This document shows positions 1 through 64,000 of a stretch of 64,000 nucleotides of DNA, piece after piece. Every line of letters starts with the position of its first letter. Within the stretch, counting starts at the first letter, position 1. This DNA is from Trichococcus sp. Lineage in GTDB: Bacteria; Bacillota; Bacilli; Lactobacillales; Aerococcaceae. The notes beneath the pieces were generated by a model. It was not told the origin of the DNA and made no database searches. It saw only the letters and a list, made by a program, of their open reading frames with translations. The position numbers and the translations under genes are program-made. The stretch covers positions 187 to 64,186 of the forward strand of contig NZ_JBAWAZ010000013.1 in the NCBI RefSeq assembly GCF_049589555.1, read 5' to 3'.

Positions 1-33
1 GAAATTTAAAGGCAAGACTATCTATGCCAGATC

Positions 34-72
34 AAAACCGCGAATCCCCCTGAAGGGTGTTTGCGGTTTTTG
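34..72 (+). terminator. Rho-independent terminator of the gene ending upstream of the window
   Basis: Hairpin AAAACCGCGAA (34-44) ... TTGCGGTTTTT (61-71) with inner CCCCC/GGG pairing, followed by a T-run. Confidence 0.5.
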
Positions 73-95
73 CTTGTGAAACGGAAGCGGAATGG

Positions 96-125
96 TTGAC
101 GCGTTGCATCCAATTGTGATAAAGT
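96..125 (+). promoter_or_regulatory. Putative sigmaA-type promoter of the zinc uptake operon
   Basis: TTGACG (96-101), 18-nt spacer, TGaTAAAGT extended -10 (TAAAGT 120-125); lies just upstream of the Zur-like box. Confidence 0.4.
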
Positions 126-138
126 GTCTATCGGGACT

Positions 139-161
139 TAAACAGTAATCATTACGTTTTG
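139..161. promoter_or_regulatory. Zur-type operator (Zur box)
   Basis: AAACAGTAATCATTACGTTTT with perfect core palindrome GTAATcATTAC (145-155). Resembles the Bacillus Zur consensus TCGTAATnATTACGA. Sits between the putative -10 and the RBS of a zinc ABC lipoprotein gene. Confidence 0.7.
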
Positions 162-176
162 GAGGAATAATAAATT

Positions 177-1124
177 ATGCTAAATAGATTGAAACTGACA
201 GGCATTCTGTCTGCAGCGGCCCTTGTTCTGGTTGGTTGCGGAACGAGCGGAAGCGATGAATCAGCCGTTTCTGAAGATGGGATAAAGGTTGTCACAACCT
301 TCTATCCGATGTATGACTTTGCGAAAAATGTGGTAGGCGATAATGGCGAAGTTTCCGTTTTGTTGGATGCCGGACAAGAATCGCATGGCTATGAGCCGAC
401 GCCACAGGATATCGCGGCGATCGCTGACGCTGATGTGTTCGTCTACAACAGCGATGAAATGGAAACGTGGGTACCCAGCGTGCTGGAATCCATTGAATCG
501 AGCGATGTGATCGTCGTTGAGGCTGCCGAGGATATCGCGCTTTTTGAGTTGGAAGAGGCTGCCGAAGAAGAACACAGTGATGAAGAAGGCGAAGATGCCC
601 ACAATGTCGATCCGCATGTCTGGTTGGATCCGGTGTATGCACAAGAGGAAGTCGCCGCCATTTTGGCCGGAGTCCTTGTGGCGGATGAAGCCAACAAAGA
701 GAGTTACGAAGCGAATGCAGCTGCCTTTAACGAAAAATTGGCGGAACTGGATGCAGCTTATCAGAGTGCCTTTGAGACTGCTGAAAACCGCACATTCGTC
801 GTCCAGCACGCAGCTTTCGGCTATATCGCCCGTCGCTACGAACTGACTGAAGTGGCGGTATCCGATGTGTCATCCGATGCGGAACCGAATCCTGCCAAAC
901 TGGCTGAACTGCAGCAATTTATGATCGATAATCAGATCACTACCGTTTATTACTCGGACAGCGCCTCTTCGAAAACCGCAGAAACGCTTGCCGAAGAAGC
1001 GGGGGCTACGCTGGAAGTGCTGAGTCCAATTGAAGGGATAACCGATGAAGACCAAGAAGCGGGCAAAGATTACCTGAGTGTGATGGAAGAAAATTTGACA
1101 GCTTTGAAAAAAGTGATCCAGTAA
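177..1124 (+). CDS. znuA: Zinc ABC transporter substrate-binding lipoprotein (ZnuA/AdcA, TroA-like cluster 9)
   Basis: Signal peptide with lipobox LVGC; acidic/His-rich loop EEEHSDEEGEDAHNVDPH typical of zinc SBPs; Zur box upstream; ATPase and permease genes follow. Confidence 0.9.
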   Translation: MLNRLKLTGILSAAALVLVGCGTSGSDESAVSEDGIKVVTTFYPMYDFAKNVVGDNGEVSVLLDAGQESHGYEPTPQDIAAIADADVFVYNSDEMETWVPSVLESIESSDVIVVEAAEDIALFELEEAAEEEHSDEEGEDAHNVDPHVWLDPVYAQEEVAAILAGVLVADEANKESYEANAAAFNEKLAELDAAYQSAFETAENRTFVVQHAAFGYIARRYELTEVAVSDVSSDAEPNPAKLAELQQFMIDNQITTVYYSDSASSKTAETLAEEAGATLEVLSPIEGITDEDQEAGKDYLSVMEENLTALKKVIQ

Positions 1125-1142
1125 GAGAAGAGAGGGATTCAA

Positions 1143-1850
1143 GTGGAATATATCGATGTACAGCATCTGTCGTTCTATTACGATGATGAACCTGTCCTGC
1201 AGGATATCACATTCCAAGTGCACGAAGGGGAATTCGTCATCCTTACAGGCGAAAACGGCGCGGCGAAATCCACTTTATTGAAGAGCATCCTGGGCCTGTT
1301 GAATCCCCGGGAGGGCAGCGCGACGATTTCGAAGGTGAACTATCGTGGGGAAAAGCTTACGATCGGTTATGCACCGCAGCAAATTTCGTCGTTCAATATC
1401 GGCTTTCCGAGCAGGGTACTTGAGTTTGTGGAGTCGGGCAGATACCAAAAAGGCAAATGGTTCAAAAAATTGGATGAAGAAGATAATACCCATGTAAAAA
1501 AAGCTTTGGAATCAGTGGGCATGTGGGAGATGCGCAACAAAAAAATCGGTGAACTATCCGGTGGCCAAAAACAACGCATCGCCTTGGCCCGCATTTTCGC
1601 AACCGATCCGGACTTGTTTGTGCTCGATGAGCCGACAACCGGAATGGACAAGGAATCGCGCGAGCGTTTCTATCGTTTGCTGAAACACAATTCACAAGTC
1701 CACAATAAAGCGATCATCATGGTGACACACGAGCATGAAGATATCAAAGAATTTATGGATACCCATATTCAGTTGGTCAGAAAGGAGGATTCGCCGTGGA
1801 GATGTTTCTCTATGGATTTATGCAAAGAGCCTTCCAAGCATCAACATTGA
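1143..1850 (+). CDS. znuC: Zinc ABC transporter ATP-binding protein
   Basis: Walker A GENGAAKST, ABC signature LSGGQKQR, Walker B LFVLDEPT; GTG start; operon position. Confidence 0.9.
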   Translation: MEYIDVQHLSFYYDDEPVLQDITFQVHEGEFVILTGENGAAKSTLLKSILGLLNPREGSATISKVNYRGEKLTIGYAPQQISSFNIGFPSRVLEFVESGRYQKGKWFKKLDEEDNTHVKKALESVGMWEMRNKKIGELSGGQKQRIALARIFATDPDLFVLDEPTTGMDKESRERFYRLLKHNSQVHNKAIIMVTHEHEDIKEFMDTHIQLVRKEDSPWRCFSMDLCKEPSKHQH

Positions 1851-2605
1851 TCGCAATCATGGCACCCATTTTGGGTCTGCTGCTGATTTTGCGCAGGCAA
1901 TCCTTGATGGCGGACACGCTGTCGCATGTTTCATTGGCCGGAGTTGCTTTAGGGATGCTTCTTAACATTAATCCGACGCTCACTACATTAGCCATCGTCA
2001 TTTTGGCAGCAATCGGAATCGAATATTTACGCGTCATCTTCAAAGGCTATTCGGAAATATCCATCGCGATTCTGATGGCTACGGGGATGGCGGTAGCATT
2101 GGTGCTGATGAGCTTCGTATCAGGGAAACAGAACGCAAGTGTCGAACAGTATTTGTTCGGATCGATCATCACCATAAATGACGAGCAGATCCTTATTTTA
2201 TTGGTTTTGGCAATCATTGTCGTGCTGTTGTATCTTGTTTTCCGTAAACCGTTGTATGTGTTGACGTTTGACGAAGACACAGCCCATACAGCGGGCTTGC
2301 CGGTCCGCATGATGTCGCTGTTGGTTTCGGTGATCACAGGAGTCGCCATCAGCGTGGTGATGCCGATTACCGGGTCATTGCTGGTTTCTTCAATCATGAT
2401 TCTGCCGGCAGCCATCTCGATGAGATTGGTGCATACCTTCAACGGCGTCATCCTGCTTGGGATAGGCATCGGTTTGACGGGAATGTACGGGGGATTGTTC
2501 GCATCCTATCAGTACGGGACGCCTCCCGGTGCCACAATCACCTTGGTTTTCGTGGCCATGTTCATTTTGACCAGCATCTATAAGGTCATCACCGAAAAGA
2601 AGTAG
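1796..2605 (+). CDS. znuB: Zinc ABC transporter permease (ABC-3 family)
   Basis: Polytopic hydrophobic 269-aa protein; GTG start 7 nt after AGGAGG; overlaps the znuC 3' end. Confidence 0.88.
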   Translation: MEMFLYGFMQRAFQASTLIAIMAPILGLLLILRRQSLMADTLSHVSLAGVALGMLLNINPTLTTLAIVILAAIGIEYLRVIFKGYSEISIAILMATGMAVALVLMSFVSGKQNASVEQYLFGSIITINDEQILILLVLAIIVVLLYLVFRKPLYVLTFDEDTAHTAGLPVRMMSLLVSVITGVAISVVMPITGSLLVSSIMILPAAISMRLVHTFNGVILLGIGIGLTGMYGGLFASYQYGTPPGATITLVFVAMFILTSIYKVITEKK

Positions 2606-2627
2606 AATCTTAACAATAAGATATATG

Positions 2628-2659
2628 GACAAGAGCAGAACATTGCTCTTGTTTTTTTT
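2628..2659 (+). terminator. Rho-independent terminator after znuB
   Basis: GACAAGAGCA-gaacat-TGCTCTTGT stem-loop followed by T8. Confidence 0.8.
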
Positions 2660-2763
2660 GCTGAAATTCGATTAAAAACGAACAATCAACAATTAAAAGC
2701 TTCCATTTTTCAGGAATCAACTATATAATAGGGAAAAGAACGCAATATGAGGAGAGATTTGGA

Positions 2764-3591
2764 TTGAAAATAAAGCGCAGTGAACGGTTAGTCGATATGA
2801 CCCGTTACTTATTAGAGAGACCGCATCGGTTGATTTCATTGACCTATTTCGCTAAACGTTATGAATCAGCGAAATCATCCATCAGTGAAGACTTATCCAT
2901 CATCAAAAAAACATTTGAAGATCGGGGAACTGGGATTGTCGAAACGCTGCCGGGTGCAGCAGGCGGCGTCAAATATATTCCGACAATCACCAAAGAAAAT
3001 GCCCGCGATATTATAGAAGAAATGTGCGAAATCATGAACAGTAAAGATCGTTTGCTGCCAGGTGGATACGTTTATCTTTCCGACATGTTGGGCAATCCGG
3101 AAATCCTGCAGAAAATCGGGCGTGTCATCGCAGCTCAATACGTCGACAAAAAAGTCGATGCAGTCATGACGGTCGCCACTAAAGGGGTTCCGATCGCGCA
3201 AGCAGTTGCCACTTATCTGAATGTGCCGTTTGTCATCGTTCGCCGTGATTCGAAAATTACCGAAGGCTCCACAGTGAGCATCAATTACGTTTCAGGTTCA
3301 TCCGATCGTGTTGAAAAAATGGAGCTATCCAAGCGCAGTTTGCCGCGCGGTTCAAAAGTTCTCATCGTCGATGATTTCCTGAAAGGCGGCGGCACCATCA
3401 ACGGTATGCGCAGCATGATTTCCGAATTCGAATCGGAGACAGTCGGCGTAACCGTCTTCGCTGAAGCTGGCTACAATTCCAAGCGTGAAGTATTCGATTA
3501 TACGTCACTGATCCGCGTAAACAATATCGATCTGAAAGATCATTCCATCAGCGTGGGCTTGGGCAATTATTTCGATTCAAGCACCGATTGA
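2764..3591 (+). CDS. purR: Purine operon repressor PurR
   Basis: N-terminus MKIKRSERLVDMTRYLLERP (PurR winged helix) plus PRT-type domain with PRPP loop VLIVDDFLKGGGT; TTG start. Confidence 0.92.
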   Translation: MKIKRSERLVDMTRYLLERPHRLISLTYFAKRYESAKSSISEDLSIIKKTFEDRGTGIVETLPGAAGGVKYIPTITKENARDIIEEMCEIMNSKDRLLPGGYVYLSDMLGNPEILQKIGRVIAAQYVDKKVDAVMTVATKGVPIAQAVATYLNVPFVIVRRDSKITEGSTVSINYVSGSSDRVEKMELSKRSLPRGSKVLIVDDFLKGGGTINGMRSMISEFESETVGVTVFAEAGYNSKREVFDYTSLIRVNNIDLKDHSISVGLGNYFDSSTD

Positions 3592-3603
3592 GAATAATCA
3601 TTA

Positions 3604-3643
3604 AAAAAGAGCTGGACCTTAAAATTAAGGGCCGGCTCTTTGG
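3604..3643. terminator. Hairpin terminator shared by convergent purR and cupin genes
   Basis: AAGAGCTGGACC-ttaaaattaa-GGGCCGGCTCTT imperfect hairpin, A-run on the left and T-rich on the right. Confidence 0.6.
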
Positions 3644-3691
3644 TGTATGTTGGGAATTGGAATTTGGATTCGCCAAGCGTAATTGGAGAAT

Positions 3692-4225
3692 TCACACGTG
3701 ATCTTTCCTGAAGGAAGCCTCCGGTAGTTTTTTGTAGGCCAATTTTTCCAAAATGCTTCCGTAATCGGGATAGACTTTGATTAGCGCATCATAAGGCAGC
3801 AATTCAAAATCACGGTAATCGAATCCTGGGGAAACCATGCAACTTACGAGAGCATAGTCTCCAGATGATCCTTCGACGCTGCTTCCAAAGATGACCCCTT
3901 TCGGAACCGTAAATTGGAAAAGTTCCCCTTTTTCGGGATGGCGCCCCATCTTGACTGCCTCGTAACAGCCGTCGGGATACAACAGATGGATCGTCAAGGT
4001 GCTGCCCTCATGAAAATACCAAGCCTCATCGGATTTCAAGCGGTGAAAATGGGAAGGGTTGTCTGCAGTCAACAAGAAGAGGATATTGCTGTAGAGATAG
4101 CGTTCCCTCCGGTCCTCGGTAACGATCAGTTCGGGAGAATGGCCTGTTTCGCGAAAATAGCCGCCTTCCGCATGTGGCTGAAGCAACAGTTCGTGAATCC
4201 AAAATGATGCAGTCGGTTTTGTCAT
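3692..4225 (-). CDS. Cupin-fold protein (DUF985/cupin_5 family)
   Basis: Motif LQPHAEGGYFRETG and beta-rich remainder. Start moved from the ORF-track 4357 to the in-frame ATG 4225, which is preceded by AAAGGA. Confidence 0.75.
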   Translation of the reverse strand: MTKPTASFWIHELLLQPHAEGGYFRETGHSPELIVTEDRRERYLYSNILFLLTADNPSHFHRLKSDEAWYFHEGSTLTIHLLYPDGCYEAVKMGRHPEKGELFQFTVPKGVIFGSSVEGSSGDYALVSCMVSPGFDYRDFELLPYDALIKVYPDYGSILEKLAYKKLPEASFRKDHV

Positions 4226-4361
4226 TGGGATCAATCCTTTCGGTGTGTCTTCCTGCCTACTAGTATATCCAAAAAACCGGTTAATAAGAAACAATGTATC
4301 CGCATTCTTCGTATTTCCATTAGAAAATGAAAAGAAGTCTGAATTTATGTACGACATTATA

Positions 4362-4390
4362 TTGAAAAAAGCAAGTTTTTAGGCTAAGAT
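4362..4390 (+). promoter_or_regulatory. sigmaA-type promoter of glmU-prs
   Basis: TTGAAA (4362-4367), 17-nt spacer, TAAGAT (4385-4390). Confidence 0.55.
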
Positions 4391-4431
4391 AATTTAGTTG
4401 AAGGAATAAAATGAAAAGATAGGAGTTGCTT

Positions 4432-5808
4432 ATGGCTAATCGTTTTGCAATCATACTTGCTGCTGGTCAAGGAACGCGCATGAAAAGTAAGCTTTATAAA
4501 GTACTGCATGCAGTTTGCGGAAAACCAATGGTAGAGCACGTCGTGGATCAAGTAGAGGCTGCTGGCATTGAAAAGGTAGTGACAATTGTAGGGCACGGTG
4601 CGGATACTGTTAAAGGATGCTTGGGGGATCGTTCGGAATATGTATTGCAGGCGCAACAATTGGGAACAGGGCACGCTGTCCTGCAAGCGCAAGCTGTGCT
4701 GGAGAACGAAGAGGGCACTACGTTGGTCATCTGCGGAGATACACCGCTCCTGACTGCAGAGACGTTGGAATCCTTATTGCAATACCATGAAGAGAAAAAA
4801 GCGAAAGCAACTATCCTGACTGCGCATGCTGCTGATCCGAACGGCTATGGCCGCATCATCAGAAATGCGTCAGATAACGTAGAAAAAATTGTGGAACAAA
4901 AAGACGCTTCTCCGGAAGAAGTGCTTGTGCAGGAAATCAATACCGGAACGTATGCGTTCGATAACAAGTTTTTGTTTGCCGCGCTGCAATCAGTAGGCAA
5001 CAACAATGCGCAGGGCGAGTATTACCTGCCGGATGTCATCGAAATCCTGAAGAACCAAGGCGAAATCGTGACAGCTTACCAGATGAGCGACATGGGCGAA
5101 GCTTTGGGCGTGAACGATCGTGTGGCGTTGGCTGAAGCCTCCGTCTACATGAAGAGACGCATCAATGAAAAACATATGCGCAATGGCGTTACTTTGATCG
5201 ACCCGGATAATACCTATATCGAGGCGGATGTGATCATCGGAAGTGACACAGTCATTGAACCGAACGTATTCCTGAAAGGGAAAACAGTCATCGGGGAAGA
5301 TTGTTTCATCGGATCAGGCTCAGAACTGAGCAACACAACGATCGGTGACCGTGTCCAAATCAGAAGTTCAAATCTGGAGGACTCCGTGATGGAATCGGAC
5401 AGCAACATCGGTCCGTTCAGCCACTTGAGACCGAACAGCCACATCGGAAAACGCGTCCACATCGGAAATTTTGTGGAAGTGAAGAATGCGGTATTGAACG
5501 AAGACACAAAAGTCGGACATCTGACTTATGTGGGAGACGCGGATCTCGGTAAAAATATCAACGTCGGTTGCGGCACTGTCTTCGTGAATTATGACGGCAA
5601 GCACAAACACCGTTCCAGCATCGGTGACAATACATTCATCGGTTGCAACGTGAACATTGTGGCGCCTGTCAACGTCGAGGCCAACACATTCCTAGCTGCA
5701 GGTTCGACCATCACAAAAGATGTGCCTGAAGGCGCGATGGGCATCGCCCGCAGCCGCCAGGAGAACAAACCAGGCTATTGGGAAAAATTGCCGCCAGCTA
5801 AAAAATAA
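4432..5808 (+). CDS. glmU: Bifunctional UDP-N-acetylglucosamine pyrophosphorylase / glucosamine-1-phosphate N-acetyltransferase
   Basis: [11 protein letters not shown] nucleotidyltransferase motif; C-terminal hexapeptide-repeat (left-handed beta-helix) region; ATG 4432 lies 7 nt after AGGAG. Confidence 0.95.
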
Positions 5809-5905
5809 AAGCAAAACCTTATACATGTATGGTAGAATGATTTTGAAAATACAATATCAGTATGTGTTTAATTTGGTAAAAACAAAAGATTAACGGAGGA
5901 TTATC

Positions 5906-6886
5906 ATGACAGAACATTACAAAGATCCAAAACTTAAGATTTTTTCCTTAAGTTCAAATCGCCCTTTGGCTGAGAAAATTGCGGCTGACGTTGGTGTCGA
6001 GTTAGGAACCCTTTCTTCATCCCAATTCAGCGATGGTGAAATCAAAATCAACATCGACGAAAGTATCCGCGGTTGCCACGTTTACGTCATCCAATCGACA
6101 AGCTCTCCGGTAAACGACCACTTGATGGAACTTTTGATCATGATCGATGCTTTGAAGCGCGCAAGTGCCAAAACAATCAACATCGTGTTGCCTTATTATG
6201 GCTATGCACGCCAAGACCGCAAAGCGCAATCACGTGAACCGATCACAGCGAAATTGGTGGCGAACATGATCACCAATGCTGGCGCTGACAGATTGTTGAC
6301 ACTTGATATGCATGCTCCTCAAATCCAAGGTTTCTTCGATATCCCGGTTGATCATTTGTTGGGAGCTCCGTTGTTGGCAAGCTACTTCTTGGATCATGAA
6401 GTCTTGCATGATGACGTAGTCGTTGTTTCGCCTGATCACGGTGGCGTGACAAGAGCCCGCAAACTGGCTGAATTCATCAAAGCGCCGATTGCCATCATCG
6501 ACAAGAGAAGACCGAAAGCGAATGTTGCTGAAGTCATGAACATCATCGGTAATGTCGAAGGCAAAAAATGTATCCTGATCGACGACATGATCGATACTGC
6601 CGGAACAATCACATTGGCTGCCCAAGCACTGCAGGATGCAGGCGCGTTGGATGTCTATGCTTGCTGCACACATGCTGTATTGTCAGGTCCAGCCATAGAC
6701 CGCATCAACAATTCCGTAATCAAAGAATTGATCGTTACTGATTCGATCAATATCCCTGCTGACAAAGTCAGCGATAAGATCGTACTGGTTTCCGTGTCAC
6801 AATTGATCGCTGAAGCAATCAAACGTATCCACGAAAACCGCTCAGTAAGCCCGTTGTTCCAAGAAAAATTCGTAATCATCGACTAA
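5906..6886 (+). CDS. prs: Ribose-phosphate pyrophosphokinase
   Basis: Full-length PRPP synthetase: YARQDRK, DMHA, PRPP loop [13 protein letters not shown]; glmU-prs synteny as in Bacillus. Confidence 0.96.
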
Positions 6887-6906
6887 GAATCCGTTAAACC
6901 AAAAAA

Positions 6907-6931
6907 AGTCCTCCCTTGGGAGGGCTTTTTT
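6907..6931 (+). terminator. Rho-independent terminator after prs
   Basis: AGTCCTCCC-tt-GGGAGGGCT hairpin followed by T6. Confidence 0.85.
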
Positions 6932-6977
6932 GTGGGCTGTGGAGACATGAATCGGCCTGATATGGCCTGGTACGGCC

Positions 6978-7119
6978 GGAAAAGATGAATAACTCAAAAG
7001 AATTCATGTTTTCCAGCCTAATTTGGCCGAAAAAGATGAATAACTCGAAAGAATTCATGTTTTCGAGCCCGAATCAGGACAAAAACATGAATAATTCAAA
7101 AGAATCCATGTTTTCGGGC
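6978..7119 (+). repeat. Left copy of a three-unit palindromic repeat module (units ~40 bp, period ~51 bp)
   Basis: Units at about 6978-7018, 7029-7070 and 7081-7119. Each is GAAAAGATGAAT-N11-ATTCATGTTTTC. Collinear with the copy at 8318-8461. Confidence 0.9.
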
Positions 7120-7279
7120 ATAGGCAGGGCCGTAGCCCTGCGACAACAGATAGAATTTATGTCCCGGGTAGCACAAGTTCCAAAAGCGAACAAAATAAGA
7201 CGCGCAAATGATCGGGCGGTTACCCGTTTATTTGCACGTCGCTTTATTACAGATCCTTCACGAATCAGGGTAATATTCA

Positions 7280-8125
7280 TCAAATGAAGTATCGCCCGCG
7301 GTTTTTCCCCAGCGCTTGAAATTCTGATTTAAGTATATTGCTTATGCGATTTTGATCGCCGATACCACACCAGTCTGTGATACGGCTGGTTGTAATTTTA
7401 TCATCCGGGAACAAGATGCGGAAGTCGGATATGCCGGTTCTGATTGCTTCGTTTATGTTTATTTTCTTTCCGCATTCATCGCAAATCTGATGTTGTCCTC
7501 TAAATGTATCCTTTAGCGTTCCGCAAGCTGGACAGGGTACACCTTTTTTCATGTTCTCGTAGTGGTATTCTGGTAACTTGAAAGAATAATTGGGATCGTG
7601 AAGAGCTACGAGTGAATCTGCAAGTCTATATTGTTCGGCAGTTATCCCAGTGGTTTTGGGCATATTCCGGAAATGCCCGGGAATTTGACTGGGAAGGATA
7701 TAGCTGGTTTCATTTGGAGCGCCAACCAAGGTGAATTCGGGATTTACGAAAATGACATAAGCTTCCACTCTCGTCTGAAGTCCCATCTCCGACAGCAGGA
7801 ATTCCAATCGCACTTTCGTTCTCTGCAGTTGCATGGATGGATTCTCCAATAAAAACCCGGATGATTTTATGAAAGACCCTTCTCCCCACTGATGCATACC
7901 TTCATAATTCTTGATTTCGTAGATTTTGATCATATCTGAGAAAATCAAGAGCGCATCAATCTGGAAAGGGGATTCCCTGACTTCCAACTGAAGATCGTTC
8001 AAGACAATGCAATTTTCACTGAGGGGCTCGGTGAGTACATCAAGTCCGCCTTCACCCCCGAATCCCTTCTTTCGATTGATGAACCGGTAATGATCGGTTT
8101 TCCCAAGATGGGTGCGCGTGTGCAA
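7280..8125 (-). CDS. NERD (nuclease-related domain) protein with C-terminal zinc ribbon
   Basis: GFGGEGGLD ... QIDALLIFSDMIKIYEIKNYEG core typical of NERD; CPACG...CDECG zinc ribbon. Coordinates follow the ORF track (TTG 8125). The true start is probably the in-frame ATC at 8176 (see findings). Confidence 0.8.
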   Translation of the reverse strand: MHTRTHLGKTDHYRFINRKKGFGGEGGLDVLTEPLSENCIVLNDLQLEVRESPFQIDALLIFSDMIKIYEIKNYEGMHQWGEGSFIKSSGFLLENPSMQLQRTKVRLEFLLSEMGLQTRVEAYVIFVNPEFTLVGAPNETSYILPSQIPGHFRNMPKTTGITAEQYRLADSLVALHDPNYSFKLPEYHYENMKKGVPCPACGTLKDTFRGQHQICDECGKKININEAIRTGISDFRILFPDDKITTSRITDWCGIGDQNRISNILKSEFQALGKNRGRYFI

Positions 8126-8317
8126 TATCTCGTAGATGCGCAGAATCTTTGGTTTCGTTCGTTCTTTGTATGCGATAGGAATCCCTCCTGATATAAGTAG
8201 TCAAATATAGTATACGCGGATCCCTGTACATGCCTTTCGTAGAGAATATCAGGTGCTGTCGCTTGATTGGTGATGGGGAGTAATCCATGCCTGCGAGTAC
8301 GTTTGTCATCTGTGACC

Positions 8318-8461
8318 TGAAAAGATGAATAACTCAAAAGAATTCATGTTTTTGAGTCCACATCAGGGAGAAAAGATGAATAAGTCAAAAGAATTCATGT
8401 TTCCGAGCCCAAATCAGGACAAAAAGATGAATAACTCGAAAGAATCCATGTTTTCGAGCCC
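8318..8461 (+). repeat. Right copy of the three-unit palindromic repeat module
   Basis: Units at about 8318-8359, 8370-8410 and 8421-8461. Same order and variants as the left copy, including the GAATCCATG variant in unit 3 and the spacer AATCAGGAC before it. Confidence 0.9.
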
Positions 8462-8544
8462 CCGGGCCCCCACGAGACCCTGCACAACATCAACACCAAG
8501 CCCTCAACACCAAACCCCACATCGCCGAAACCCGCAACAAACCA

Positions 8545-8586
8545 AAACAAAAAAACACCCGCCGTCCCTAAAGGGACTGGCGGGTG
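8545..8586 (-). terminator. Rho-independent terminator of ldh
   Basis: CACCCGCCGTCCC-taa-AGGGACTGGCGGGTG hairpin. The A-run on the plus strand becomes a T-run on the minus strand, 18 nt after the ldh stop. Confidence 0.85.
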
Positions 8587-8603
8587 TTTGAGATCGGATA
8601 CGA

Positions 8604-9635
<1,032 letters not shown>

Positions 9636-9970
9636 TTACTCTTTGGGCCTATCCCGCTCGGCAAAGATTTTCAGAACCAGCGATGATTGCGCGAATGTGA
9701 TAGACAGTGAACAACCTGTGAAATATTATATAAAGATATTATAAAATAAAACACTGCTGTTTTCAATGGGGAGTTGCGATTTTGTTCACAATATTTTTTT
9801 TGCGGGTCCCAATCCGATTTCTTACGATTCTCCGATGATTGTGGTATACTGTTCGAAAGCAAACTGTGCGGATGATATCCGTGCGGCCTTTTTTGGCGTA
9901 AAAGAGCAGAAAAGCACACGCTTGCTCTCTTGCAAACATAACTATGACTGGAAACAATAGGGGAATATAA

Positions 9971-10540
9971 ATGAAAATGATCGTTGGATTGGGGAACCCA
10001 GGTCCTAAGTATACCGACACGAAGCACAATGTCGGCTTTATTGCTTTGGATGAATGGGCTTTTCAGAATAAAGAGAAATACAATAAAAATAAATTTGAAG
10101 CCTTGTACATAGAAACGACCGTAAACGGTGAAAAAGTTTTATTCGTCAAACCGTTGACTTTCATGAATGATTCCGGAAGAGCGGTAAGACCGTTGATGGA
10201 CTACTACAGCATTCCGATCGAAGATCTGGTTGTCGTGTACGATGATATGGATATGCCGGTAGGCAAAATTAGACTTCGCCAAAAAGGTGGAGCTGGCGGA
10301 CATAATGGCATCAAAAGTTTGATCCAGCACTTAGGGACACAGGATTTCAATCGGATCCGCATCGGAGTAGGACGGCCCCAACATAATATGACTGTCATTC
10401 AGCACGTGTTGAGTCCTTTTCCGAAGGACGAGCACGCCGAAATGTTGCACTCAGTACGGGATAGTGTCGAGGCGATCGACCATTTCATCAAAGGGAACAA
10501 TTTTTTGGAGACAATGAATCAATTCAATAAAAAAGGTTAG
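9971..10540 (+). CDS. pth: Peptidyl-tRNA hydrolase
   Basis: MKMIVGLGNPGPKYTDTKHNVGF and GGHNGIKS motifs; pth-mfd synteny. Confidence 0.95.
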   Translation: MKMIVGLGNPGPKYTDTKHNVGFIALDEWAFQNKEKYNKNKFEALYIETTVNGEKVLFVKPLTFMNDSGRAVRPLMDYYSIPIEDLVVVYDDMDMPVGKIRLRQKGGAGGHNGIKSLIQHLGTQDFNRIRIGVGRPQHNMTVIQHVLSPFPKDEHAEMLHSVRDSVEAIDHFIKGNNFLETMNQFNKKG

Positions 10541-10652
10541 GTTCAGCTTCAGCTGGACCTCTTTTGTGTCTGCCGCACAGCCTGCATAGCTGAAACAAGA
10601 TGAAAGCGATAACCTTTTTCCGCAGAACATACCATGAACGAGGAGAATATTC

Positions 10653-13600
10653 ATGAAAGAAATAGAGAAATATTTAAAAAGCACGAAAAATATACATACA
10701 GTGTTGTCTGAAATCAATTCAGAACTACCGCAGTTGGTAGCTGGGCTTTCCGGATCAGGCCGCAATCTGTTGACGAATATCCTGTTCGAAGAATTGCAGA
10801 AGCCGGTCATCGTCTTGACCCCCAATCTGCTCCAAGCGACCCAAGTGTATGAGGACATCAGTCAAATCGCACCCGAAGTTCCCATCCATATTTTCCCTGT
10901 GGAGGAATCGGTCGCGGCGGAACTGGCTTTTTCATCACCGGAATACCGAAGCCAACGGGTCGAAACGTTGGATTTTCTGAAGAGCGGCAAAAAAGGGATC
11001 GTCGTGATTCCGGCTGCCGGATTCAAAAAAATCCTCTCTCCAGCTTCAATCTGGGAAACGCATTGCCTTGATTTTTCCATCGGCATGGAGTTGGACCTGG
11101 AAAACCTGCCTGAAAAATTGGTCGCAATGGGCTATACCCGTGAACGGATGGTTGCCAGCCCGGGGGAGTTCAGCATACGCGGAGGCATCATCGACATCTA
11201 TGCCCTGAACGAAGAGAACCCACTGCGTTTGGAACTGTTCGATACCGAAATAGATACATTGCGTTTTTTTGATGCCTCGACCCAAAAGTCCAGCGCATCT
11301 ATCGAAACCGTCCGGATTTTACCGGCGCATGACACAATCTTCACGAAAGAGGAGATTGCGAAACAGGCCGGCGTGGTAGAGAAAAAAGCTGGAAAGGCCA
11401 TCAAAGGTATCAAGAATCAAGAAGTCAAAGAAAGTATGACACGTGTCTTCTCCGAGCTGACGGATAATATGAAGCGCGGCGAATTATCGAGGGATCCGCA
11501 ACTCTACACAAGCTTGGTCTATCCGGAACAGCCTACGGTTTTGGACTATATCGCCGAAGACGCGCTGCTGATCGTGGACGATTACAGCCGCATCCTTGAG
11601 GTGGAACGGACAATCGAAAGTGAATCATCGGAATGGAAAATGGCCAAAGTGTCGGAAGGTATGTGCCTGCCTTCGCAGGAATTCAGCGCCGATATCCGCG
11701 AGGTGATCAAAAAATCCAAACAGCACCGCATTTATTATGCGCTGTTCCACAGAGGCTTCGGAAATATGCGGTTCCACGGAGTCTATCCTTTCCAATACCG
11801 AACGCTGAACAACTTCTTCAGTCAGATGCCGCAAGTCAAACTGGAAATGGAGCGTTGGCTCAAACAGCATATGACGGTTTTCATGCTGGTCCCTTCTGCC
11901 GAACGTGCCGAAAAAGTGCAGCGGATATTCGCGGATTTCGGCATCCATAGCTACATCAAAGGCAACAATCCGTTTATCGAGAATAAAGTGAACATCCTGG
12001 TCGGCGGAATGGCGAACGGTTTTGAATTACCGCAGGAAAAAGTCGTGTTCGTCACCGAAAAGGAACTTTTCAACAAAGTTACGAAGAAGCAACCGCGCCG
12101 CCAAAAAATGACGAATGCGGAGAGATTGAAGAGCTACACCGAACTGAATCCTGGTGATTACGTCGTTCATGTGAATCACGGGATAGGCCTCTACACGGGA
12201 ATGGAAACCATCGAGGTCGGCGGCGTCCACCAGGATTACATGTCGATCGCTTACCAGGAAGGCGCCAAATTATTCATTCCTGTGACGCAAATCCATTTGA
12301 TTCAAAAGTACGTGTCCTCCGATGCCAAAACGCCTAAAATGCACAAGTTGGGCGGAACGGAATGGGCGAAAACGAAAAAGAAAGTCGCCTCGAAAATCGA
12401 AGATATCGCCGATGAATTGATCGAACTTTACGCTAACCGGGAATCCGAAAAAGGCTATGCCTATCAACCCGATACGCCGGAGCAACTCGACTTCGAAAAT
12501 GCCTTCCCTTACACAGAAACCGATGATCAACTGCGCAGTGCCGCTGAAATCAAAGCGGACATGGAGAACGTCAAACCGATGGACCGATTGCTGGTCGGTG
12601 ATGTCGGATACGGCAAAACGGAAGTGGCGATGCGCGCCATCTTCAAGGCTGTGCAGGAAGGGAAGCAAGCCGCTTTCCTTGTTCCTACGACTATCTTGGC
12701 GCAACAGCACTATGAATCGTTGACGCAACGGTTTGAAGAATACCCGTTTGAGATCGGTTTGTTGAGCCGCTTCCGCACGAAAAAACAGCAGGAAGAAACG
12801 TTGGCCGGCATCCGCAAAGGCACGGTCGATATCGTCATCGGCACGCACCGGATCTTATCGAAGGACGTCGTGTTCGCTGACTTGGGGTTGCTGGTTGTCG
12901 ACGAAGAGCAACGCTTCGGTGTGAAGCACAAAGAGCGCTTGAAGCAGATGAAAGCCTCTGTGGACGTTTTGACGTTGACGGCAACTCCGATACCGCGTAC
13001 CCTGCATATGTCGATGCTGGGGGTCAGAGATCTCTCTGTCATCGAAACACCGCCGGCCAACCGCTATCCGGTTCAGACATATGTCATGGAACAGAATAAC
13101 GGAGCCGTCCGGGATGCGATTGAAAGGGAAATGGCCCGTGGAGGTCAAGCCTTCTACCTCTACAATCGGGTGGAAACAATCGAGAAGAAAGCCGAAGAGA
13201 TCCGCGAGCTCGTCCCTGATGTCCGTGTCGCAGTGGCGCATGGCCAGATGACCGAAGTCCAGCTCGAGAATGTCATCATGGATTTTATCGAAGGCCGCTA
13301 CGATGTGCTTGTCACCACAACCATCATAGAAACGGGTGTGGATATCCCGAACGTCAACACACTCTTCATAGAAAATGCCGACCGGATGGGATTGTCTCAG
13401 CTCTACCAACTGCGAGGACGTGTAGGCAGAACTAATCGGATTGCCTACGCCTATTTGATGTATCAGCCGAATAAAATGCTGACTGAAGTCAGCGAGAAAA
13501 GACTGCAGTCCATAAAGGAGTTCACGGAACTGGGTGCAGGATTCAAAATTGCCATGCGTGACTTGTCGATCCGCGGAGCAGGGAACCTTTTGGGTGCGCA

Positions 13601-14189
13601 ACAACACGGCTTCATCGACTCGGTCGGATTCGATCTGTACTCCGAGATGCTGGGAGAGGCAGTTGCGGCCAAGCGTGGCCTGAAAGCGAAAACGAAGCGT
13701 TCAATCGTTGAAATCGACTTGAGCATCGACGCGTACATACCAGCCGATTATATCGAGGATGAGCGCCAGAAAATAGACTTCTACAAACGGATCCAACGCA
13801 TCGACGGCGTGGCTGATTACGATGAAATCGATGCGGATCTGATTGATCGCTTCGGCGATTACCCGCAAGAGGTTTCCGATCTGCTGGAGGTTGGTCTGAT
13901 CAAAAATTATGCCGAAAAGAGCCAGATTGAAACAATCAAACGCCAAGGCGAAACAATTGTCATCACCTTCTCACAGGAAGCGACAGTCCGCTTGCAGGGG
14001 CCGGCAGTGTTTGAAGCCCTCAGCAAAATCCCGTTGAAGGCCCAAATCAATTTGAATAATGCCAAATTGGTTGTCAGTCTGGTCATCGGGAAATTACCGA
14101 ACCGCCAATGGCTGAATCATCTCAATGCATTCGTCAAAGCGTGCGTCGCTGAATCGGACGAAACAACGGGAGAAACCGATGGGAAATAA
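10653..14189 (+). CDS. mfd: Transcription-repair coupling factor
   Basis: 1178 aa; CarD-like RNAP-interacting region, helicase motifs GDVGYGKTEV and VVDEEQRFG, C-terminal TRCF domain. Confidence 0.97.
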   Translation: MKEIEKYLKSTKNIHTVLSEINSELPQLVAGLSGSGRNLLTNILFEELQKPVIVLTPNLLQATQVYEDISQIAPEVPIHIFPVEESVAAELAFSSPEYRSQRVETLDFLKSGKKGIVVIPAAGFKKILSPASIWETHCLDFSIGMELDLENLPEKLVAMGYTRERMVASPGEFSIRGGIIDIYALNEENPLRLELFDTEIDTLRFFDASTQKSSASIETVRILPAHDTIFTKEEIAKQAGVVEKKAGKAIKGIKNQEVKESMTRVFSELTDNMKRGELSRDPQLYTSLVYPEQPTVLDYIAEDALLIVDDYSRILEVERTIESESSEWKMAKVSEGMCLPSQEFSADIREVIKKSKQHRIYYALFHRGFGNMRFHGVYPFQYRTLNNFFSQMPQVKLEMERWLKQHMTVFMLVPSAERAEKVQRIFADFGIHSYIKGNNPFIENKVNILVGGMANGFELPQEKVVFVTEKELFNKVTKKQPRRQKMTNAERLKSYTELNPGDYVVHVNHGIGLYTGMETIEVGGVHQDYMSIAYQEGAKLFIPVTQIHLIQKYVSSDAKTPKMHKLGGTEWAKTKKKVASKIEDIADELIELYANRESEKGYAYQPDTPEQLDFENAFPYTETDDQLRSAAEIKADMENVKPMDRLLVGDVGYGKTEVAMRAIFKAVQEGKQAAFLVPTTILAQQHYESLTQRFEEYPFEIGLLSRFRTKKQQEETLAGIRKGTVDIVIGTHRILSKDVVFADLGLLVVDEEQRFGVKHKERLKQMKASVDVLTLTATPIPRTLHMSMLGVRDLSVIETPPANRYPVQTYVMEQNNGAVRDAIEREMARGGQAFYLYNRVETIEKKAEEIRELVPDVRVAVAHGQMTEVQLENVIMDFIEGRYDVLVTTTIIETGVDIPNVNTLFIENADRMGLSQLYQLRGRVGRTNRIAYAYLMYQPNKMLTEVSEKRLQSIKEFTELGAGFKIAMRDLSIRGAGNLLGAQQHGFIDSVGFDLYSEMLGEAVAAKRGLKAKTKRSIVEIDLSIDAYIPADYIEDERQKIDFYKRIQRIDGVADYDEIDADLIDRFGDYPQEVSDLLEVGLIKNYAEKSQIETIKRQGETIVITFSQEATVRLQGPAVFEALSKIPLKAQINLNNAKLVVSLVIGKLPNRQWLNHLNAFVKACVAESDETTGETDGK

Positions 14190-15801
14190 TCGCTTGAAGC
14201 AGATGATGAAGGGTGCGTTGTTGCTGTCTTTGGCCGCATTCATCAGCAAGGTGCTCAGCGCGGTGTACCGAGTGCCGTTCCAGAATATGGTGGGAAACAC
14301 AGGCTTTTACGTTTATCAGCAAGTTTATCCTATCTATGGCATCGGTATGACCTTCGCTTTATCGGGCTTTCCGGTATTTCTTTCCAAGATGATTGCGGAA
14401 ACGCCGGACAGAGGGACCCACAGAATGATGCTGAAGCGCAGCCTGGCCATACTGGGCGTCTTCGGCTTCATCATGTTCATGGGCATCTATGGCTTTTCCG
14501 GTCAACTGGCGCTCTTGATGGGTGACCCGGAGTTGAAGCCCATTTTGCAGTCGGTATCCTGGATGTTTTTGTGGATGCCGATACTGGCGACGATGAGGGG
14601 GCATTTCCAAGGAAACTACCGCATGGAACCGACAGCGATTTCGCAGGTATCGGAACAACTGGTGCGTGTAGGGGCGATTCTTTTCGCGGCTTATCTGTAC
14701 ACGAAAACAAAAGGTGACCTCTATGCGATGGGCGCAAATGCCATGAGCGGCGCGACAGTCGGTGCGGTTCTGGGCAGCCTGATCCTATTGGTCGCTTATT
14801 ACAAAGAAAAGCGGAATCATGATTCGCCAACGCTTGATGGGCGACACCTGAAACAGGAGGCGCCCGCCGCGGAATGGGGACGCTTGATCCACCGCTATGC
14901 GACTGAAGGAGCGACGATTTGCCTGCTCAGCGCTATCCTGGTCCTGTTCCAACTCATCGACTCGTTTACGCTCTACAACGGCTTGCTGGATGGCGGTACA
15001 GCCAGTGATTTGGCAAAAAACGTCAAGGGCATCTATGACCGTGGCCAACCGCTTGTGCAGCTGGGCATGGTCGTAGGGACCGGGTTTTCGGCCAGCTTCA
15101 TCCCGATGATGAGCCATGCGCATGCACAAGATCGCCTAGGCGAATTCACCCGATCCGCCGTGTCGTTGCTGCGGATGACAAGTGTCTTTTCAGCAGCCGC
15201 GGTGACGGGACTGTTGGCTATTTTGCCGAACGTAAACAACATGCTCTTCGGGGACCGGGAAGGCATCGCGGTTTTGTCTGTGTATATTTTGGCCATTTTT
15301 GCGGCTTCGGTCATGACCGCCTATCATTCCATCCTGCAAAGCCTGGGACAGTACAAGATTTCCTTGGTTGCCCTGGCAGCGGGTCTTGCGGTCAAGTTCT
15401 TCGGCAATCTGCTGTTGGTGGAACCGTTGGGGACGATGGGGGCAAGCATCGCTTTGATAGCCGGTCTGGGTGCCATGTTGCTGGTGCTTTGGCTGAACAG
15501 TGAACGCGCCTTGCGGGAAGTCTGGTTCAGGGATCGTTTTTTCCTCAAACTGATGGCTGGCTGCGTTGTCCTTTTTGTTACGGTAGGGGCGTTGCGGGTC
15601 GGTCTGGAAAGGTATCTCTTCACTGATGGAGGCCGGCTGACGGATTCCGTGATAGCTGCGGTGACGGTTTGTGCTGGTGTGGGCGTATTCTTATGGTATA
15701 TTCTAAAAGTGAGGCTCTTTACTTTGCGGGAGTGGATAAGTATTCCGTTCGGAAAAAAACTGCTGCGCAAATTGCCGGATAAAACGAGCGACTTAAAATA
15801 G
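14179..15801 (+). CDS. MOP-superfamily polysaccharide/lipid-II flippase-like membrane protein (YabM/SpoVB/MurJ-like)
   Basis: About 14 predicted TM segments; position after mfd as for B. subtilis yabM. Start set to ATG 14179 (MGNNRLKQMMKG), which overlaps the mfd stop. Confidence 0.8.
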   Translation: MGNNRLKQMMKGALLLSLAAFISKVLSAVYRVPFQNMVGNTGFYVYQQVYPIYGIGMTFALSGFPVFLSKMIAETPDRGTHRMMLKRSLAILGVFGFIMFMGIYGFSGQLALLMGDPELKPILQSVSWMFLWMPILATMRGHFQGNYRMEPTAISQVSEQLVRVGAILFAAYLYTKTKGDLYAMGANAMSGATVGAVLGSLILLVAYYKEKRNHDSPTLDGRHLKQEAPAAEWGRLIHRYATEGATICLLSAILVLFQLIDSFTLYNGLLDGGTASDLAKNVKGIYDRGQPLVQLGMVVGTGFSASFIPMMSHAHAQDRLGEFTRSAVSLLRMTSVFSAAAVTGLLAILPNVNNMLFGDREGIAVLSVYILAIFAASVMTAYHSILQSLGQYKISLVALAAGLAVKFFGNLLLVEPLGTMGASIALIAGLGAMLLVLWLNSERALREVWFRDRFFLKLMAGCVVLFVTVGALRVGLERYLFTDGGRLTDSVIAAVTVCAGVGVFLWYILKVRLFTLREWISIPFGKKLLRKLPDKTSDLK

Positions 15802-15826
15802 GAAAGATTTCCAGAAGGAGAAATAT

Positions 15827-16885
15827 ATGGGTAAAATTGAAATAATGGGGCTTGGAGCCGGTGATTTGGAACAACTGCCGTATGGCGTATACAGTCGATT
15901 GCTGGAAGCTGAATTTGTCCATCTGCGGACCAAGGAGCACCCGGTCGTTGAAAATCTGAAGGCTGCAGGCGTGCAGTTTGAAAGCTTTGATGACATATAT
16001 GAATCGAAGGATAATTTTGATGACGTATACCGTCAGATCGCAGATTATTTATTGGAAAAGGCAAAGACGCAGGATCTGATTTATGCAGTGCCGGGACACC
16101 CGTTGGTTGCGGAGGATTCCGTCAAGCATCTGCTGCAGAACGAGTCGGGGATCGAAGTGGAAATCGTTGGAGGGAAGAGTTTCATCGACGATTTCTTTCA
16201 GGCGGTAGCCATCGATCCGATCGAGGGTTTCCAATTGTTGGATGGGTTGATCTTCCACCAGGACCAGCTGAGCTTAGGCAATCACCTGATCATCATGCAA
16301 GTTTTCAATGAATTTGTGGCCAGCGATGTTAAATTGAAGTTGATGGAGAAGTATCCGGATGAGCACCAAGTGGCTTTGGTCGATGCGGCAGGGACCAAGC
16401 TGCAGAAAGTGACCTGGTGCCCGTTGTACGAGATGGACAGGCTAGAGGGCGTGCACAACTTGCTTTCCTTGTATGTTCCGCCGCTTGAGAAAGATGAGCG
16501 CACCAAAAGCTTTGAGTTGACCCAAGCCTACATGGATGCCATCGTAGAAAAAGATGTTTGGGTGCAATCGCAGACACATGAAAGTCTGTTGCCCTATCTG
16601 AAGGAAGAATGCGAAGAAGTGGCCGAGGCGATCCAGAACGATGATATCGATAACCTGATCGAAGAGTTGGGCGACATTCTGCTCCAGGTTTTCTATCACG
16701 CCTCATTCGGCGAGCGGGAAGGTTTTTTCACGATGGAGGATATCCTGGAAACGTTGAACAAAAAATTACGCAGACGCCATCCGCATGTTTTTGACGGGGT
16801 GAAGGCTGATACGATCGAGGAAATCGATAAAATGTGGCAAGCGATAAAAGCAAAAGAAAAGGGGAATTCCGATGAGACTAGATAA
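15827..16885 (+). CDS. yabN: Tetrapyrrole-methylase-like / MazG nucleoside triphosphate pyrophosphohydrolase fusion protein (YabN-like)
   Basis: N-terminal methylase-like domain and C-terminal MazG motifs (EEVAEAI...[16 protein letters not shown]); conserved position. Confidence 0.85.
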
Positions 16886-17150
16886 ATTTTTGAAAGTATC
16901 CCGCTTAATCAAACGCAGATCAGTAGCCAAAGAAGTAGCGGACAAAGGGCGCATCCTGATCAACGGCAAGCAAGCGAAGTCGAGTTCGACTGTCAAGGCC
17001 GGCGATGAAATGACGCTGCAATTCGGGAATAAAACCGTCGTCGTGCGCGTCGACAAAATTGTGGAAACGACCAAAAAGGATGAAGCGCAGGAAATGTATA
17101 CCCTCATCAGCGAAACGGTTGCACCAAGAGCGGAAGAAAATCGCTTCTGA
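16872..17150 (+). CDS. yabO: S4-domain RNA-binding protein (YabO/Hsp15-like)
   Basis: [22 protein letters not shown]4 motif; 92 aa; overlaps the yabN 3' end. Confidence 0.88.
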
Positions 17151-17257
17151 TGATGCGAAAGGCCATGGACAATCCGCGCTGTTTCTTCTATACTTTTACA
17201 TGAGTAAAAGTATTCGGAACTAATGTTGGTGTGGAAGTTTTCAAGGAGGCGATCAGG

Positions 17258-17692
17258 GTGAAGGAAAAGACCAAGAAAAAGACAGCTGACAACGTAACCG
17301 TGATGCAAAATGATTTCACGAAGGCGCAGCACAGTCAGAAACGTATATTTCAGAGGGCGAAGAAAGCCCATATGAGAAGATTGTCGCTGATCTTTTTCTT
17401 TGGCGCTGCCCTGATTGGACCTTGCCTGTGGAAAACAGTCGGCAACTGGCTGGAAATCCGTAATCTGGATGCGGCCATCGCGTTGGCCCAAACAGAGAAA
17501 AAACAGGCTGAGGACGAAAATACGCAATTGACCTATGAAGTCAAATTGTTGCAGGATGATGAATACATCGCCAAATTGGCGCGCGGTAAATATTATTTGA
17601 GCAAGGATGGCGAAATCATCTTCAGTTTGCCTGAAGATAATCAGACAAAAATGGCCGAGAAACAAGAGAATGCGGCAGATTCGGATTCATGA
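17258..17692 (+). CDS. divIC: Septum formation initiator DivIC/FtsB family
   Basis: Single TM (LSLIFFFGAALIGPCLW) followed by a coiled coil; GTG 17258 lies 7 nt after AGGAGG; conserved position. Confidence 0.8.
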   Translation: MKEKTKKKTADNVTVMQNDFTKAQHSQKRIFQRAKKAHMRRLSLIFFFGAALIGPCLWKTVGNWLEIRNLDAAIALAQTEKKQAEDENTQLTYEVKLLQDDEYIAKLARGKYYLSKDGEIIFSLPEDNQTKMAEKQENAADSDS

Positions 17693-17779
17693 ATACAGCA
17701 ATGAATAAAGATTCTATTTTTTTCTGCATAATCCGTGTTATAATTAGTTGAGCAAAAATGAAGGAGGAACTTTTTTTTT

Positions 17780-18259
17780 ATGTCAATAGAAGTTGGGAAC
17801 AAAGTATCAGGAAAAGTTACAGGGATTACAAATTTTGGTGCATTCATTGATTTAGGTGGCGGTAAGACAGGACTAGTTCATATTAGTGAAATTTCTGATA
17901 CTTTCGTAAAGGAAATAAAGGACGTTTTGAAGGTTGGCGATGAAGTAACCGTAAAGGTGATGTCCATTGCAGATGATGGGAAGATCGGCTTATCCATCCG
18001 TAAAGCTGTTGACAAGCCAGCAGGGGAAGTCACCAGACCTCAACGAGAAAGCAGACCTTATCAAAAAAGTACAACTCCTCGTCCGGAAGGCTCTTTTTCT
18101 AAAGGCAGAAAAGATTTCTCAGCACATCAGGATAAAGGACTTAAAAACGACTTTGACTCGTTGATGAGCAGCTTCTTGAAGGACAGCGAAGACCGTCTGA
18201 CTTCCATCAAGCGCAATACGGAAGGCAAACGCGGCGGCCGTGGCGGCAGACGTGGATAG
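17780..18259 (+). CDS. yabR: S1-domain RNA-binding protein (YabR-like) with RGG-rich tail
   Basis: S1 fold signature GKVTGITNFGAFIDLGGGKTGLVHISE; C-terminal KRGGRGGRRG. Confidence 0.88.
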   Translation: MSIEVGNKVSGKVTGITNFGAFIDLGGGKTGLVHISEISDTFVKEIKDVLKVGDEVTVKVMSIADDGKIGLSIRKAVDKPAGEVTRPQRESRPYQKSTTPRPEGSFSKGRKDFSAHQDKGLKNDFDSLMSSFLKDSEDRLTSIKRNTEGKRGGRGGRRG

Positions 18260-18347
18260 AAAACAGTAATTTCTAGAGGTTGGGCAAAAGGGAAACCGAT
18301 TGTCGCACCCTCTTTTTTGCTTTACGAAGAAAGAGAGCAGGGATGTT

Positions 18348-19745
18348 ATGCAGGAATATATTCTGCGTCTATGCAAAGCGGTGGAACGGCACCAACTTTG
18401 GGATAAAGAAAGCCGCTTGCTGTTGGCGGTATCCGGCGGTGCGGATTCCATGGCGTTGCTGGGGCTTGTCCAACAATTGCCGCCGGAATGGCAACCGCAG
18501 TTCGTGGTGGTGCATGTCCACCATCATCTCAGGGAAGAGTCAGACGAGGAATACCGGATGGTCAGAGACTACTGTGAGACCCAAAGAATCGCTTTTTTTG
18601 CCGAACACTGGACAGAAGAAAGCCATCCGAAGTCAAACCTGGAAATGGCAGCAAGGGAATTCCGCTATGCCTTCTTTGCTGATATGATGGAAAAATGGCC
18701 AGCGACCCACTTGGTGACAGCACATCACGCGGATGATCAGCTGGAGACGATCCTGATGCGTCTGGTGAGGGGAAGCACGCTGAAGGGCATCTCCGGAATC
18801 GCTATGTCGCGCACTTTTGGTCGTGGGCAGCTCGTCCGCCCATTGCTGCAGTTCCAAAAAGACGAGCTCTATCAGATTTGCGGAATAGCCGGGATCCCTT
18901 ATCGGGAAGACAGCACCAATTCGGAGCTGACTTTCACGCGGAACAGATACCGCAACAGCATCATTCCACTATTGAAAGTGGAAAACAACCAAGCATCCAG
19001 GCATTTCGGCGATTTTTCGGAAGATCTGCAGGATGTATTGACAGTCGTTCAACCTATTGTCTCCCAGTCGTTTCGCTCGTTGTTCAACAAGGTTGAAGCG
19101 GACTGGGTATTGGATCTGGCTGGATGGCAAGCCTGTGACGTTTCCTTGCAACGGCTCGTGCTCAGTCATTTTGTGACGGAGCGGTTGATACCGGCAGGGC
19201 AAGACTTCCGCAGGAGCCAGCTGACTGCCATCATGGATCTTATCGAAAACCAGTCTCCCCAAAAGCAAATATCTTTGGCGGGAGGGTGGCAGGCCAGAAA
19301 AAGGTATGATAAACTTACTTTCTTATCCCCCGATTCAGTCAGGATCGATTTTGCCGATTTTTCTGAGCAATTGGAGCTAAATAAATGGGTAACCTTGCCT
19401 TCTCATGGTAGAATAGGATTATTTCATAACGATAATGCGGTTTCAAAAGAACTGCCGATGGATGCTCTGAGCGTTGGAATCACTGACGAATCGGCGCGGA
19501 TGCCTTTTACGGTGCGTTCCCGGCATTCGGGCGACAAGATAGTTCTGAACAAAAATCAGCCATTCACAAAAAAAGTGAGCCGGCTTTTTGTGGATAAAAA
19601 AATTCCGGATGAAGAAAGACGAAAAGCCTGTATCGTCACTGATGACGAGGGACGTATTTTATGGGTGCCGGGCTATGCCCAGTCCGTCTGGTTGTCCGAG
19701 AATGACAATGAACAAACGCGTTACAGATTGATTTACATTAAATAA
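18348..19745 (+). CDS. tilS: tRNA(Ile)-lysidine synthase
   Basis: PP-loop LLAVSGGADSMAL; tilS-hpt-ftsH synteny. Start set to the in-frame ATG 18348. Confidence 0.93.
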   Translation: MQEYILRLCKAVERHQLWDKESRLLLAVSGGADSMALLGLVQQLPPEWQPQFVVVHVHHHLREESDEEYRMVRDYCETQRIAFFAEHWTEESHPKSNLEMAAREFRYAFFADMMEKWPATHLVTAHHADDQLETILMRLVRGSTLKGISGIAMSRTFGRGQLVRPLLQFQKDELYQICGIAGIPYREDSTNSELTFTRNRYRNSIIPLLKVENNQASRHFGDFSEDLQDVLTVVQPIVSQSFRSLFNKVEADWVLDLAGWQACDVSLQRLVLSHFVTERLIPAGQDFRRSQLTAIMDLIENQSPQKQISLAGGWQARKRYDKLTFLSPDSVRIDFADFSEQLELNKWVTLPSHGRIGLFHNDNAVSKELPMDALSVGITDESARMPFTVRSRHSGDKIVLNKNQPFTKKVSRLFVDKKIPDEERRKACIVTDDEGRILWVPGYAQSVWLSENDNEQTRYRLIYIK

Positions 19746-19763
19746 ATTTTTGAGGTGAAAGAA

Positions 19764-20303
19764 ATGTTGCATCCTGATATCAAGGAAGTATTATACAGTG
19801 AAGAAGAAATCAGCGCAGTAGTCAAAGACTTGGGCGCGCAATTGACGAAAGAATATGAAGGGAAAAATCCATTGGTGATCGGCGTGCTGAAAGGTGCAGT
19901 CATGTTCATGACCGACTTATCGCGCGCGATGGCATGCGATCTGGAATTGGATTTCATGGATGTCTCCAGCTACGGAGCCGGAATGGAATCAAGCGGAGAT
20001 GTGAAGATCCTGAAAGATTTGGATACGACTGTGGACGGCCGCGACCTGTTGATCGTCGAGGACATCATCGACACCGGAAGGACGTTGAGCTACCTGATTG
20101 AAATCTTTAAATACCGTAAAGCCAAATCCATAAAAGTGGTCACTTTGATGGACAAGAAAGAACGCCGCGTCGTTGATTTGGAAGCGGATTACATTGGGAT
20201 CAACGTTCCGAACGAGTTCGTCGTCGGATACGGATTGGACTTCAACGAAAAGTACCGTAACCTCCCTTATATTGGGGTTTTAAAAACCGAAGTTTATGAG
20301 TAA
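19764..20303 (+). CDS. hpt: Hypoxanthine-guanine phosphoribosyltransferase
   Basis: PRPP motif [14 protein letters not shown]; ATG 19764 lies 6 nt after GAGGTG. Confidence 0.95.
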
Positions 20304-20426
20304 AATCATTCGTTAAAATTGGTCAGATATGATATGATTAGTGAGATACCAGTATATTGTGCAAACAAAAAAGATGAGACGTAAGATAAAGTCTGCGAAG
20401 AACGATATCTGACGAGGAGGTTCTAA

Positions 20427-22538
20427 ATGAAAAAAAATAATTTTCTTAAAAGCAGCGGCTTTTATGTGCTGATCTTCCTTGCAATCATTGCAGTGGTTTC
20501 GATGATTACAGGCGGCATGGACACAGAGACGAGCCAAGAAATTTCCGCAAGCGAATTTATGGATGCCTTGAACTCGGAAGAGGTAGATAGCTTTACGATC
20601 CAACCGGGTGCAGGCGTTTATGAAATCAGCGGTGAATACCGCACCGAACAAGAACTGGAAGTGGCTGATTCATCCAGCGATCTGCTGTTGTTTGATGATA
20701 CGACCAGTACTTCAACGAAGAATTTCACAACCAGAGTTTTACCGAATGATGAAACTCTGAAACAGATCACGGACATCGCCGAAACGACGGATACACAGAT
20801 GGTGCCATTGGAAGAAGATCAGTCCGGTGCATGGATCAGCATCCTGTTCAGCGTATTGCCGATCGTCATCTTCATCTTCTTCATGTACATGATGATGGGA
20901 CAAGCTGGAGGCGGGCAAGGCGGTAACCGCAATGTCATGAACTTCGGCAAAACAAAGTCAGAGGATGCCACCAAGAAACCGATGAAAGTACGTTTTTCAG
21001 ACGTCGCTGGTGCAGAGGAAGAAAAACAAGAGCTTGTTGAAGTTGTGGAATTTCTGAAGGATCCACGTCGTTTCACGGCACTTGGAGCAAGAATTCCGGC
21101 GGGTGTTTTGCTGGAAGGACCTCCAGGAACAGGTAAGACCTTATTGGCAAAAGCTGTCGCTGGTGAAGCTGGTGTGCCTTTCTTCTCGATTTCCGGTTCG
21201 GAATTCGTGGAAATGTTCGTCGGTGTCGGTGCCAGCCGTGTGCGTGATTTGTTCGAGCAAGCCAAAAAAGCGGCTCCTGCAATCATCTTCATCGATGAAA
21301 TCGATGCTGTCGGACGTCAACGTGGCGCCGGTATGGGTGGCGGACATGATGAACGCGAACAAACACTGAACCAATTGTTGGTTGAGATGGACGGTTTTTC
21401 CGGCAATGAAGGCATCATCGTAATTGCCGCTACCAACCGTTCGGACGTACTCGACCCAGCATTGCTCCGTCCAGGCCGTTTTGACCGCCAGATTTTGGTG
21501 GGCAGACCGGATGTAAAAGGCCGTGAAGCGATACTTAAAGTACATTCCCGCAATAAACCGTTGGCAAGCAACGTCGACCTGAAAGTTGTCGCGCAACAGA
21601 CACCAGGCTTCTCTGGAGCAGATCTGGAAAACCTGTTGAACGAAGCTGCCTTGGTTGCGGCCAGACGGAACAAAACAAAAATTGATGCTCTTGATGTGGA
21701 CGAAGCACATGACCGTGTCATTGCCGGTCCTGCCAAGAGAGATCGTGTCATCAGCAAGCGCGAACGTGAAATGGTTGCTTACCATGAAGCCGGTCATACG
21801 ATAGTCGGTATGGTGCTGAGCGATGCGCGTATTGTCCACAAAGTTACGATCGTTCCACGCGGTCGCGCTGGAGGATATGCAATCATGCTTCCGAAAGAGG
21901 ATCGATTCCTTATGACGAAGGATGAATTGTTGGAACAAGTTGTCGGCTTGCTTGGTGGACGTGTTGCGGAGGAAGTTGTCTTCAACGTCCAAACTACAGG
22001 CGCCAGCAACGACTTCGAACAAGCTACCGGCTTGATCAGAAGCATGGTTACCGAATACGGTATGAGTGAGAAGCTGGGCACTGTGCAGTATGAAGGGAAT
22101 CATCAAGTATTCGTCGGGCGTGACTATGGCCAAACCAAAGCTTACTCCGAAGATATTGCTTACCAAATCGACTCGGAAGTCCGTCGTATGATGAGTGAAG
22201 CGCATGTCAGAGCGCGTCAGATCATCGAAGAACACCGTGAACAACTGAATTTGATCGCTGCAAAATTGTTGGAATTGGAAACATTGGACGAGAAAACAAT
22301 CCGCAGCTTGTTCGAAACCGGCCAAATGCCTTCGGACTCGAATTCAGAAGAATATCCAAGCGAAAAAGCGCAGTCTTTTGAAGAAGCCAAACGGGCCCTT
22401 GAAAAGAAAGAGGCTGAAAAAGTTCGTCAAGAAGAGCAGATGCTTGCTGCTGGCGAACCTGAAGAGTCATCTGAAGTTTCATTACCTGCTGCTGATGAAA
22501 CAGCGAAAAATGAAGCTATCGATACGGAAGAAAAATAA
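20427..22538 (+). CDS. ftsH: ATP-dependent zinc metalloprotease FtsH
   Basis: Two N-terminal TM segments, AAA+ Walker [12 protein letters not shown], zinc site HEAGHT; acidic C-terminal tail. Confidence 0.98.
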
Positions 22539-22555
22539 AACAAATAGAGGTTTGC

Positions 22556-22588
22556 AAAAAGTCTGGGATGACAATCCCGGACTTTTTG
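22556..22588 (+). terminator. Rho-independent terminator after ftsH
   Basis: AAAAAGTCTGGGAT-gaca-ATCCCGGACTTTTT hairpin. Confidence 0.85.
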
Positions 22589-22698
22589 TCATCAAAGAGC
22601 AGCTCTGCAAAAGTAAGTGAGCAAAGTGTGGTTGCTTTCGCCCCGACCTATAGTAGAATGATAGAGAAACAATTTAAGAATGTGATGGAGGATTATAT

Positions 22699-23601
22699 AT
22701 GAGCGACTATTTGATTAAAGCTTTAGCCTATGAAGGACAATTCCGTGCCTACGCGATCGACGCTACAGCAGCGGTTGCAGAGGCTCAACGAAGACATGAT
22801 ACATGGAGCGCCTCTTCTGCAGCTTTAGGCCGCACGATGGTAGGGACGTTGTTGCTGGCAGCTGCCGGTTTGAAGAACGAAGAAAAAATGACCGTCATCG
22901 TGAATGGGGATGGCCTGGGAGGCCGCATACTCGCAGATGCGAACGGCAAGGGCGACATCAAAGCCTATATTGCAAACCCGAACGTCAACCTTTCCTTGAA
23001 CGGCGATGGCAAACTGGATGTGCGTGCAGTTGTGGGGACGGAAGGCACCTTGACCGTCATCAAAGATTTAGGGATGAAAGAACCGTTTACGGGACAAGTT
23101 TCTCTTGTCAGCGGTGAATTGGGCGAGGATTTCACCTACTACATGGCAAATTCTGAGCAAATACCTTCGGCCATCGGTTTGAGCGTGTTGGTGGACACCG
23201 ATGATTCGATCAAAGCTGCCGGCGGTTTCATGATTCAGGTGATGCCTGACGCCAGCGATGAAGCCATCACGAAAGTGGAAAAGAATATTGCAGCCATTCC
23301 GTTGGTTTCCAGATTGATGGAAAACGGTGCAACACCTGAACAGATTCTGACGCGCATACTGGGCGAAGAAAATGTGGAAGTGCTGGAGAAGATGCCTGTG
23401 CGTTTTCACTGCGATTGTTCAAGGGATCGTTTCAGCGAAGGGTTGAGTTCGATCGGCAAGACTGAACTGCATGAAATGATCGAAGAGGATCATGGAGCTG
23501 AGGTTGTCTGCCATTTCTGTGGCGAAAAGTACCACTATTCGGAAGCAGATCTGCAGGAACTTGTGACGGCCATTGATGAAAAGCGCGCTGCCAACATCTG
23601 A
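22699..23601 (+). CDS. hslO: Redox-regulated chaperone Hsp33
   Basis: C-terminal zinc/redox switch CDCS...CHFCGEKY; full-length Hsp33 similarity. Confidence 0.95.
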   Translation: MSDYLIKALAYEGQFRAYAIDATAAVAEAQRRHDTWSASSAALGRTMVGTLLLAAAGLKNEEKMTVIVNGDGLGGRILADANGKGDIKAYIANPNVNLSLNGDGKLDVRAVVGTEGTLTVIKDLGMKEPFTGQVSLVSGELGEDFTYYMANSEQIPSAIGLSVLVDTDDSIKAAGGFMIQVMPDASDEAITKVEKNIAAIPLVSRLMENGATPEQILTRILGEENVEVLEKMPVRFHCDCSRDRFSEGLSSIGKTELHEMIEEDHGAEVVCHFCGEKYHYSEADLQELVTAIDEKRAANI

Positions 23602-23710
23602 TGGCGCCGGCTTCTCGCTTGTAATGCGGTTTCACGTAACCTACAATGAAAGTAATCTATCCGTTTGACGGAACTGATCAGTAAAATCTATCTGAGCTGG
23701 AGGAATCGAC

Positions 23711-24637
23711 ATGGTAAAAATAGTCTCTTCAATTGCGAGTTTGATCGGGGAAACTCCGATAATCAAACTGAATAAAGTGGTACCCGAGGGTGTGGCTGAT
23801 GTTTACGTCAAGCTTGAATCATTCAATGCGGGCGGAAGCGTGAAAGATCGGATCGCTCTGAACATGATCGAAGTGGCGGAAGAAGAAGGCCTTCTGAAGC
23901 CTGGGTATACAATCGTGGAACCGACCAGCGGGAATACGGGTGTCGGCTTGGCTATGCTGGCGGCAGCAAAAGGCTATAAAGCCATCTTTGTGATGCCTGA
24001 TACGATGAGCATGGAAAGACGTTTACTGTTGGCAGCATATGGCGCCGACTTAGTTTTGACGCCAGGCGCTGAAGGAATGAATGGCTCGATTGCGAAGGCA
24101 AGGGAAATCGCAGCGCAGCCGGACCACTTTATGCCGATGCAATTCGATAACCCTGCCAATCCTGCTGTGCATGAAGCCATCACCGGCCCGGAAATCATTG
24201 AGGCTTTTGAAGGCAAGACGCCTGATGCCTTTATTGCAGGAGTCGGAACGGGCGGAACCGTGACGGGAGTCGGCAAGGCATTGCGCAAAGTCAATCCTAA
24301 TGTGGAAATATATGCACTGGAGCCTACCGATTCGGCTGTATTGAGCGGAAAACCGAAAGGCCCGCACAAAATCCAGGGTATCGGGGCGGGCTTTATCCCG
24401 TCTGTCTTGGACACGACACTTTACAACGGTATCGTCCAAGTCTCCAATGAACAAGCCTTCGAAATGGCCCGCCGTGTCGCACAGGAAGAAGGCATTCTGG
24501 TGGGCATTTCAGGCGGGGCTGCCATTGCCGGTGCGATCGAAGTGGCCATCCGTTTGGGCAAAGGCAAATCCGTCTTGACTGTGGCGCCGGATAACGGCGA
24601 ACGTTACCTGTCCACGCCTCTGTTCAGCGTAAAATAA
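23711..24637 (+). CDS. cysK: Cysteine synthase A (O-acetylserine sulfhydrylase)
   Basis: PLP lysine motif [15 protein letters not shown] loop, GTGGT. Confidence 0.95.
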
Positions 24638-24649
24638 TAAATGGATAAG

Positions 24650-24683
24650 AAGGACAGGCCGATCGGATGGCTTGTCCTTTTTC
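24650..24683 (+). terminator. Rho-independent terminator after cysK
   Basis: AAGGACAGG-ccgatcggatgg-CTTGTCCTT followed by a T-run. Confidence 0.75.
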
Positions 24684-24825
24684 TTATATCTGATGCATCA
24701 TCTGCAATCAGGCAAGATATTTTTCTTTTCTTACGGATTGTAAGATGATAGAATGGTCCAAGAGTTTTTCGAGCATCCAGAAAACGGATGGGATCACCAT
24801 AAATAAATAACAAAGGAAGTAAAAA

Positions 24826-25854
24826 ATGTATAAAATTGGCAATATTGAAATCAATAATCCGGTCGCAGTCGCACCGATGGCCGGAATCAGCAACGCGGCC
24901 TTCCGTGTCACCGTCAAAGAGATGGGCGCCGGTTTGGTCGTCTGCGAGATGATCAGCGACAAGGGCATTCAATTCCGCAACGAGAAGACTTTGCGGATGC
25001 TGCACATCGAGCCGAATGAATATCCGTTGAGTGTGCAAATCATGGGCGGCAACAAGGATACGCTGGTGGAAGCCGCTAAATATGTGGCGGAAAACACAGA
25101 AGCAGCCATCATCGACATCAACATGGGGTGCCCCGTCAGCAAAGTCATCAAGGCGGAAGCAGGAGCCAAGTGGTTGTTGGATCCGGGCAAAGTCTATGAA
25201 ATGGTTTCCGCTGTCGTGGATGCCGTTGATAAGCCTGTAACCGTGAAAATGCGTACCGGTTGGGATTCCGACCATCTTTTTGCAGTGGAGAATGCCTTGG
25301 CTGCAGAACGCGCTGGTGCAGCCGCTGTTGCGATGCACGGCCGCACACGCGTACAGATGTACGATGGCAAAGCCGACTGGAACATCTTCAAGGAAGTCAA
25401 ACAAGCTTTGACGCGTATCCCGTTATTGGGGAACGGGGATGTGAAGACGCCTGAAGATGCGAAGCGGATGCTGGACGAAACAGGGGTGGATGGTGTCATG
25501 ATCGGCCGGGCTGCCTTGAGCAATCCTTGGATGATCAAACAGACAGTGCACTATCTGGAAACCGGAGAGATGTTGCCGCAGTCGACCCCACGTGAAAAAT
25601 TGGAAATCGCAAAACTGCACTTGGACCGATTGACCGATCTGAAGGGCGAAACAGTCGCTGTCAAAGAGTTCCGCAGCATCGCGGGATATTATCTGAAAGG
25701 CATTCCGCGTGCTTCAAAAACAAAAGCCGCAGTCACTTCTGCATCCAGACAACAAGAAGTTGTCGACTTGTTGGATCGGTTCATTTTTGAAATAGAAGAA
25801 CGCGAAGCCTCAAAAGAAGCGCCTACATCCGAAAAAATCGAAATAAATAGCTAA
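24826..25854 (+). CDS. dusB: tRNA-dihydrouridine synthase
   Basis: Dus family: APMAGISN, DINMGCP, GNGD; position before lysS. Confidence 0.93.
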   Translation: MYKIGNIEINNPVAVAPMAGISNAAFRVTVKEMGAGLVVCEMISDKGIQFRNEKTLRMLHIEPNEYPLSVQIMGGNKDTLVEAAKYVAENTEAAIIDINMGCPVSKVIKAEAGAKWLLDPGKVYEMVSAVVDAVDKPVTVKMRTGWDSDHLFAVENALAAERAGAAAVAMHGRTRVQMYDGKADWNIFKEVKQALTRIPLLGNGDVKTPEDAKRMLDETGVDGVMIGRAALSNPWMIKQTVHYLETGEMLPQSTPREKLEIAKLHLDRLTDLKGETVAVKEFRSIAGYYLKGIPRASKTKAAVTSASRQQEVVDLLDRFIFEIEEREASKEAPTSEKIEINS

Positions 25855-25892
25855 GACGGCTTGATTTTTCACTCTTTTATTGGCAATATTAA

Positions 25893-27440
<1,548 letters not shown>

Positions 27441-27451
27441 CTTAAATGTGA

Positions 27452-27484
27452 GGGGGCTACCGCAGATTGCGGCAGCCCTTTTGT
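27452..27484 (+). terminator. Rho-independent terminator after lysS
   Basis: GGGGGCTACCGC-agat-TGCGGCAGCCC followed by TTTTG. Confidence 0.85.
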
Positions 27485-27578
27485 ATGTTTAGAGAACAGC
27501 GCGCTGCCGGCGCACTCGGAATCGAATGGAAAAAATGAAAAAAAACGGAAAATATTGCAAATAATACAAGAGAAACGG

Positions 27579-27607
27579 TTGACGGACAGAAATATACATG
27601 TTATGAT
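27579..27607 (+). promoter_or_regulatory. sigmaA-type promoter of the str operon
   Basis: TTGACG (27579-27584), 17-nt spacer, TATGAT (27602-27607). About 175-nt leader precedes rpsL. Confidence 0.7.
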
Positions 27608-27785
27608 TCATAAGGTGATTTTATACACAGATTCCTGAACAATATCTTTCAGTCGTGCTGACTGGTGTATGATTGTCACAGAAAGAATAGTAGGTCGAAA
27701 TATTCGATTTATTTATTTTTTTAACTAAAAAGGAACCACCTGGATGTGTGGACCTAGCTATCCCATCGAGGAAGGAGGAAAATCA

Positions 27786-28202
27786 ATGCCTACAATCAAT
27801 CAATTAGTGCGTAAACCTCGCAAATCTGCTATTGTAAAATCAACTGCTCCTGCTTTAGGAAAAGGATACAATAGCTTCAAGAAATCTCAAACAAATACAA
27901 ACTCACCTCAAAAACGTGGTGTTTGTACTCGTGTGGGTACAATGACTCCGAAAAAACCTAACTCAGCGTTACGTAAGTACGCTCGTGTACGTCTGTCTAA
28001 CTTGTTAGAAGTTACAGCTTACATTCCTGGTATCGGACATAACCTACAAGAACATAGCGTGGTGCTAATCCGTGGCGGACGAGTAAAAGACTTGCCAGGG
28101 GTACGTTATCATGTCGTTCGTGGCGCTCTTGATACAGCTGGTGTAGCCAACCGTATGCAAAGCCGTTCTAAATACGGAGCTAAGAGACCTAAGAAAAAAT
28201 AA
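27786..28202 (+). CDS. rpsL: 30S ribosomal protein S12
   Basis: [13 protein letters not shown]...; ATG 27786 after GGAAGGAGG. Confidence 0.98.
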
Positions 28203-28247
28203 TTAAACAATAAACGAAAAACAAAAGTTAAGGAAGGAGGAATTTGA

Positions 28248-28718
28248 ATGCCTCGTAAAGGTCCAGTTACAAAACGTGAAGTAATGCCAGATCCGATTTA
28301 CAATTCAAAATTGGTGACTCGTTTGATCAACCGTATCATGGTTGATGGAAAACGTGGTAAAGCTGCTACAATCTTATATAACGCATTTGAAATGATCAAA
28401 GAATCTACAGGAAACGACCCGTTGGAAGTTTTCGAACAAGCTATGAAAAACATCATGCCTGTTTTAGAAGTAAAAGCACGTCGTGTAGGGGGTTCTAACT
28501 ACCAAGTTCCTATCGAAGTACGTCCAGATCGTCGTATGGCTTTAGGATTACGTTGGTTGGTAAACTACTCTCGTCTACGCGGTGAAGATACTATGGAAGA
28601 GCGTCTAGCTAAAGAAATTATGGATGCTGCTAACAACTCTGGTGCTTCAGTTAAGAAACGTGAAGATACACATAAAATGGCAGAAGCTAACAAAGCTTTC
28701 GCTCATTACCGTTGGTAA
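28248..28718 (+). CDS. rpsG: 30S ribosomal protein S7
   Basis: [28 protein letters not shown]... Confidence 0.98.
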
Positions 28719-28722
28719 AATT

Positions 28723-28750
28723 TTCTTGCAAGAATTTTTTCTTGCAAGAA
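28723..28750 (+). repeat. Two tandem copies of the 12-bp palindrome TTCTTGCAAGAA (potential 12-bp stem, TTTT loop) in the rpsG-fusA spacer
   Basis: TTCTTGCAAGAA at 28723-28734 and 28739-28750, read directly from the sequence. Confidence 0.9.
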
Positions 28751-28835
28751 ATTTGCTTTATGGTTGTATAAGTCACCATTTTTCCAATAAAATGGACTTG
28801 CAATTACTTTTACAAGAGAGAGGTGTTTGAAGAAG

Positions 28836-30926
28836 ATGGCACAAAGAGAATTTTCTCTACATAATACGAGAAATATCGGTATCATGGCTCATATTGACGC
28901 TGGTAAAACAACGGCAACTGAACGTATTTTGTACTATACCGGTAAAATCCATAAGATCGGTGAAACCCATGAGGGTGCTTCACAAATGGACTGGATGGAA
29001 CAAGAACAAGAACGTGGTATTACCATCACTTCAGCTGCTACTACTGCACAATGGAAAGGGTATCGCGTAAACATCATCGATACTCCCGGACACGTGGACT
29101 TCACTATTGAAGTTGAACGTTCCCTACGTGTATTGGATGGCGCTGTCGCTTTACTTGATGCACAATCAGGTGTAGAACCTCAAACTGAAACAGTTTGGCG
29201 TCAAGCTACAACTTATGGTGTTCCTCGTATCATTTTCGCTAACAAAATGGACAAAATGGGTGCAGACTTCTTATACTCTTTAGGAACTCTCCATGACCGT
29301 CTGAATGCTAATGCGCATCCGATTCAATTGCCGATTGGTTCTGAAGATACATTCAAAGGTATCATCGATTTAGTCGAAATGAAGGCTGAAATCTATGACA
29401 ACGATGAAGGTACTGAATACCATGAAGAAGAGATCCCTGCGGAATATCTTGAAGCAGCTGAAGAATGGCACACTAAATTAGTTGAAGCTGTTGCTGAAAC
29501 TGATGAAGCTATGATGGAAAAATATCTTGATGGTGAAGAAATTACGAAAGAAGAATTGAAACAAGGTATCCGTACTGCTACATGTAATGTAGAATTTTTC
29601 CCGATGCTTTGCGGTTCTGCTTTCAAAAATAAAGGCGTTCAATTATTGCTTGATGCAGTCATTGACTACCTTCCATCACCATTGGATGTTGCTGCCATCA
29701 CAGGTACTGACGTAGATACTGAAGAACAAATCGCTGTTCCTGCAAGCGACGAAGCGCCATTTGCAGCCTTAGCATTTAAAGTTATGACTGACCCGTTTGT
29801 AGGTCGTCTGACATTCTTCCGCGTATATGCTGGTACTCTACAAAGTGGTTCTTACGTTCAGAATGCCACTAAAGGCAAACGCGAACGTGTAGGCCGTATC
29901 CTACAGATGCATGCTAACCACCGTAACGAAATCCCAGAAGTATTTGCTGGAGATATCGCTGCTGCAGTTGGTTTGAAAGATACGACTACAGGAGACACTT
30001 TGTGTGATGAAAAGAAACAAGTAATCCTTGAATCCATGATTTTCCCGGAACCAGTTATCGAAGTTGCTATTGAGCCTAAATCAAAAGCTGACCAAGATAA
30101 AATGGGTATCGCGCTACAGAAACTTTCTGAAGAAGATCCTACTTTCCGTGCTTCCACTAACCCAGAGACTGGTCAAACGATCATCGCTGGTATGGGTGAG
30201 TTGCACTTGGACATCATCGTTGACCGTATGAGACGTGAGTTCAAAGTTGAAGCTACAGTAGGTGCTCCTCAAGTATCTTACCGTGAAACATTCCGTCAAT
30301 CAGTTCAATCTGAAGGTAAATTCGTTCGTCAATCAGGTGGTAAAGGTCAATTCGGTCACGTATGGGTTGAATTTACTCCTAATGAAGAAGGAAAAGGCTT
30401 TGAGTTCGAAAATGCTATCGTCGGTGGGGTTGTTCCTCGTGAATACATCCCTGCAGTTGAAGCAGGTTTGAGAGACGCTATGGAAAACGGTGTGTTGGCT
30501 GGTTATCCATTAGTTGACGTTAAAGCTAAATTGTATGATGGTTCTTACCATGATGTCGATTCATCTGAAACAGCATTTAAAGTTGCTGCTTCACTTGCTT
30601 TGCGTAACGCAGCTAAGAAAGCTGACCCTGCAATCCTTGAACCAATGATGGCTGTAGAAATTACAGTTCCTGATGATTATTTGGGAGATGTAATGGGACA
30701 TGTAAGTTCTCGTCGTGGACGTATCGAAGGTACTGAAGCACGCGGTAACGCACAAATCGTTAAGAGCAGCATTCCATTATCAGAAATGTTTGGTTATGCT
30801 ACAACTTTACGTTCTTCTACACAAGGCCGCGGAACGTTCTCAATGACATTCGATCATTACGAAGCTGTTCCTAAATCTGTTCAAGAAGAAATCATCAAGA
30901 AGAGCGGAAAAAATAGCGAAGAGTAA
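28836..30926 (+). CDS. fusA: Elongation factor G
   Basis: [27 protein letters not shown]-domain; ATG 28836 downstream of AGAGAGGTG. Confidence 0.98.
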
Positions 30927-30950
30927 TCTCGCTGTTGCTTAGCTTGTATA

Positions 30951-30979
30951 TTGCTTTTTCGAGCACAAATCGGTATACT
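30951..30979 (+). promoter_or_regulatory. Internal sigmaA-type promoter in front of tuf
   Basis: TTGCTT (30951-30956), 17-nt spacer, TATACT (30974-30979). Confidence 0.55.
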
Positions 30980-31046
30980 TTATACGATAGACGATTAAAG
31001 TCTAGACAAATTATAAGCACTCAATATGAGGAGGAAATGATTTAAA

Positions 31047-32234
31047 ATGGCAAAAGTAAAATTCGACCGTTCAAAACCCCATGTAAACGTTGGTACAATC
31101 GGACACGTTGACCATGGTAAAACAACATTAACTGCAGCTATCACAACAGTTTTAGCTAAAAAAGGGTTCGCAGAAGCATCTAACTATGCTGCAATCGACA
31201 ACGCTCCAGAAGAAAGAGAACGTGGTATCACGATCAACACTTCTCACGTTGAATACTCAACTGAAACTCGTCACTACGCTCACGTAGACTGCCCAGGCCA
31301 TGCTGACTATGTTAAAAACATGATCACTGGTGCTGCACAAATGGACGGAGCTATCTTAGTAGTTTCTGCTGCTGATGGTCCAATGCCACAAACTCGCGAG
31401 CACATCTTGTTGTCTCGTCAAGTTGGTGTTCCTTACATCGTAGTATTCTTGAACAAAGTTGACATGGTTGACGATGAAGAATTATTAGAATTAGTTGAAA
31501 TGGAAGTTCGTGACCTGTTAACAGAATACGATTTCCCTGGCGACGATGTTCCTGTAATCTCTGGTTCAGCTTTGAGAGCTCTTGAAGGCGACCCAGCTTA
31601 CGAAGAAAAAATCTTGGAATTGATGGCTGCTGTTGACGAATATATCCCAACTCCAGTTCGTCAAACTGACAAGCCTTTCATGATGCCTATCGAGGACGTA
31701 TTCTCAATCACTGGACGTGGTACTGTTGCTACAGGCCGTGTTGAACGTGGACAAGTCCGCGTTGGTGACGAAGTTGAAATCGTCGGTATTGCTGAAGAAA
31801 CTAAGAAAACAGTTGTTACCGGTGTTGAAATGTTCCGTAAATTATTGGATTACGCTGAAGCTGGCGATAACGTAGGAGCTTTGTTACGTGGTGTTACACG
31901 TGAACAAATCCAACGTGGTCAAGTATTGGCTAAACCAGGTTCAATCACTCCACATACAACTTTCACTGCTGAAATTTATGTACTTTCAAAAGAAGAAGGC
32001 GGACGTCACACTCCATTCTTCACAAACTACCGTCCACAATTCTATTTCCGTACAACTGACGTTACAGGCGTATGTAACTTACCAGAAGGCGTTGAAATGG
32101 TAATGCCTGGCGACAACGTTACTATGACTATCGAATTGATCCACCCAATCGCTATCGAAGACGGAACTAAGTTCTCTATTCGTGAAGGTGGACGTACAGT
32201 AGGCGCTGGCGTTGTAGCTTCAATCACTAAATAA
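31047..32234 (+). CDS. tuf: Elongation factor Tu
   Basis: [33 protein letters not shown]... Confidence 0.99.
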
Positions 32235-32256
32235 TTTTATTTCAAAATAAAATTCG

Positions 32257-32293
32257 AAAAACGGGAGCCTCGGCTTCCGTTTTTTTTTTTTTT
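32257..32293 (+). terminator. Rho-independent terminator after tuf
   Basis: AAAACGGGAGCC-tc-GGCTTCCGTTTT hairpin followed by a 13-nt T-run. Confidence 0.9.
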
Positions 32294-32313
32294 AGAAAAA
32301 TTCCGATCCGGGA

Positions 32314-32340
32314 AGGCGCTCTTGAATAGAGCGTCTTTTT
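32314..32340 (+). terminator. Second, back-up hairpin terminator
   Basis: AGGCGCTCT-tgaat-AGAGCGTCT followed by TTTTT. Confidence 0.5.
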
Positions 32341-32542
32341 GTGTTGGAGTTGGAGCAAAGGGGCTGCCGGAGAGAGAAATCCAGAATTTTTACCATATCA
32401 GCTTTATCCATATTAATGTTCATATTATATAGAAGAAAGAGGATTTTCGACCGGGGTACTGAATCAAACCATTGCTGGCCCATTTGTGTTTTTGCTGATA
32501 TATTGCCCAATTTTTAACTTTTTTTGTTGCGACCTCATTTTA

Positions 32543-32559
32543 TGTCAGGTTATATAACG
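32543..32559. promoter_or_regulatory. GlnR/TnrA-like box (one mismatch)
   Basis: TGTCAGGTTATATAACG versus consensus TGTNA-N7-TNACA (last position G instead of A). Confidence 0.4.
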
Positions 32560-32679
32560 CGAATTTAGTGATTGAACCGTTTTCATGACACGATTACAGT
32601 ACTTGTCGAGGGCGGGATAGCCTTTTATTTGCTGTTAGGGCAACTTGTGCAGTCGTATTTCTCCATAACGCCTTGTTCA

Positions 32680-32696
32680 TGTCACATATCATCACA
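32680..32696. promoter_or_regulatory. GlnR/TnrA box
   Basis: TGTCACATATCATCACA matches TGTNA-N7-TNACA perfectly; about 105 nt upstream of the amt start codon. Confidence 0.6.
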
Positions 32697-32801
32697 CAGG
32701 TCGTCATCATTTTGGTGCTTTTCTTTTTCTTAGGGTGTAAAGTAAGAAACATCACAAAGCAGTAATACACCAAAAAATTTATCAGCAAAAGGAGAATCTA
32801 T

Positions 32802-34595
32802 ATGGAGAACATTAATTATGCAGATACAACTTTCGTCTTCCTTGCAACGATCTTGGTCATGATGATGACGCCAGCTTTATCCCTATTCTACGGAGGGATG
32901 GTCCGGAAGAAAAATGTTCTAAGCACGACGATGCACAGTTACGCTGCCATCGCAATCGTTTCTATCCAATGGCTATTATTCGGATATTCTTTTGTATTCG
33001 GAGGCGATTCAAAATTTTTCGGCGATTTGTCTTTCACATTACTCAACGGTGTAGGCTTCACGCCGATTGATTATGCACCGACCATTCCACATCAACTATT
33101 CATGATGTTCCAGATGGCTTTCGCAATTATCACTCCAGCCTTGATTTCAGGAAGCATCGCGGAACGCATGAAGTTCCCAGCATTCCTTGCCTTCATCCTT
33201 TTATGGACGACTTTCGTCTATGATCCGATTGCCCATTGGATCTGGGGAAATGGCGGTTGGATCCGCGAACTGGGTGCACTCGACTTTGCTGGCGGGAGCG
33301 TCATTCATATCAGTTCCGGTATATCGGCTCTGGTAGCAGCCATTTATCTAGGCAAAAGAAAAAACCACGATTCCGTCAAGCCACATAATATTCCGATGAC
33401 GATGATCGGGGCTGGCCTACTGTTGTTCGGCTGGTTCGGTTTCAACGCAGGGAGTGCTCTTGCAATCAATGATATTGCACTGGACGCCTTCATCACCACA
33501 AACACTGCCGCTGCCACAGCCGGCATAAGCTGGATGATCTGCGAATGGATCATCCACAAGAAACCGACTGCACTTGGTTTCGTCAGCGGTATTGTAGCTG
33601 GTCTGGTTTCCATCACTCCTGGTGCCGGATTCGTCAGCCCAATTTCAGCCTTAGCCATCGGTTTCATCGGCGGTATCGTCTGCTTCTATGGCGTATCCGT
33701 TCTGAAGAAGAAATTTGATTATGATGATGCACTTGATGCATTCGGATGCCATGGCATCGGTGGTATCTGGGGCGGAATCGCAACAGGAATCTTTGCAACA
33801 AGCAACATCAATCCTGCCATTGAAGGTGGGTTGGTAGATGGCAGTGCCTCACTTTTGATTGCAGAAGTTGTCAGCATTTTGGCTGTACTTGCATACGCCG
33901 GCATCATGTCCTATCTCTTGTTGAAATTAATCAGTAAATTCATGCCAGTGCGTGTCTCTGAAGAAGAAGAAGAAATCGGATTGGATTATGCTCTCCATGG
34001 CGAAACAGCATACGGCAGTCTCGCTGTAGCTTTGAGTGATACCAATTATTCAAATACAGCTGCATCGGTCGTGCCGGGCGAATTGAGAACGGCCTTCCAA
34101 AAATTCCAGGAGCGCACTTTCTCTGGCAACAATCAGGAATTGGCTTTCGCGAATGCATCTCTTGAAGACCTGGACAAATCAGTCGTTGTGGAATACCAAG
34201 CCTCCGGAGCTACAACAGGCGGTCAAGATGCACAAACTAAGATCACTAAAATTGAAATCATCACGAACGAAAGTAAATTTGAAGGTCTGAAAAAAGCACT
34301 GAACAGCATCGGCATCACAGGCATGACCGTTTTCGATGTATTCGGCTACGGCATGCAAAAAGGGCATAGTACCTATTACCGGGGTGTCGAGACCGAAGCA
34401 GATCTGCTGCCGAAGATCCGGGTCGAAGTCGTCGTAAGCACAGTTCCCGTCCAAGAGGTTGTGGACGCTGCCAGAAAAGCATTGTACAGCGGCAACATCG
34501 GGGACGGGAAAATCTTCATCTATAATGTAGAAAACGTCATCCGCGTCAGCACAGGGGATGAAGGCAAGAAAGCTTTGGAATATCCAAACGAATAA
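32802..34595 (+). CDS. amtB: Ammonium transporter (Amt) fused to a C-terminal P-II (GlnK/NrgB-like) signal-transduction domain
   Basis: Residues 1 to ~404 are a typical 11-TM Amt ending VRVSEEEEEIGLDYALHGETAY. A ~76-aa linker follows. The last ~117 aa are P-II (ITKIEIIT..., T-loop GYGMQKGHSTYYRG, GDGKIFIYNVENVIRVSTGD). One uninterrupted frame. Confidence 0.9.
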   Translation: MENINYADTTFVFLATILVMMMTPALSLFYGGMVRKKNVLSTTMHSYAAIAIVSIQWLLFGYSFVFGGDSKFFGDLSFTLLNGVGFTPIDYAPTIPHQLFMMFQMAFAIITPALISGSIAERMKFPAFLAFILLWTTFVYDPIAHWIWGNGGWIRELGALDFAGGSVIHISSGISALVAAIYLGKRKNHDSVKPHNIPMTMIGAGLLLFGWFGFNAGSALAINDIALDAFITTNTAAATAGISWMICEWIIHKKPTALGFVSGIVAGLVSITPGAGFVSPISALAIGFIGGIVCFYGVSVLKKKFDYDDALDAFGCHGIGGIWGGIATGIFATSNINPAIEGGLVDGSASLLIAEVVSILAVLAYAGIMSYLLLKLISKFMPVRVSEEEEEIGLDYALHGETAYGSLAVALSDTNYSNTAASVVPGELRTAFQKFQERTFSGNNQELAFANASLEDLDKSVVVEYQASGATTGGQDAQTKITKIEIITNESKFEGLKKALNSIGITGMTVFDVFGYGMQKGHSTYYRGVETEADLLPKIRVEVVVSTVPVQEVVDAARKALYSGNIGDGKIFIYNVENVIRVSTGDEGKKALEYPNE

Positions 34596-34601
34596 GCAAT
34601 C

Positions 34602-34640
34602 AGGGGCTGTCTCATGCGAGATGGTCCCTTATTTAATTTT
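34602..34640 (+). terminator. Rho-independent terminator after amt
   Basis: AGGGGCTGTCTC-atgc-GAGATGGTCCCT (three G-U pairs) followed by a T-rich tract. Confidence 0.65.
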
Positions 34641-34682
34641 GTTGCATTTCTCGAGTCAGGATATTCAACATTACCGTTGGAC

Positions 34683-34710
34683 TTGCATTCTTCTTACAGA
34701 TCAGTATAAT
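34683..34710 (+). promoter_or_regulatory. Upstream (P1) sigmaA-type promoter of the S10 operon
   Basis: TTGCAT (34683-34688), 16-nt spacer, TATAAT (34705-34710). Confidence 0.5.
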
Positions 34711-34797
34711 AGTGAAGGGACAAAATGCTTCATAGTGCTCAGGCAATACAAGTCATTTGGATAATAGCAGAAACTGAATATTATTTTCAGAAAAGAC

Positions 34798-34826
34798 TTG
34801 CTTTAACTAATGGGATTATGTATAAT
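34798..34826 (+). promoter_or_regulatory. Main (P2) sigmaA-type promoter of the S10 operon
   Basis: TTGCTT (34798-34803), 17-nt spacer, TGTATAAT extended -10 (TATAAT 34821-34826). Confidence 0.7.
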
Positions 34827-34834
34827 ATATTGGT

Positions 34835-34999
34835 ACGGCATTCATGGTTATGAATAATGTATTGGGGACCGTTCATTCGGGAACTGCAGCTAAGAGACGA
34901 GAGGTTGCGACACACCCGGTCGCTTTGTCACGGCGGGTGTGCCGGGGAATTTTCGTGGAGCTAGTCTTATGAATTACATCTGACGAAGGAGGGAACAAC
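34835..34999 (+). promoter_or_regulatory. Structured 5' leader of the S10 operon (possible autoregulatory/attenuator element)
   Basis: ~165-nt untranslated leader with a GC-rich hairpin CACACCCG (34911-34918) / CGGGTGTG (34934-34941), followed by GGGGAATTTTC. A regulatory role is assumed by analogy with L4-controlled S10 leaders. Confidence 0.4.
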
Positions 35000-35308
35000 A
35001 TGGCAAAACAAAAAATACGTATTCGTTTAAAAGCATATGAACACCGTGCTCTTGATCAATCAGCGGATAAAATCGTGGAAACAGCAAAAAGAACGGGAGC
35101 TACCGTTTCTGGTCCGATTCCATTGCCGACTGAAAGATCACTATACACAGTGATCCGTGCTACTCACAAGTACAAAGATTCTCGTGAGCAGTTCGAAATG
35201 CTTACACACAAACGTCTAATCGACATCATCAACCCAACAACAAAAACTGTTGACGCTTTGATGAAGCTTGACTTACCAAGCGGCGTAGACATCGAAATCA
35301 AATTATAA
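35000..35308 (+). CDS. rpsJ: 30S ribosomal protein S10
   Basis: [21 protein letters not shown]... Confidence 0.98.
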
Positions 35309-35346
35309 TCAAACCTATCATATAAAAAACAAACGGAGGTGTTACC

Positions 35347-35985
35347 ATGACCAAAGGAATCTTAGGCAAAAAAGTAGGAATGACTCAATTCTTTACTGCA
35401 AACGGTGAGTTAGTACCAGTTACAGTTATCGAAGCTACTCCAAACGTTGTTTTACAAGTTAAAACTAACGAAACGGACGGCTACGAAGCGGTACAACTAG
35501 GCTACCAAGAAATGCGTGAAGTATTGTCAAACAAACCTGCTAAGGGTCATGCAGCAAAAGCAAAAACTGCTCCTAAGCGCTTCATTCGTGAATTTAACAA
35601 TGTTGAGCTAGGAGAATACGAAGTAGGAAAAGAAATCAAAGTTGATATCTTTGAAGCCGGCGACATTGTTGATGTCACTGGTACCACTAAAGGACATGGC
35701 TTCCAAGGCGTAATCAAACGTCACGGACAAAGCCGCGGACCAATGGCCCACGGATCTCGTTACCATCGTCGTCCGGGTTCAATGGGTGCTGCTTCATTCC
35801 CATCCCGCGTATTCAAAGGTAAAAAATTAGCAGGACGTATGGGTAACGATCGCGTTACTATCCAAAACCTTGAAGTCGTTATGGTTGACGTTGAGAAAAA
35901 CGTAATCCTGATCAAAGGTAACGTACCTGGTTCTAAAAAATCATTAATCGAAATCAAAGTAGCTCGCAAAGCTGCAAACAAATAA
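35347..35985 (+). CDS. rplC: 50S ribosomal protein L3
   Basis: [17 protein letters not shown]...; operon order. Confidence 0.98.
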
Positions 35986-36011
35986 TATAAAAGAGAGGAG
36001 GAACGAGAAAA

Positions 36012-36635
36012 ATGCCAAACGTAGCCTTATTTAAACAAGATGGAACACAAAACGGTGAAGTAACTTTGAATGAAGAAATCTTTGGGATTGAGCCTAACGA
36101 AAACGTTGTTTACGATGCAATCATCATGCAACGCGCTTCTTTAAGACAAGGAACTCACGCAGTAAAAAACCGCAGCGCTGTCAGCGGTGGTGGTCGTAAA
36201 CCATGGAAACAAAAAGGAACAGGCCGTGCACGCCAAGGTTCAATCCGTTCACCACAATGGGTTGGCGGTGGAGTTGTCTTTGGACCAACACCTCGTTCTT
36301 ACAGCTATAAATTAAACAAGAAAGTTCGTCGCTTAGCTATCAAATCAGTTCTTTCAACGAAAGTTGCTGAAGGAGACTTGATCGTAGTTGAAACATTGAA
36401 CTTCGATGCACCAAAAACAAAAGAATTTGCAAATGTGTTGAAAAACCTTAACGTTGATACGAAAGTATTGGTTGTTGTAGAAAACGACAACGATTTTGCA
36501 GCATTATCAGCACGTAACCTTCCTGGCGTAACAGTCGTTAACGAAACAGGAATCAACGTATTGGATGTTGTTTCAAACAACAAATTAGTCTTGACACAAG
36601 CTGCTCTTTCTAAGGTAGAGGAGGCTCTTATATAA
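36012..36635 (+). CDS. rplD: 50S ribosomal protein L4
   Basis: [17 protein letters not shown]...[19 protein letters not shown]. Confidence 0.98.
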
Positions 36636-36919
36636 TGGAAGCAACAGACGTTATCAAACGCCCAATCATCACGGAAGCTTCTATGCTTGCAATGGATGAA
36701 AAGAAATATACCTTTGAAGTGGATGTACGTGCTAACAAAACATTGGTTAAACAATCTATCGAATCATTGTTCGGTGTAGATGTTAAAAACGTAAACATCA
36801 TGAATGTACGCGGCAAACTTAAACGTATGGGCAAATACAAAGGCTATACAAAAAAACGCCGTAAAGCAATCATCACTTTGACTGAAAATTCTAAAACAAT
36901 CGAATTATTCGAAAATTAA
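36635..36919 (+). CDS. rplW: 50S ribosomal protein L23
   Basis: [13 protein letters not shown]...; start overlaps the rplD stop. Confidence 0.97.
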
Positions 36920-36953
36920 TTTACTGAAATAATCAAATAGGAGGGGAAAAAAC

Positions 36954-37784
36954 GTGGCGATTAAGAAATACAAACCTACCACAAACGGCCGTCGTAATAT
37001 GACTGGTTCTGATTTCGCAGAGATCACAAAAACAACACCTGAGAAATCTTTGATCGAACCAATCAAAAGAAAAGCTGGCCGCAACAACCAAGGTAAAATT
37101 ACCGTTCGTCATCAAGCTGGTGGACACAAACGTGCTTACCGTGTGATCGACTTCAAACGTAATAAAGATGGAGTCGTTGGTATCGTCAAAGCTGTCGAGT
37201 ACGATCCAAACCGCACTGCAAACATCGCGTTGATCCAATATGTTGATGGAATCAAAACTTACATTATTGCCCCTAAAGGCATCGAAGTAGGCCAACAAAT
37301 CGAATCTGGAGTAGGATCTGATATCAAAATCGGAAACGCAATGCCATTGTCAACTATCCCAGTCGGTACTGTTATCCACAACATCGAAACAAAACCAGGC
37401 AAAGGCGGTCAATTGATCCGTTCAGCTGGTACAAGTGCTCAAGTACTTGGACAAGAAGGTAAATATACACTAGTTCGTTTGAACTCAAGCGAAGTACGTT
37501 TAATCCTTTCAACTTGCCGTGCAACAATCGGTTCAGTAGGTAACGAACAACACGAATTGATCAACATCGGTAAAGCTGGACGTAACCGTTGGTTGGGTAA
37601 ACGCCCTACTGTCCGTGGTTCTGTAATGAACCCGAACGATCACCCACACGGTGGTGGTGAAGGTAAATCTCCAATCGGACGCAAAGCGCCAGTTACTCCT
37701 TGGGGTAAACCTGCTCTTGGTTACAAAACTCGTAGCAAGAAAGCTAAATCTAGCAAGCTAATCGTTCGTGGACGTAAAAAATAA
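36954..37784 (+). CDS. rplB: 50S ribosomal protein L2
   Basis: [17 protein letters not shown]...; GTG start after AGGAGGGG. Confidence 0.98.
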
Positions 37785-37837
37785 TTATCACAACAATAAT
37801 TAACTGAAGCAACACATAATCGAAAGGAGGCTTCACC

Positions 37838-38119
37838 ATGGGTCGTAGTTTGAAAAAAGGACCTTTTGTCGATGAACATTTAATTAAGAAAGTTGAAGCT
37901 GCTCTAGCTAGCGAAAAGAAACAAGTAATTAAAACTTGGTCTCGCCGCTCTACAATTTTCCCACAATTCATCGGACAAACGATTGCAGTTTATGATGGAA
38001 GAAAACACGTTCCAGTTTACATTCAAGAAGACATGGTAGGACACAAATTAGGAGAATTCGCTCCAACAAGAACATACCGTGGCCATGCCGCAGACGACAA
38101 GAAAACAGGTCGCCGTTAA
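37838..38119 (+). CDS. rpsS: 30S ribosomal protein S19
   Basis: [15 protein letters not shown]... Confidence 0.98.
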
Positions 38120-38139
38120 TTACGAGGGGAGGAAATAAC

Positions 38140-38496
38140 ATGCCAGAACAAATCACAGCTGCAAAAGCATCTGCACAAACTGTTCGCATTGCCGCTCGTA
38201 AGGTTCGTTTAGTAGTGGATCTTATCAGAGGCAAGAGCATCGGAGAAGCAATCTCCATTCTGAAATTCACACCGCGTGGCGCTTCGCCCGTTGTAGAAAA
38301 AGTGTTGATGTCAGCAATTGCCAATGCAGAACATAATTATGATTTAGATATCGAAAACTTGGTAGTAAGCGAGGCTTATGTTAACGAAGGACCAACGATG
38401 AAACGTTTCCGTCCACGTGCAAAAGGATCAGCTTCACCAATCATGAAACGTACTAGCCACATCACAATCGTGGTATCAGAAAAGAAGGAGGGATAA
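38140..38496 (+). CDS. rplV: 50S ribosomal protein L22
   Basis: [25 protein letters not shown]... Confidence 0.98.
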
Positions 38497-38499
38497 TCT

Positions 38500-39156
38500 G
38501 TGGGTCAAAAAATTCATCCATTAGGATTACGTGTCGGCATCATTCGTGACTGGGATGCTAAATGGTACGCTGAAAAAGATTTCGCAGCTTTCTTACATGA
38601 AGATTTACGTATCCGTAAATATATCGAAAAGAACTTAAGCGAAGCTTCTGTTTCTAAAATTGAAATTGAACGTGCGGCTAACCGCGTGAACGTTTCTATT
38701 CATACTGCCAAACCTGGTATGGTAATCGGTAAAGGCGGTTCTGAAGTTGAAAAAACTCGTAAAGAGTTAAATGAACTGACTGGTAAAAAAGTACACATCA
38801 ACATCGTGGAAATCAAAAGACCAGACTTGGATGCTAAATTGGTTGCTGAAGGTATCGCTAAACAGTTGGAAAACCGTGTAGCTTTCCGTCGTGCTCAAAA
38901 ACAAGCTATCCAACGTACAATGAGATCTGGCGCTAAAGGGATCAAAACGCAAGTTTCTGGTCGTTTGAATGGTGCAGATATCGCTCGTGCTGAAACTCAT
39001 GCTGAAGGAACTGTTCCATTGCATACATTGCGTGCGGACATCGACTACGCTTGGGAAGAAGCAGACACAACTTATGGTAAATTAGGCGTTAAAGTTTGGA
39101 TTTACCGTGGTGAAGTTTTACCAGCAAAAAAAACAACTGAGAAAGGAGGGAAATAA
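38500..39156 (+). CDS. rpsC: 30S ribosomal protein S3
   Basis: [24 protein letters not shown]...; GTG start. Confidence 0.98.
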
Positions 39157-39159
39157 CCA

Positions 39160-39594
39160 ATGTTAGTACCTAAACGTGTAAAACACCGTCGTGAGTTCCG
39201 TGGAAAAATGCGCGGAGAAGCTAAAGGCGGAAAAGAAGTAGTTTTCGGCGAATATGGTTTGCAAGCTATTGACTCTCATTGGATCACAAACCGTCAGATC
39301 GAAGCTGCTCGTATCGCTATGACTCGTTACATGAAACGTGGTGGGAAAGTTTGGATCAAAATATTCCCTCACAAATCATATACATCCAAAGCTATCGGAG
39401 TCCGTATGGGTTCTGGTAAAGGGGCACCTGAAGGTTGGGTATCTCCAGTTAAACGCGGCAAAATCATGTTCGAAGTAGCAGGCGTCCCTGAAGAAGTGGC
39501 ACGCGAAGCTCTACGTCTTGCATCTCACAAATTGCCAGTTAAAACAAAAATTGTAAAACGTAAAGAAATTGGTGGTGAATCGAATGAAGGCTAA
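39160..39594 (+). CDS. rplP: 50S ribosomal protein L16
   Basis: [19 protein letters not shown]... Confidence 0.98.
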
Positions 39595-39778
39595 TGAACT
39601 TAAAGAGTTATCCACTGCTGAAATGATTGATAAAGAAAAACAATTCAAAGATGAATTATTCAATCTACGATTCCAACTTGCAACCGGACAGTTAGAAAAT
39701 ACTGCCCGCTTGAAAGAAGTACGCAAATCAATTGCACGTATTAAAACTGTATTGCGACAACAAGAATTGCAAAAATAG
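39584..39778 (+). CDS. rpmC: 50S ribosomal protein L29
   Basis: [31 protein letters not shown]; ATG 39584 overlaps the rplP end. Confidence 0.96.
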
Positions 39779-39805
39779 TAGATCAGCAAAGGAGGTCACA
39801 ACGAA

Positions 39806-40072
39806 ATGACTGAAGAACGTAACCAACGTAAAGTCTACCAAGGTGTTGTTGTTTCCGATAAGATGGATAAAACAATTGTTGTAGAAGTATCTACAACAAA
39901 AACACATTCAACTTATGGTAAACGCGTTAAGTACTCTAAAAAGTACAAAGCACATGATGAAAACAACCAAGCTAAAATGGGAGATGTAGTTAGAATTATG
40001 GAGACTCGTCCTCTATCTGCTACTAAAAACTTCCGCTTGCTCGAAGTTGTTGAAGAATCAGTAATCATCTAA
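39806..40072 (+). CDS. rpsQ: 30S ribosomal protein S17
   Basis: [23 protein letters not shown]... Confidence 0.98.
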
Positions 40073-40115
40073 TCAGACAAATAAATATTTTTATATCCGG
40101 AAGGAGGATACTGAA

Positions 40116-40484
40116 GTGATACAAACAGAATCCCGCTTAAGAGTTGCCGATAATTCAGGCGCTAAAGAAGTGTTAACTATCAAAGTGTTAGGTGGTTCAA
40201 ACCGCAAATTCGCAGGAATTGGTGATACAATCGTCTGCACAGTAAAACAAGCTACACCCGGTGGTGTTGTCAAAAAGGGTGATGTAGTTAAAGCTGTTAT
40301 CGTTCGTACGAAACACGGCGCACACCGTAAAGATGGTTCTTACATCAAATTTGACGAAAATGCTTGTGTAATCATTCGTGACGACAAGAGCCCTCGTGGA
40401 ACACGTATCTTTGGACCAGTTGCACGTGAATTGCGTGACAACAACTACATGAAGATCGTTTCCCTTGCTCCAGAAGTATTGTAA
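40116..40484 (+). CDS. rplN: 50S ribosomal protein L14
   Basis: [20 protein letters not shown]...; GTG start. Confidence 0.98.
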
Positions 40485-40518
40485 TCAACTGTCATAAATG
40501 AAGGAGGTGCAACAAAGC

Positions 40519-40827
40519 ATGCACGTAAAAACTGGTGATAAAGTTAAAGTCATTACTGGAAAAGATAAAGGTAAAGAAGGAGTCATCCTTAAAACTTTCC
40601 CTAAAAAAGATCGTGTTATTGTCGAAGGCATTAATATTGTCAAGAAACATCGCAAAGCTTCTCAAACAAACCCAACAGGTGGAATTCTTGAAGAAGCAGC
40701 ACCTATCCATGTTTCTAACATTATGTTAATTGATGCTAAAACTGGCGAACCTACTCGCGTAGGATCTAAAGTCGTAGATGGCAAAAAAGTCCGCGTTTCC
40801 AAAAAAACCGGCGAAATCATTGATTAA
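40519..40827 (+). CDS. rplX: 50S ribosomal protein L24
   Basis: [21 protein letters not shown]...; ATG 40519 after GAAGGAGGTG. Confidence 0.97.
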
Positions 40828-40853
40828 TTATTAGAGGAAGGAGGATATTCTAA

Positions 40854-41393
40854 ATGAATCGTTTAAAAGAAAGATACACAAAAGAAATCGTTCCATCATT
40901 GATGGAAAAATTTGAATACACTTCAATCATGCAAACACCTAAAATTGACAAAATTGTCATCAACATGGGTGTGGGTGATGCAGTTTCAAACACAAAAAAC
41001 CTAGATAAAGCAGTTGAAGAACTAACTTTGATCTCTGGTCAAAAACCAGTCATCACATTAGCTAAAAAATCAATCGCTGCATTCCGTTTACGTGAAGGTA
41101 TGCCTATCGGCACTAAAGTTACTTTACGTGGCGAAAGAATGTACGACTTCTTGGATAAACTAGTAACAGTTTCATTACCACGTGTACGTGACTTCCGTGG
41201 GATCAGCAAAAAATCTTTTGATGGTCGTGGAAACTATACTTTAGGTATCAAAGAACAATTGATTTTCCCAGAAGTTGACTATGATAGAGTCGACAAAGTA
41301 CGTGGTATGGATATCGTTATCGTAACTACTGCTAACACTGACGAAGAATCAAGAGAATTATTGACACAACTTGGAATGCCATTCCAAAAATAA
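40854..41393 (+). CDS. rplE: 50S ribosomal protein L5
   Basis: [20 protein letters not shown]... Confidence 0.98.
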
Positions 41394-41413
41394 GCTAAGG
41401 AGGCGAATAATAA

Positions 41414-41599
41414 TTGGCTAAAAAATCCATGATTGCTAAAAACAAACGTCCCGCAAAACATTCTACTCAAGCTTACTCTCGTTGTGAACGTTGCGGACGT
41501 CCACATTCAGTTTATCGCAAATTCAAACTTTGCCGTATTTGCTTCCGTGAACTTGCCTATAAAGGACAAATTCCCGGCGTGAAAAAGGCTAGCTGGTAA
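41414..41599 (+). CDS. rpsN: 30S ribosomal protein S14, short zinc-binding (type Z) form
   Basis: 61 aa, [13 protein letters not shown]..., two CxxC pairs (CERCG, CRIC); TTG start. Confidence 0.96.
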
Positions 41600-41633
41600 T
41601 TTAACCATACTCGCAAAAGGAGGTATAATGTAA

Positions 41634-42032
41634 ATGGTCATGACAGATCCAATCGCAGATTTCTTAACTCGTATTCGTAATGCCAACATGGTACGTCACG
41701 AATCTTTAGAAGTGCCTGCATCAAAGACAAAATTAGAGATCGCTAACATTCTTAAGGCTGAAGGTTTCATCAAAAACTTTGATTACACTTCAGACGACAA
41801 ACAAGGTGTTATCCGTGTATTCTTAAAATATGGTCCAAACAACGAACGCGTCATCACTGGTTTGAAACGTATTTCAAAACCAGGTTTGCGTGTATACGCT
41901 AAAACTGGCGACATCCCTAAAGTATTGAATGGTTTAGGAATCGCAATCGTGTCTACTTCGGAAGGTGTTATCACCGACAAAGAAGCAAGAGCGAAAAACA
42001 TCGGCGGCGAAGTATTAGCTTACATTTGGTAA
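41634..42032 (+). CDS. rpsH: 30S ribosomal protein S8
   Basis: [20 protein letters not shown]... Confidence 0.98.
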
Positions 42033-42071
42033 TTTTCAAAAAATAAGAGAAGATAAAGGAGGTGCAGCCCT

Positions 42072-42608
42072 GTGAGTCGTATTGGAAATAAAGCAATCGA
42101 AATCCCAGCTGGCGTAACCGTTACTCAACAAGGTAACACTGTTACAGTTAAAGGCCCGAAAGGCGAATTAACTAGCACATTTAATGAAATGATCGGCATC
42201 AAGATTGATGGAAACACTGTTACTTTCACTCGTCCTAACGAAGAGAAATTCACTAAATCCATTCATGGTACTACACGCGCGTTGGTAAACAACATGGTTG
42301 TAGGTGTATCTGAAGGATTTATGAAAGAATTGGACTTAGTAGGGGTTGGGTACCGTGCTCAATTGCAAGGTAAAAAACTTGTATTGAACGTCGGTTATTC
42401 TCATCCAGTTGAATTCACACCTGAAGACGGTATCGAAGTGGAAGTACCAACTAACACTAAAATCTTCGTTAAAGGTTACGATAAAGCTAAAGTTGGCGCT
42501 TTGGCAGCCAACATCCGCGGCGTACGCCCACCAGAGCCTTACAAAGGTAAAGGTATCAAGTACACTAACGAAATCATCCGTCGTAAAGAAGGTAAGACAG
42601 GTAAATAA
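42072..42608 (+). CDS. rplF: 50S ribosomal protein L6
   Basis: [18 protein letters not shown]...; GTG start. Confidence 0.98.
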
Positions 42609-42672
42609 TAGTCCGCTATTATTACTTGCTTCCTGAACGACCCAACAAAATAAATTTAAAGAGGTGACAATT

Positions 42673-43029
42673 GTGATTACTAAACCAGATAAAAACAAAG
42701 TGCGCCAAGCTAGACACGCACGCGTAAGAAGAAAAATCTCTGGTACTGCAGAGTGCCCACGCTTGAACGTTTTCCGTTCCAACAAAAACATCTACGCTCA
42801 ATTAATTGATGACGTAGCGGGTGTGACGCTAGCAAGTGCCTCTACAAAAGAAACAGAAATCGCAACCGGTACTAAAACTGAAGCTGCTGCTGCAGTTGGA
42901 AAATTGATTGCTGAACGTTCTGTTGCTAAAGGTATCAAAAAAGTAGTCTTTGACCGTGGTGGCTATCTGTACCATGGCCGTGTACAGGCTTTAGCTGAAG
43001 CTGCTCGCGAAAATGGACTAGATTTCTAA
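42673..43029 (+). CDS. rplR: 50S ribosomal protein L18
   Basis: [37 protein letters not shown]; GTG 42673 lies 6 nt after GAGGTG (the track starts at 42664). Confidence 0.96.
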
Positions 43030-43049
43030 GAAAAGGAGGATAACCACAC

Positions 43050-43550
43050 ATGGTTTATGTTGACCCAAATCATATTGAATTAGAAGACCGCGTTGTTGCG
43101 ATCAATCGTGTAACAAAAGTTGTTAAAGGTGGACGTCGTCTACGTTTTGCTGCTTTAGTTGTTGTAGGAGACAGAAACGGACATGTAGGATTCGGTACTG
43201 GTAAAGCAGCTGAGGTTCCTGAAGCTATTCGTAAAGCTATCGAATCTGCTAAAAAGAGCCTTATTGAAGTTCCAATGTCTGAATCAACAATCCCTCACCA
43301 AGTTATCGGAACTTTCTGTGGCGGTAACGTAATGTTGAAACCTGCTAAATCCGGTTCCGGAGTTTCTGCAGGCGGACCAGTCCGTGCCGTTGTCGAATTA
43401 GCTGGTATCGCTGATATCACAAGCAAATCCCTAGGTTCGAACACACCAATCAACATGGTACGTGCTACAATCGAAGGCTTGAAACAATTGAAAAATGCTG
43501 AAGACGTTGCGAAATTACGCGGCAAAACAGTTGAAGAATTACTAGGATAA
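43050..43550 (+). CDS. rpsE: 30S ribosomal protein S5
   Basis: ...[27 protein letters not shown]... Confidence 0.98.
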
Positions 43551-43563
43551 GGAGGACTACATA

Positions 43564-43746
43564 ATGGCAGAAGTAAAGATCACTTTAAAACGCAGCTTGA
43601 TTGGACGTCCTCAAAACCAAAAAGATACTTGCAAAGCTTTGGGATTGTCCAAAATCGGCAAATCTGTTGTTAAACCAGCTAACCCAGCTATCTTGGGTAT
43701 GGTCAACACAGTAAGCCACTTAGTTACATCAGAAGAAGTTAAATAA
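43564..43746 (+). CDS. rpmD: 50S ribosomal protein L30
   Basis: [19 protein letters not shown]... Confidence 0.97.
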
Positions 43747-43779
43747 TAAACATCAGATTAAAGGAGGTGCCAAGTTACT

Positions 43780-44219
43780 ATGAAACTTCATGAATTAAAA
43801 CCTGCTGTAGGTTCACGTAAAGAACGTAACCGTGTCGGTCGCGGATCTTCATCCGGTAATGGTAAAACATCCGGTCGTGGACATAAAGGCCAAAAAGCTC
43901 GTTCAGGCGGCGGTGTGAGACTTGGATTCGAGGGTGGACAAACTCCATTGTTCCGTCGTCTTCCAAAACGTGGATTCACGAACATCAACCGTAAGGAATA
44001 TGCTGTAATCAACTTAGAAATCTTAAACCGTTTCGAAGATGGTACAGAAGTTACTCCAGCTTTATTAGTTGAAACTGGTATTGTCAAAGATGAAAAATCA
44101 GGCATCAAAGTTTTGGGCAACGGAAGCGTTGAGAAAAAACTGACAGTTAAAGCTAATAAATTCTCCGAAGCAGCACAAAAAGCTATCGAAGCTGCAGGTG
44201 GGACTGTTGAGGTGATCTA

Positions 44220-44220
<1 letters not shown>
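43780..44220 (+). CDS. rplO: 50S ribosomal protein L15
   Basis: [22 protein letters not shown]... Confidence 0.98.
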
Positions 44221-46224
<2,004 letters not shown>

Positions 46225-46258
46225 TTGCAAATGTCATTTGAAATTAATCGGAAATTTC

Positions 46259-46287
46259 TTTTCAATCGATACTTGCTATGGTATAAT
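46259..46287 (+). promoter_or_regulatory. Putative internal promoter in front of infA
   Basis: TTTTCA (46259-46264), 17-nt spacer, TGGTATAAT extended -10 (TATAAT 46282-46287). Confidence 0.45.
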
Positions 46288-46359
46288 CTAGCAGTTAGAG
46301 TAAAAATTGCCAAGACATAAGATTAATCAGCTCAACAGAATGTTAGGAGGTTAGCAGGC

Positions 46360-46578
46360 GTGGCGAAAGACGATGTAATTGAGATCGAAGGAGTTGTCGT
46401 TGAAACTTTGCCCAATGCAATGTTTAAAGTCGAACTTGAAAATGGTCACATAGTATTAGCTCACGTATCTGGTAAAATTAGAATGCATTACATCCGCATT
46501 TTGCCAGGCGATAAAGTTACGGTAGAATTATCACCGTACGATCTTACTCGTGGACGCATTACTTACCGCTTTAAATAA
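46360..46578 (+). CDS. infA: Translation initiation factor IF-1
   Basis: [30 protein letters not shown]...; GTG start. Confidence 0.98.
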
Positions 46579-46611
46579 TTGCACTCCATCACTAAATAGG
46601 AGGGAATTTAA

Positions 46612-46725
46612 ATGAAAGTTAGAGCATCAGTAAAACCCATTTGCGAAAAATGCAAAGTCATTCGCCGCAATGGTCGTGTTATGGTGATTTGCGAAAATCC
46701 CAAACACAAACAACGCCAAGGATAA
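46612..46725 (+). CDS. rpmJ: 50S ribosomal protein L36
   Basis: Not in the ORF track (37 aa). Translated by hand: [37 protein letters not shown]; AGGAGGG RBS. Confidence 0.95.
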
Positions 46726-46745
46726 TAACAAGGAGGTGCCTATAA

Positions 46746-47111
46746 ATGGCTCGTATCGCAGGAGTAGATGTTCCGCGTGACAAACGTGTAGTTATTTCAT
46801 TAACTTATATTTTTGGTATCGGATTAAACACAGCTCAAAAAGTTTTAGCAGCAGCTGAGGTTTCAGAAGATACTCGCGTTCGTGATTTAACGAATGATGA
46901 ATTAGACCGTATCCGTATTGAAGTGGATAAATTAAAGGTTGAAGGCGATCTTCGTCGTGAAGTTAACCTAAATATTAAACGATTGATTGAAATTGGATCT
47001 TACAGAGGAATGCGTCACCGTCGTGGTTTGCCTGTTCGCGGACAAAACACTAAGAACAACGCACGCACTCGTAAAGGCCCAGCTAAAGCAGTCACTGGTA
47101 AGAAAAAATAA
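46746..47111 (+). CDS. rpsM: 30S ribosomal protein S13
   Basis: [26 protein letters not shown]... Confidence 0.98.
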
Positions 47112-47138
47112 TAATTAAGTGAAGGAGGTCAAAACTTC

Positions 47139-47525
47139 ATGGCTAAAAAAGTAGCTCGCAAACGCCGCGTGAAAAAGAATGTTGAAGCTGGTGTAGCACA
47201 TATCCGCTCAACTTTTAATAATACTATTGTTATGATTACAGATGTTCATGGAAATGCTATTTCATGGTCATCAGCAGGTTCATTAGGATTCAGAGGTTCT
47301 CGTAAATCTACTCCTTATGCTGCACAAATGGCTGCAGAAGCAGCAGCTAAAGTTTCTATGGAACATGGCATGAAAACAGTTGAAGTAGCTGTTAAAGGTC
47401 CTGGTTCTGGACGTGAAGCTGCCATTCGTTCATTACAAGCAGCAGGTTTGGAAGTTACCGCAATCCGCGACGTAACGCCTATTCCTCATAATGGATGCCG
47501 TCCACCAAAACGTCGTCGTGTTTAA
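47139..47525 (+). CDS. rpsK: 30S ribosomal protein S11
   Basis: ...[18 protein letters not shown]...[12 protein letters not shown]. Confidence 0.98.
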
Positions 47526-47606
47526 TTGAGAATTGTACTTGTATGTAACGAAACGCAATGGACTCACTAACATGAACTTCACGTTTTGAAAGGGGTAAAT
47601 TGATAA

Positions 47607-48551
47607 ATGATCGAAATTGAAAAACCAAGAATTGAAACGATTGAGATCAGCGAAGATGCTAAATTCGGCAAATTCGTTGTAGAACCACTAGAACGCGGTT
47701 ATGGAACAACACTTGGGAACTCATTACGTCGAATTCTATTATCTTCACTTCCTGGTACAGCTGTAACAACTATCCAAATCGATGGTGTTCTACACGAATT
47801 TTCAACGATTGATGGTGTTGTCGAGGATGTTACCCAAATCATTCTGAACATCAAAAAATTAGCTTTGAAATTGTATACGGACGAAGACAAAACAATCGAG
47901 ATTGACGTAAAAGGTCCAGCAGTCGTGACTGCAGCGGATATTACCCATGACAGCGATGTGGAAATCTTAAACCCTGATTTATATATATGTACAGTTTCAG
48001 AGGGAGCACATTTTCATGTTCGCTTGGACGTAAAAAATGGCCGTGGTTATGTTCGTTCCGAATATAACAAAACGGAAGATATGCCGATCGGTGTTTTGCC
48101 AGTCGACTCCATCTATACTCCAATCAGCAAAGTGAATTATCAGGTTGAAAACACTCGTATCGGACAAAAAAATATTTACGATAAATTAACGTTGGATGTC
48201 TGGACAGATGGTTCCATCAGCCCGGAAGAAGCAGTCAGCTTGGCTGCCAAAATTTTAACGGAACATTTGAATATTTTTGTTAATCTGACCGATGAAGCCC
48301 GCAAGGCCGAGATAATGGTTGAAAAAGAAGAAACACATAAAGAAAAAATGCTGGAAATGACTATCGAAGAATTGGATTTATCCGTACGTTCTTATAACTG
48401 TTTGAAACGCGCAGGCATCAACACAGTCCAAGAATTGACAGACAAGTCTGAAGCAGAGATGATCAAAGTACGTAATCTGGGACGCAAATCACTTGAAGAA
48501 GTGAAAAACAAGCTGAATGATCTTAATCTAGGCTTGCGTCAAGACGACTAG
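47607..48551 (+). CDS. rpoA: DNA-directed RNA polymerase subunit alpha
   Basis: [42 protein letters not shown]...; C-terminal domain [17 protein letters not shown]. Confidence 0.98.
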
Positions 48552-48577
48552 TACTGTACAAAGGAGGAAAACCTAGG

Positions 48578-48958
48578 ATGGCTTACCGTAAATTAGGACG
48601 CACAAGCGCCCAAAGAAAAGCAATGCTTCGTGATTTGACTACTGACTTACTCATCAACGAACGAATCGTTACAACTGAAGCTCGTGCTAAAGAAATTCGT
48701 TCAACTACTGAAAAGATGATTACTTTAGGCAAACGTGGAGATTTATCTGCTCGTCGTTTAGCAGCAGCATACGTTCGTAACGAAGTTGCAGATGTACGTG
48801 AAGAAGATGACAAAATCGTTGTTCAATCGGCTTTACAAAAATTGTTCTCTGATATCGCACCTCGCTATGCAGAACGTCAAGGCGGATACACACGTATCTT
48901 GAAGACAGAACCTCGTCGTGGCGATGCTGCACCAATGGTTATCATTGAATTAGTATAA
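48578..48958 (+). CDS. rplQ: 50S ribosomal protein L17
   Basis: [30 protein letters not shown]... Confidence 0.98.
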
Positions 48959-49052
48959 TTCAATCGCATAAAGATGAAACGTTCACTTTTAGATGAAATA
49001 GAGTGTTATGATGATGGGATTGCTTCTGGCTCCCCTAGTCTAGCTCAAGGTT

Positions 49053-49090
49053 CTTCCGAAGATCGCATGATTTTCGGAAGGGCATTTTTT
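49053..49090 (+). terminator. Rho-independent terminator after rplQ
   Basis: CTTCCGAA (49053-49060) / TTCGGAAG (49073-49080) hairpin, then GGCATTTTTT. Confidence 0.7.
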
Positions 49091-49116
49091 CATCAAAAAA
49101 AGTGCTTTTTTTATCA

Positions 49117-49157
49117 AAAGAAACTAGAAAATGCTAATATATTTTCTAGTTTCTTTT
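49117..49157 (+). terminator. Second terminator hairpin (perfect 16-bp stem)
   Basis: AAAGAAACTAGAAAAT (49117-49132) pairs perfectly with ATTTTCTAGTTTCTTT (49141-49156). Confidence 0.7.
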
Positions 49158-49352
49158 GATATATAAATAAAAGCGTTTTATTTCTGTACCGTGTCAAGAC
49201 AGTGGATGAAAAATATGGAAGAGTAGTTTATACTTACAAAGTAGACATTCCTTTTCCGTAATTTTCATCTTTTTTTATACCCGCTGGGCTGTGGGGCGGA
49301 TGAACGGTTACGGGCAGTAAGATTCAACTATAGAGAAAGTAGGACAGCCATC

Positions 49353-50192
49353 ATGAATGAAATTATCGAGTTGCGCAATGTGACTTTTTCCTATTCAGAG
49401 GAAGATGCAAGACCGGCATTGAACAACGTTTCCTTGACAATCCAGCAAGGTGAGTGGATCGCCATCATCGGGCCAAACGGTTCAGGCAAGTCAACCTTGG
49501 CTAAAACGATCAACGGCTTGATAGAAGCGAACTCCGGAGAAGTGATCATTGAAGGGATACCTTTGAATGCAGAGACGGTTTGGGACGTCCGAAAAAAAAT
49601 CGGGATGGTTTTCCAGAATCCGGACAATCAGTTTGTCGGTTCGACCGTGCAGGACGATGTTGCTTTCGGTTTGGAGAATGTCGGCATACCGCGCGAGGAA
49701 ATGGTGAAGCGCGTTGCTGATGCTGTAGCGGCTGTGAACATGGCCGACTTCATGGATAAGGAACCGGCACGTCTTTCGGGCGGACAGAAGCAACGGGTGG
49801 CGATCGCTGGGATCGTGGCTTTGTCTCCTGACATCATCATCCTTGATGAGGCGACGACCATGTTGGACCCTGAAGGCCGTCATGAAGTCATCGAGACCAT
49901 CCAGGAGATCAAGGAAAAAGAAAATTTGACTGTGATTTCGATCACCCATGACATCGATGAGGCCGCCAAAGCGAACCGCATCTTTGTGATGGAAGCCGGG
50001 CAGTTGAAACGGATCGGCACACCGGAAGAAATATTCAGCTTGGGCAAGGAAATCATCGATATCGGTTTGGATATCCCATTCCCTGAAAAGCTGAAATACC
50101 AATTGAAGAGACAGGGACTGGAAGTTCCTGAAGAATATTTGACTGAGGAAGGGATGGTGAGTTGGTTATGGACATTACTTTCGAAAAAGTAG
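49353..50192 (+). CDS. ecfA1: ECF transporter energy-coupling ATPase A1
   Basis: Walker A GPNGSGKST, LSGGQKQR, IIILDEAT; conserved position after rplQ. Confidence 0.95.
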   Translation: MNEIIELRNVTFSYSEEDARPALNNVSLTIQQGEWIAIIGPNGSGKSTLAKTINGLIEANSGEVIIEGIPLNAETVWDVRKKIGMVFQNPDNQFVGSTVQDDVAFGLENVGIPREEMVKRVADAVAAVNMADFMDKEPARLSGGQKQRVAIAGIVALSPDIIILDEATTMLDPEGRHEVIETIQEIKEKENLTVISITHDIDEAAKANRIFVMEAGQLKRIGTPEEIFSLGKEIIDIGLDIPFPEKLKYQLKRQGLEVPEEYLTEEGMVSWLWTLLSKK

Positions 50193-51079
50193 GCTATTCC
50201 TACTCGGCCGGAACGCCTTTCGAAAATCGGGCCCTCTATGATGTGAATCTGAATATCCCGGACGGCAGCTATACGGCATTGATCGGCCATACCGGCAGCG
50301 GCAAGTCGACGGTCACGCAGCATCTGAACGCATTATTGAAGCCAACTGAAGGCAGCGTAACGATCGGGGACCGCATCATAACGAACAAATCGAACAACAA
50401 AAACCTGAAGGACCTGCGCAAAAAAGTGGGGATTGTGTTCCAGTTTCCGGAGTCGCAGCTGTTCGAGGAGACTATCGCGAAGGATATCGCCTTCGGTCCG
50501 ATGAACTTCGGCGTCAGCGAAGCGGACGCAATGGCGATCGTGAGGCGCGTGTTGCCTTTGGTCGGCTTGGATGAGTCCTTCATGGAACGTTCCCCGTTCG
50601 ACCTCTCAGGGGGTCAAATGAGACGCGTAGCGATCGCCGGAGTATTGGCGATGGAACCGGAAGTACTGGTCTTGGATGAACCGACAGCTGGATTGGATCC
50701 TGCCGGCAGACGCGAAATCATGAATATGTTTTATCAACTCCATATCGACAAAGGACTGACCATCGTATTGGTTACGCATCAGATGAATGATGTCGCAACG
50801 TTTGCGGATCATGTGGTCATCCTTGAGAAAGGCACGGTTGTCCGGATGGGCCCGCCAGCAGAGATTTTCCAGGATGCCGCTTGGCTCCAGGAGAAACAAT
50901 TGGGCTTGCCATCCGCACTGGCTTTTCTGGATACATTCAGCAAAAAGACAGGCATCGATTTTGGAAACGAAAGACCGCTGCGTACGGAACAACTGGCGGC
51001 TGTGCTGATCGCGAAAATAAATGAGAAAAAAGGCTCCAAAGATGCCGCTAAGGAAGAGGGTGGCATCGATGTTGGATAA
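50168..51079 (+). CDS. ecfA2: ECF transporter energy-coupling ATPase A2
   Basis: Walker A GHTGSGKST, LSGGQMRR, VLVLDEPT; ATG 50168 overlaps the ecfA1 end. Confidence 0.95.
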   Translation: MDITFEKVGYSYSAGTPFENRALYDVNLNIPDGSYTALIGHTGSGKSTVTQHLNALLKPTEGSVTIGDRIITNKSNNKNLKDLRKKVGIVFQFPESQLFEETIAKDIAFGPMNFGVSEADAMAIVRRVLPLVGLDESFMERSPFDLSGGQMRRVAIAGVLAMEPEVLVLDEPTAGLDPAGRREIMNMFYQLHIDKGLTIVLVTHQMNDVATFADHVVILEKGTVVRMGPPAEIFQDAAWLQEKQLGLPSALAFLDTFSKKTGIDFGNERPLRTEQLAAVLIAKINEKKGSKDAAKEEGGIDVG

Positions 51080-51866
51080 ATTATTGTTCGGGCGCTACAT
51101 CCAAGGCAACTCGCTGATCCATCGACTGGATCCGCGAGCGAAGCTGATCGGAGCTTTCTATTTCATCCTTGTCATTTTCCTGGCCAATAACTGGCAGACC
51201 TATCTGATCATGACATTGTTCACATTCCTGTGCGTCATCCTGTCCGACATCAAACTGACGGTCTTTCTGAACGGTGTGAAGCCGCTGATTTGGCTGATCC
51301 TGTTCACGGTGTTGCTGCAGATCCTCTTCACACGGGGCGGGGAAACATACCTGGAACTGGGGCCGATCAGCATCACTTCGTTCGGGGTGATCAACGGCGC
51401 CTTCATCTTCATGCGCTTCGTACTGATCATCTTCATTTCGACGTTGTTGACGCTCACGACGATGCCGCTGTCGTTGACCGATGCGATCGAAAAGTTGCTT
51501 GGGCCATTGAAACGCTTTAAGGTTCCTGTCCATGAAATCGCCTTGATGCTTTCCATCGCACTGCGTTTCGTGCCGACATTGATGGATGAAGCATCGAAGA
51601 TCATGAACGCGCAACGGGCTCGCGGCGTCGAGTTCGGCGAAGGCAATATCGTCAAGCAGATGAAGGCAGTCACACCGATCTTGGTGCCGCTGTTCGTCAG
51701 CTCGTTCAATCGTGCCGATGAATTGGCGAACGCCATGGAAGCACGCGGGTATCAGGGCGGGGAAGGCCGGACGAAATATCGCGTTCTCGATTGGCAGTTG
51801 CGCGATACGCTGAGCCTGCTGGCGTTTGTCGCACTGACAGGGCTGTTGTTGTTCTTCCGATCTTGA
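51069..51866 (+). CDS. ecfT: ECF transporter transmembrane component T
   Basis: MLDKLLFGRYIQGNSLIHRLDPRAKL... and ARG motifs (AQRARG, AMEARGY). Start at ATG 51069 after GGAAGAGGGTGG. Confidence 0.93.
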   Translation: MLDKLLFGRYIQGNSLIHRLDPRAKLIGAFYFILVIFLANNWQTYLIMTLFTFLCVILSDIKLTVFLNGVKPLIWLILFTVLLQILFTRGGETYLELGPISITSFGVINGAFIFMRFVLIIFISTLLTLTTMPLSLTDAIEKLLGPLKRFKVPVHEIALMLSIALRFVPTLMDEASKIMNAQRARGVEFGEGNIVKQMKAVTPILVPLFVSSFNRADELANAMEARGYQGGEGRTKYRVLDWQLRDTLSLLAFVALTGLLLFFRS

Positions 51867-51995
51867 ACGCATACGGGCTGAGTCAGCCGCTATAGAACGA
51901 GTCTGGGGACCGGGTAGCATTTCCGGTCCCTTTTAAAATAGAAAAAACTATAATCCCACAAATTATCCAGAAAAAGAAAGGGGCATACGCCAACC

Positions 51996-52769
51996 ATGAC
52001 TGCACAACGATACAAATGCATCGTGCAATATGACGGAACGGGTTATGTGGGCTATCAGGTCCAACCTAACGGCAACAGTGTCCAGACGGAAATCGAAAAA
52101 GCTCTGAAAAAAATGTCGAATGGGCAAGTCATTCCGATCCATGCATCCGGCCGGACGGATTCAGGCGTCCATGCGCTCGGACAAGTCATCCACTTTGATT
52201 ACCCGGCTGCAATCAAGCCTGATCATCTGCTGCGGGCGTTGAACAGTTTGCTGCCTGATGACATTTTGATCAAATCGGTGGAGCTCGCTGCAGAGGAGTT
52301 CCATTCGCGTTATCATGCGATGGGGAAAAAATACATTTACCGGGTCGATCTTGATCGCTTCCCGAACCCATTCAAACGACTCTACACGACGCACCATCCT
52401 TACCGCTTCAATATGGAAAATCTGGAACGGGCCATCAAAAAACTGGAAGGCGAGCACGACTTCACCAGTTTCTGTTCGACAAAAACGGACAAGACCGACT
52501 TGGTCCGGACTGTCTATGAAGCGAGCGTCAGGAAGGACGAGGAAAACAATGAGCTGGTCTTCACTTTCAGAGGCAATGGCTTTCTCTATAATATGATCCG
52601 CATTTTCGTGGGGACGCTGTTGCAGATCGCTGACGGCCTGAAAAAGGTCGAGGAAATCGACCGCCTTTTGGAAGTGAAAGATCGACGCAAAGCCGGACCG
52701 ACAGCCCCGTCGCAAGGATTGTATCTCGTGGAAGTTTATTACGATGAAGAAAGATTAAGGAATGGATAG
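51996..52769 (+). CDS. truA: tRNA pseudouridine(38-40) synthase
   Basis: YDGTGYVGYQVQPN, catalytic GRTDSGVHA; position after ecfT. Confidence 0.95.
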   Translation: MTAQRYKCIVQYDGTGYVGYQVQPNGNSVQTEIEKALKKMSNGQVIPIHASGRTDSGVHALGQVIHFDYPAAIKPDHLLRALNSLLPDDILIKSVELAAEEFHSRYHAMGKKYIYRVDLDRFPNPFKRLYTTHHPYRFNMENLERAIKKLEGEHDFTSFCSTKTDKTDLVRTVYEASVRKDEENNELVFTFRGNGFLYNMIRIFVGTLLQIADGLKKVEEIDRLLEVKDRRKAGPTAPSQGLYLVEVYYDEERLRNG

Positions 52770-52780
52770 GGGGAAGATGG

Positions 52781-53044
52781 ATGTTTAAAAAGGAAAGAGC
52801 GGAAATCGATGCCATCGACCAAGAGTTGGTGAAGCTGTTCGAACGCCGGATGGATGCAGTCACGGAAATCGCGCGGATCAAGAAAGAGAACGAGCTGCCG
52901 ATTCTGGACCAATCCAGGGAAGACAAGGTGCTGGATAAAGTACGTGGGCTGACCGAGAACAAAGCCTACGAAGACAGCATGGAAGACCTCTTCCGTTCCC
53001 TGATGACGATCACAAAAGCATTCGAAACCAAGCAGAACGAATAA
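52781..53044 (+). CDS. Chorismate mutase, AroQ (type II) class, monofunctional
   Basis: 87 aa all-helical; R-x-ID-x-ID-x-x-L/V-x-L-x-x-RM pattern (RAEIDAIDQELVKLFERRM), IKKENELPILDQSRE. Confidence 0.8.
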   Translation: MFKKERAEIDAIDQELVKLFERRMDAVTEIARIKKENELPILDQSREDKVLDKVRGLTENKAYEDSMEDLFRSLMTITKAFETKQNE

Positions 53045-53064
53045 TAGAGCAAAAAGCATGCTGA

Positions 53065-53110
53065 AAAGCGGCTGTGTAAAAGACGAAATCTTTTCCACAC
53101 CCGCTTTTTT
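53065..53110 (+). terminator. Rho-independent terminator after the chorismate mutase gene
   Basis: AAAGCGGCTGTG (53065-53076) / CACACCCGCTTT (53096-53107), one mismatch, then T6. Confidence 0.7.
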
Positions 53111-53293
53111 GCGTTCTAGGGCAATGGAAGTCGGCGCCAGCTCCGGTGTAGCCATCGCTCATCGGAGGACAGCTTCTGTAATCTCCGCCAGCTCCTATGA
53201 AGCAGCCCCCACCGGAGCTGACGCTCCCGCAAACTGTCCGAACTCCGGCGAGGCCGTCGTTCACCGGAGGAAATCACCGGAGGACAGCTCCAA

Positions 53294-53337
53294 TAACAAA
53301 AACCTCCGTCAAGCGCTATGCCGCTCTTCGGAGGTTT
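53294..53337 (-). terminator. Rho-independent terminator of the Cys/Met PLP enzyme gene
   Basis: AAACCTCCG...CGGAGGTTT long hairpin. The plus-strand A-run at 53294-53300 gives a T-run on the minus strand. Confidence 0.75.
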
Positions 53338-53367
53338 CCAACATATTTTCTTTTGCGATCTACCTTA

Positions 53368-54480
53368 TCAGACTTTGGCAACAACCGCAGCCTTCGCAAA
53401 GGCCTGACGCAGATCGGCGATCAGGTCATCCGCATCCTCGATTCCTGTCGAGATGCGCAGCAGATCGTCCGTCAAGCCATAGGATTCGCGGACTTCAACC
53501 GGAATATCGGCATGGGTCTGGGTAGTCGGGTAGGTGATCAGACTCTCTACGCCGCCCAGGCTTTCAGCGAAAGTGAAGATGTTCAGGGCATCCAACACGG
53601 CAGGGATGTACGCTTTATCATGGAGCGTGAAGCTGAGCATCCCGCCTTTGCCCGGATAGTAGACCGATTTGATCAGATCTTCCGATTCCAGATAGGCCAC
53701 GACAGCATTTGCATTCGCCTGATGCTGCTTCATGCGCAACGGCAACGTCTTCATTCCGCGGACCAAGAGCCAACAGTCGAAGGCGTCCAACGTTCCGCCT
53801 GCGGTATTCAGTTGGAAAGCCAATTTTTCCCCAAGAGCCTTGTCGTTCGTCACGACTGCACCCGCCAACAGGTCGTTGTGGCCGCCGAGGTATTTGGTGG
53901 CGCTGTGGACGACGATATCGGCGCCCAGATCCAAAGGACGCTGCAGCAGAGGTGTGTAGAAGGTGTTGTCCACAATCACCAGTAAGCCGTGTTTTTTTGC
54001 GATCTCAGCCACAGCCGAGATATCCGTTTCCTTCATGAGCGGGTTCGTCGGCGTTTCGATGTAGACAGCAGCCGTGTTGTCCTGGATGGCGGACGCGATA
54101 TCGAGCGGGTCATCGACATAAGTGAAGGAGTAGAAGCCTTTTCTCTCCATATCCTGGAAATAACGGAAGCTGCCGCCGTAAAGGTCCCTGGATGCGACGA
54201 AATGGCTATTGGCCGGGAAAATGCTGAACGCGAGCTGAATAGCGCTCATACCAGAGCTGGTAGCGAACCCTTGGACGCCGTTCTCAAGGACAGCCAAGCC
54301 TTCCTGAAGGATATCCCTAGTCGGATTGGCAGTGCGGGTATAGTCATAGCCGGTCGATTGACCCAAGCCAGGATGTCCATAAGCTGTGGACAAATAAATC
54401 GGTGCACTGACGGCGCCGGTTTTCGGATCTTTTCTGTTGCCCAATTGCGCAAGATAACTTTGAATGCTGATATTATCCAT
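53368..54480 (-). CDS. Cys/Met-metabolism PLP-dependent enzyme (cystathionine gamma-synthase / beta- or gamma-lyase family)
   Basis: PIYLSTAY, YTRTANPT, ATKYLGGHND (PLP lysine) motifs. Start at ATG 54480 (MDNISIQSYL) after AAGGGGA. Confidence 0.9.
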   Translation of the reverse strand: MDNISIQSYLAQLGNRKDPKTGAVSAPIYLSTAYGHPGLGQSTGYDYTRTANPTRDILQEGLAVLENGVQGFATSSGMSAIQLAFSIFPANSHFVASRDLYGGSFRYFQDMERKGFYSFTYVDDPLDIASAIQDNTAAVYIETPTNPLMKETDISAVAEIAKKHGLLVIVDNTFYTPLLQRPLDLGADIVVHSATKYLGGHNDLLAGAVVTNDKALGEKLAFQLNTAGGTLDAFDCWLLVRGMKTLPLRMKQHQANANAVVAYLESEDLIKSVYYPGKGGMLSFTLHDKAYIPAVLDALNIFTFAESLGGVESLITYPTTQTHADIPVEVRESYGLTDDLLRISTGIEDADDLIADLRQAFAKAAVVAKV

Positions 54481-54618
54481 CTTCGATTCCCCTTTATGCG
54501 AAATGACACACATGAGTGCATTATCATTTATTTATCATTTAAAATTAATGTTAGTGCAATGGTAGCATGAGGGTTTGAAGTGGTCAATATTTTTATGTAT
54601 TTAAAGTCAGTGATGCTG

Positions 54619-54654
54619 CGATAAATAACCGATCACGCTTGAACGGTTATTTAT
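54619..54654. promoter_or_regulatory. Perfect 12-bp inverted repeat (12-nt spacer) in a divergent promoter region
   Basis: GATAAATAACCG (54619-54630) - N12 - CGGTTATTTATC (54643-54654); no flanking T-run on either strand. Confidence 0.5.
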
Positions 54655-54725
54655 CTGGAATGATGTTAAAATTCCGAAACTCGCGTATAATGGAAGTATA
54701 AGAATGAATGAAGGAGAGTGGAAGA

Positions 54726-55079
54726 ATGGTAACGTTCATCAAAGAACTCAAGCGCATCCCACGCGGCGATGTGCCGGATTTTGTGGCTGCCGCTATGCCC
54801 CAGTTTTATGAAGCAATCGGATGTCCGAATGATGTGGTCCTTTCCGTGCAAGCCAGCATGGCGCATTACTCGACACCGAAAAAGAACGTCGCAGTCGAAG
54901 AATACGAAGCTTTTGAATTAACAATCACAAAAAAAGGGGAGTTCGTCTCGGTGGAAGACATCGTGAAGGACAACAGTATCATCGAAGCATTCAAGCCTTA
55001 CAAGACATCCGGCAAAGGTGCCTATCCATTTGTGCCGGCCGAGGTCATCGAGCAATTATATTTATATTTGAAAAAATAA
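54726..55079 (+). CDS. Hypothetical protein (117 aa), no family recognised
   Basis: Clean ORF; ATG 54726 lies 8 nt after AGGAGA; own terminator; no motif I can name. Confidence 0.6.
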   Translation: MVTFIKELKRIPRGDVPDFVAAAMPQFYEAIGCPNDVVLSVQASMAHYSTPKKNVAVEEYEAFELTITKKGEFVSVEDIVKDNSIIEAFKPYKTSGKGAYPFVPAEVIEQLYLYLKK

Positions 55080-55128
55080 AAAACAGGTTCCACAAACGCA
55101 GTTGCTGCGGGCGGGTGGAACCTGTTTT
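55078..55128 (+). terminator. Rho-independent terminator after the hypothetical gene
   Basis: AAACAGGTTCCAC (55081-55093) / GTGGAACCTGTTT (55115-55127) 13-bp stem. Confidence 0.85.
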
Positions 55129-55174
55129 GCGCTGAAAATGCGCTGAAAAGGATAAAATATTTCTTGTGAACCGA

Positions 55175-55203
55175 TTGACAACTCTCTCGGAATGTCGTAT
55201 CAT
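55175..55203 (+). promoter_or_regulatory. sigmaA-type promoter of rplM-rpsI
   Basis: TTGACA (55175-55180), 17-nt spacer, TATCAT (55198-55203). Confidence 0.75.
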
Positions 55204-55209
55204 ATAAGA

Positions 55210-55287
55210 CGGTATTGTTTGCCCCACGATGAGCCCCGGAAACTCAATTGGATCAAACAGACAGAGAAGAATATGGAGGAAACAAAC
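55210..55287 (+). ncRNA. Probable L13 ribosomal-protein leader (cis-regulatory 5' UTR of rplM)
   Basis: ~80-nt leader between a near-consensus promoter and the rplM GTG. Assigned by position, by analogy with the Firmicutes L13 leader. I did not verify the structure. Confidence 0.4.
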
Positions 55288-55731
55288 GTGCGTACAACAT
55301 ACATGGCTAAAGCAAACGAGATCGACCGCAAATGGTTCGTAATCGACGCGACTGACATCCCATTGGGACGTTTATCAACACAAGTTGCAACTATTTTACG
55401 CGGTAAAAACAAACCAACTTTCACACCACACGTAGATACTGGTGATTATGTGATTGTTATCAATGCAGACAAAGTTACATTAACAGGTAAAAAAGCATCT
55501 GACAAAATTTATTCCCGTCATTCAGGTTATCCAGGTGGGCTAAAACAAATTTCAGCTGGTGAATTACGTGCTAAGAATTCAAGAAAATTAGTTGAATTGT
55601 CTGTTAAAGGCATGCTACCTAAGAACTCTTTAGGTGCTAAACAATTCACTAAGTTACACGTATACGGTGAAGCAGTTCACCCACACGAAGCTCAATTACC
55701 AGAAGTTTTAGATATCACTAACCTAATTTAA
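55288..55731 (+). CDS. rplM: 50S ribosomal protein L13
   Basis: GTG 55288 lies 7 nt after GGAGGA and gives [21 protein letters not shown], the canonical L13 N-terminus. Confidence 0.97.
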
Positions 55732-55744
55732 GGAGGGAATTTCA

Positions 55745-56137
55745 TTGGCACAAGCACAATATATCGCAACTGGTCGTCGTAAGAATTCGACTGCACGCGT
55801 ACGTTTATTACCTGGCACAGGTAAAATCATCTTCAACAAAAAAGACATGGAAGAATACATCCCATTCGCTTACTTATATGAAGTAATCAAACAACCTTTA
55901 AACCTTACAGGTACTTTAGGTAGCTACGATATCTTCGTTAACGTAAACGGCGGCGGATTCACTGGACAAGCTGGAGCAGCTCGTCACGGTATCTCTCGTG
56001 CATTATTAGAAGTAGATCCTGACTTCCGCGGACCATTAAAAGCAGCTGGTCTGTTAACACGTGACCCACGTATGGTTGAACGTAAGAAACCAGGTTTGAA
56101 AAAAGCTCGTAAAGCATCACAATTCTCAAAACGTTAA
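55745..56137 (+). CDS. rpsI: 30S ribosomal protein S9
   Basis: ...[23 protein letters not shown]...[12 protein letters not shown]; TTG start. Confidence 0.97.
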
Positions 56138-56221
56138 TATTTATTGTATCAACGTTTTTAAAAAAGTTATTTGCTTCAATTTGGTTCAAACGACCAATTT
56201 GACAAATCAATTAACAGCCTT

Positions 56222-56252
56222 AAAGCATCGGCATCTTGCTGATGCTTTTTTT
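56222..56252 (+). terminator. Rho-independent terminator after rpsI
   Basis: AAAGCATC-ggcatcttgct-GATGCTTT followed by a T-run. Confidence 0.7.
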
Positions 56253-56313
56253 ATGGCATAAATTCAATAGAATGAAAGCATGGAGTGTTCCATTAACAAA
56301 GGCGGTGTAAACA

Positions 56314-56442
56314 GTGAATCCAAAAGAAAAAATGTTAGAAATAATCAAGAATAAACAAGGCGGCGGAAGGTCCAAACAAATCGACACGCCGAAAAATGAT
56401 ATCAAGAACATGCGCAAAGGTCCAAAGATTTATAATAAGTAA
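56314..56442 (+). CDS. Candidate small basic hydrophilic protein (42 aa from GTG, or 36 aa from ATG 56332)
   Basis: Hand translation VNPKEKMLEIIKNKQGGGRSKQIDTPKNDIKNMRKGPKIYNK. Weak RBS AAGGCGG; followed 20 nt later by a strong terminator; not in the ORF track. Confidence 0.3.
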   Translation: MNPKEKMLEIIKNKQGGGRSKQIDTPKNDIKNMRKGPKIYNK

Positions 56443-56463
56443 GCTGATCTGCAATACTGTGAG

Positions 56464-56503
56464 GATCCCATTCGAAAGAGTGGGGTCTTTTTTTTGTTTT
56501 TTT
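56464..56503 (+). terminator. Rho-independent terminator (member 1 of a paralogous hairpin family)
   Basis: GATCCCA-ttcgaaagag-TGGGGTC followed by T8. Confidence 0.8.
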
Positions 56504-56710
56504 AGATGGAGTTTTCGTATAAAATTCAAGAGGGGCAATGAACAGTTAGTCAACCTTAACTTAATAGCAGAATATCTCCATTCTTAGAACACTGTTTACA
56601 ATAATTATTAACTTTCGTGAGCAAATTGTAAACGGTGTTATTAAATGAACAATTTGGCTGATTAACAAGGGGCCTCATGTTATTATTTGTGGTATCAGGG
56701 GGTGTTGTAT

Positions 56711-57067
56711 TTGAACTATATCAGAACATTTTTGGCGTATTGTTTAGCAGGTTTTTTGGTCCCTTACCTTTGGAGTTATGTTTCCATTTTGGGAATTTAT
56801 GCTGGTTTTGCAGCGGCAATATTAATAATTGGACCCGTTTGGTATATTGTTCACTACAAGGGTCTAATCTATCAAGACAGTGAGGCAGCGACAGTCGATA
56901 TGGGAGCTGGCATCGCAATTGCTGTTTTTACGAGAGATGTTTTATCTAAAGGGGTTTATAATAGCTTTTCATCATTACCAACAATTATTCTTTTATCAAT
57001 CGGTGCAGTGTTTGCAGCAGTAGTTTCACACTACTTTGAAAGAAGGAAGGGGAATCCTGATGTATAG
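56711..57067 (+). CDS. Small 4-TM membrane protein, paralog A (unknown family)
   Basis: Four hydrophobic segments. Shares IIGPVWYIVH...TVDMGAGIA with the next ORF. Start set to TTG 56711, 7 nt after AGGGGG (the track starts at 56687). Confidence 0.65.
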   Translation: MNYIRTFLAYCLAGFLVPYLWSYVSILGIYAGFAAAILIIGPVWYIVHYKGLIYQDSEAATVDMGAGIAIAVFTRDVLSKGVYNSFSSLPTIILLSIGAVFAAVVSHYFERRKGNPDV

Positions 57068-57398
57068 AGAAATATTAACAATTATAGGCGGATTTATATT
57101 ACCTTTCGCTATCATACAAGTATGGGGAAGGTTGGTAAACCGCTGGAAAGTAGTTGGAGGTTTTTTGTCAGCTTTTCTAATTGTTGGTCCAATTTGGTTA
57201 CTCAACCATGGAATGACTTTTTCTCTTATACACCAAACTGGAGGAGCTTTTGTTGATATGGGATTAGCAACTGGCGTAGGTATATTTGTGTATGGATTGC
57301 TAGGAGGAAAAAGTTTTCAAAAATCACTATACTTATTATCGGCTGCACTTCGTGGTGGGCTAATTGCAGGTATTTTACTCTATTTAGTCAGTAAATAA
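57060..57398 (+). CDS. Small 4-TM membrane protein, paralog B (unknown family)
   Basis: ATG 57060 lies 7 nt after GAAGGGG and overlaps the stop of paralog A by 8 nt. Shared motifs IVGPIWLLNH...FVDMGLATG. Confidence 0.65.
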   Translation: MYREILTIIGGFILPFAIIQVWGRLVNRWKVVGGFLSAFLIVGPIWLLNHGMTFSLIHQTGGAFVDMGLATGVGIFVYGLLGGKSFQKSLYLLSAALRGGLIAGILLYLVSK

Positions 57399-57478
57399 CT
57401 ATCCTTACATAACTCTTATGACTTCCAAAAAATATTTCGTGGGCGGTGCACTTGCTGCGCGCATATTACAAATTGGGT

Positions 57479-57507
57479 GATCCTATTCAGAAGAGTGGGA
57501 TCTTTTT
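57479..57507 (+). terminator. Rho-independent terminator (member 2 of the paralogous hairpin family)
   Basis: GATCCTA-ttcagaagag-TGGGATC followed by TTTTT. Confidence 0.75.
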
Positions 57508-57558
57508 GTATAGGATGAAAAGAAGGCAGCATGTATGATTGTTTTCCAGGCAAGTTGC

Positions 57559-57587
57559 TTTACAAAAGTTAGTTGCTGCTTTATGAT
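57559..57587 (+). promoter_or_regulatory. sigmaA-type promoter of the marR-nitroreductase-ABM operon
   Basis: TTTACA (57559-57564), 17-nt spacer, TATGAT (57582-57587). Confidence 0.6.
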
Positions 57588-57613
57588 TGATTAATCAACA
57601 GTTGACCGGTCAA
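57587..57613. promoter_or_regulatory. Twin 12-bp palindromes, probable MarR operator
   Basis: TTGATTAATCAA (57587-57598) and TTGACCGGTCAA (57602-57613), both perfect. They start at the last base of the -10. Confidence 0.55.
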
Positions 57614-57658
57614 ATGTTCGGTAAGCCAGAAAAATACGCATAATCGAGGTGAAATTCT

Positions 57659-58072
57659 ATGGACTTGAGAGAGATAAGCAGGTTGCTATATCAGATCAAA
57701 CTCACAAATCAGGAAATCAATACGCTGTTCGAAAAAGAAACGGGCTTCAGTTTGACGCGGTATGAAATGCTGATGTTCCTGAAAGATAAGGGGACATGCT
57801 CCCAAAAGCAGATCCAGACAGAGCTGAAGATAGACAGCGCGGCAATTACGCGCCATCTGAAAATATTAGAACAAAAGGGCTATGTCATCCGGGAACGGAA
57901 TGTAGAGAACAACAGAGAGGTCTTTGTTCAATTATCAGAGCAGGCGATCCAAGATTTGGCTGCCTGCGGAAAAGAACATGAGCAGGGGAAATCTTCCCTA
58001 TCGCTGTCCTTAAGCGATGGGGAAGCAGAGCAATTATCCGATTTACTGAACAAACTATACTTGAAAAGATAA
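57659..58072 (+). CDS. MarR-family transcriptional regulator
   Basis: 137 aa winged-helix pattern (LTRYEMLMFLKDKGTCSQKQIQTELKIDSAAITRHLKILEQKGYV). Confidence 0.88.
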   Translation: MDLREISRLLYQIKLTNQEINTLFEKETGFSLTRYEMLMFLKDKGTCSQKQIQTELKIDSAAITRHLKILEQKGYVIRERNVENNREVFVQLSEQAIQDLAACGKEHEQGKSSLSLSLSDGEAEQLSDLLNKLYLKR

Positions 58073-58091
58073 AAAGAAAGAGGCTGCAAAC

Positions 58092-58730
58092 ATGACCACT
58101 AAACTTATCAACAACGATTTTTCGGATATCGCATTCGGAAGAAAATCGATCCGTCTCTATGATGAAAATTTTAAAATCAGTCAGGAAGAAATGCTGGAAA
58201 TGATCCAGGAAGCCACAACCACACCATCATCCGTAAACATGCAACCTTGGCGTTTTGTGGTTGTCGAGAGCGAGGAAGCAAAAGCCAAATTGAAACCGCT
58301 GATCCGTTTCAACACAAGACAAAATGACACTTCGTCAGCGATGGTGCTGATATTCGGCGATATGCAATGCTACGAGTATGGGGAAGAAATTTATAATGCA
58401 GCTGTCGAACAAGGGAAAATGTCAGCGGAGGTCAGAGACCAACAATTGGCTGCCATCATTCCTTACTACAAGAACTTTTCAAAAGAAAAAATGAATGATG
58501 TCGTAAAAATCGATTCCAGTTTGGCAGCGATGCAATTCATGCTTGTGGCCCGCGCCCATGGCTATGATACAAATCCCATCGGCGGCTTTGAAGCGGATCA
58601 GTTGGCGGAAGCAGTCGATTTGGACAAAGAAAGATATGTGCCGGTCATGATCCTGTCAATCGGCAAGGCAATGGAAGAAGGCTACGAATCCGTAAGATTT
58701 GCACCAGAAAAAATCACTAATTTTAAGTAG
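58092..58730 (+). CDS. Nitroreductase-family NAD(P)H:FMN oxidoreductase
   Basis: RKSIRLYD...PSSVNMQPWRF motifs typical of the nitroreductase fold. Confidence 0.88.
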   Translation: MTTKLINNDFSDIAFGRKSIRLYDENFKISQEEMLEMIQEATTTPSSVNMQPWRFVVVESEEAKAKLKPLIRFNTRQNDTSSAMVLIFGDMQCYEYGEEIYNAAVEQGKMSAEVRDQQLAAIIPYYKNFSKEKMNDVVKIDSSLAAMQFMLVARAHGYDTNPIGGFEADQLAEAVDLDKERYVPVMILSIGKAMEEGYESVRFAPEKITNFK

Positions 58731-58738
58731 GTGGAGAA

Positions 58739-59026
58739 ATGATAGTAATCAATGCAGAATTCTATATTATACCCGAGCAAAAACAAAAATTCTTAAATGA
58801 AATTTCAGAACTAATTAAGGAATCTAGGAAAGAAGAAGGCTGCCTATCTTATCAACTTTACCAAGCTATTACAGATGAAAATAGTTTTGTAATGGTTGAA
58901 AAATGGGAAAACCCACAAGCGATTGAGTTACATAATAAAATGTCTCACTTACAAAATTTCGCTGAGAAAGTTCCTAATTATAGTCGCAAGGCGCCTCAAA
59001 TTACGGTTAGTCTTGTAAAAGAGTAA
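58739..59026 (+). CDS. Antibiotic-biosynthesis-monooxygenase (ABM/YgiN-like) domain protein
   Basis: 95-aa ferredoxin-like fold pattern ...EEGCLSYQLYQ...FVMVEKWENPQAIELH. Confidence 0.8.
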   Translation: MIVINAEFYIIPEQKQKFLNEISELIKESRKEEGCLSYQLYQAITDENSFVMVEKWENPQAIELHNKMSHLQNFAEKVPNYSRKAPQITVSLVKE

Positions 59027-59110
59027 TCAAAATCTTCTCAATACCCGAATTCCAAAAGATGCTTGATAAAATTGCATTCTTTGGAAATAAGTATACTCAG
59101 CTTTAGCCCA

Positions 59111-59145
59111 AAAGACCTCATTTCCTGAAAGAGTGAGGTCTTTTT
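59111..59145 (+). terminator. Rho-independent terminator (member 3 of the paralogous hairpin family)
   Basis: AAAGACCTCA-tttcctgaaagag-TGAGGTCTTT followed by TTTTT. Confidence 0.8.
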
Positions 59146-59548
59146 GATATATAGATTTTGCCTTTGGAGATGAAAAAGCATCCCTGGGAAGCAGCTTCTC
59201 ATTATTTCAAACTTATGCAGAACAGACTTCAATGCTAAACGATAAATTGATTGAGTGGCAGAAAATACTGATTGAAAAATATGCGATTGACATGGATACA
59301 AGCAGGCACAAAAAGCAGGGGATTGAGGGTGTTGTTGCCAATATTACAGGGGTGATCAATGAGGACTGACGGTATACTAAATGGGAGGAAAGTTAAACAA
59401 TTAAGATCAAACATCGACTCAATCCAGTTAAGCTTGAGCAAGCGTTTCACGAAACAAACATTTATCAAAATGATCTTCAACTTTTAATTAAAAATGGATA
59501 AACATATTTGTGTTTACCGGAAAAGTAATGGCTATGCTTCTTAAGACA

Positions 59549-59591
59549 GAAAAAAAACGAGACTATCTCTTGGAAAAAGAGATAGTCCCGT
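59549..59591 (-). terminator. Rho-independent terminator of the rgg-apbE-FMN reductase operon
   Basis: GACTATCTCT-tggaaaa-AGAGATAGTC stem. The plus-strand A8 on the left becomes a T-run on the minus strand, ~50 nt after the stop at 59639. Confidence 0.85.
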
Positions 59592-59638
59592 CTTGTGCTG
59601 TTATGCGGAAAATATTTGTTAAGGCCTCTGTAACGAAT

Positions 59639-60835
59639 TTATGCTTTAACCGATGCACCTGTACCAGCATCCACATCATTGCTGTAGTTGTCTTTGACGG
59701 AGGCGCTGGAAACGGCATCGACATCGCCCTCGAGTTTTTGGCCGGTTTGGGCCAGATACCAGTCGATGATCGGTTTGAAGTCCAGGATGTATTCGTTGAC
59801 GCCGGCATAGTTGCCATCTTTATCATGTAGCGCTTGATAATTATGCACGACATATTTGTCCGGACCATGAGTCGGAACGTTGACGCGGAAGGCGTCCATT
59901 GTGCCGGAACGCAATTGTTGGAGTACCCATTCCACGCCTTTGTGGACTCTTTCCGGGTGACATTTGGAGAGCGGATTGCCGACTTGGCCGGGCACGCGCG
60001 CAGCGAGCATTTCTTCTGCCGGTTTCGTATGGTTATAGTAGAGAAATTGGTTGTTGCTGTCTGCATAAGTCAATTCCATCGGCATCGAAGCCAGGAAGTA
60101 ATTCAGCTGATCAACGGTCAACAAGCCGCGTTCGAGTTTGACGTAGGTATTGCCTTCCACAGCGCCCACAAGCTCAGCGGCTTGTTCCAGCCAGTCGTCG
60201 GCTTCCTTATCGACGCCTTCAATCGTTGTTGCAATTTTTCCGATAGCGTACAGGTCTTCCGGTTCGAGCACCGGTTTTTTCGGTCCTTCAACAGCAGAGA
60301 CCAACGTGATGAACTGGGTGAATTTTTCCAGACAGCTGCCCAGAAAATCGACGGTGCGTTTGTCTTTCAGATTTTCCTGTTCATCGAATGCTTCTTTGAC
60401 CTTGCCCAGCAAAAATTCATTGCCTGGAAGGACGATGGCATTGACGCCGGGTGCATCTAGAATTTGGCGCAGGTGCAGTTGGGCACGGGAAGAGCCTTGA
60501 TCATAGTAGGAAGCTCCCACGATCATGACCGGTTTGTTTTCCAATGGATGGATTTTGAAGGACAACCATTCCAGCACACTCTTTAAGCTTGCAGGGATCG
60601 TGTGGTTGTGTTCAGGCGTGGCGATGATGACGCCATCCGCCTGCAGGATTTTTTGGCTCAACTTTTGCACAGCAGCGCTGTTCGTTTGGTCATCACTCTG
60701 ATTGAACAAAGGGATGTCCTTGATTTCCAAAATCTCCAGGTCGAACAAGTGGCTGAATTGCTTTTTGATGTATTTCAACAAGATGCGGTTATATGATACT
60801 TCCGCGTTGGAACCTACAATACCGACTAATTTCAT
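59639..60835 (-). CDS. Fusion protein: NAD(P)H-dependent FMN reductase (flavodoxin-like) domain + DUF438/PAS-like module + C-terminal double flavinylation-type motif
   Basis: N-terminus [17 protein letters not shown]...[14 protein letters not shown] (FMN_red family). The C-terminal half has [18 protein letters not shown]...SKCHPE...[15 protein letters not shown], resembling DUF438/PAS_10 as I recall it. Tail is [28 protein letters not shown]. Confidence 0.8.
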
Positions 60836-60853
60836 AATGTTTGTCTCCGATCT

Positions 60854-61462
60854 CTAGTTACTTTCCCAAGAAAAGTTTTCAGCTGCTTTTACGTGTGCGG
60901 CGTGGGTGTGCGATAGTTGTTTCATGATGTTGATAAACATTAGGAAGTCCTCGAACAAGCCTTCCAGCTCTTGGACCTGATCCGGATTCTTCAGATTGTT
61001 GTCTGCGTCGAAAGCCTGCAAAGAATGGCTGAGCAGGAACTCAGAACTTGGCATGATGCGGGCTTTCAATTCCGGCGCATCCAAAATTTGACGCAAATGC
61101 GCTTGCGCACGTGAGGAACCCAGTACGCCATAGGAAGCCCCTGTGATCATGACAGGCTTGTCGACGAAGGGGTAGATGCCGTAGGACAACCAACTCAAGG
61201 CGCTCATCAGGGAAGCGGGGACTGCGTGATCGTATTCTGGTGTGCTGATGATGACGCCGTCAGCTACTTCGATCTTTTCCGCCAAGGCTTTCGCCTCAGC
61301 CGGGATCTGCATGTCTGCCGGTTTGTCGAAGATAGGCAGGTCCTTGATTTCGACGATTTCGATGTCTGCCTTATCCGAAAAATGCTTTTGGATGTATTGC
61401 AGCAGCATACGGTTAGTGGAGTGGTCCGAGTTTGTGCCGACGAGGCCGATTAATTTATTCAT
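60854..61462 (-). CDS. NAD(P)H-dependent FMN reductase family protein (flavodoxin-like)
   Basis: MNKLIGLVGTNSDHSTNR...STPEYDHAVPASLMSAL; paralog of the N-terminal domain of the downstream gene. ATG 61462 after GGAAGGAAG. Confidence 0.85.
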   Translation of the reverse strand: MNKLIGLVGTNSDHSTNRMLLQYIQKHFSDKADIEIVEIKDLPIFDKPADMQIPAEAKALAEKIEVADGVIISTPEYDHAVPASLMSALSWLSYGIYPFVDKPVMITGASYGVLGSSRAQAHLRQILDAPELKARIMPSSEFLLSHSLQAFDADNNLKNPDQVQELEGLFEDFLMFINIMKQLSHTHAAHVKAAENFSWESN

Positions 61463-61515
61463 GTGAATACTTCCTTCCAAATATTAGTTTTTTTATGATT
61501 CATTTAAACACGTGA

Positions 61516-62460
61516 TTAGGCGGGGTGTTTGCGTTGCAGCCGGTTTTCCAAGCCTTTTGAGCAGATGAGGCTGCCGTCTTTCATGATCAGGATTCCGTCG
61601 ATTGCTTCCGATCGGTCCAATGTGGCGAGGATCACGTCGGCAGGTTGGCCGAATAAGCGGGTCGTCCAGATTTCCCCATCGACAGAGTCATCGGCAACCA
61701 CGGTCAGGCTGATGACATCCGTTTCTGCCGGATAGCCGGTTTGTGGGTCCAGAATATGGTGATAGTGCTTGCCTTGGGCTTCCAGCTGCCTCTCATATAC
61801 ACCGGAGGTAACCGCTGATTGGTTCTGGATCTTCAATACCGCGCTAAAATGCTCGCGGGGGAGCAGTGGGTTTTGGATGCCGATGCGCCAATAGGGATCT
61901 TCATGATTCTGGGATGGTCCGAACACGACGACATTTCCGCCCAAATTGATGAGAGCGGAAGCTACGCCGGCTTCCTTGAAGTATGCCGTCAGTAGATCGG
62001 CGATATAGCCTTTTGCCACGGCCCCCAAGTCGATCGCCATGCCTTCTTGCTGAAGGAAAACGGTCTGATCCTTCTCGGACAAGAGGATTTTGTTGGAATC
62101 GGTGATTTCAAGAAGCCTCTGAATCTCTTCAGCATTCGGGACTTTTGCATCACCGAAACCGATCCGCCAAGTCTGCACCAACGGTCCAATCGCGATATTC
62201 AGATGACTGCCAGGAGCTAAGCTATGGTATTTCCCCACCTTGATCAAGTGAAATAAATCAGGATGGACGGCGAGAGGGGCTTTCCCTGCCAACTGATTGA
62301 TTTGCATCAGCTCCGATGTTGGATCATTGGCGCTGAAACGCTGTTCGTATGTTTTCAGGCGTTGGATCGCCTCCTCCAAAATAGCATCAGGGTGCGTGTG
62401 CGTCACAAGTAGATCGATGATCGTTCCCATCAGACGGACCGTTGCCTTCTTTTGTTCCAT
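61516..62460 (-). CDS. apbE: FAD:protein FMN transferase (ApbE/Ftp family), no signal peptide or lipobox
   Basis: MGTIIDL, AIDLGAVAKGY, LGGNV, TSGVYER, HHILDPQTGYP motifs. Start at ATG 62460 (MEQKKATVRLMGT); the N-terminus is hydrophilic. Confidence 0.88.
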   Translation of the reverse strand: MEQKKATVRLMGTIIDLLVTHTHPDAILEEAIQRLKTYEQRFSANDPTSELMQINQLAGKAPLAVHPDLFHLIKVGKYHSLAPGSHLNIAIGPLVQTWRIGFGDAKVPNAEEIQRLLEITDSNKILLSEKDQTVFLQQEGMAIDLGAVAKGYIADLLTAYFKEAGVASALINLGGNVVVFGPSQNHEDPYWRIGIQNPLLPREHFSAVLKIQNQSAVTSGVYERQLEAQGKHYHHILDPQTGYPAETDVISLTVVADDSVDGEIWTTRLFGQPADVILATLDRSEAIDGILIMKDGSLICSKGLENRLQRKHPA

Positions 62461-62488
62461 TTTTTCCACCACCTTCAGGATAAACGTG

Positions 62489-63367
62489 TCATTCTTTTGC
62501 GGGATTCCCTGAAAGGATCTCACTTTCTAACTGCGCCAATTCTTTCAGCGCAATCGTGTTTTTGTTGATTTTTGAATAGGCTCTGGCATCGTAGATCAAT
62601 TCCAGCACTTCTTGCTGCGGCTTCTCCTGGAGGATGGCATTTTTGGCCAACTGGATGGCTGCACGGGCAAGGTAGTAGGTCACATGATTGTCTGAACAAA
62701 TGGAAACAGCATAGGAAAGCAGTGCATTGCTCAGTTCAATCTCATTGATGAGGGAATAGAAGGTACCGCTTTGGAAAACAATATTCAGTACACGCCAGAC
62801 ATCCTCCATCGTCTTGATCGGATAAGCATAAATTTTTTCCAGGACCTTACTGAAATAAAACTCTGCCTTTTCCAGTTTTTTTTCACGGCTGTAGACCATG
62901 CCGATACCGGTATAAGCCAGCAGGCGATAGATTTCCACATCGTTCCCATCGTCAGCCAGTAAGATTTGATCGAAGGTGAACAATACATCCGTCACTGAAA
63001 CCTGCTGCGCAATCATGATGAAACCGTTCAAATAATGGAAGCGTAGGGCCAGGCTGTTTTCTTCGATTTCACTCACGGTAATGCTCTGCAGCAGGTCCGA
63101 GGCCTGGTCGTATTCACTTGTGATCAGAAAGAATTCTGCTTCGTTCATTTTTTCTGTCGCTTCTGTATACTTGACGCCTACTTTAGGGAACAGTTCTCCC
63201 AAGGGTAGATTTAGTCTGTTGCACAGTTTGATCAGGATCTTCAGGTTCGGGACTTGCCCGTTGTTCTCGAAGCGGCTCAAAGTAGCTTGGGTACAGATAC
63301 CCTCTGCCAGGTCCATCTGAGAGAGGTTCAACGCTTTGCGGGCTTCAATAAATCGTTCGATGTTCAT
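62489..63367 (-). CDS. rgg: Rgg/GadR/MutR-family transcriptional regulator (XRE HTH + TPR-like peptide-binding domain)
   Basis: MNIERFIEARKALNLSQMDLAEGICTQATLSRFENNGQVPNLKILIKLCNRLN HTH plus a ~220-aa helical C-domain. ATG 63367 after GGGAGGAAAAA; the track ORF is over-extended to 63613. Confidence 0.85.
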   Translation of the reverse strand: MNIERFIEARKALNLSQMDLAEGICTQATLSRFENNGQVPNLKILIKLCNRLNLPLGELFPKVGVKYTEATEKMNEAEFFLITSEYDQASDLLQSITVSEIEENSLALRFHYLNGFIMIAQQVSVTDVLFTFDQILLADDGNDVEIYRLLAYTGIGMVYSREKKLEKAEFYFSKVLEKIYAYPIKTMEDVWRVLNIVFQSGTFYSLINEIELSNALLSYAVSICSDNHVTYYLARAAIQLAKNAILQEKPQQEVLELIYDARAYSKINKNTIALKELAQLESEILSGNPAKE

Positions 63368-63398
63368 TTTTTCCTCCCTAATAATCAAAGTGGCTCGG

Positions 63399-63455
63399 AT
63401 GACAGCAACGAAGATTCGAATCGATATTGTGTTTTGTTTCACATTACTTATGTAA
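63399..63455 (+). CDS. Candidate SHP-like short hydrophobic peptide (18 aa), divergent from rgg
   Basis: Hand translation MTATKIRIDIVFCFTLLM: basic N-terminus, Asp, hydrophobic C-terminus. Weak RBS (AAAGTGG). Speculative. Confidence 0.2.
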   Translation: MTATKIRIDIVFCFTLLM

Positions 63456-63458
63456 GTG

Positions 63459-63487
63459 ATTATACGCTTACTGAATATAAGGGTCAA
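63459..63487 (-). promoter_or_regulatory. Consensus sigmaA-type promoter of rgg (minus strand)
   Basis: Minus-strand TTGACC (63487-63482), 17-nt spacer, TATAAT (63464-63459). Confidence 0.7.
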
Positions 63488-63526
63488 TAGAATATATAAA
63501 AAATTATATAAAACGAGGGTTGGAAG

Positions 63527-64000
63527 ATGACTGAACCTATTTTGAAGGATCCACGCGAGTTGTATCACACTGGAAAATTTGCAGATCAGGATCAAGACAC
63601 CCCTGCTTTGCAAGATAAGATGCTACCGAAACCCGATTGCGGGGAGGAAAGCTACGTAGGTAACCACTTGTTGGAGAATCACCGTGTATTGATCACTGGT
63701 GGCGATTCCGGAATCGGACGGACAGCTGCGATAGCCTTGCGGACCAACAGCGCCGCGGTAAAAACTGCCGGCATTTCCGCGACCGTTACCCAAATGTTGG
63801 GCATCAGCGAACCGGCGCTGTTCGGGGTCGTGATGCGCACTGGTATGAAGGCGATCGGCGTGATGTTGGCGAGTTCCGCTCTGGGAGGCATGGCCCTTTC
63901 GCTGCTAGGGATACAGGCGAACAGTTACGGATTGGCGGTGTTGTTGTCGCCACTGATGTATATCTACGATCCGTACCAATTGACGATGTATGTGGTGATC
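63527..64000 (+). pseudogene. In-frame chimera: first ~70 codons of a YghA/YdaD-type short-chain dehydrogenase joined to the C-terminal part of a PTS EIIC (Bgl/Scr/Tre class); open at the window end
   Basis: Residues 1-70 MTEPILKDPRELYHTGKF...PDCGEESYVG...VLITGGDSGIGRTAAIA form an SDR N-terminus. From ~63737 the sequence is ...AGISATVTQMLGISEPALFGV...GGMALSLLG (EIIC GITEPAIFGV-type motif). No stop before 64000. Confidence 0.5.

Follow-up and report, generated by a model that had tools for sequence, protein, structure and literature searches.

Results of our analysis indicate that the four-gene locus described here, found on the minus strand of a 64,000-nucleotide stretch of Trichococcus sp. 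DNA (the window), is probably a self-contained cytoplasmic flavoprotein module, in which a fusion protein flavinylated by ApbE is combined with a tail-less partner, and which is encoded by a single regulated operon. The operon adds a member to a class of proteins whose covalent flavin was shown in Lactococcus in 2024.

An ORF check returned the four co-directional genes with the boundaries given in the preliminary description of this DNA, and the promoter and terminator between which they had been placed were found as well:

63459..63487, minus strand: sigma-70-type promoter, TTGACC-17 nt-TATAAT, 11/12 match to consensus
62489..63367, minus strand: XRE-type HTH + TPR-like regulator, 292 aa, Pfam HTH_3 1.6e-11 and a weak TPR match
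61516..62460, minus strand: FAD:protein FMN transferase ApbE, FmnB-like, 314 aa, Pfam ApbE 9e-76 with the match starting from residue 11
60854..61462, minus strand: tail-less FMN_red paralogue of the ChrR/YieF class, 202 aa, Pfam FMN_red 4.5e-34
59639-60835, minus strand: fusion gene, 398 aa
59554..59594, minus strand: intrinsic terminator at the operon end, 18-bp stem followed by U8

The gaps between the four ORFs, from the regulator through apbE and FMN_red to the fusion, are 28, 53, and 18 nt. The promoter-like site is the only one on the minus strand upstream of the four genes, and other genera show -35 and -10 elements at the corresponding place. The terminator folds with a minimum free energy of -29 kcal/mol (z = -6.0), and none of 200 shuffled sequences folds as well. 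Since the regulator and apbE reading frames abut or overlap in other genera and the gap between FMN_red and the fusion is short (typically 15-19 nt across loci), comparative genomics favours one transcript, as had been proposed.

The ApbE protein starts with MEQKKATVRLMGT, and neither a signal peptide nor a lipobox was found with any possible start; upstream of the start the frame stays open for just 22 codons, which contain no hydrophobic stretch or lipobox. A signal is likewise absent from 60 of the 61 operon-linked ApbE homologues. Export signals are absent from all four proteins, and none of them contains a transmembrane-like segment (maximum Kyte-Doolittle value in a 19-residue window <= 1.37), which agrees with what had been claimed for ApbE and its neighbours. 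Judged from sequence, a cytoplasmic location of the Trichococcus ApbE is supported. The closest solved relative of this enzyme is Listeria FmnB (7esa, 6.6e-68). Of the FmnB active site, Ser257, His273, and Arg262 (for their roles see PMC12052999) are kept in the Trichococcus enzyme, and FmnB Asp301 aligns with Glu. The apbE gene is adjacent to the module in 61 of 80 loci; in about a quarter of loci there is no apbE within 7 kb.

The predicted client of ApbE, the product of the last gene, is composed of the following parts:

60281..60835, minus strand: FMN_red domain, aa 1-185, Pfam FMN_red 2e-38
60107..60280, minus strand: conserved linker/N-terminal cap, aa 186-243, EDL...TTI...W-x-E-x-AA...G-x-x-Y-V-x-L
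59777..60106, minus strand: PAS_10 domain, aa 244-353, Pfam PAS_10 5.5e-27
59642..59731, minus strand: disordered C-terminal tail, aa 369-398, AF2 pLDDT ~35, with two flavinylation motifs
59699-59719, minus strand: motif 1, DAVSSAS, aa 373-379, of the form D-x-x-[ST]-[GS]-A-S
59651-59671, minus strand: motif 2, DAGTGAS, aa 389-395, of the same form

The FMN_red domain matches E. coli YieF/ChrR (3svl) at 3e-24, and Foldseek relates it to ChrR, ArsH, YhdA, and SsuE (TM-scores, normalised to the target, about 0.63-0.86). The linker is modelled with AF2 pLDDT of 91-96, always accompanies tailed PAS_10, and contributes invariant columns to both of our alignments (A1 and A2); it also occurs where the module stands alone or is secreted. 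The PAS_10 domain resembles 2qkp both in sequence (5.7e-22) and in structure (Foldseek 1.3e-12, target-normalised TM-score 0.87). Its H293 and P294 are invariant in A1 and A2, and its C292 is invariant in A1 and replaced by Val in Lactococcus and some other members. While the Pfam searches matched ApbE, FMN_red, and PAS_10 as expected, the DUF438 domain previously assigned to the fusion gave no match even at E <= 1, and this assignment has been dropped.

The two C-terminal motifs recognised earlier are of the type defined for flavinylation (PMC12052999), and a seven-residue motif of this kind at a protein terminus suffices for ApbE (PMC12052999). In motif 1, Ser occupies the canonical Gly position. 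We predict Ser379 and Ser395 as the FMN-phosphoester sites. Because tail motifs are carried by 115 of the 120 closest homologues and by 76 of 80 species-level loci (of the four loci without them, two are truncated at contig ends), they are not attributable to chance on comparative grounds; their sequence is kept while the spacers between them vary. The number of copies ranges from one to four, so a plain stoichiometry of two motifs for two sites fails.

While the preliminary description could name no characterised counterpart of this architecture, one was published in 2024. Huang et al. (mSystems; PMC11334425) described ApbE-flavinylated FMN_red proteins of L. lactis and L. taiwanensis, in which FMN_red proteins linked to apbE and ending in one or two motifs were covalently flavinylated only with their own ApbE, and in which a Ser/Thr-to-Ala change abolished flavinylation. 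In L. lactis, apbE, FMN_red, and the fusion gene follow one another as in Trichococcus, and the 403-aa FMN_red+PAS_10 protein encoded there, with two DATSGAS motifs, is 59% identical over the full length to the Trichococcus fusion. We tentatively equate this protein with WP_021723379.1 of that paper by description (FMN_red, apbE linkage, one or two C-terminal motifs, motif-less partner). The likeness extends from the position of FMN_red by apbE to the C-terminal extension with one or two D-x-x-[ST]-G-A-[ST]-like motifs, whereas the two systems differ in the gene upstream (Crp/Fnr in L. lactis, the HTH-TPR regulator heading the operon in Trichococcus) and in the C-H-P motif, where Lactococcus has Val instead of Cys292. 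The paper modelled a homodimer and is silent on the PAS_10 domain, the tail-less partner, and the cytoplasmic location (PMC11334425). By analogy with the Lactococcus class, for which it is already known, cytoplasmic flavinylation of the Trichococcus tail by ApbE, as had been suggested, appears well supported.

In 79 of 80 loci, the gene that directly precedes the fusion is that for the tail-less FMN_red. Its product keeps the FMN_red signature motifs and ends with a conserved ...ENFSWE, and a flavinylation motif is present in none of its 79 homologues; both paralogues keep the phosphate loop and TPE-x-[ND]-H. Beyond the FMN_red pair and ApbE, no other neighbour of the module, including any substrate-specific partner gene, is conserved in the 80 loci. 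The module is also carried by plasmids of Enterococcus faecium and L. lactis. Given the strict gene pairing and the known location of flavin sites of the FMN_red family at the dimer interface, the gene order suggests that the tail-less protein may be the partner subunit in a heteromer with the fusion. In the mechanism that we propose, the signal-less FmnB-like ApbE would take FAD and place FMN as a phosphoester on Ser379 and/or Ser395, a step that has been demonstrated in Lactococcus for members of the class and is extrapolated here to Trichococcus. The flavinylated fusion and the tail-less FMN_red would then act together as a ChrR/YieF-class oxidoreductase, a heteromer that passes electrons from NAD(P)H to an acceptor, and the tethered FMN, retained by the complex, would fill the FMN_red site(s) or swing between them and PAS_10.

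It is also possible, with a clearly smaller probability, that the flavinylated unit consists of the linker, PAS_10, and the tail, with the tethered FMN docked in or on PAS_10 as in LOV-type PAS domains and acting as a second redox centre or a redox sensor, while the FMN_red domains keep non-covalent FMN and pass NAD(P)H electrons to the tethered one. This is consistent with the independent occurrence of the unit, which lacks FMN_red in most of the 39 representatives (at 50% identity) that match it in full. Among them, six have a signal peptide or lipobox, which places them where NAD(P)H is unavailable, and two of the six also contain a classical FMN_bind. Moreover, the unit is duplicated in P0391 and P0392, is encoded separately in a split locus (L086), as a PAS_10+tail gene beside two FMN_red genes, and adjoins the Atopostipes operon as extra stand-alone copies; the tail directly follows the conserved PAS C-terminal helix and is kept in fusion-type proteins with degenerate FMN_red motifs (P0393, P0400, and P0403). 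However, PAS_10 is not known to have a flavin pocket, and its structures 2qkp and 3cax come from structural genomics and are uncharacterised; the published AlphaFold-multimer model brings the tail close to the flavin site of FMN_red (PMC11334425), the first modified Ser lies at a variable distance from the helix (11-15 residues in most genera, 20-27 in streptococci), and the tail is disordered in the AF2 monomer model. Whichever site the flavin occupies, linker, PAS_10, and flavinylation tail together look like a portable flavin-carrying module, of which we found no description in the literature consulted. It is very improbable that the ApbE works instead in the cytoplasm as an FAD pyrophosphatase of the Treponema Ftp kind, supplying FMN to both FMN_red proteins, with tail motifs being incidental low-complexity sequence. 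Some ApbE/Ftp members do hydrolyse FAD instead of transferring FMN (PMC4767422), but the conservation of the motifs despite drifting spacers, their confinement to the PAS_10-bearing subunit, the Ser/Thr-dependent covalent flavinylation of the class (PMC11334425), and the closeness of the enzyme to the transferase FmnB, with Ser, His, and Arg kept, argue against it.

The regulator was previously named Rgg and the operon assigned to quorum-type control, which would make it an Rgg/SHP-type regulon, with a pheromone receptor as its first gene and a redox module tracking cell density. The position of the regulator at the head of the operon and its predicted structure (AF2 pLDDT 88), which shares the HTH and TPR-like RRNPP fold with Rgg, ComR, and PlcR, are compatible with this, as is a palindrome adjoining the -35 element. 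Nevertheless, this reading is unlikely. The Rgg NCBIfam models gave no match to the regulator even at E <= 10, Foldseek ranked PlcR (3u3w) best at 5e-8, followed by ComR and then by Rgg2/3 at about 1e-4 to 1e-3, and the name Rgg is given by no source among the regulator homologues listed; the Rgg label is not supported, and the model predicts an RRNPP-fold protein with PlcR as the nearest structural relative. There is no space for a downstream peptide gene, as 28 nt separate the regulator gene from apbE and the two overlap in other genera, and no small ORF next to the regulator, including upstream, is conserved beyond the genus. Regulator homologues are about 70% identical across genera, unlike pheromone receptors, which diversify with their peptides, and 56 of 80 loci have the module without the regulator.

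Two candidate operators flank the promoter:

63493..63510, minus strand: Box A, perfect 18-bp palindrome TATATAA-N4-TTATATA, 5 nt upstream of -35
63428..63443, minus strand: Box B, TGTGAAACAAAACACA, 16 nt downstream of -10, resembling a Rex-type or Crp/Fnr-type operator

Box A is unique within the window (0.05 occurrences expected by chance), and its AT-rich palindrome with a 4-nt spacer resembles the geometry of the PlcR box. Of 21 regulator-headed loci, 17 have it, as do two loci with the regulator elsewhere, and none of the 52 loci without the regulator does; Box A is a candidate operator of the HTH-TPR regulator. Box B is the sole exact TGTGAA-N6-CACA of the window, and 29 of 75 loci have TGTGA-N6-NCACA or TGTG-N8-CACA ahead of the module, among them regulator-less Bacillaceae (TTGTGAT-N4-TTCACA) and Granulicatella and Streptococcus (TGTGA-N6-TCACA). 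The Trichococcus Box B departs from the Rex consensus. The four genes are probably expressed from one promoter, which would be activated by the operon's own RRNPP-type regulator at the palindrome by -35 and is probably also under the control of a redox repressor, Rex-like or Crp/Fnr-like, just downstream of -10, both roles being deduced from motif conservation.

The regulator shares with PlcR, ComR, Rgg2/3, and PrgX an XRE-type HTH followed by TPR-like helical repeats, and its best structural match is the PlcR-PapR-DNA complex. It differs from these RRNPP regulators in having no family HMM match and an identity of only about 15%, and in that a cognate peptide gene was not detected beside it. 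The hemerythrin/DUF438-type PAS_10 proteins (2qkp of S. mutans SMU_1151c, 3cax of PF0695, and P. gingivalis PG_0686) have the Pfam family, fold, and C-H-P motif in common with the fusion, but are devoid of the flavinylation tail and of the EDL...W-x-E-x-AA N-terminal linker. Listeria monocytogenes FmnB, which has the active-site Ser, His, and Arg in common with the Trichococcus ApbE, is a lipoprotein, and the secreted PAS_10+tail lipoproteins with FMN_bind (P0401, P0392) are ones that we take to resemble PplA. FmnB and PplA work outside the cytosol (PMC9973259), whereas the Trichococcus ApbE is signal-less, with clients in the cytoplasm. Another precedent missed earlier is offered by Klebsiella, where ApbE enzymes of the cytoplasm are known: according to PMC12052999, K. 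pneumoniae has a second, signal-less ApbE for a soluble cytoplasmic NADH:fumarate reductase, where the client is a classical FMN_bind inside the multidomain enzyme and not, as in Trichococcus, a disordered tail behind PAS_10 on FMN_red. The Trichococcus module also differs from it in the absence of a FAD_binding_2 or OYE catalytic domain. The alignment of either FMN_red domain with 3svl, which represents the E. coli NAD(P)H quinone/chromate/azo reductases ChrR/YieF (PF03358), covers the full length, and both domains keep the phosphate-loop and TPE-x-N motifs. While the known members of the ChrR/YieF class are, to our knowledge, homo-oligomers that bind FMN non-covalently and lack a PAS domain, the Trichococcus system combines a pair of diverged paralogues with a PAS_10 fusion and a predicted covalent tether.

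The operon lies on the minus strand and consists of four open reading frames (ORFs), whose positions are exactly those given in the preliminary description, with one promoter-like site upstream and a terminator downstream:

63487-63459, minus strand: promoter-like sequence TTGACC-17-TATAAT, the sole minus-strand promoter-like site upstream of the operon
62489-63367, minus strand: ORF of the HTH-TPR regulator, 292 aa
61516-62460, minus strand: ORF of apbE, 314 aa
60854-61462, minus strand: ORF of the tail-less FMN_red protein, 202 aa
59639-60835, minus strand: ORF of the FMN_red-PAS_10 fusion protein, 398 aa
59594-59554, minus strand: terminator, 18-bp stem followed by U8, folding z-score -6.0

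The intergenic gaps are, in gene order, 28, 53, and 18 nt. In related loci the frames of the regulator and apbE often share 4-8 nt, an overlap that argues for co-transcription. A scan of the operon region with Rfam detected no riboswitch or other RNA element at E <= 0.1. The nearest relatives of the fusion protein found in a database homologue search are encoded by Trichococcus species (96-99% identity). The core idea of the preliminary description, namely that the operon serves flavinylation in the cytoplasm, proved largely right, while its Rgg and DUF438 labels had to be given up.

The two flavinylation-type motifs that had been noticed at the end of the last gene, DAVSSAS and DAGTGAS, are located within the last 26 residues of the fusion protein and are conserved family-wide. 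The motif D-x-x-[ST]-[GSA]-[AS]-[ST] occurs after residue 350 in one to four copies in 115 of the 120 closest homologues (72-96% identity), and the spacers between the copies are freely variable. When one genome per species was scanned, at least 479 matching loci emerged, the best 80 of which, spanning Carnobacteriaceae, Enterococcaceae, Vagococcus, Aerococcaceae, Streptococcus, Gemella, Lactobacillaceae, and Bacillaceae, were analysed. Tail motifs are present in 76 of them, the exceptions being two truncations at contig ends and two loci with Ala at motif position 4. In the AlphaFold2 model of the fusion protein (mean pLDDT 81.5, above 90 in the PAS part), residues 371-398 are disordered.

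The ApbE protein encoded in the window matches the Pfam ApbE profile PF02424 over its full length (9.2e-76, profile positions 1-259 of 266), and the solved structure nearest to it is that of Listeria FmnB (7esa, 6.6e-68). In the alignment with FmnB, residues Ser257, His273, and Arg262 are kept, and the position of Asp301 is occupied by Glu. Enzymes of the ApbE/Ftp family carry out a Mg2+-dependent transfer of FMN from FAD to a Ser/Thr of the client. Their active site involves a triad of Ser, His (the general base), and Asp, as well as Arg in FmnB-type enzymes (PMC12052999). FmnB is reported to work outside the cytosol (PMC9973259); the window ApbE carries no export signal. Neither a transmembrane-like segment nor a lipobox is present in any of the four operon proteins, which bears out the earlier remark that the neighbours of ApbE lack transmembrane segments and signals. 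The HMM match of ApbE begins at residue 11, and an alternative upstream start that would add a signal peptide was rejected, as the frame is open there for just 22 codons, all of them hydrophilic. When each operon-linked ApbE of the related loci was taken at its longest possible ORF, 60 of 61 homologues had no hydrophobic N-terminal stretch, the sole exception being an over-extended ORF. The absence of a signal peptide or lipobox, noted initially for the single protein, holds at any start and is a conserved property. Given the similarity to 7esa, the aligned active-site residues, and the signal-less N-terminus, the enzyme is predicted to be a transferase of the FmnB type whose export signal has been lost. 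Cytoplasmic ApbE enzymes were previously known from Klebsiella (PMC12052999).

Both the 202-aa protein and the fusion protein contain the Pfam FMN_red domain (PF03358; 4.5e-34 and 2e-38, respectively), keep the phosphate loop G-[ST]-x4-S-x-N and the T-P-E-x-[ND] signature (TPE-x-[ND]-H), and align with E. coli ChrR/YieF (3svl alignment), in agreement with the fold indicated by Foldseek; the ChrR reference row of the signature-motif alignment was taken only in part from the 3svl alignment. Oxidoreductases of the ChrR/YieF type reduce quinones, metals, or azo dyes with NAD(P)H. In 79 of the best 80 loci the fusion gene is directly preceded by a gene of the tail-less FMN_red protein, typically at a distance of 15-19 nt, and the one exception is cut at a contig end. 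The flavinylation motif was found in none of the 79 tail-less partner homologues. Since flavin sites of FMN_red enzymes are located at the dimer interface (PMC11334425), and since the pairing of the two genes is nearly constant, the simplest reading is that the fusion protein and its tail-less paralogue would form a heteromer. The C-terminus of the 202-aa partner (window 60854-60880) reads ...(A/K)ENFSW(E/D) and is conserved in the homologues from related loci L002-L079, while E. coli ChrR has no such end; it could act as a docking or active-site capping element. In 61 of the best 80 loci the apbE gene adjoins, on the upstream side in Lactobacillales and on the downstream side in Bacillaceae; in the window it is two genes upstream of the fusion gene in the same operon. 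Beyond the four genes no conserved neighbour was found among the best 80 loci, and thus the gene context names no electron acceptor.

The C-terminal half of the fusion protein contains a PAS_10 domain (PF13596, 5.5e-27, aa 244-353 in the Pfam search), whose fold is similar to that of 2qkp (Foldseek; target-normalised TM-score 0.87, rmsd 2.1 Å). The DUF438 label attached to this region initially was dropped, as PF04282 gave no Pfam match at E <= 1. Hemerythrin-type PAS_10 proteins have neither the tail nor the conserved EDL...W-x-E-x-AA linker, both of which are present in the fusion protein. The only PAS_10 literature that we found concerns hemerythrin-type proteins, and a search for functional or expression data retrieved nothing specific for SMU_1151c/2QKP, 3CAX/PF0695, or the annotation names. 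The motif N-P-L-x-x-C-H-P within PAS_10 (window 59957-59965, from aa 291-293 of the fusion protein) is shared with the tail-less 2qkp and with an Alkalibacterium PAS_10 protein. Its Cys is replaced by Val in Lactococcus and some others, and its His is invariant in our alignments, which makes the C-H-P motif a candidate ligand or metal contact. The Alkalibacterium protein (L014, 1926-3218, and L015, 1928-3223, both minus strand) has about 430 aa with a long helical N-terminus and a C-terminal PAS_10 domain, is encoded in two Alkalibacterium species some 3 kb from the module on its upstream side, has no flavinylation tail, and looks hemerythrin/DUF438-like in sequence.

A search with residues 186-398 of the fusion protein (linker, PAS_10, and tail) against 1.84 billion 50%-identity representatives indicates that these elements travel together. 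Of the 39 representatives matching the module in full, 9 have an FMN_red domain and most others stand alone, with a length of about 200-260 aa; 28 have one to eight copies of the motif, and 6 have an N-terminal signal peptide or lipobox. According to the Pfam matches, representative P0401 is a lipoprotein composed of FMN_bind, PAS_10, and the tail, the secreted P0392 combines FMN_bind with two PAS_10+tail units, and in P0391 two such units are joined to FMN_red. In a metagenome contig (L086, ena:ERZ27316819:k141_110312, 4837-6735), an FMN_red protein of 202 aa, an FMN_red protein of 166 aa, and a 244-aa protein of PAS_10 with a three-motif tail are encoded by consecutive genes, with no apbE within 6 kb of this split system. 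Additional stand-alone copies of the module adjoin the operon in Atopostipes, and in some fusion-type members the FMN_red motifs are degenerate and the tail is kept. Two Ala/Pro-rich PAS_10 proteins, P0508 and P0532, one of which has an FMN_red domain, carry very long tails with four to eight near-identical DA[ST]TGAS repeats and are candidates for multi-flavin 'string' proteins.

The main mechanistic rival to a tether that simply serves the FMN_red site is a tether that is functionally part of the PAS_10 unit. This is suggested by the occurrence of the module without FMN_red, in secreted proteins, in repeated or split form, or next to a degenerate FMN_red domain. However, the spacing between the PAS C-terminal helix and the first predicted modified Ser is not fixed, so a constant helix-to-Ser distance had to be dropped as evidence of docking to PAS, and PAS_10 has no documented flavin pocket. 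In its full form, the proposal would make the linker, PAS_10, and the Ser/Thr-rich tail an unrecognised portable substrate of ApbE, a flavin carrier resembling FMN_bind, with FMN held by the PAS fold, that has been recruited into cytoplasmic heteromeric FMN_red reductases like that of the window, stand-alone cytoplasmic proteins, and secreted lipoproteins with FMN_bind domains. We consider it a tentative idea, rather doubtful as it stands; if true, the module would equip the reductase of the window with a second flavin centre, bound by PAS, that could relay electrons or sense the redox state. In the mechanism that we prefer, the fusion protein and its paralogue would constitute a ChrR/YieF-type NAD(P)H:acceptor oxidoreductase with tethered flavin(s).

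The regulator had been taken for an Rgg protein, and quorum-type control of the operon had been proposed. Results of our analysis speak against the former and leave the latter unsupported. The protein has an N-terminal XRE-type HTH (Pfam HTH_3, 1.6e-11) and a weak TPR match, and no Rgg model appears among its Pfam matches or among its NCBIfam hits even at E <= 10. A sequence search of the PDB returned only PlcR (E = 0.012). With the AlphaFold2 model (pLDDT 88) as a query, the best Foldseek match is PlcR in complex with PapR and DNA (3u3w; 5e-8, TM-score 0.61-0.64), followed by ComR, Rgg2/3 (about 1e-4 to 1e-3), PrgX, and Rap. On this ranking of the modelled fold, the regulator is predicted to be an RRNPP-fold, PlcR-like HTH-TPR protein, and the Rgg identity was rejected. 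Its identity across genera is about 70%, no source name among the listed homologues is Rgg, and its orthologues are named plainly 'helix-turn-helix' by PGAP. The regulator is encoded in 24 of the best 80 loci. Within 450 nt upstream of its gene there is no SHP/XIP-type or other small ORF conserved beyond genus, and downstream there is only the 28-nt gap or, in other loci, the overlap with apbE. A pheromone gene adjoining the regulator was rejected on this basis, the search having covered the vicinity of the gene, and the absence of such an ORF is also why quorum-type control lacks support.

Alignment of promoter regions across related loci revealed two conserved elements flanking the operon promoter:

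63493-63510, 5 nt upstream of the -35 element: Box A, perfect palindrome TATATAAAAAATTATATA
63428-63443, 16 nt downstream of the -10 element: Box B, TGTGAAACAAAACACA, the only exact match in the window

Box A is unique in the window (chance expectation 0.05). Among regulator-headed loci, 17 of 21 have it, as do two loci in which the regulator is encoded elsewhere; none of the 52 regulator-less loci does. As it occurs only where the regulator is present, Box A is likely the operator of this protein. The window sequence at Box B reads ATGTGAA-ACAA-AACACAA, at approximately +9 to +24 relative to the inferred transcription start. Related sites of the form TGTGA-N6-NCACA precede the module in 29 of 75 loci, and among them those of regulator-less Bacillaceae read TTGTGAT-N4-TTCACA. 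In members of the Rex regulon, an operator with the consensus TTGTGAA-N4-TTCACAA overlaps the promoter. The Bacillaceae box appears close to this consensus, and Box B may be regarded as a putative Rex-like site, which could also be used by a factor of the Crp/Fnr type. In the L. lactis plasmid locus Box B is absent, though a Crp/Fnr gene adjoins the operon on its upstream side.

Enterococcus faecium also carries the entire regulator-ApbE-FMN_red-fusion module, on plasmids that measure about 150-380 kb and come mostly from clinical isolates (95 PLSDB records). The E. faecium fusion protein of locus L082 (NZ_CP017793.1, record positions 157766-163439) is 72.7% identical to that of the window, and in E. 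faecium E240 the module is flanked on both sides by IS1216 copies in a composite-transposon-like manner. In the window itself, the divergent gene at 63527-64000 (plus strand) opens like a short-chain dehydrogenase (MTEPILKDPRELYHTGKF...LITGGDSGIGR), becomes hydrophobic and unlike this family after about residue 66, and extends past the window end; it could represent a frameshift, a fusion, or a pseudogene. On the other side, a MarR - nitroreductase - ABM monooxygenase operon (57659-59026, plus strand) is convergent with the module, with about 530 nt between the two that look non-coding (59027-59553). It adjoins the module in Trichococcus loci only and for this reason was rejected as a clue to the substrate.

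The preliminary description had named no characterised counterpart of this operon. A published and experimentally supported one exists in Lactococcus (PMC11334425), and hence its central hypothesis was right, though not new. Huang et al. 2024 described a class of proteins flavinylated by the cognate ApbE, with the predicted Ser/Thr being required, and modelled a homodimer without mention of a partner subunit (PMC11334425). A PAS domain is mentioned neither there (PMC11334425) nor by Méheust 2021. The fusion protein of the window displays the features of this class: the FMN_red domain, clustering with apbE, and a C-terminal extension with two motif-like sequences. In L. lactis plasmids pGdh442, pLLN8-1, and pUC08A, apbE is followed by a gene of a 201-aa FMN_red protein and then by a gene of a 403-aa protein, 59% identical to the window fusion over the full length. 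The 403-aa protein comprises FMN_red and PAS_10 (Pfam), ends in two DATSGAS motifs, which are lacking in its 201-aa partner, and is the only FMN_red protein with motifs among those encoded in the L. lactis loci with apbE that we examined. By architecture and plasmid loci, it is a candidate for the protein studied by Huang et al. under accession WP_021723379.1. A homologue search seeded with a Streptococcus suis protein gave only streptococci among the matches listed. In the three plasmids (L081, L083, and L084) the operon is beside a gene of the Crp/Fnr family and has no HTH-TPR regulator; in pGdh442, genes of class Ib ribonucleotide reductase also adjoin the apbE-FMN_red-fusion operon. The locus of the window is a further member of a class already published in kind.

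Flavinylation by ApbE is usually framed as a means of stopping flavin diffusion outside the cell. In the mechanism that we propose, the cytoplasmic ApbE would move FMN from FAD onto the tail serines, as was shown for the class, and the expression would start from a single promoter, controlled by a dedicated regulator of the RRNPP type and through a repressor site that responds to redox state. Many Bacilli (at least 479 loci with one genome per species) would routinely employ the same chemistry within the cytoplasm, and the module is also carried on E. faecium megaplasmids and L. lactis plasmids. The Rex-like box would tie the expression of the operon to the NADH/NAD+ balance. A predicted obligate two-subunit composition, the portable PAS_10+tail unit, which also occurs in secreted proteins, and the candidate RRNPP operator provide testable handles on such systems. 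The additional interest of the locus lies in the partner subunit, the cytoplasmic setting, the candidate operators, the plasmid carriage of the module, and above all the portable PAS_10 and tail.

Follow-up and report, generated by a model that had tools for sequence, protein, structure and literature searches.

The FMN_red-PAS_10 fusion gene and its operon

The DNA examined in this study was a 64-kb stretch (64,000 nucleotides, hereafter the window) from Trichococcus sp. On its minus strand lies an apparent four-gene unit that encodes a regulator, an ApbE-family flavin transferase and two FMN_red-type reductases, the second of which is a fusion protein ending in a short disordered tail. The features of this unit, listed from its promoter-proximal end, are as follows.

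63459..63487, minus strand: promoter-like site TTGACC-17-TATAAT (11/12, a consensus match only), preceding the regulator gene
62489..63367, minus strand: XRE-type HTH plus TPR regulator (Pfam HTH_3 and TPR), the first gene of the unit
61516..62460, minus strand: ApbE-family FAD:protein FMN transferase, 314 aa from the Met at 62460 (Pfam PF02424, E=1e-75)
60854..61462, minus strand: tail-less FMN_red paralogue (Pfam), 202 aa from the ATG at 61462, with the RBS GGAAGGAAG
59639..60835, minus strand: FMN_red-PAS_10-tail fusion gene, 398 aa plus stop, with a GGAGA RBS 8 nt 5' of the ATG
60290..60835, minus strand: FMN_red domain of the fusion (flavodoxin-like NAD(P)H:FMN reductase; Pfam PF03358), residues 1-182
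59744..60265, minus strand: PAS_10 module of the fusion with its N-terminal cap, residues 191-364 (Pfam PF13596, match 244-353)
59554..59594, minus strand: intrinsic-terminator-like hairpin with an 18-bp stem and a trailing T-run, 45 nt past the fusion stop codon

The closest match of the fusion protein was found in Trichococcus pasteurii (96% identity), and the Trichococcus matches were 96-99% identical. Its N-terminal domain was assigned to FMN_red by Pfam (E=2e-38, match over residues 1-146); this domain matched PDB 3svl (ChrR/YieF) in sequence (E=3e-24), and Foldseek comparison with 3svl and 3u7r (FerB) gave a TM of 0.83. The second domain, which the initial annotation had labeled DUF438, was found instead to be PAS_10: PF13596 was detected at E=5.5e-27, and DUF438 (PF04282) gave no match either to the whole protein (E<=0.01) or to residues 146-243 (E<=1). 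The PAS_10 module also matched the C-terminal domain of S. mutans SMU_1151c (PDB 2qkp; E=5.7e-22, Foldseek TM 0.87), and its residues Cys292-His293-Pro294 occupy invariant columns among close homologues. AlphaFold2 modeling of the fusion (121 sequences) yielded a mean pLDDT of 82, with a confidently folded PAS module (residues 191-364, pLDDT 89-97) and an uncertain relative orientation of the domains (pTM 0.52). NCBIfam contained no specific model for the fusion and returned sub-threshold SsuE/ArsH-type matches only. The protein lacks a signal peptide, as the first strand of its flavodoxin-like fold starts right at the N-terminus.

To place this gene in a broader context, an orthologue set was used that comprised 80 loci from different species, with 78 complete orthologues; the loci span Carnobacteriaceae, Enterococcus, Vagococcus, Gemella, Granulicatella, Oceanobacillus, Gracilibacillus, Lactiplantibacillus, Companilactobacillus and others. 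In the window, the tail-less paralogue lies 18 nt upstream of the fusion gene (the open reading frame list starts it at TTG 61480; the ATG at 61462, with its RBS, was preferred). The same arrangement was found in 79 of the 80 loci, where the paralogue is immediately upstream of the fusion, usually 10-21 nt apart. The paralogue is the presumed partner subunit of a heterodimer. In 19/80 loci a homologue of the regulator was present upstream, in the same orientation. No FMN riboswitch or other RNA element was found in the operon; an L13 leader and L17DE, both elsewhere, were the only RNA elements of the window.

The initial annotation had spoken of an adjacent ApbE. The transferase gene does belong to the same operon, but it is situated two genes upstream of the fusion rather than immediately next to it. 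Its NCBIfam ApbE score fell below the equivalog cut-off, and neither a signal peptide nor a lipobox was present. Orthologous ApbEs start 8-12 residues ahead of the conserved MGT motif, with an in-frame stop just upstream in many loci. Because neither a signal peptide nor a lipobox fits into so short an N-terminal stretch, the transferase is predicted to be cytosolic, like its client. An ApbE gene was found on the same strand beside the FMN_red pair in 58 of the 80 loci (upstream in 46, downstream in 12). At the other 22 loci, a search with an HMM built from the 58 operon ApbEs revealed no ApbE-like ORF within 6 kb. Four to six of these 22 loci are on short contigs, the others include Lactiplantibacillus, Furfurilactobacillus, Fundicoccus and S. 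suis, and the tails are still conserved at loci without a nearby ApbE.

The C-terminal tail and its conservation

The tail that ends the fusion protein contains two motifs of the kind flavinylated by ApbE.

59642..59728, minus strand: disordered C-terminal tail, residues 370-398 (the last 29 codons), with two flavinylation-type motifs
59699..59719, minus strand: motif 1, DAVSSAS, residues 373-379; predicted FMN acceptor Ser379 (codon 59699..59701)
59651..59671, minus strand: motif 2, DAGTGAS, residues 389-395; predicted FMN acceptor Ser395 (codon 59651..59653)

The initial annotation had described these 29 residues as two copies of a 12-residue unit, each fitting the pattern D-[AG]-x-[ST]-[GS]-A-[ST], on an unstructured tail outside any FMN_bind domain, and this description was upheld throughout. 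The translation was exactly as had been given, and the two units (residues 371-382 and 387-398) were present, with 8/12 residues identical. When all stop-free stretches of 60 aa or longer in the six frames of the window were scanned (50,366 residues in total), the pattern was matched twice, both times in the tail. The fusion gave no Pfam match to FMN_bind (PF04205) at E<=0.01, and in the AlphaFold2 model residues 371-398 had no secondary structure and pLDDT values of 27-33, below 50. Moreover, two motif matches arose in 0/200,000 shuffles of the tail.

At the DNA level, the two 12-residue units share 24/36 nucleotides, and five conserved codons differ synonymously between them. The synonymous differences indicate that the duplication is old and has been preserved by protein-level selection; a recent DNA duplication as the origin of the units was rejected on the same figures.

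A review of ApbE (PMC12052999) gives the canonical motif as D-x-x-[S/T]-G-A-[S/T], with Ser accepted less well than Thr, and reports that in another client a Gly-to-Ala change halved flavinylation; it also describes a cytosolic ApbE of Klebsiella that has a cytosolic client. Motif 2 matches this canonical form in full, and its predicted acceptor lies 3 residues before the C-terminus. In motif 1, Ser replaces the canonical Gly at position 5, which, in light of the halved flavinylation of the Gly-to-Ala client, suggests that occupancy of this site may be partial.

The initial annotation had made its proposal depend on conservation of the tail and its acceptor Ser/Thr among orthologues, and on the motifs being more than a chance resemblance. 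On the first point, at least two loose motifs (D-x-x-[STA]-[GSA]-A-[ST]) were found in 78/78 complete orthologues. When strict motifs were counted in these 78 proteins, 43 had two (the mode), 24 had three, four had four, five had one and two had none. Similarly, of the 120 database homologues nearest to the fusion (72% identity or higher), 54 carried two strict motifs, 29 carried three, 29 carried one, two carried four and six carried none, the zero-motif tails being near-misses such as DAVASAS. The 173 orthologous motif instances yielded the consensus [V/A]-D-A-[V/T]-S-G-A-S, in which D and A are fixed by the search pattern; position 5 was G in 77% and S in 23%, and the acceptor was S in 80% and T in 20%. 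These near-invariant motif positions contrast with linkers that vary in both sequence and length (10-34 residues from D to D). The placement of the motifs was also regular. In most orthologues the first motif begins 6-12 residues past the last PAS helix, and in 76/77 only 1-5 residues separate the end of the last motif from the C-terminus.

On the second point, the orthologue tails are biased in composition (A 22%, S 15%, D 10%), which could favor a rival reading in which the tail is the remnant of a low-complexity Ala/Ser/Asp-rich linker, with motifs that are due to chance or that serve some other Ser/Thr modification, and with no flavin attached. Yet 199 motifs were counted in these tails, whereas 1000 composition-preserving shuffles averaged 3.1 and never exceeded 9, an enrichment of about 64-fold; no motif occurred in 27,821 residues of the folded body or in 79 tail-less paralogues. 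The D, A and acceptor S/T of the motif stay fixed (D and A by the search pattern) as the linkers drift, which also argues against a mere remnant. The genomic context bears on this rival from both sides: the 22 of 80 loci without a nearby ApbE would suit it (and count against ApbE-dependent loading of the tail), and the co-operonic ApbE of most species would not.

Relatives of the tail and previously described systems

In a study that mined GTDB for apbE-linked proteins bearing a flavinylation motif, Huang et al. (mSystems 2024, PMC11334425) reported a class of FMN_red proteins that are associated with ApbE and bear flavinylation motifs in their C-terminal region. FMN_red proteins of L. lactis and L. 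taiwanensis were flavinylated upon co-expression with their cognate ApbE, and Ser/Thr-to-Ala substitution abolished flavinylation of the Lactococcus proteins. AlphaFold-multimer models set the sites near the conserved flavin pocket, and it was proposed that the tethered flavin occupies the FMN pocket. Like the members of this class, the window protein combines a PF03358 FMN_red domain with C-terminal motifs and a co-localized apbE, which in its case lies two genes upstream. The initial annotation had regarded such a client as unusual; in fact, the class was already on record.

The FMN_red domain of the window protein is 51% identical (E=1e-58) to an FMN_red protein of Lactococcus cremoris/lactis that bears a C-terminal motif (P0311; this protein and P0325 stand in here for the published Lactococcus accessions, and P0311 may not equal WP_021723379.1). 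The window protein and the Lactococcus class share the FMN_red clade, an unstructured C-terminal extension with 1-2 motifs, a co-localized apbE, occurrence in Firmicutes and an acceptor that is often Ser. The two types differ in that P0311 (267 aa) and P0325 (302 aa) consist of FMN_red plus an extension with no PAS_10, whereas in the window protein a PAS_10 module of about 190 residues separates FMN_red from the tail; in addition, the motif of P0311, unlike that of the window protein, is not at the extreme C-terminus.

Other clients of ApbE, namely NqrC, RnfG, PplA and the fumarate/urocanate reductases, share the acceptor motif and the transferase family with the window protein, but their motif forms part of a folded FMN_bind domain in which the flavin is cradled, whereas the motifs described here lie in a disordered tail. 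A nearer likeness is offered by the Flavin-tag (Tong et al. 2021, as summarized in PMC12052999), in which a 7-residue motif at a terminus suffices for ApbE. Judged by that summary, the natural tail resembles two tandem Flavin-tags, the last of them 3 residues from the C-terminus; the Flavin-tag, however, is an engineered labeling tool with no catalytic role, and the natural tail is conserved on a flavin-using enzyme. A paper on Bifidobacterium apbE and FMN reductase genes (PMC5449479) was also considered as a precedent and was set aside, as the genes are unrelated and not linked.

When 1.84 billion representatives were searched exhaustively without a profile, motif-bearing disordered segments were found on several architectures, including the FMN_red-PAS_10-tail type of the window. 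FMN_red-tail proteins that lack PAS_10 carried 5, 7 and 8 motifs (P0161 from Lentilactobacillus hilgardii, P0227 from Secundilactobacillus, and P0175, respectively), and one protein had a motif cluster in an inter-domain linker (P0121). In two further cases a complete FMN_bind domain took part: in P0134 it was joined, together with FAD_binding_2, to a member of the same FMN_red clade, and in P0124 it was joined to two PAS_10 domains. Stand-alone PAS_10-tail proteins carried 2-3 motifs (3 in 61/81 Lactobacillus proteins). The Lactobacillus stand-alone genes had no apbE or FMN_red gene within 8 kb, which would again suit a linker remnant and counts against loading by ApbE. Set against this are the homologues flavinylated experimentally at such sites (PMC11334425), and, all evidence considered, we regard the reading as a flavin-free linker remnant as very improbable. 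Separately, Atopostipes operons with an ApbE were seen to contain an extra stand-alone PAS_10-tail gene.

The stand-alone proteins are of the type of LjPAS, which belongs to a second known system, that of L. johnsonii (Valladares et al. 2015, PMC4500961; also Hertzberger et al. 2014, as cited therein). FRedA and FRedB are tandem FMN_red paralogues that form an obligate heterodimer, an NADH-specific and FMN-dependent flavin reductase that oxidizes NADH and makes H2O2. The dimer has two weak FMN sites (KD about 2 uM) and contained 0.58 FMN per dimer as purified. LjPAS, a 28-kDa PAS_10 protein whose gene is oxygen-regulated, slows the assembly of active FRedA/B. As the same paper points out, reductase and PAS module make up one fused protein in L. 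plantarum (Lp2732) and E. faecalis (EF1227), the architecture also found in the window. The window contains two consecutive FMN_red genes, as this type does, and shares with it the PAS_10 module, the likeness being one of gene order and of domains as described. The PAS protein of L. johnsonii is encoded by a separate gene, whereas the PAS_10 of the window is fused. Moreover, PMC4500961 treats FMN as non-covalent and makes no mention of ApbE, covalent flavin or a C-terminal tail, and we found no literature connecting flavinylation with either PAS_10 or FRedA/B.

FAD- or FMN-binding PAS domains act as redox or O2 sensors. The FMN on the first motif might accordingly be placed into or onto PAS_10, creating a redox/O2 sensor that controls whether the reductase assembles or is active. 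Several observations would fit such a sensor. Where the module is present, the motif segment usually follows PAS_10 directly, with the first motif 6-12 residues off; the stand-alone LjPAS-type proteins bear their own 2-3 motifs; LjPAS slows FRedA/B activation and its gene responds to oxygen (PMC4500961); and a His-Pro pair is conserved in the PAS_10 domain, extended to Cys-His-Pro among close homologues. Nevertheless, FMN_red proteins that lack PAS_10 altogether bear the same motifs, among them the Lactococcus type proven to be flavinylated, and a PAS-bound flavin accounts for one motif, not for 2-4. PAS_10 has no known flavin ligand, and its solved structures (2qkp and 3cax) were deposited only as uncharacterized proteins. 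We therefore consider a PAS-bound sensor flavin improbable.

Possible roles of a leashed flavin

The most likely reading is that the two conserved sites of the tail serve for covalent attachment of FMN by the cytosolic ApbE of the operon, and from sequence we judge flavinylation of the window protein to be highly probable. The tail would thus be a natural flavin tag, on which ApbE would move FMN from FAD, via a phosphoester bond, to the last Ser of the D-A-x-[S/T]-[G/S]-A-S motifs (Ser379 and Ser395), so that one chain could hold as many as two covalent FMNs. The FRedB-like fusion and its tail-less paralogue would be the two subunits of an NADH:flavin oxidoreductase, a heterodimer of the FRedA/FRedB type, and the FMNs, held on a flexible leash, would dock reversibly at the dimer interface, in its two flavin sites of weak affinity. 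The enzyme would then carry a captive cofactor or substrate and would not depend on free FMN. The reduced flavin would pass electrons to O2, yielding H2O2, or to another acceptor, the final acceptor being a matter of inference; by analogy, the Trichococcus enzyme may produce H2O2, a predicted property known from L. johnsonii only.

The motif statistics, the disorder of the tail, the operon ApbE, the pairing with a paralogue and the flavinylated Lactococcus homologues all support this explanation, and as a whole, an ApbE-loaded leash that serves a heterodimeric reductase with a captive cofactor or substrate is, in our judgment, probable. The docking step taken by itself is more evenly balanced, with roughly equal chances of being right or wrong. 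The weak affinity of L. johnsonii FRedA/B for free FMN (PMC4500961) provides a rationale for tethering, and the modal copy number of two (43/78 orthologues) equals the number of pockets, which favors docking. On the other hand, copy numbers of 3-8 in relatives exceed two pockets, and the PAS_10 module of about 190 residues that intervenes between FMN_red and the tail, together with the uncertain orientation of the domains, counts against docking as well.

The higher copy numbers and the intervening PAS module would suit an arrangement in which the tail is flavinylated but the FMN_red pockets hold non-covalent FMN that oxidizes NADH, and the tethered flavins act as a swinging-arm relay or antenna, that is, as mobile carriers or captive substrates that deliver electrons to O2, to PAS_10 or to a partner protein. 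In multidomain reductases, the covalent FMN of FMN_bind sits between the NADH-oxidizing flavin and the substrate-reducing FAD, and the flavins of an antenna would resemble it. The fit of a swinging arm to the data is seen in the variable copy number (1-4 among the orthologues, and up to 8 in P0175) with its variable linkers, in the PAS module between domain and tail, in the motif cluster of an inter-domain linker in P0121, and in the fusions of this FMN_red clade to FAD_binding_2 and FMN_bind and of two PAS_10 domains to FMN_bind. Weighing against it, no downstream electron acceptor protein is encoded in the window operon, the published AlphaFold-multimer models put the Lactococcus sites near the canonical pocket (PMC11334425), and the modal copy number is that of the pockets. 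On balance, a relay or antenna appears rather unlikely.

The tail might also be primarily an appendage of PAS_10. The PAS_10-tail proteins, whether fused or of the stand-alone LjPAS type, would then be flavin carrier proteins for FRedA/B: ApbE would load several FMNs, which the tail would present in the manner of the prosthetic arm of an acyl carrier protein, and this would determine how fast NADH is oxidized and H2O2 formed. We regard this possibility as rather unlikely. If it were true, the regulatory effect of LjPAS, which was measured on unflavinylated protein made in E. coli, would have to be reinterpreted, and ApbE would have a cytosolic role unrelated to preventing the loss of flavin outside the cell.

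To return to the preferred reading of an ApbE-loaded leash, the Trichococcus fusion is one further member of a type of covalent flavin client already published in 2024. Beyond those papers, as far as the literature consulted shows, are a tail that follows a PAS module, the motifs of stand-alone LjPAS-type proteins, and a copy number of up to 8. The findings link two lines of work that are unconnected in the literature consulted, on ApbE-flavinylated FMN_red proteins (2024) and on the H2O2-forming reductase FRedA/B with LjPAS (2014-2015). If the tails are indeed flavinylated, recombinant biochemistry performed without ApbE missed the native cofactor state of these enzymes, ApbE flavinylation has a clearly cytosolic function, and a widespread enzyme of Lactobacillales and Bacillales carries a leashed flavin.

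Gene neighborhood in the window

Directly upstream of apbE in the window lies a gene encoding an XRE-HTH/TPR (RRNPP-like) regulator, accompanied by a near-consensus promoter-like site, and a homologue of this regulator was found at the equivalent position in 19 of the 80 species loci carrying orthologues of the fusion (the FMN_red-PAS_10-tail protein). As called, the long ApbE ORF (to 62523) runs into the end of the regulator gene; the Met at 62460 is likely the translation start. Immediately beyond the fusion-gene terminator, in convergent orientation, was a MarR regulator-nitroreductase-ABM monooxygenase cluster, a further small unit of the redox or quinone-stress type. Two Rfam matches were also recorded; these are ordinary and have no relation to the flavinylation tail.

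Neighboring features in the window
63459..63487 (-), near-consensus promoter-like site
62489..63367 (-), XRE-HTH/TPR (RRNPP-like) regulator
57659..59026 (+), MarR-nitroreductase-ABM monooxygenase cluster
55211..55263 (+), ribosomal protein L13 leader (Rfam)
49000..49079 (+), L17 downstream element (Rfam)

Tails without a nearby apbE gene and stand-alone PAS_10 proteins

Among the orthologue loci, no ApbE gene was found within 6 kb in L017, L021, L024, L036, L048, L049, L052, L054, L056-L058, L062, L067, L071, L073, L076, or L078; multi-motif tails were still conserved in such orthologues (Lactiplantibacillus, Furfurilactobacillus, Fundicoccus, Streptococcus suis, and others).

In the genus Lactobacillus, tails with 2-3 flavinylation motifs terminate stand-alone PAS_10 proteins (P0366, P0370, P0342, and 78 more), the tail containing three motifs in 61 of these 81. 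Neither apbE nor FMN_red was found within 8 kb of the stand-alone genes at loci L081-L083. These Lactobacillus proteins are the LjPAS family, which regulates the H2O2-producing FRedA/B reductase; in the published biochemistry the LjPAS protein was produced without ApbE (PMC4500961).

In Atopostipes, the pair formed by the fusion and its tail-less FMN_red paralogue has next to it an extra stand-alone PAS_10 gene whose product bears 1-2 motifs in its tail. Two of these loci (L030 and L055) also contain an apbE gene.

Extra stand-alone PAS_10 genes in Atopostipes
L030:2099-2800
L053:3965-4633
L055:3688-4326

Domain architectures and motif numbers

Database homologues included a fumarate-reductase-like protein and two proteins with paired PAS_10 domains, one of which (P0121) has its motif clusters not at the C-terminus but in the linkers between domains. 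Between 5 and 8 flavinylation motifs were counted in each of the listed FMN_red proteins without PAS_10; a tandem repeat of ∼36 residues houses those of P0227.

Related proteins
P0134, 814 aa, FMN_red + FAD_binding_2 + FMN_bind
P0124, 611 aa, 2xPAS_10 + FMN_bind
P0121, 711 aa, FMN_red + 2xPAS_10
P0161, 291 aa, FMN_red without PAS_10, 5 motifs
P0227, 299 aa, FMN_red without PAS_10, 7 motifs
P0175, 422 aa, FMN_red without PAS_10, 8 motifs

The counts in the last three proteins far exceed both the "1-2" given in the literature (Huang et al. 2024, PMC11334425) and the two flavin pockets per dimer.
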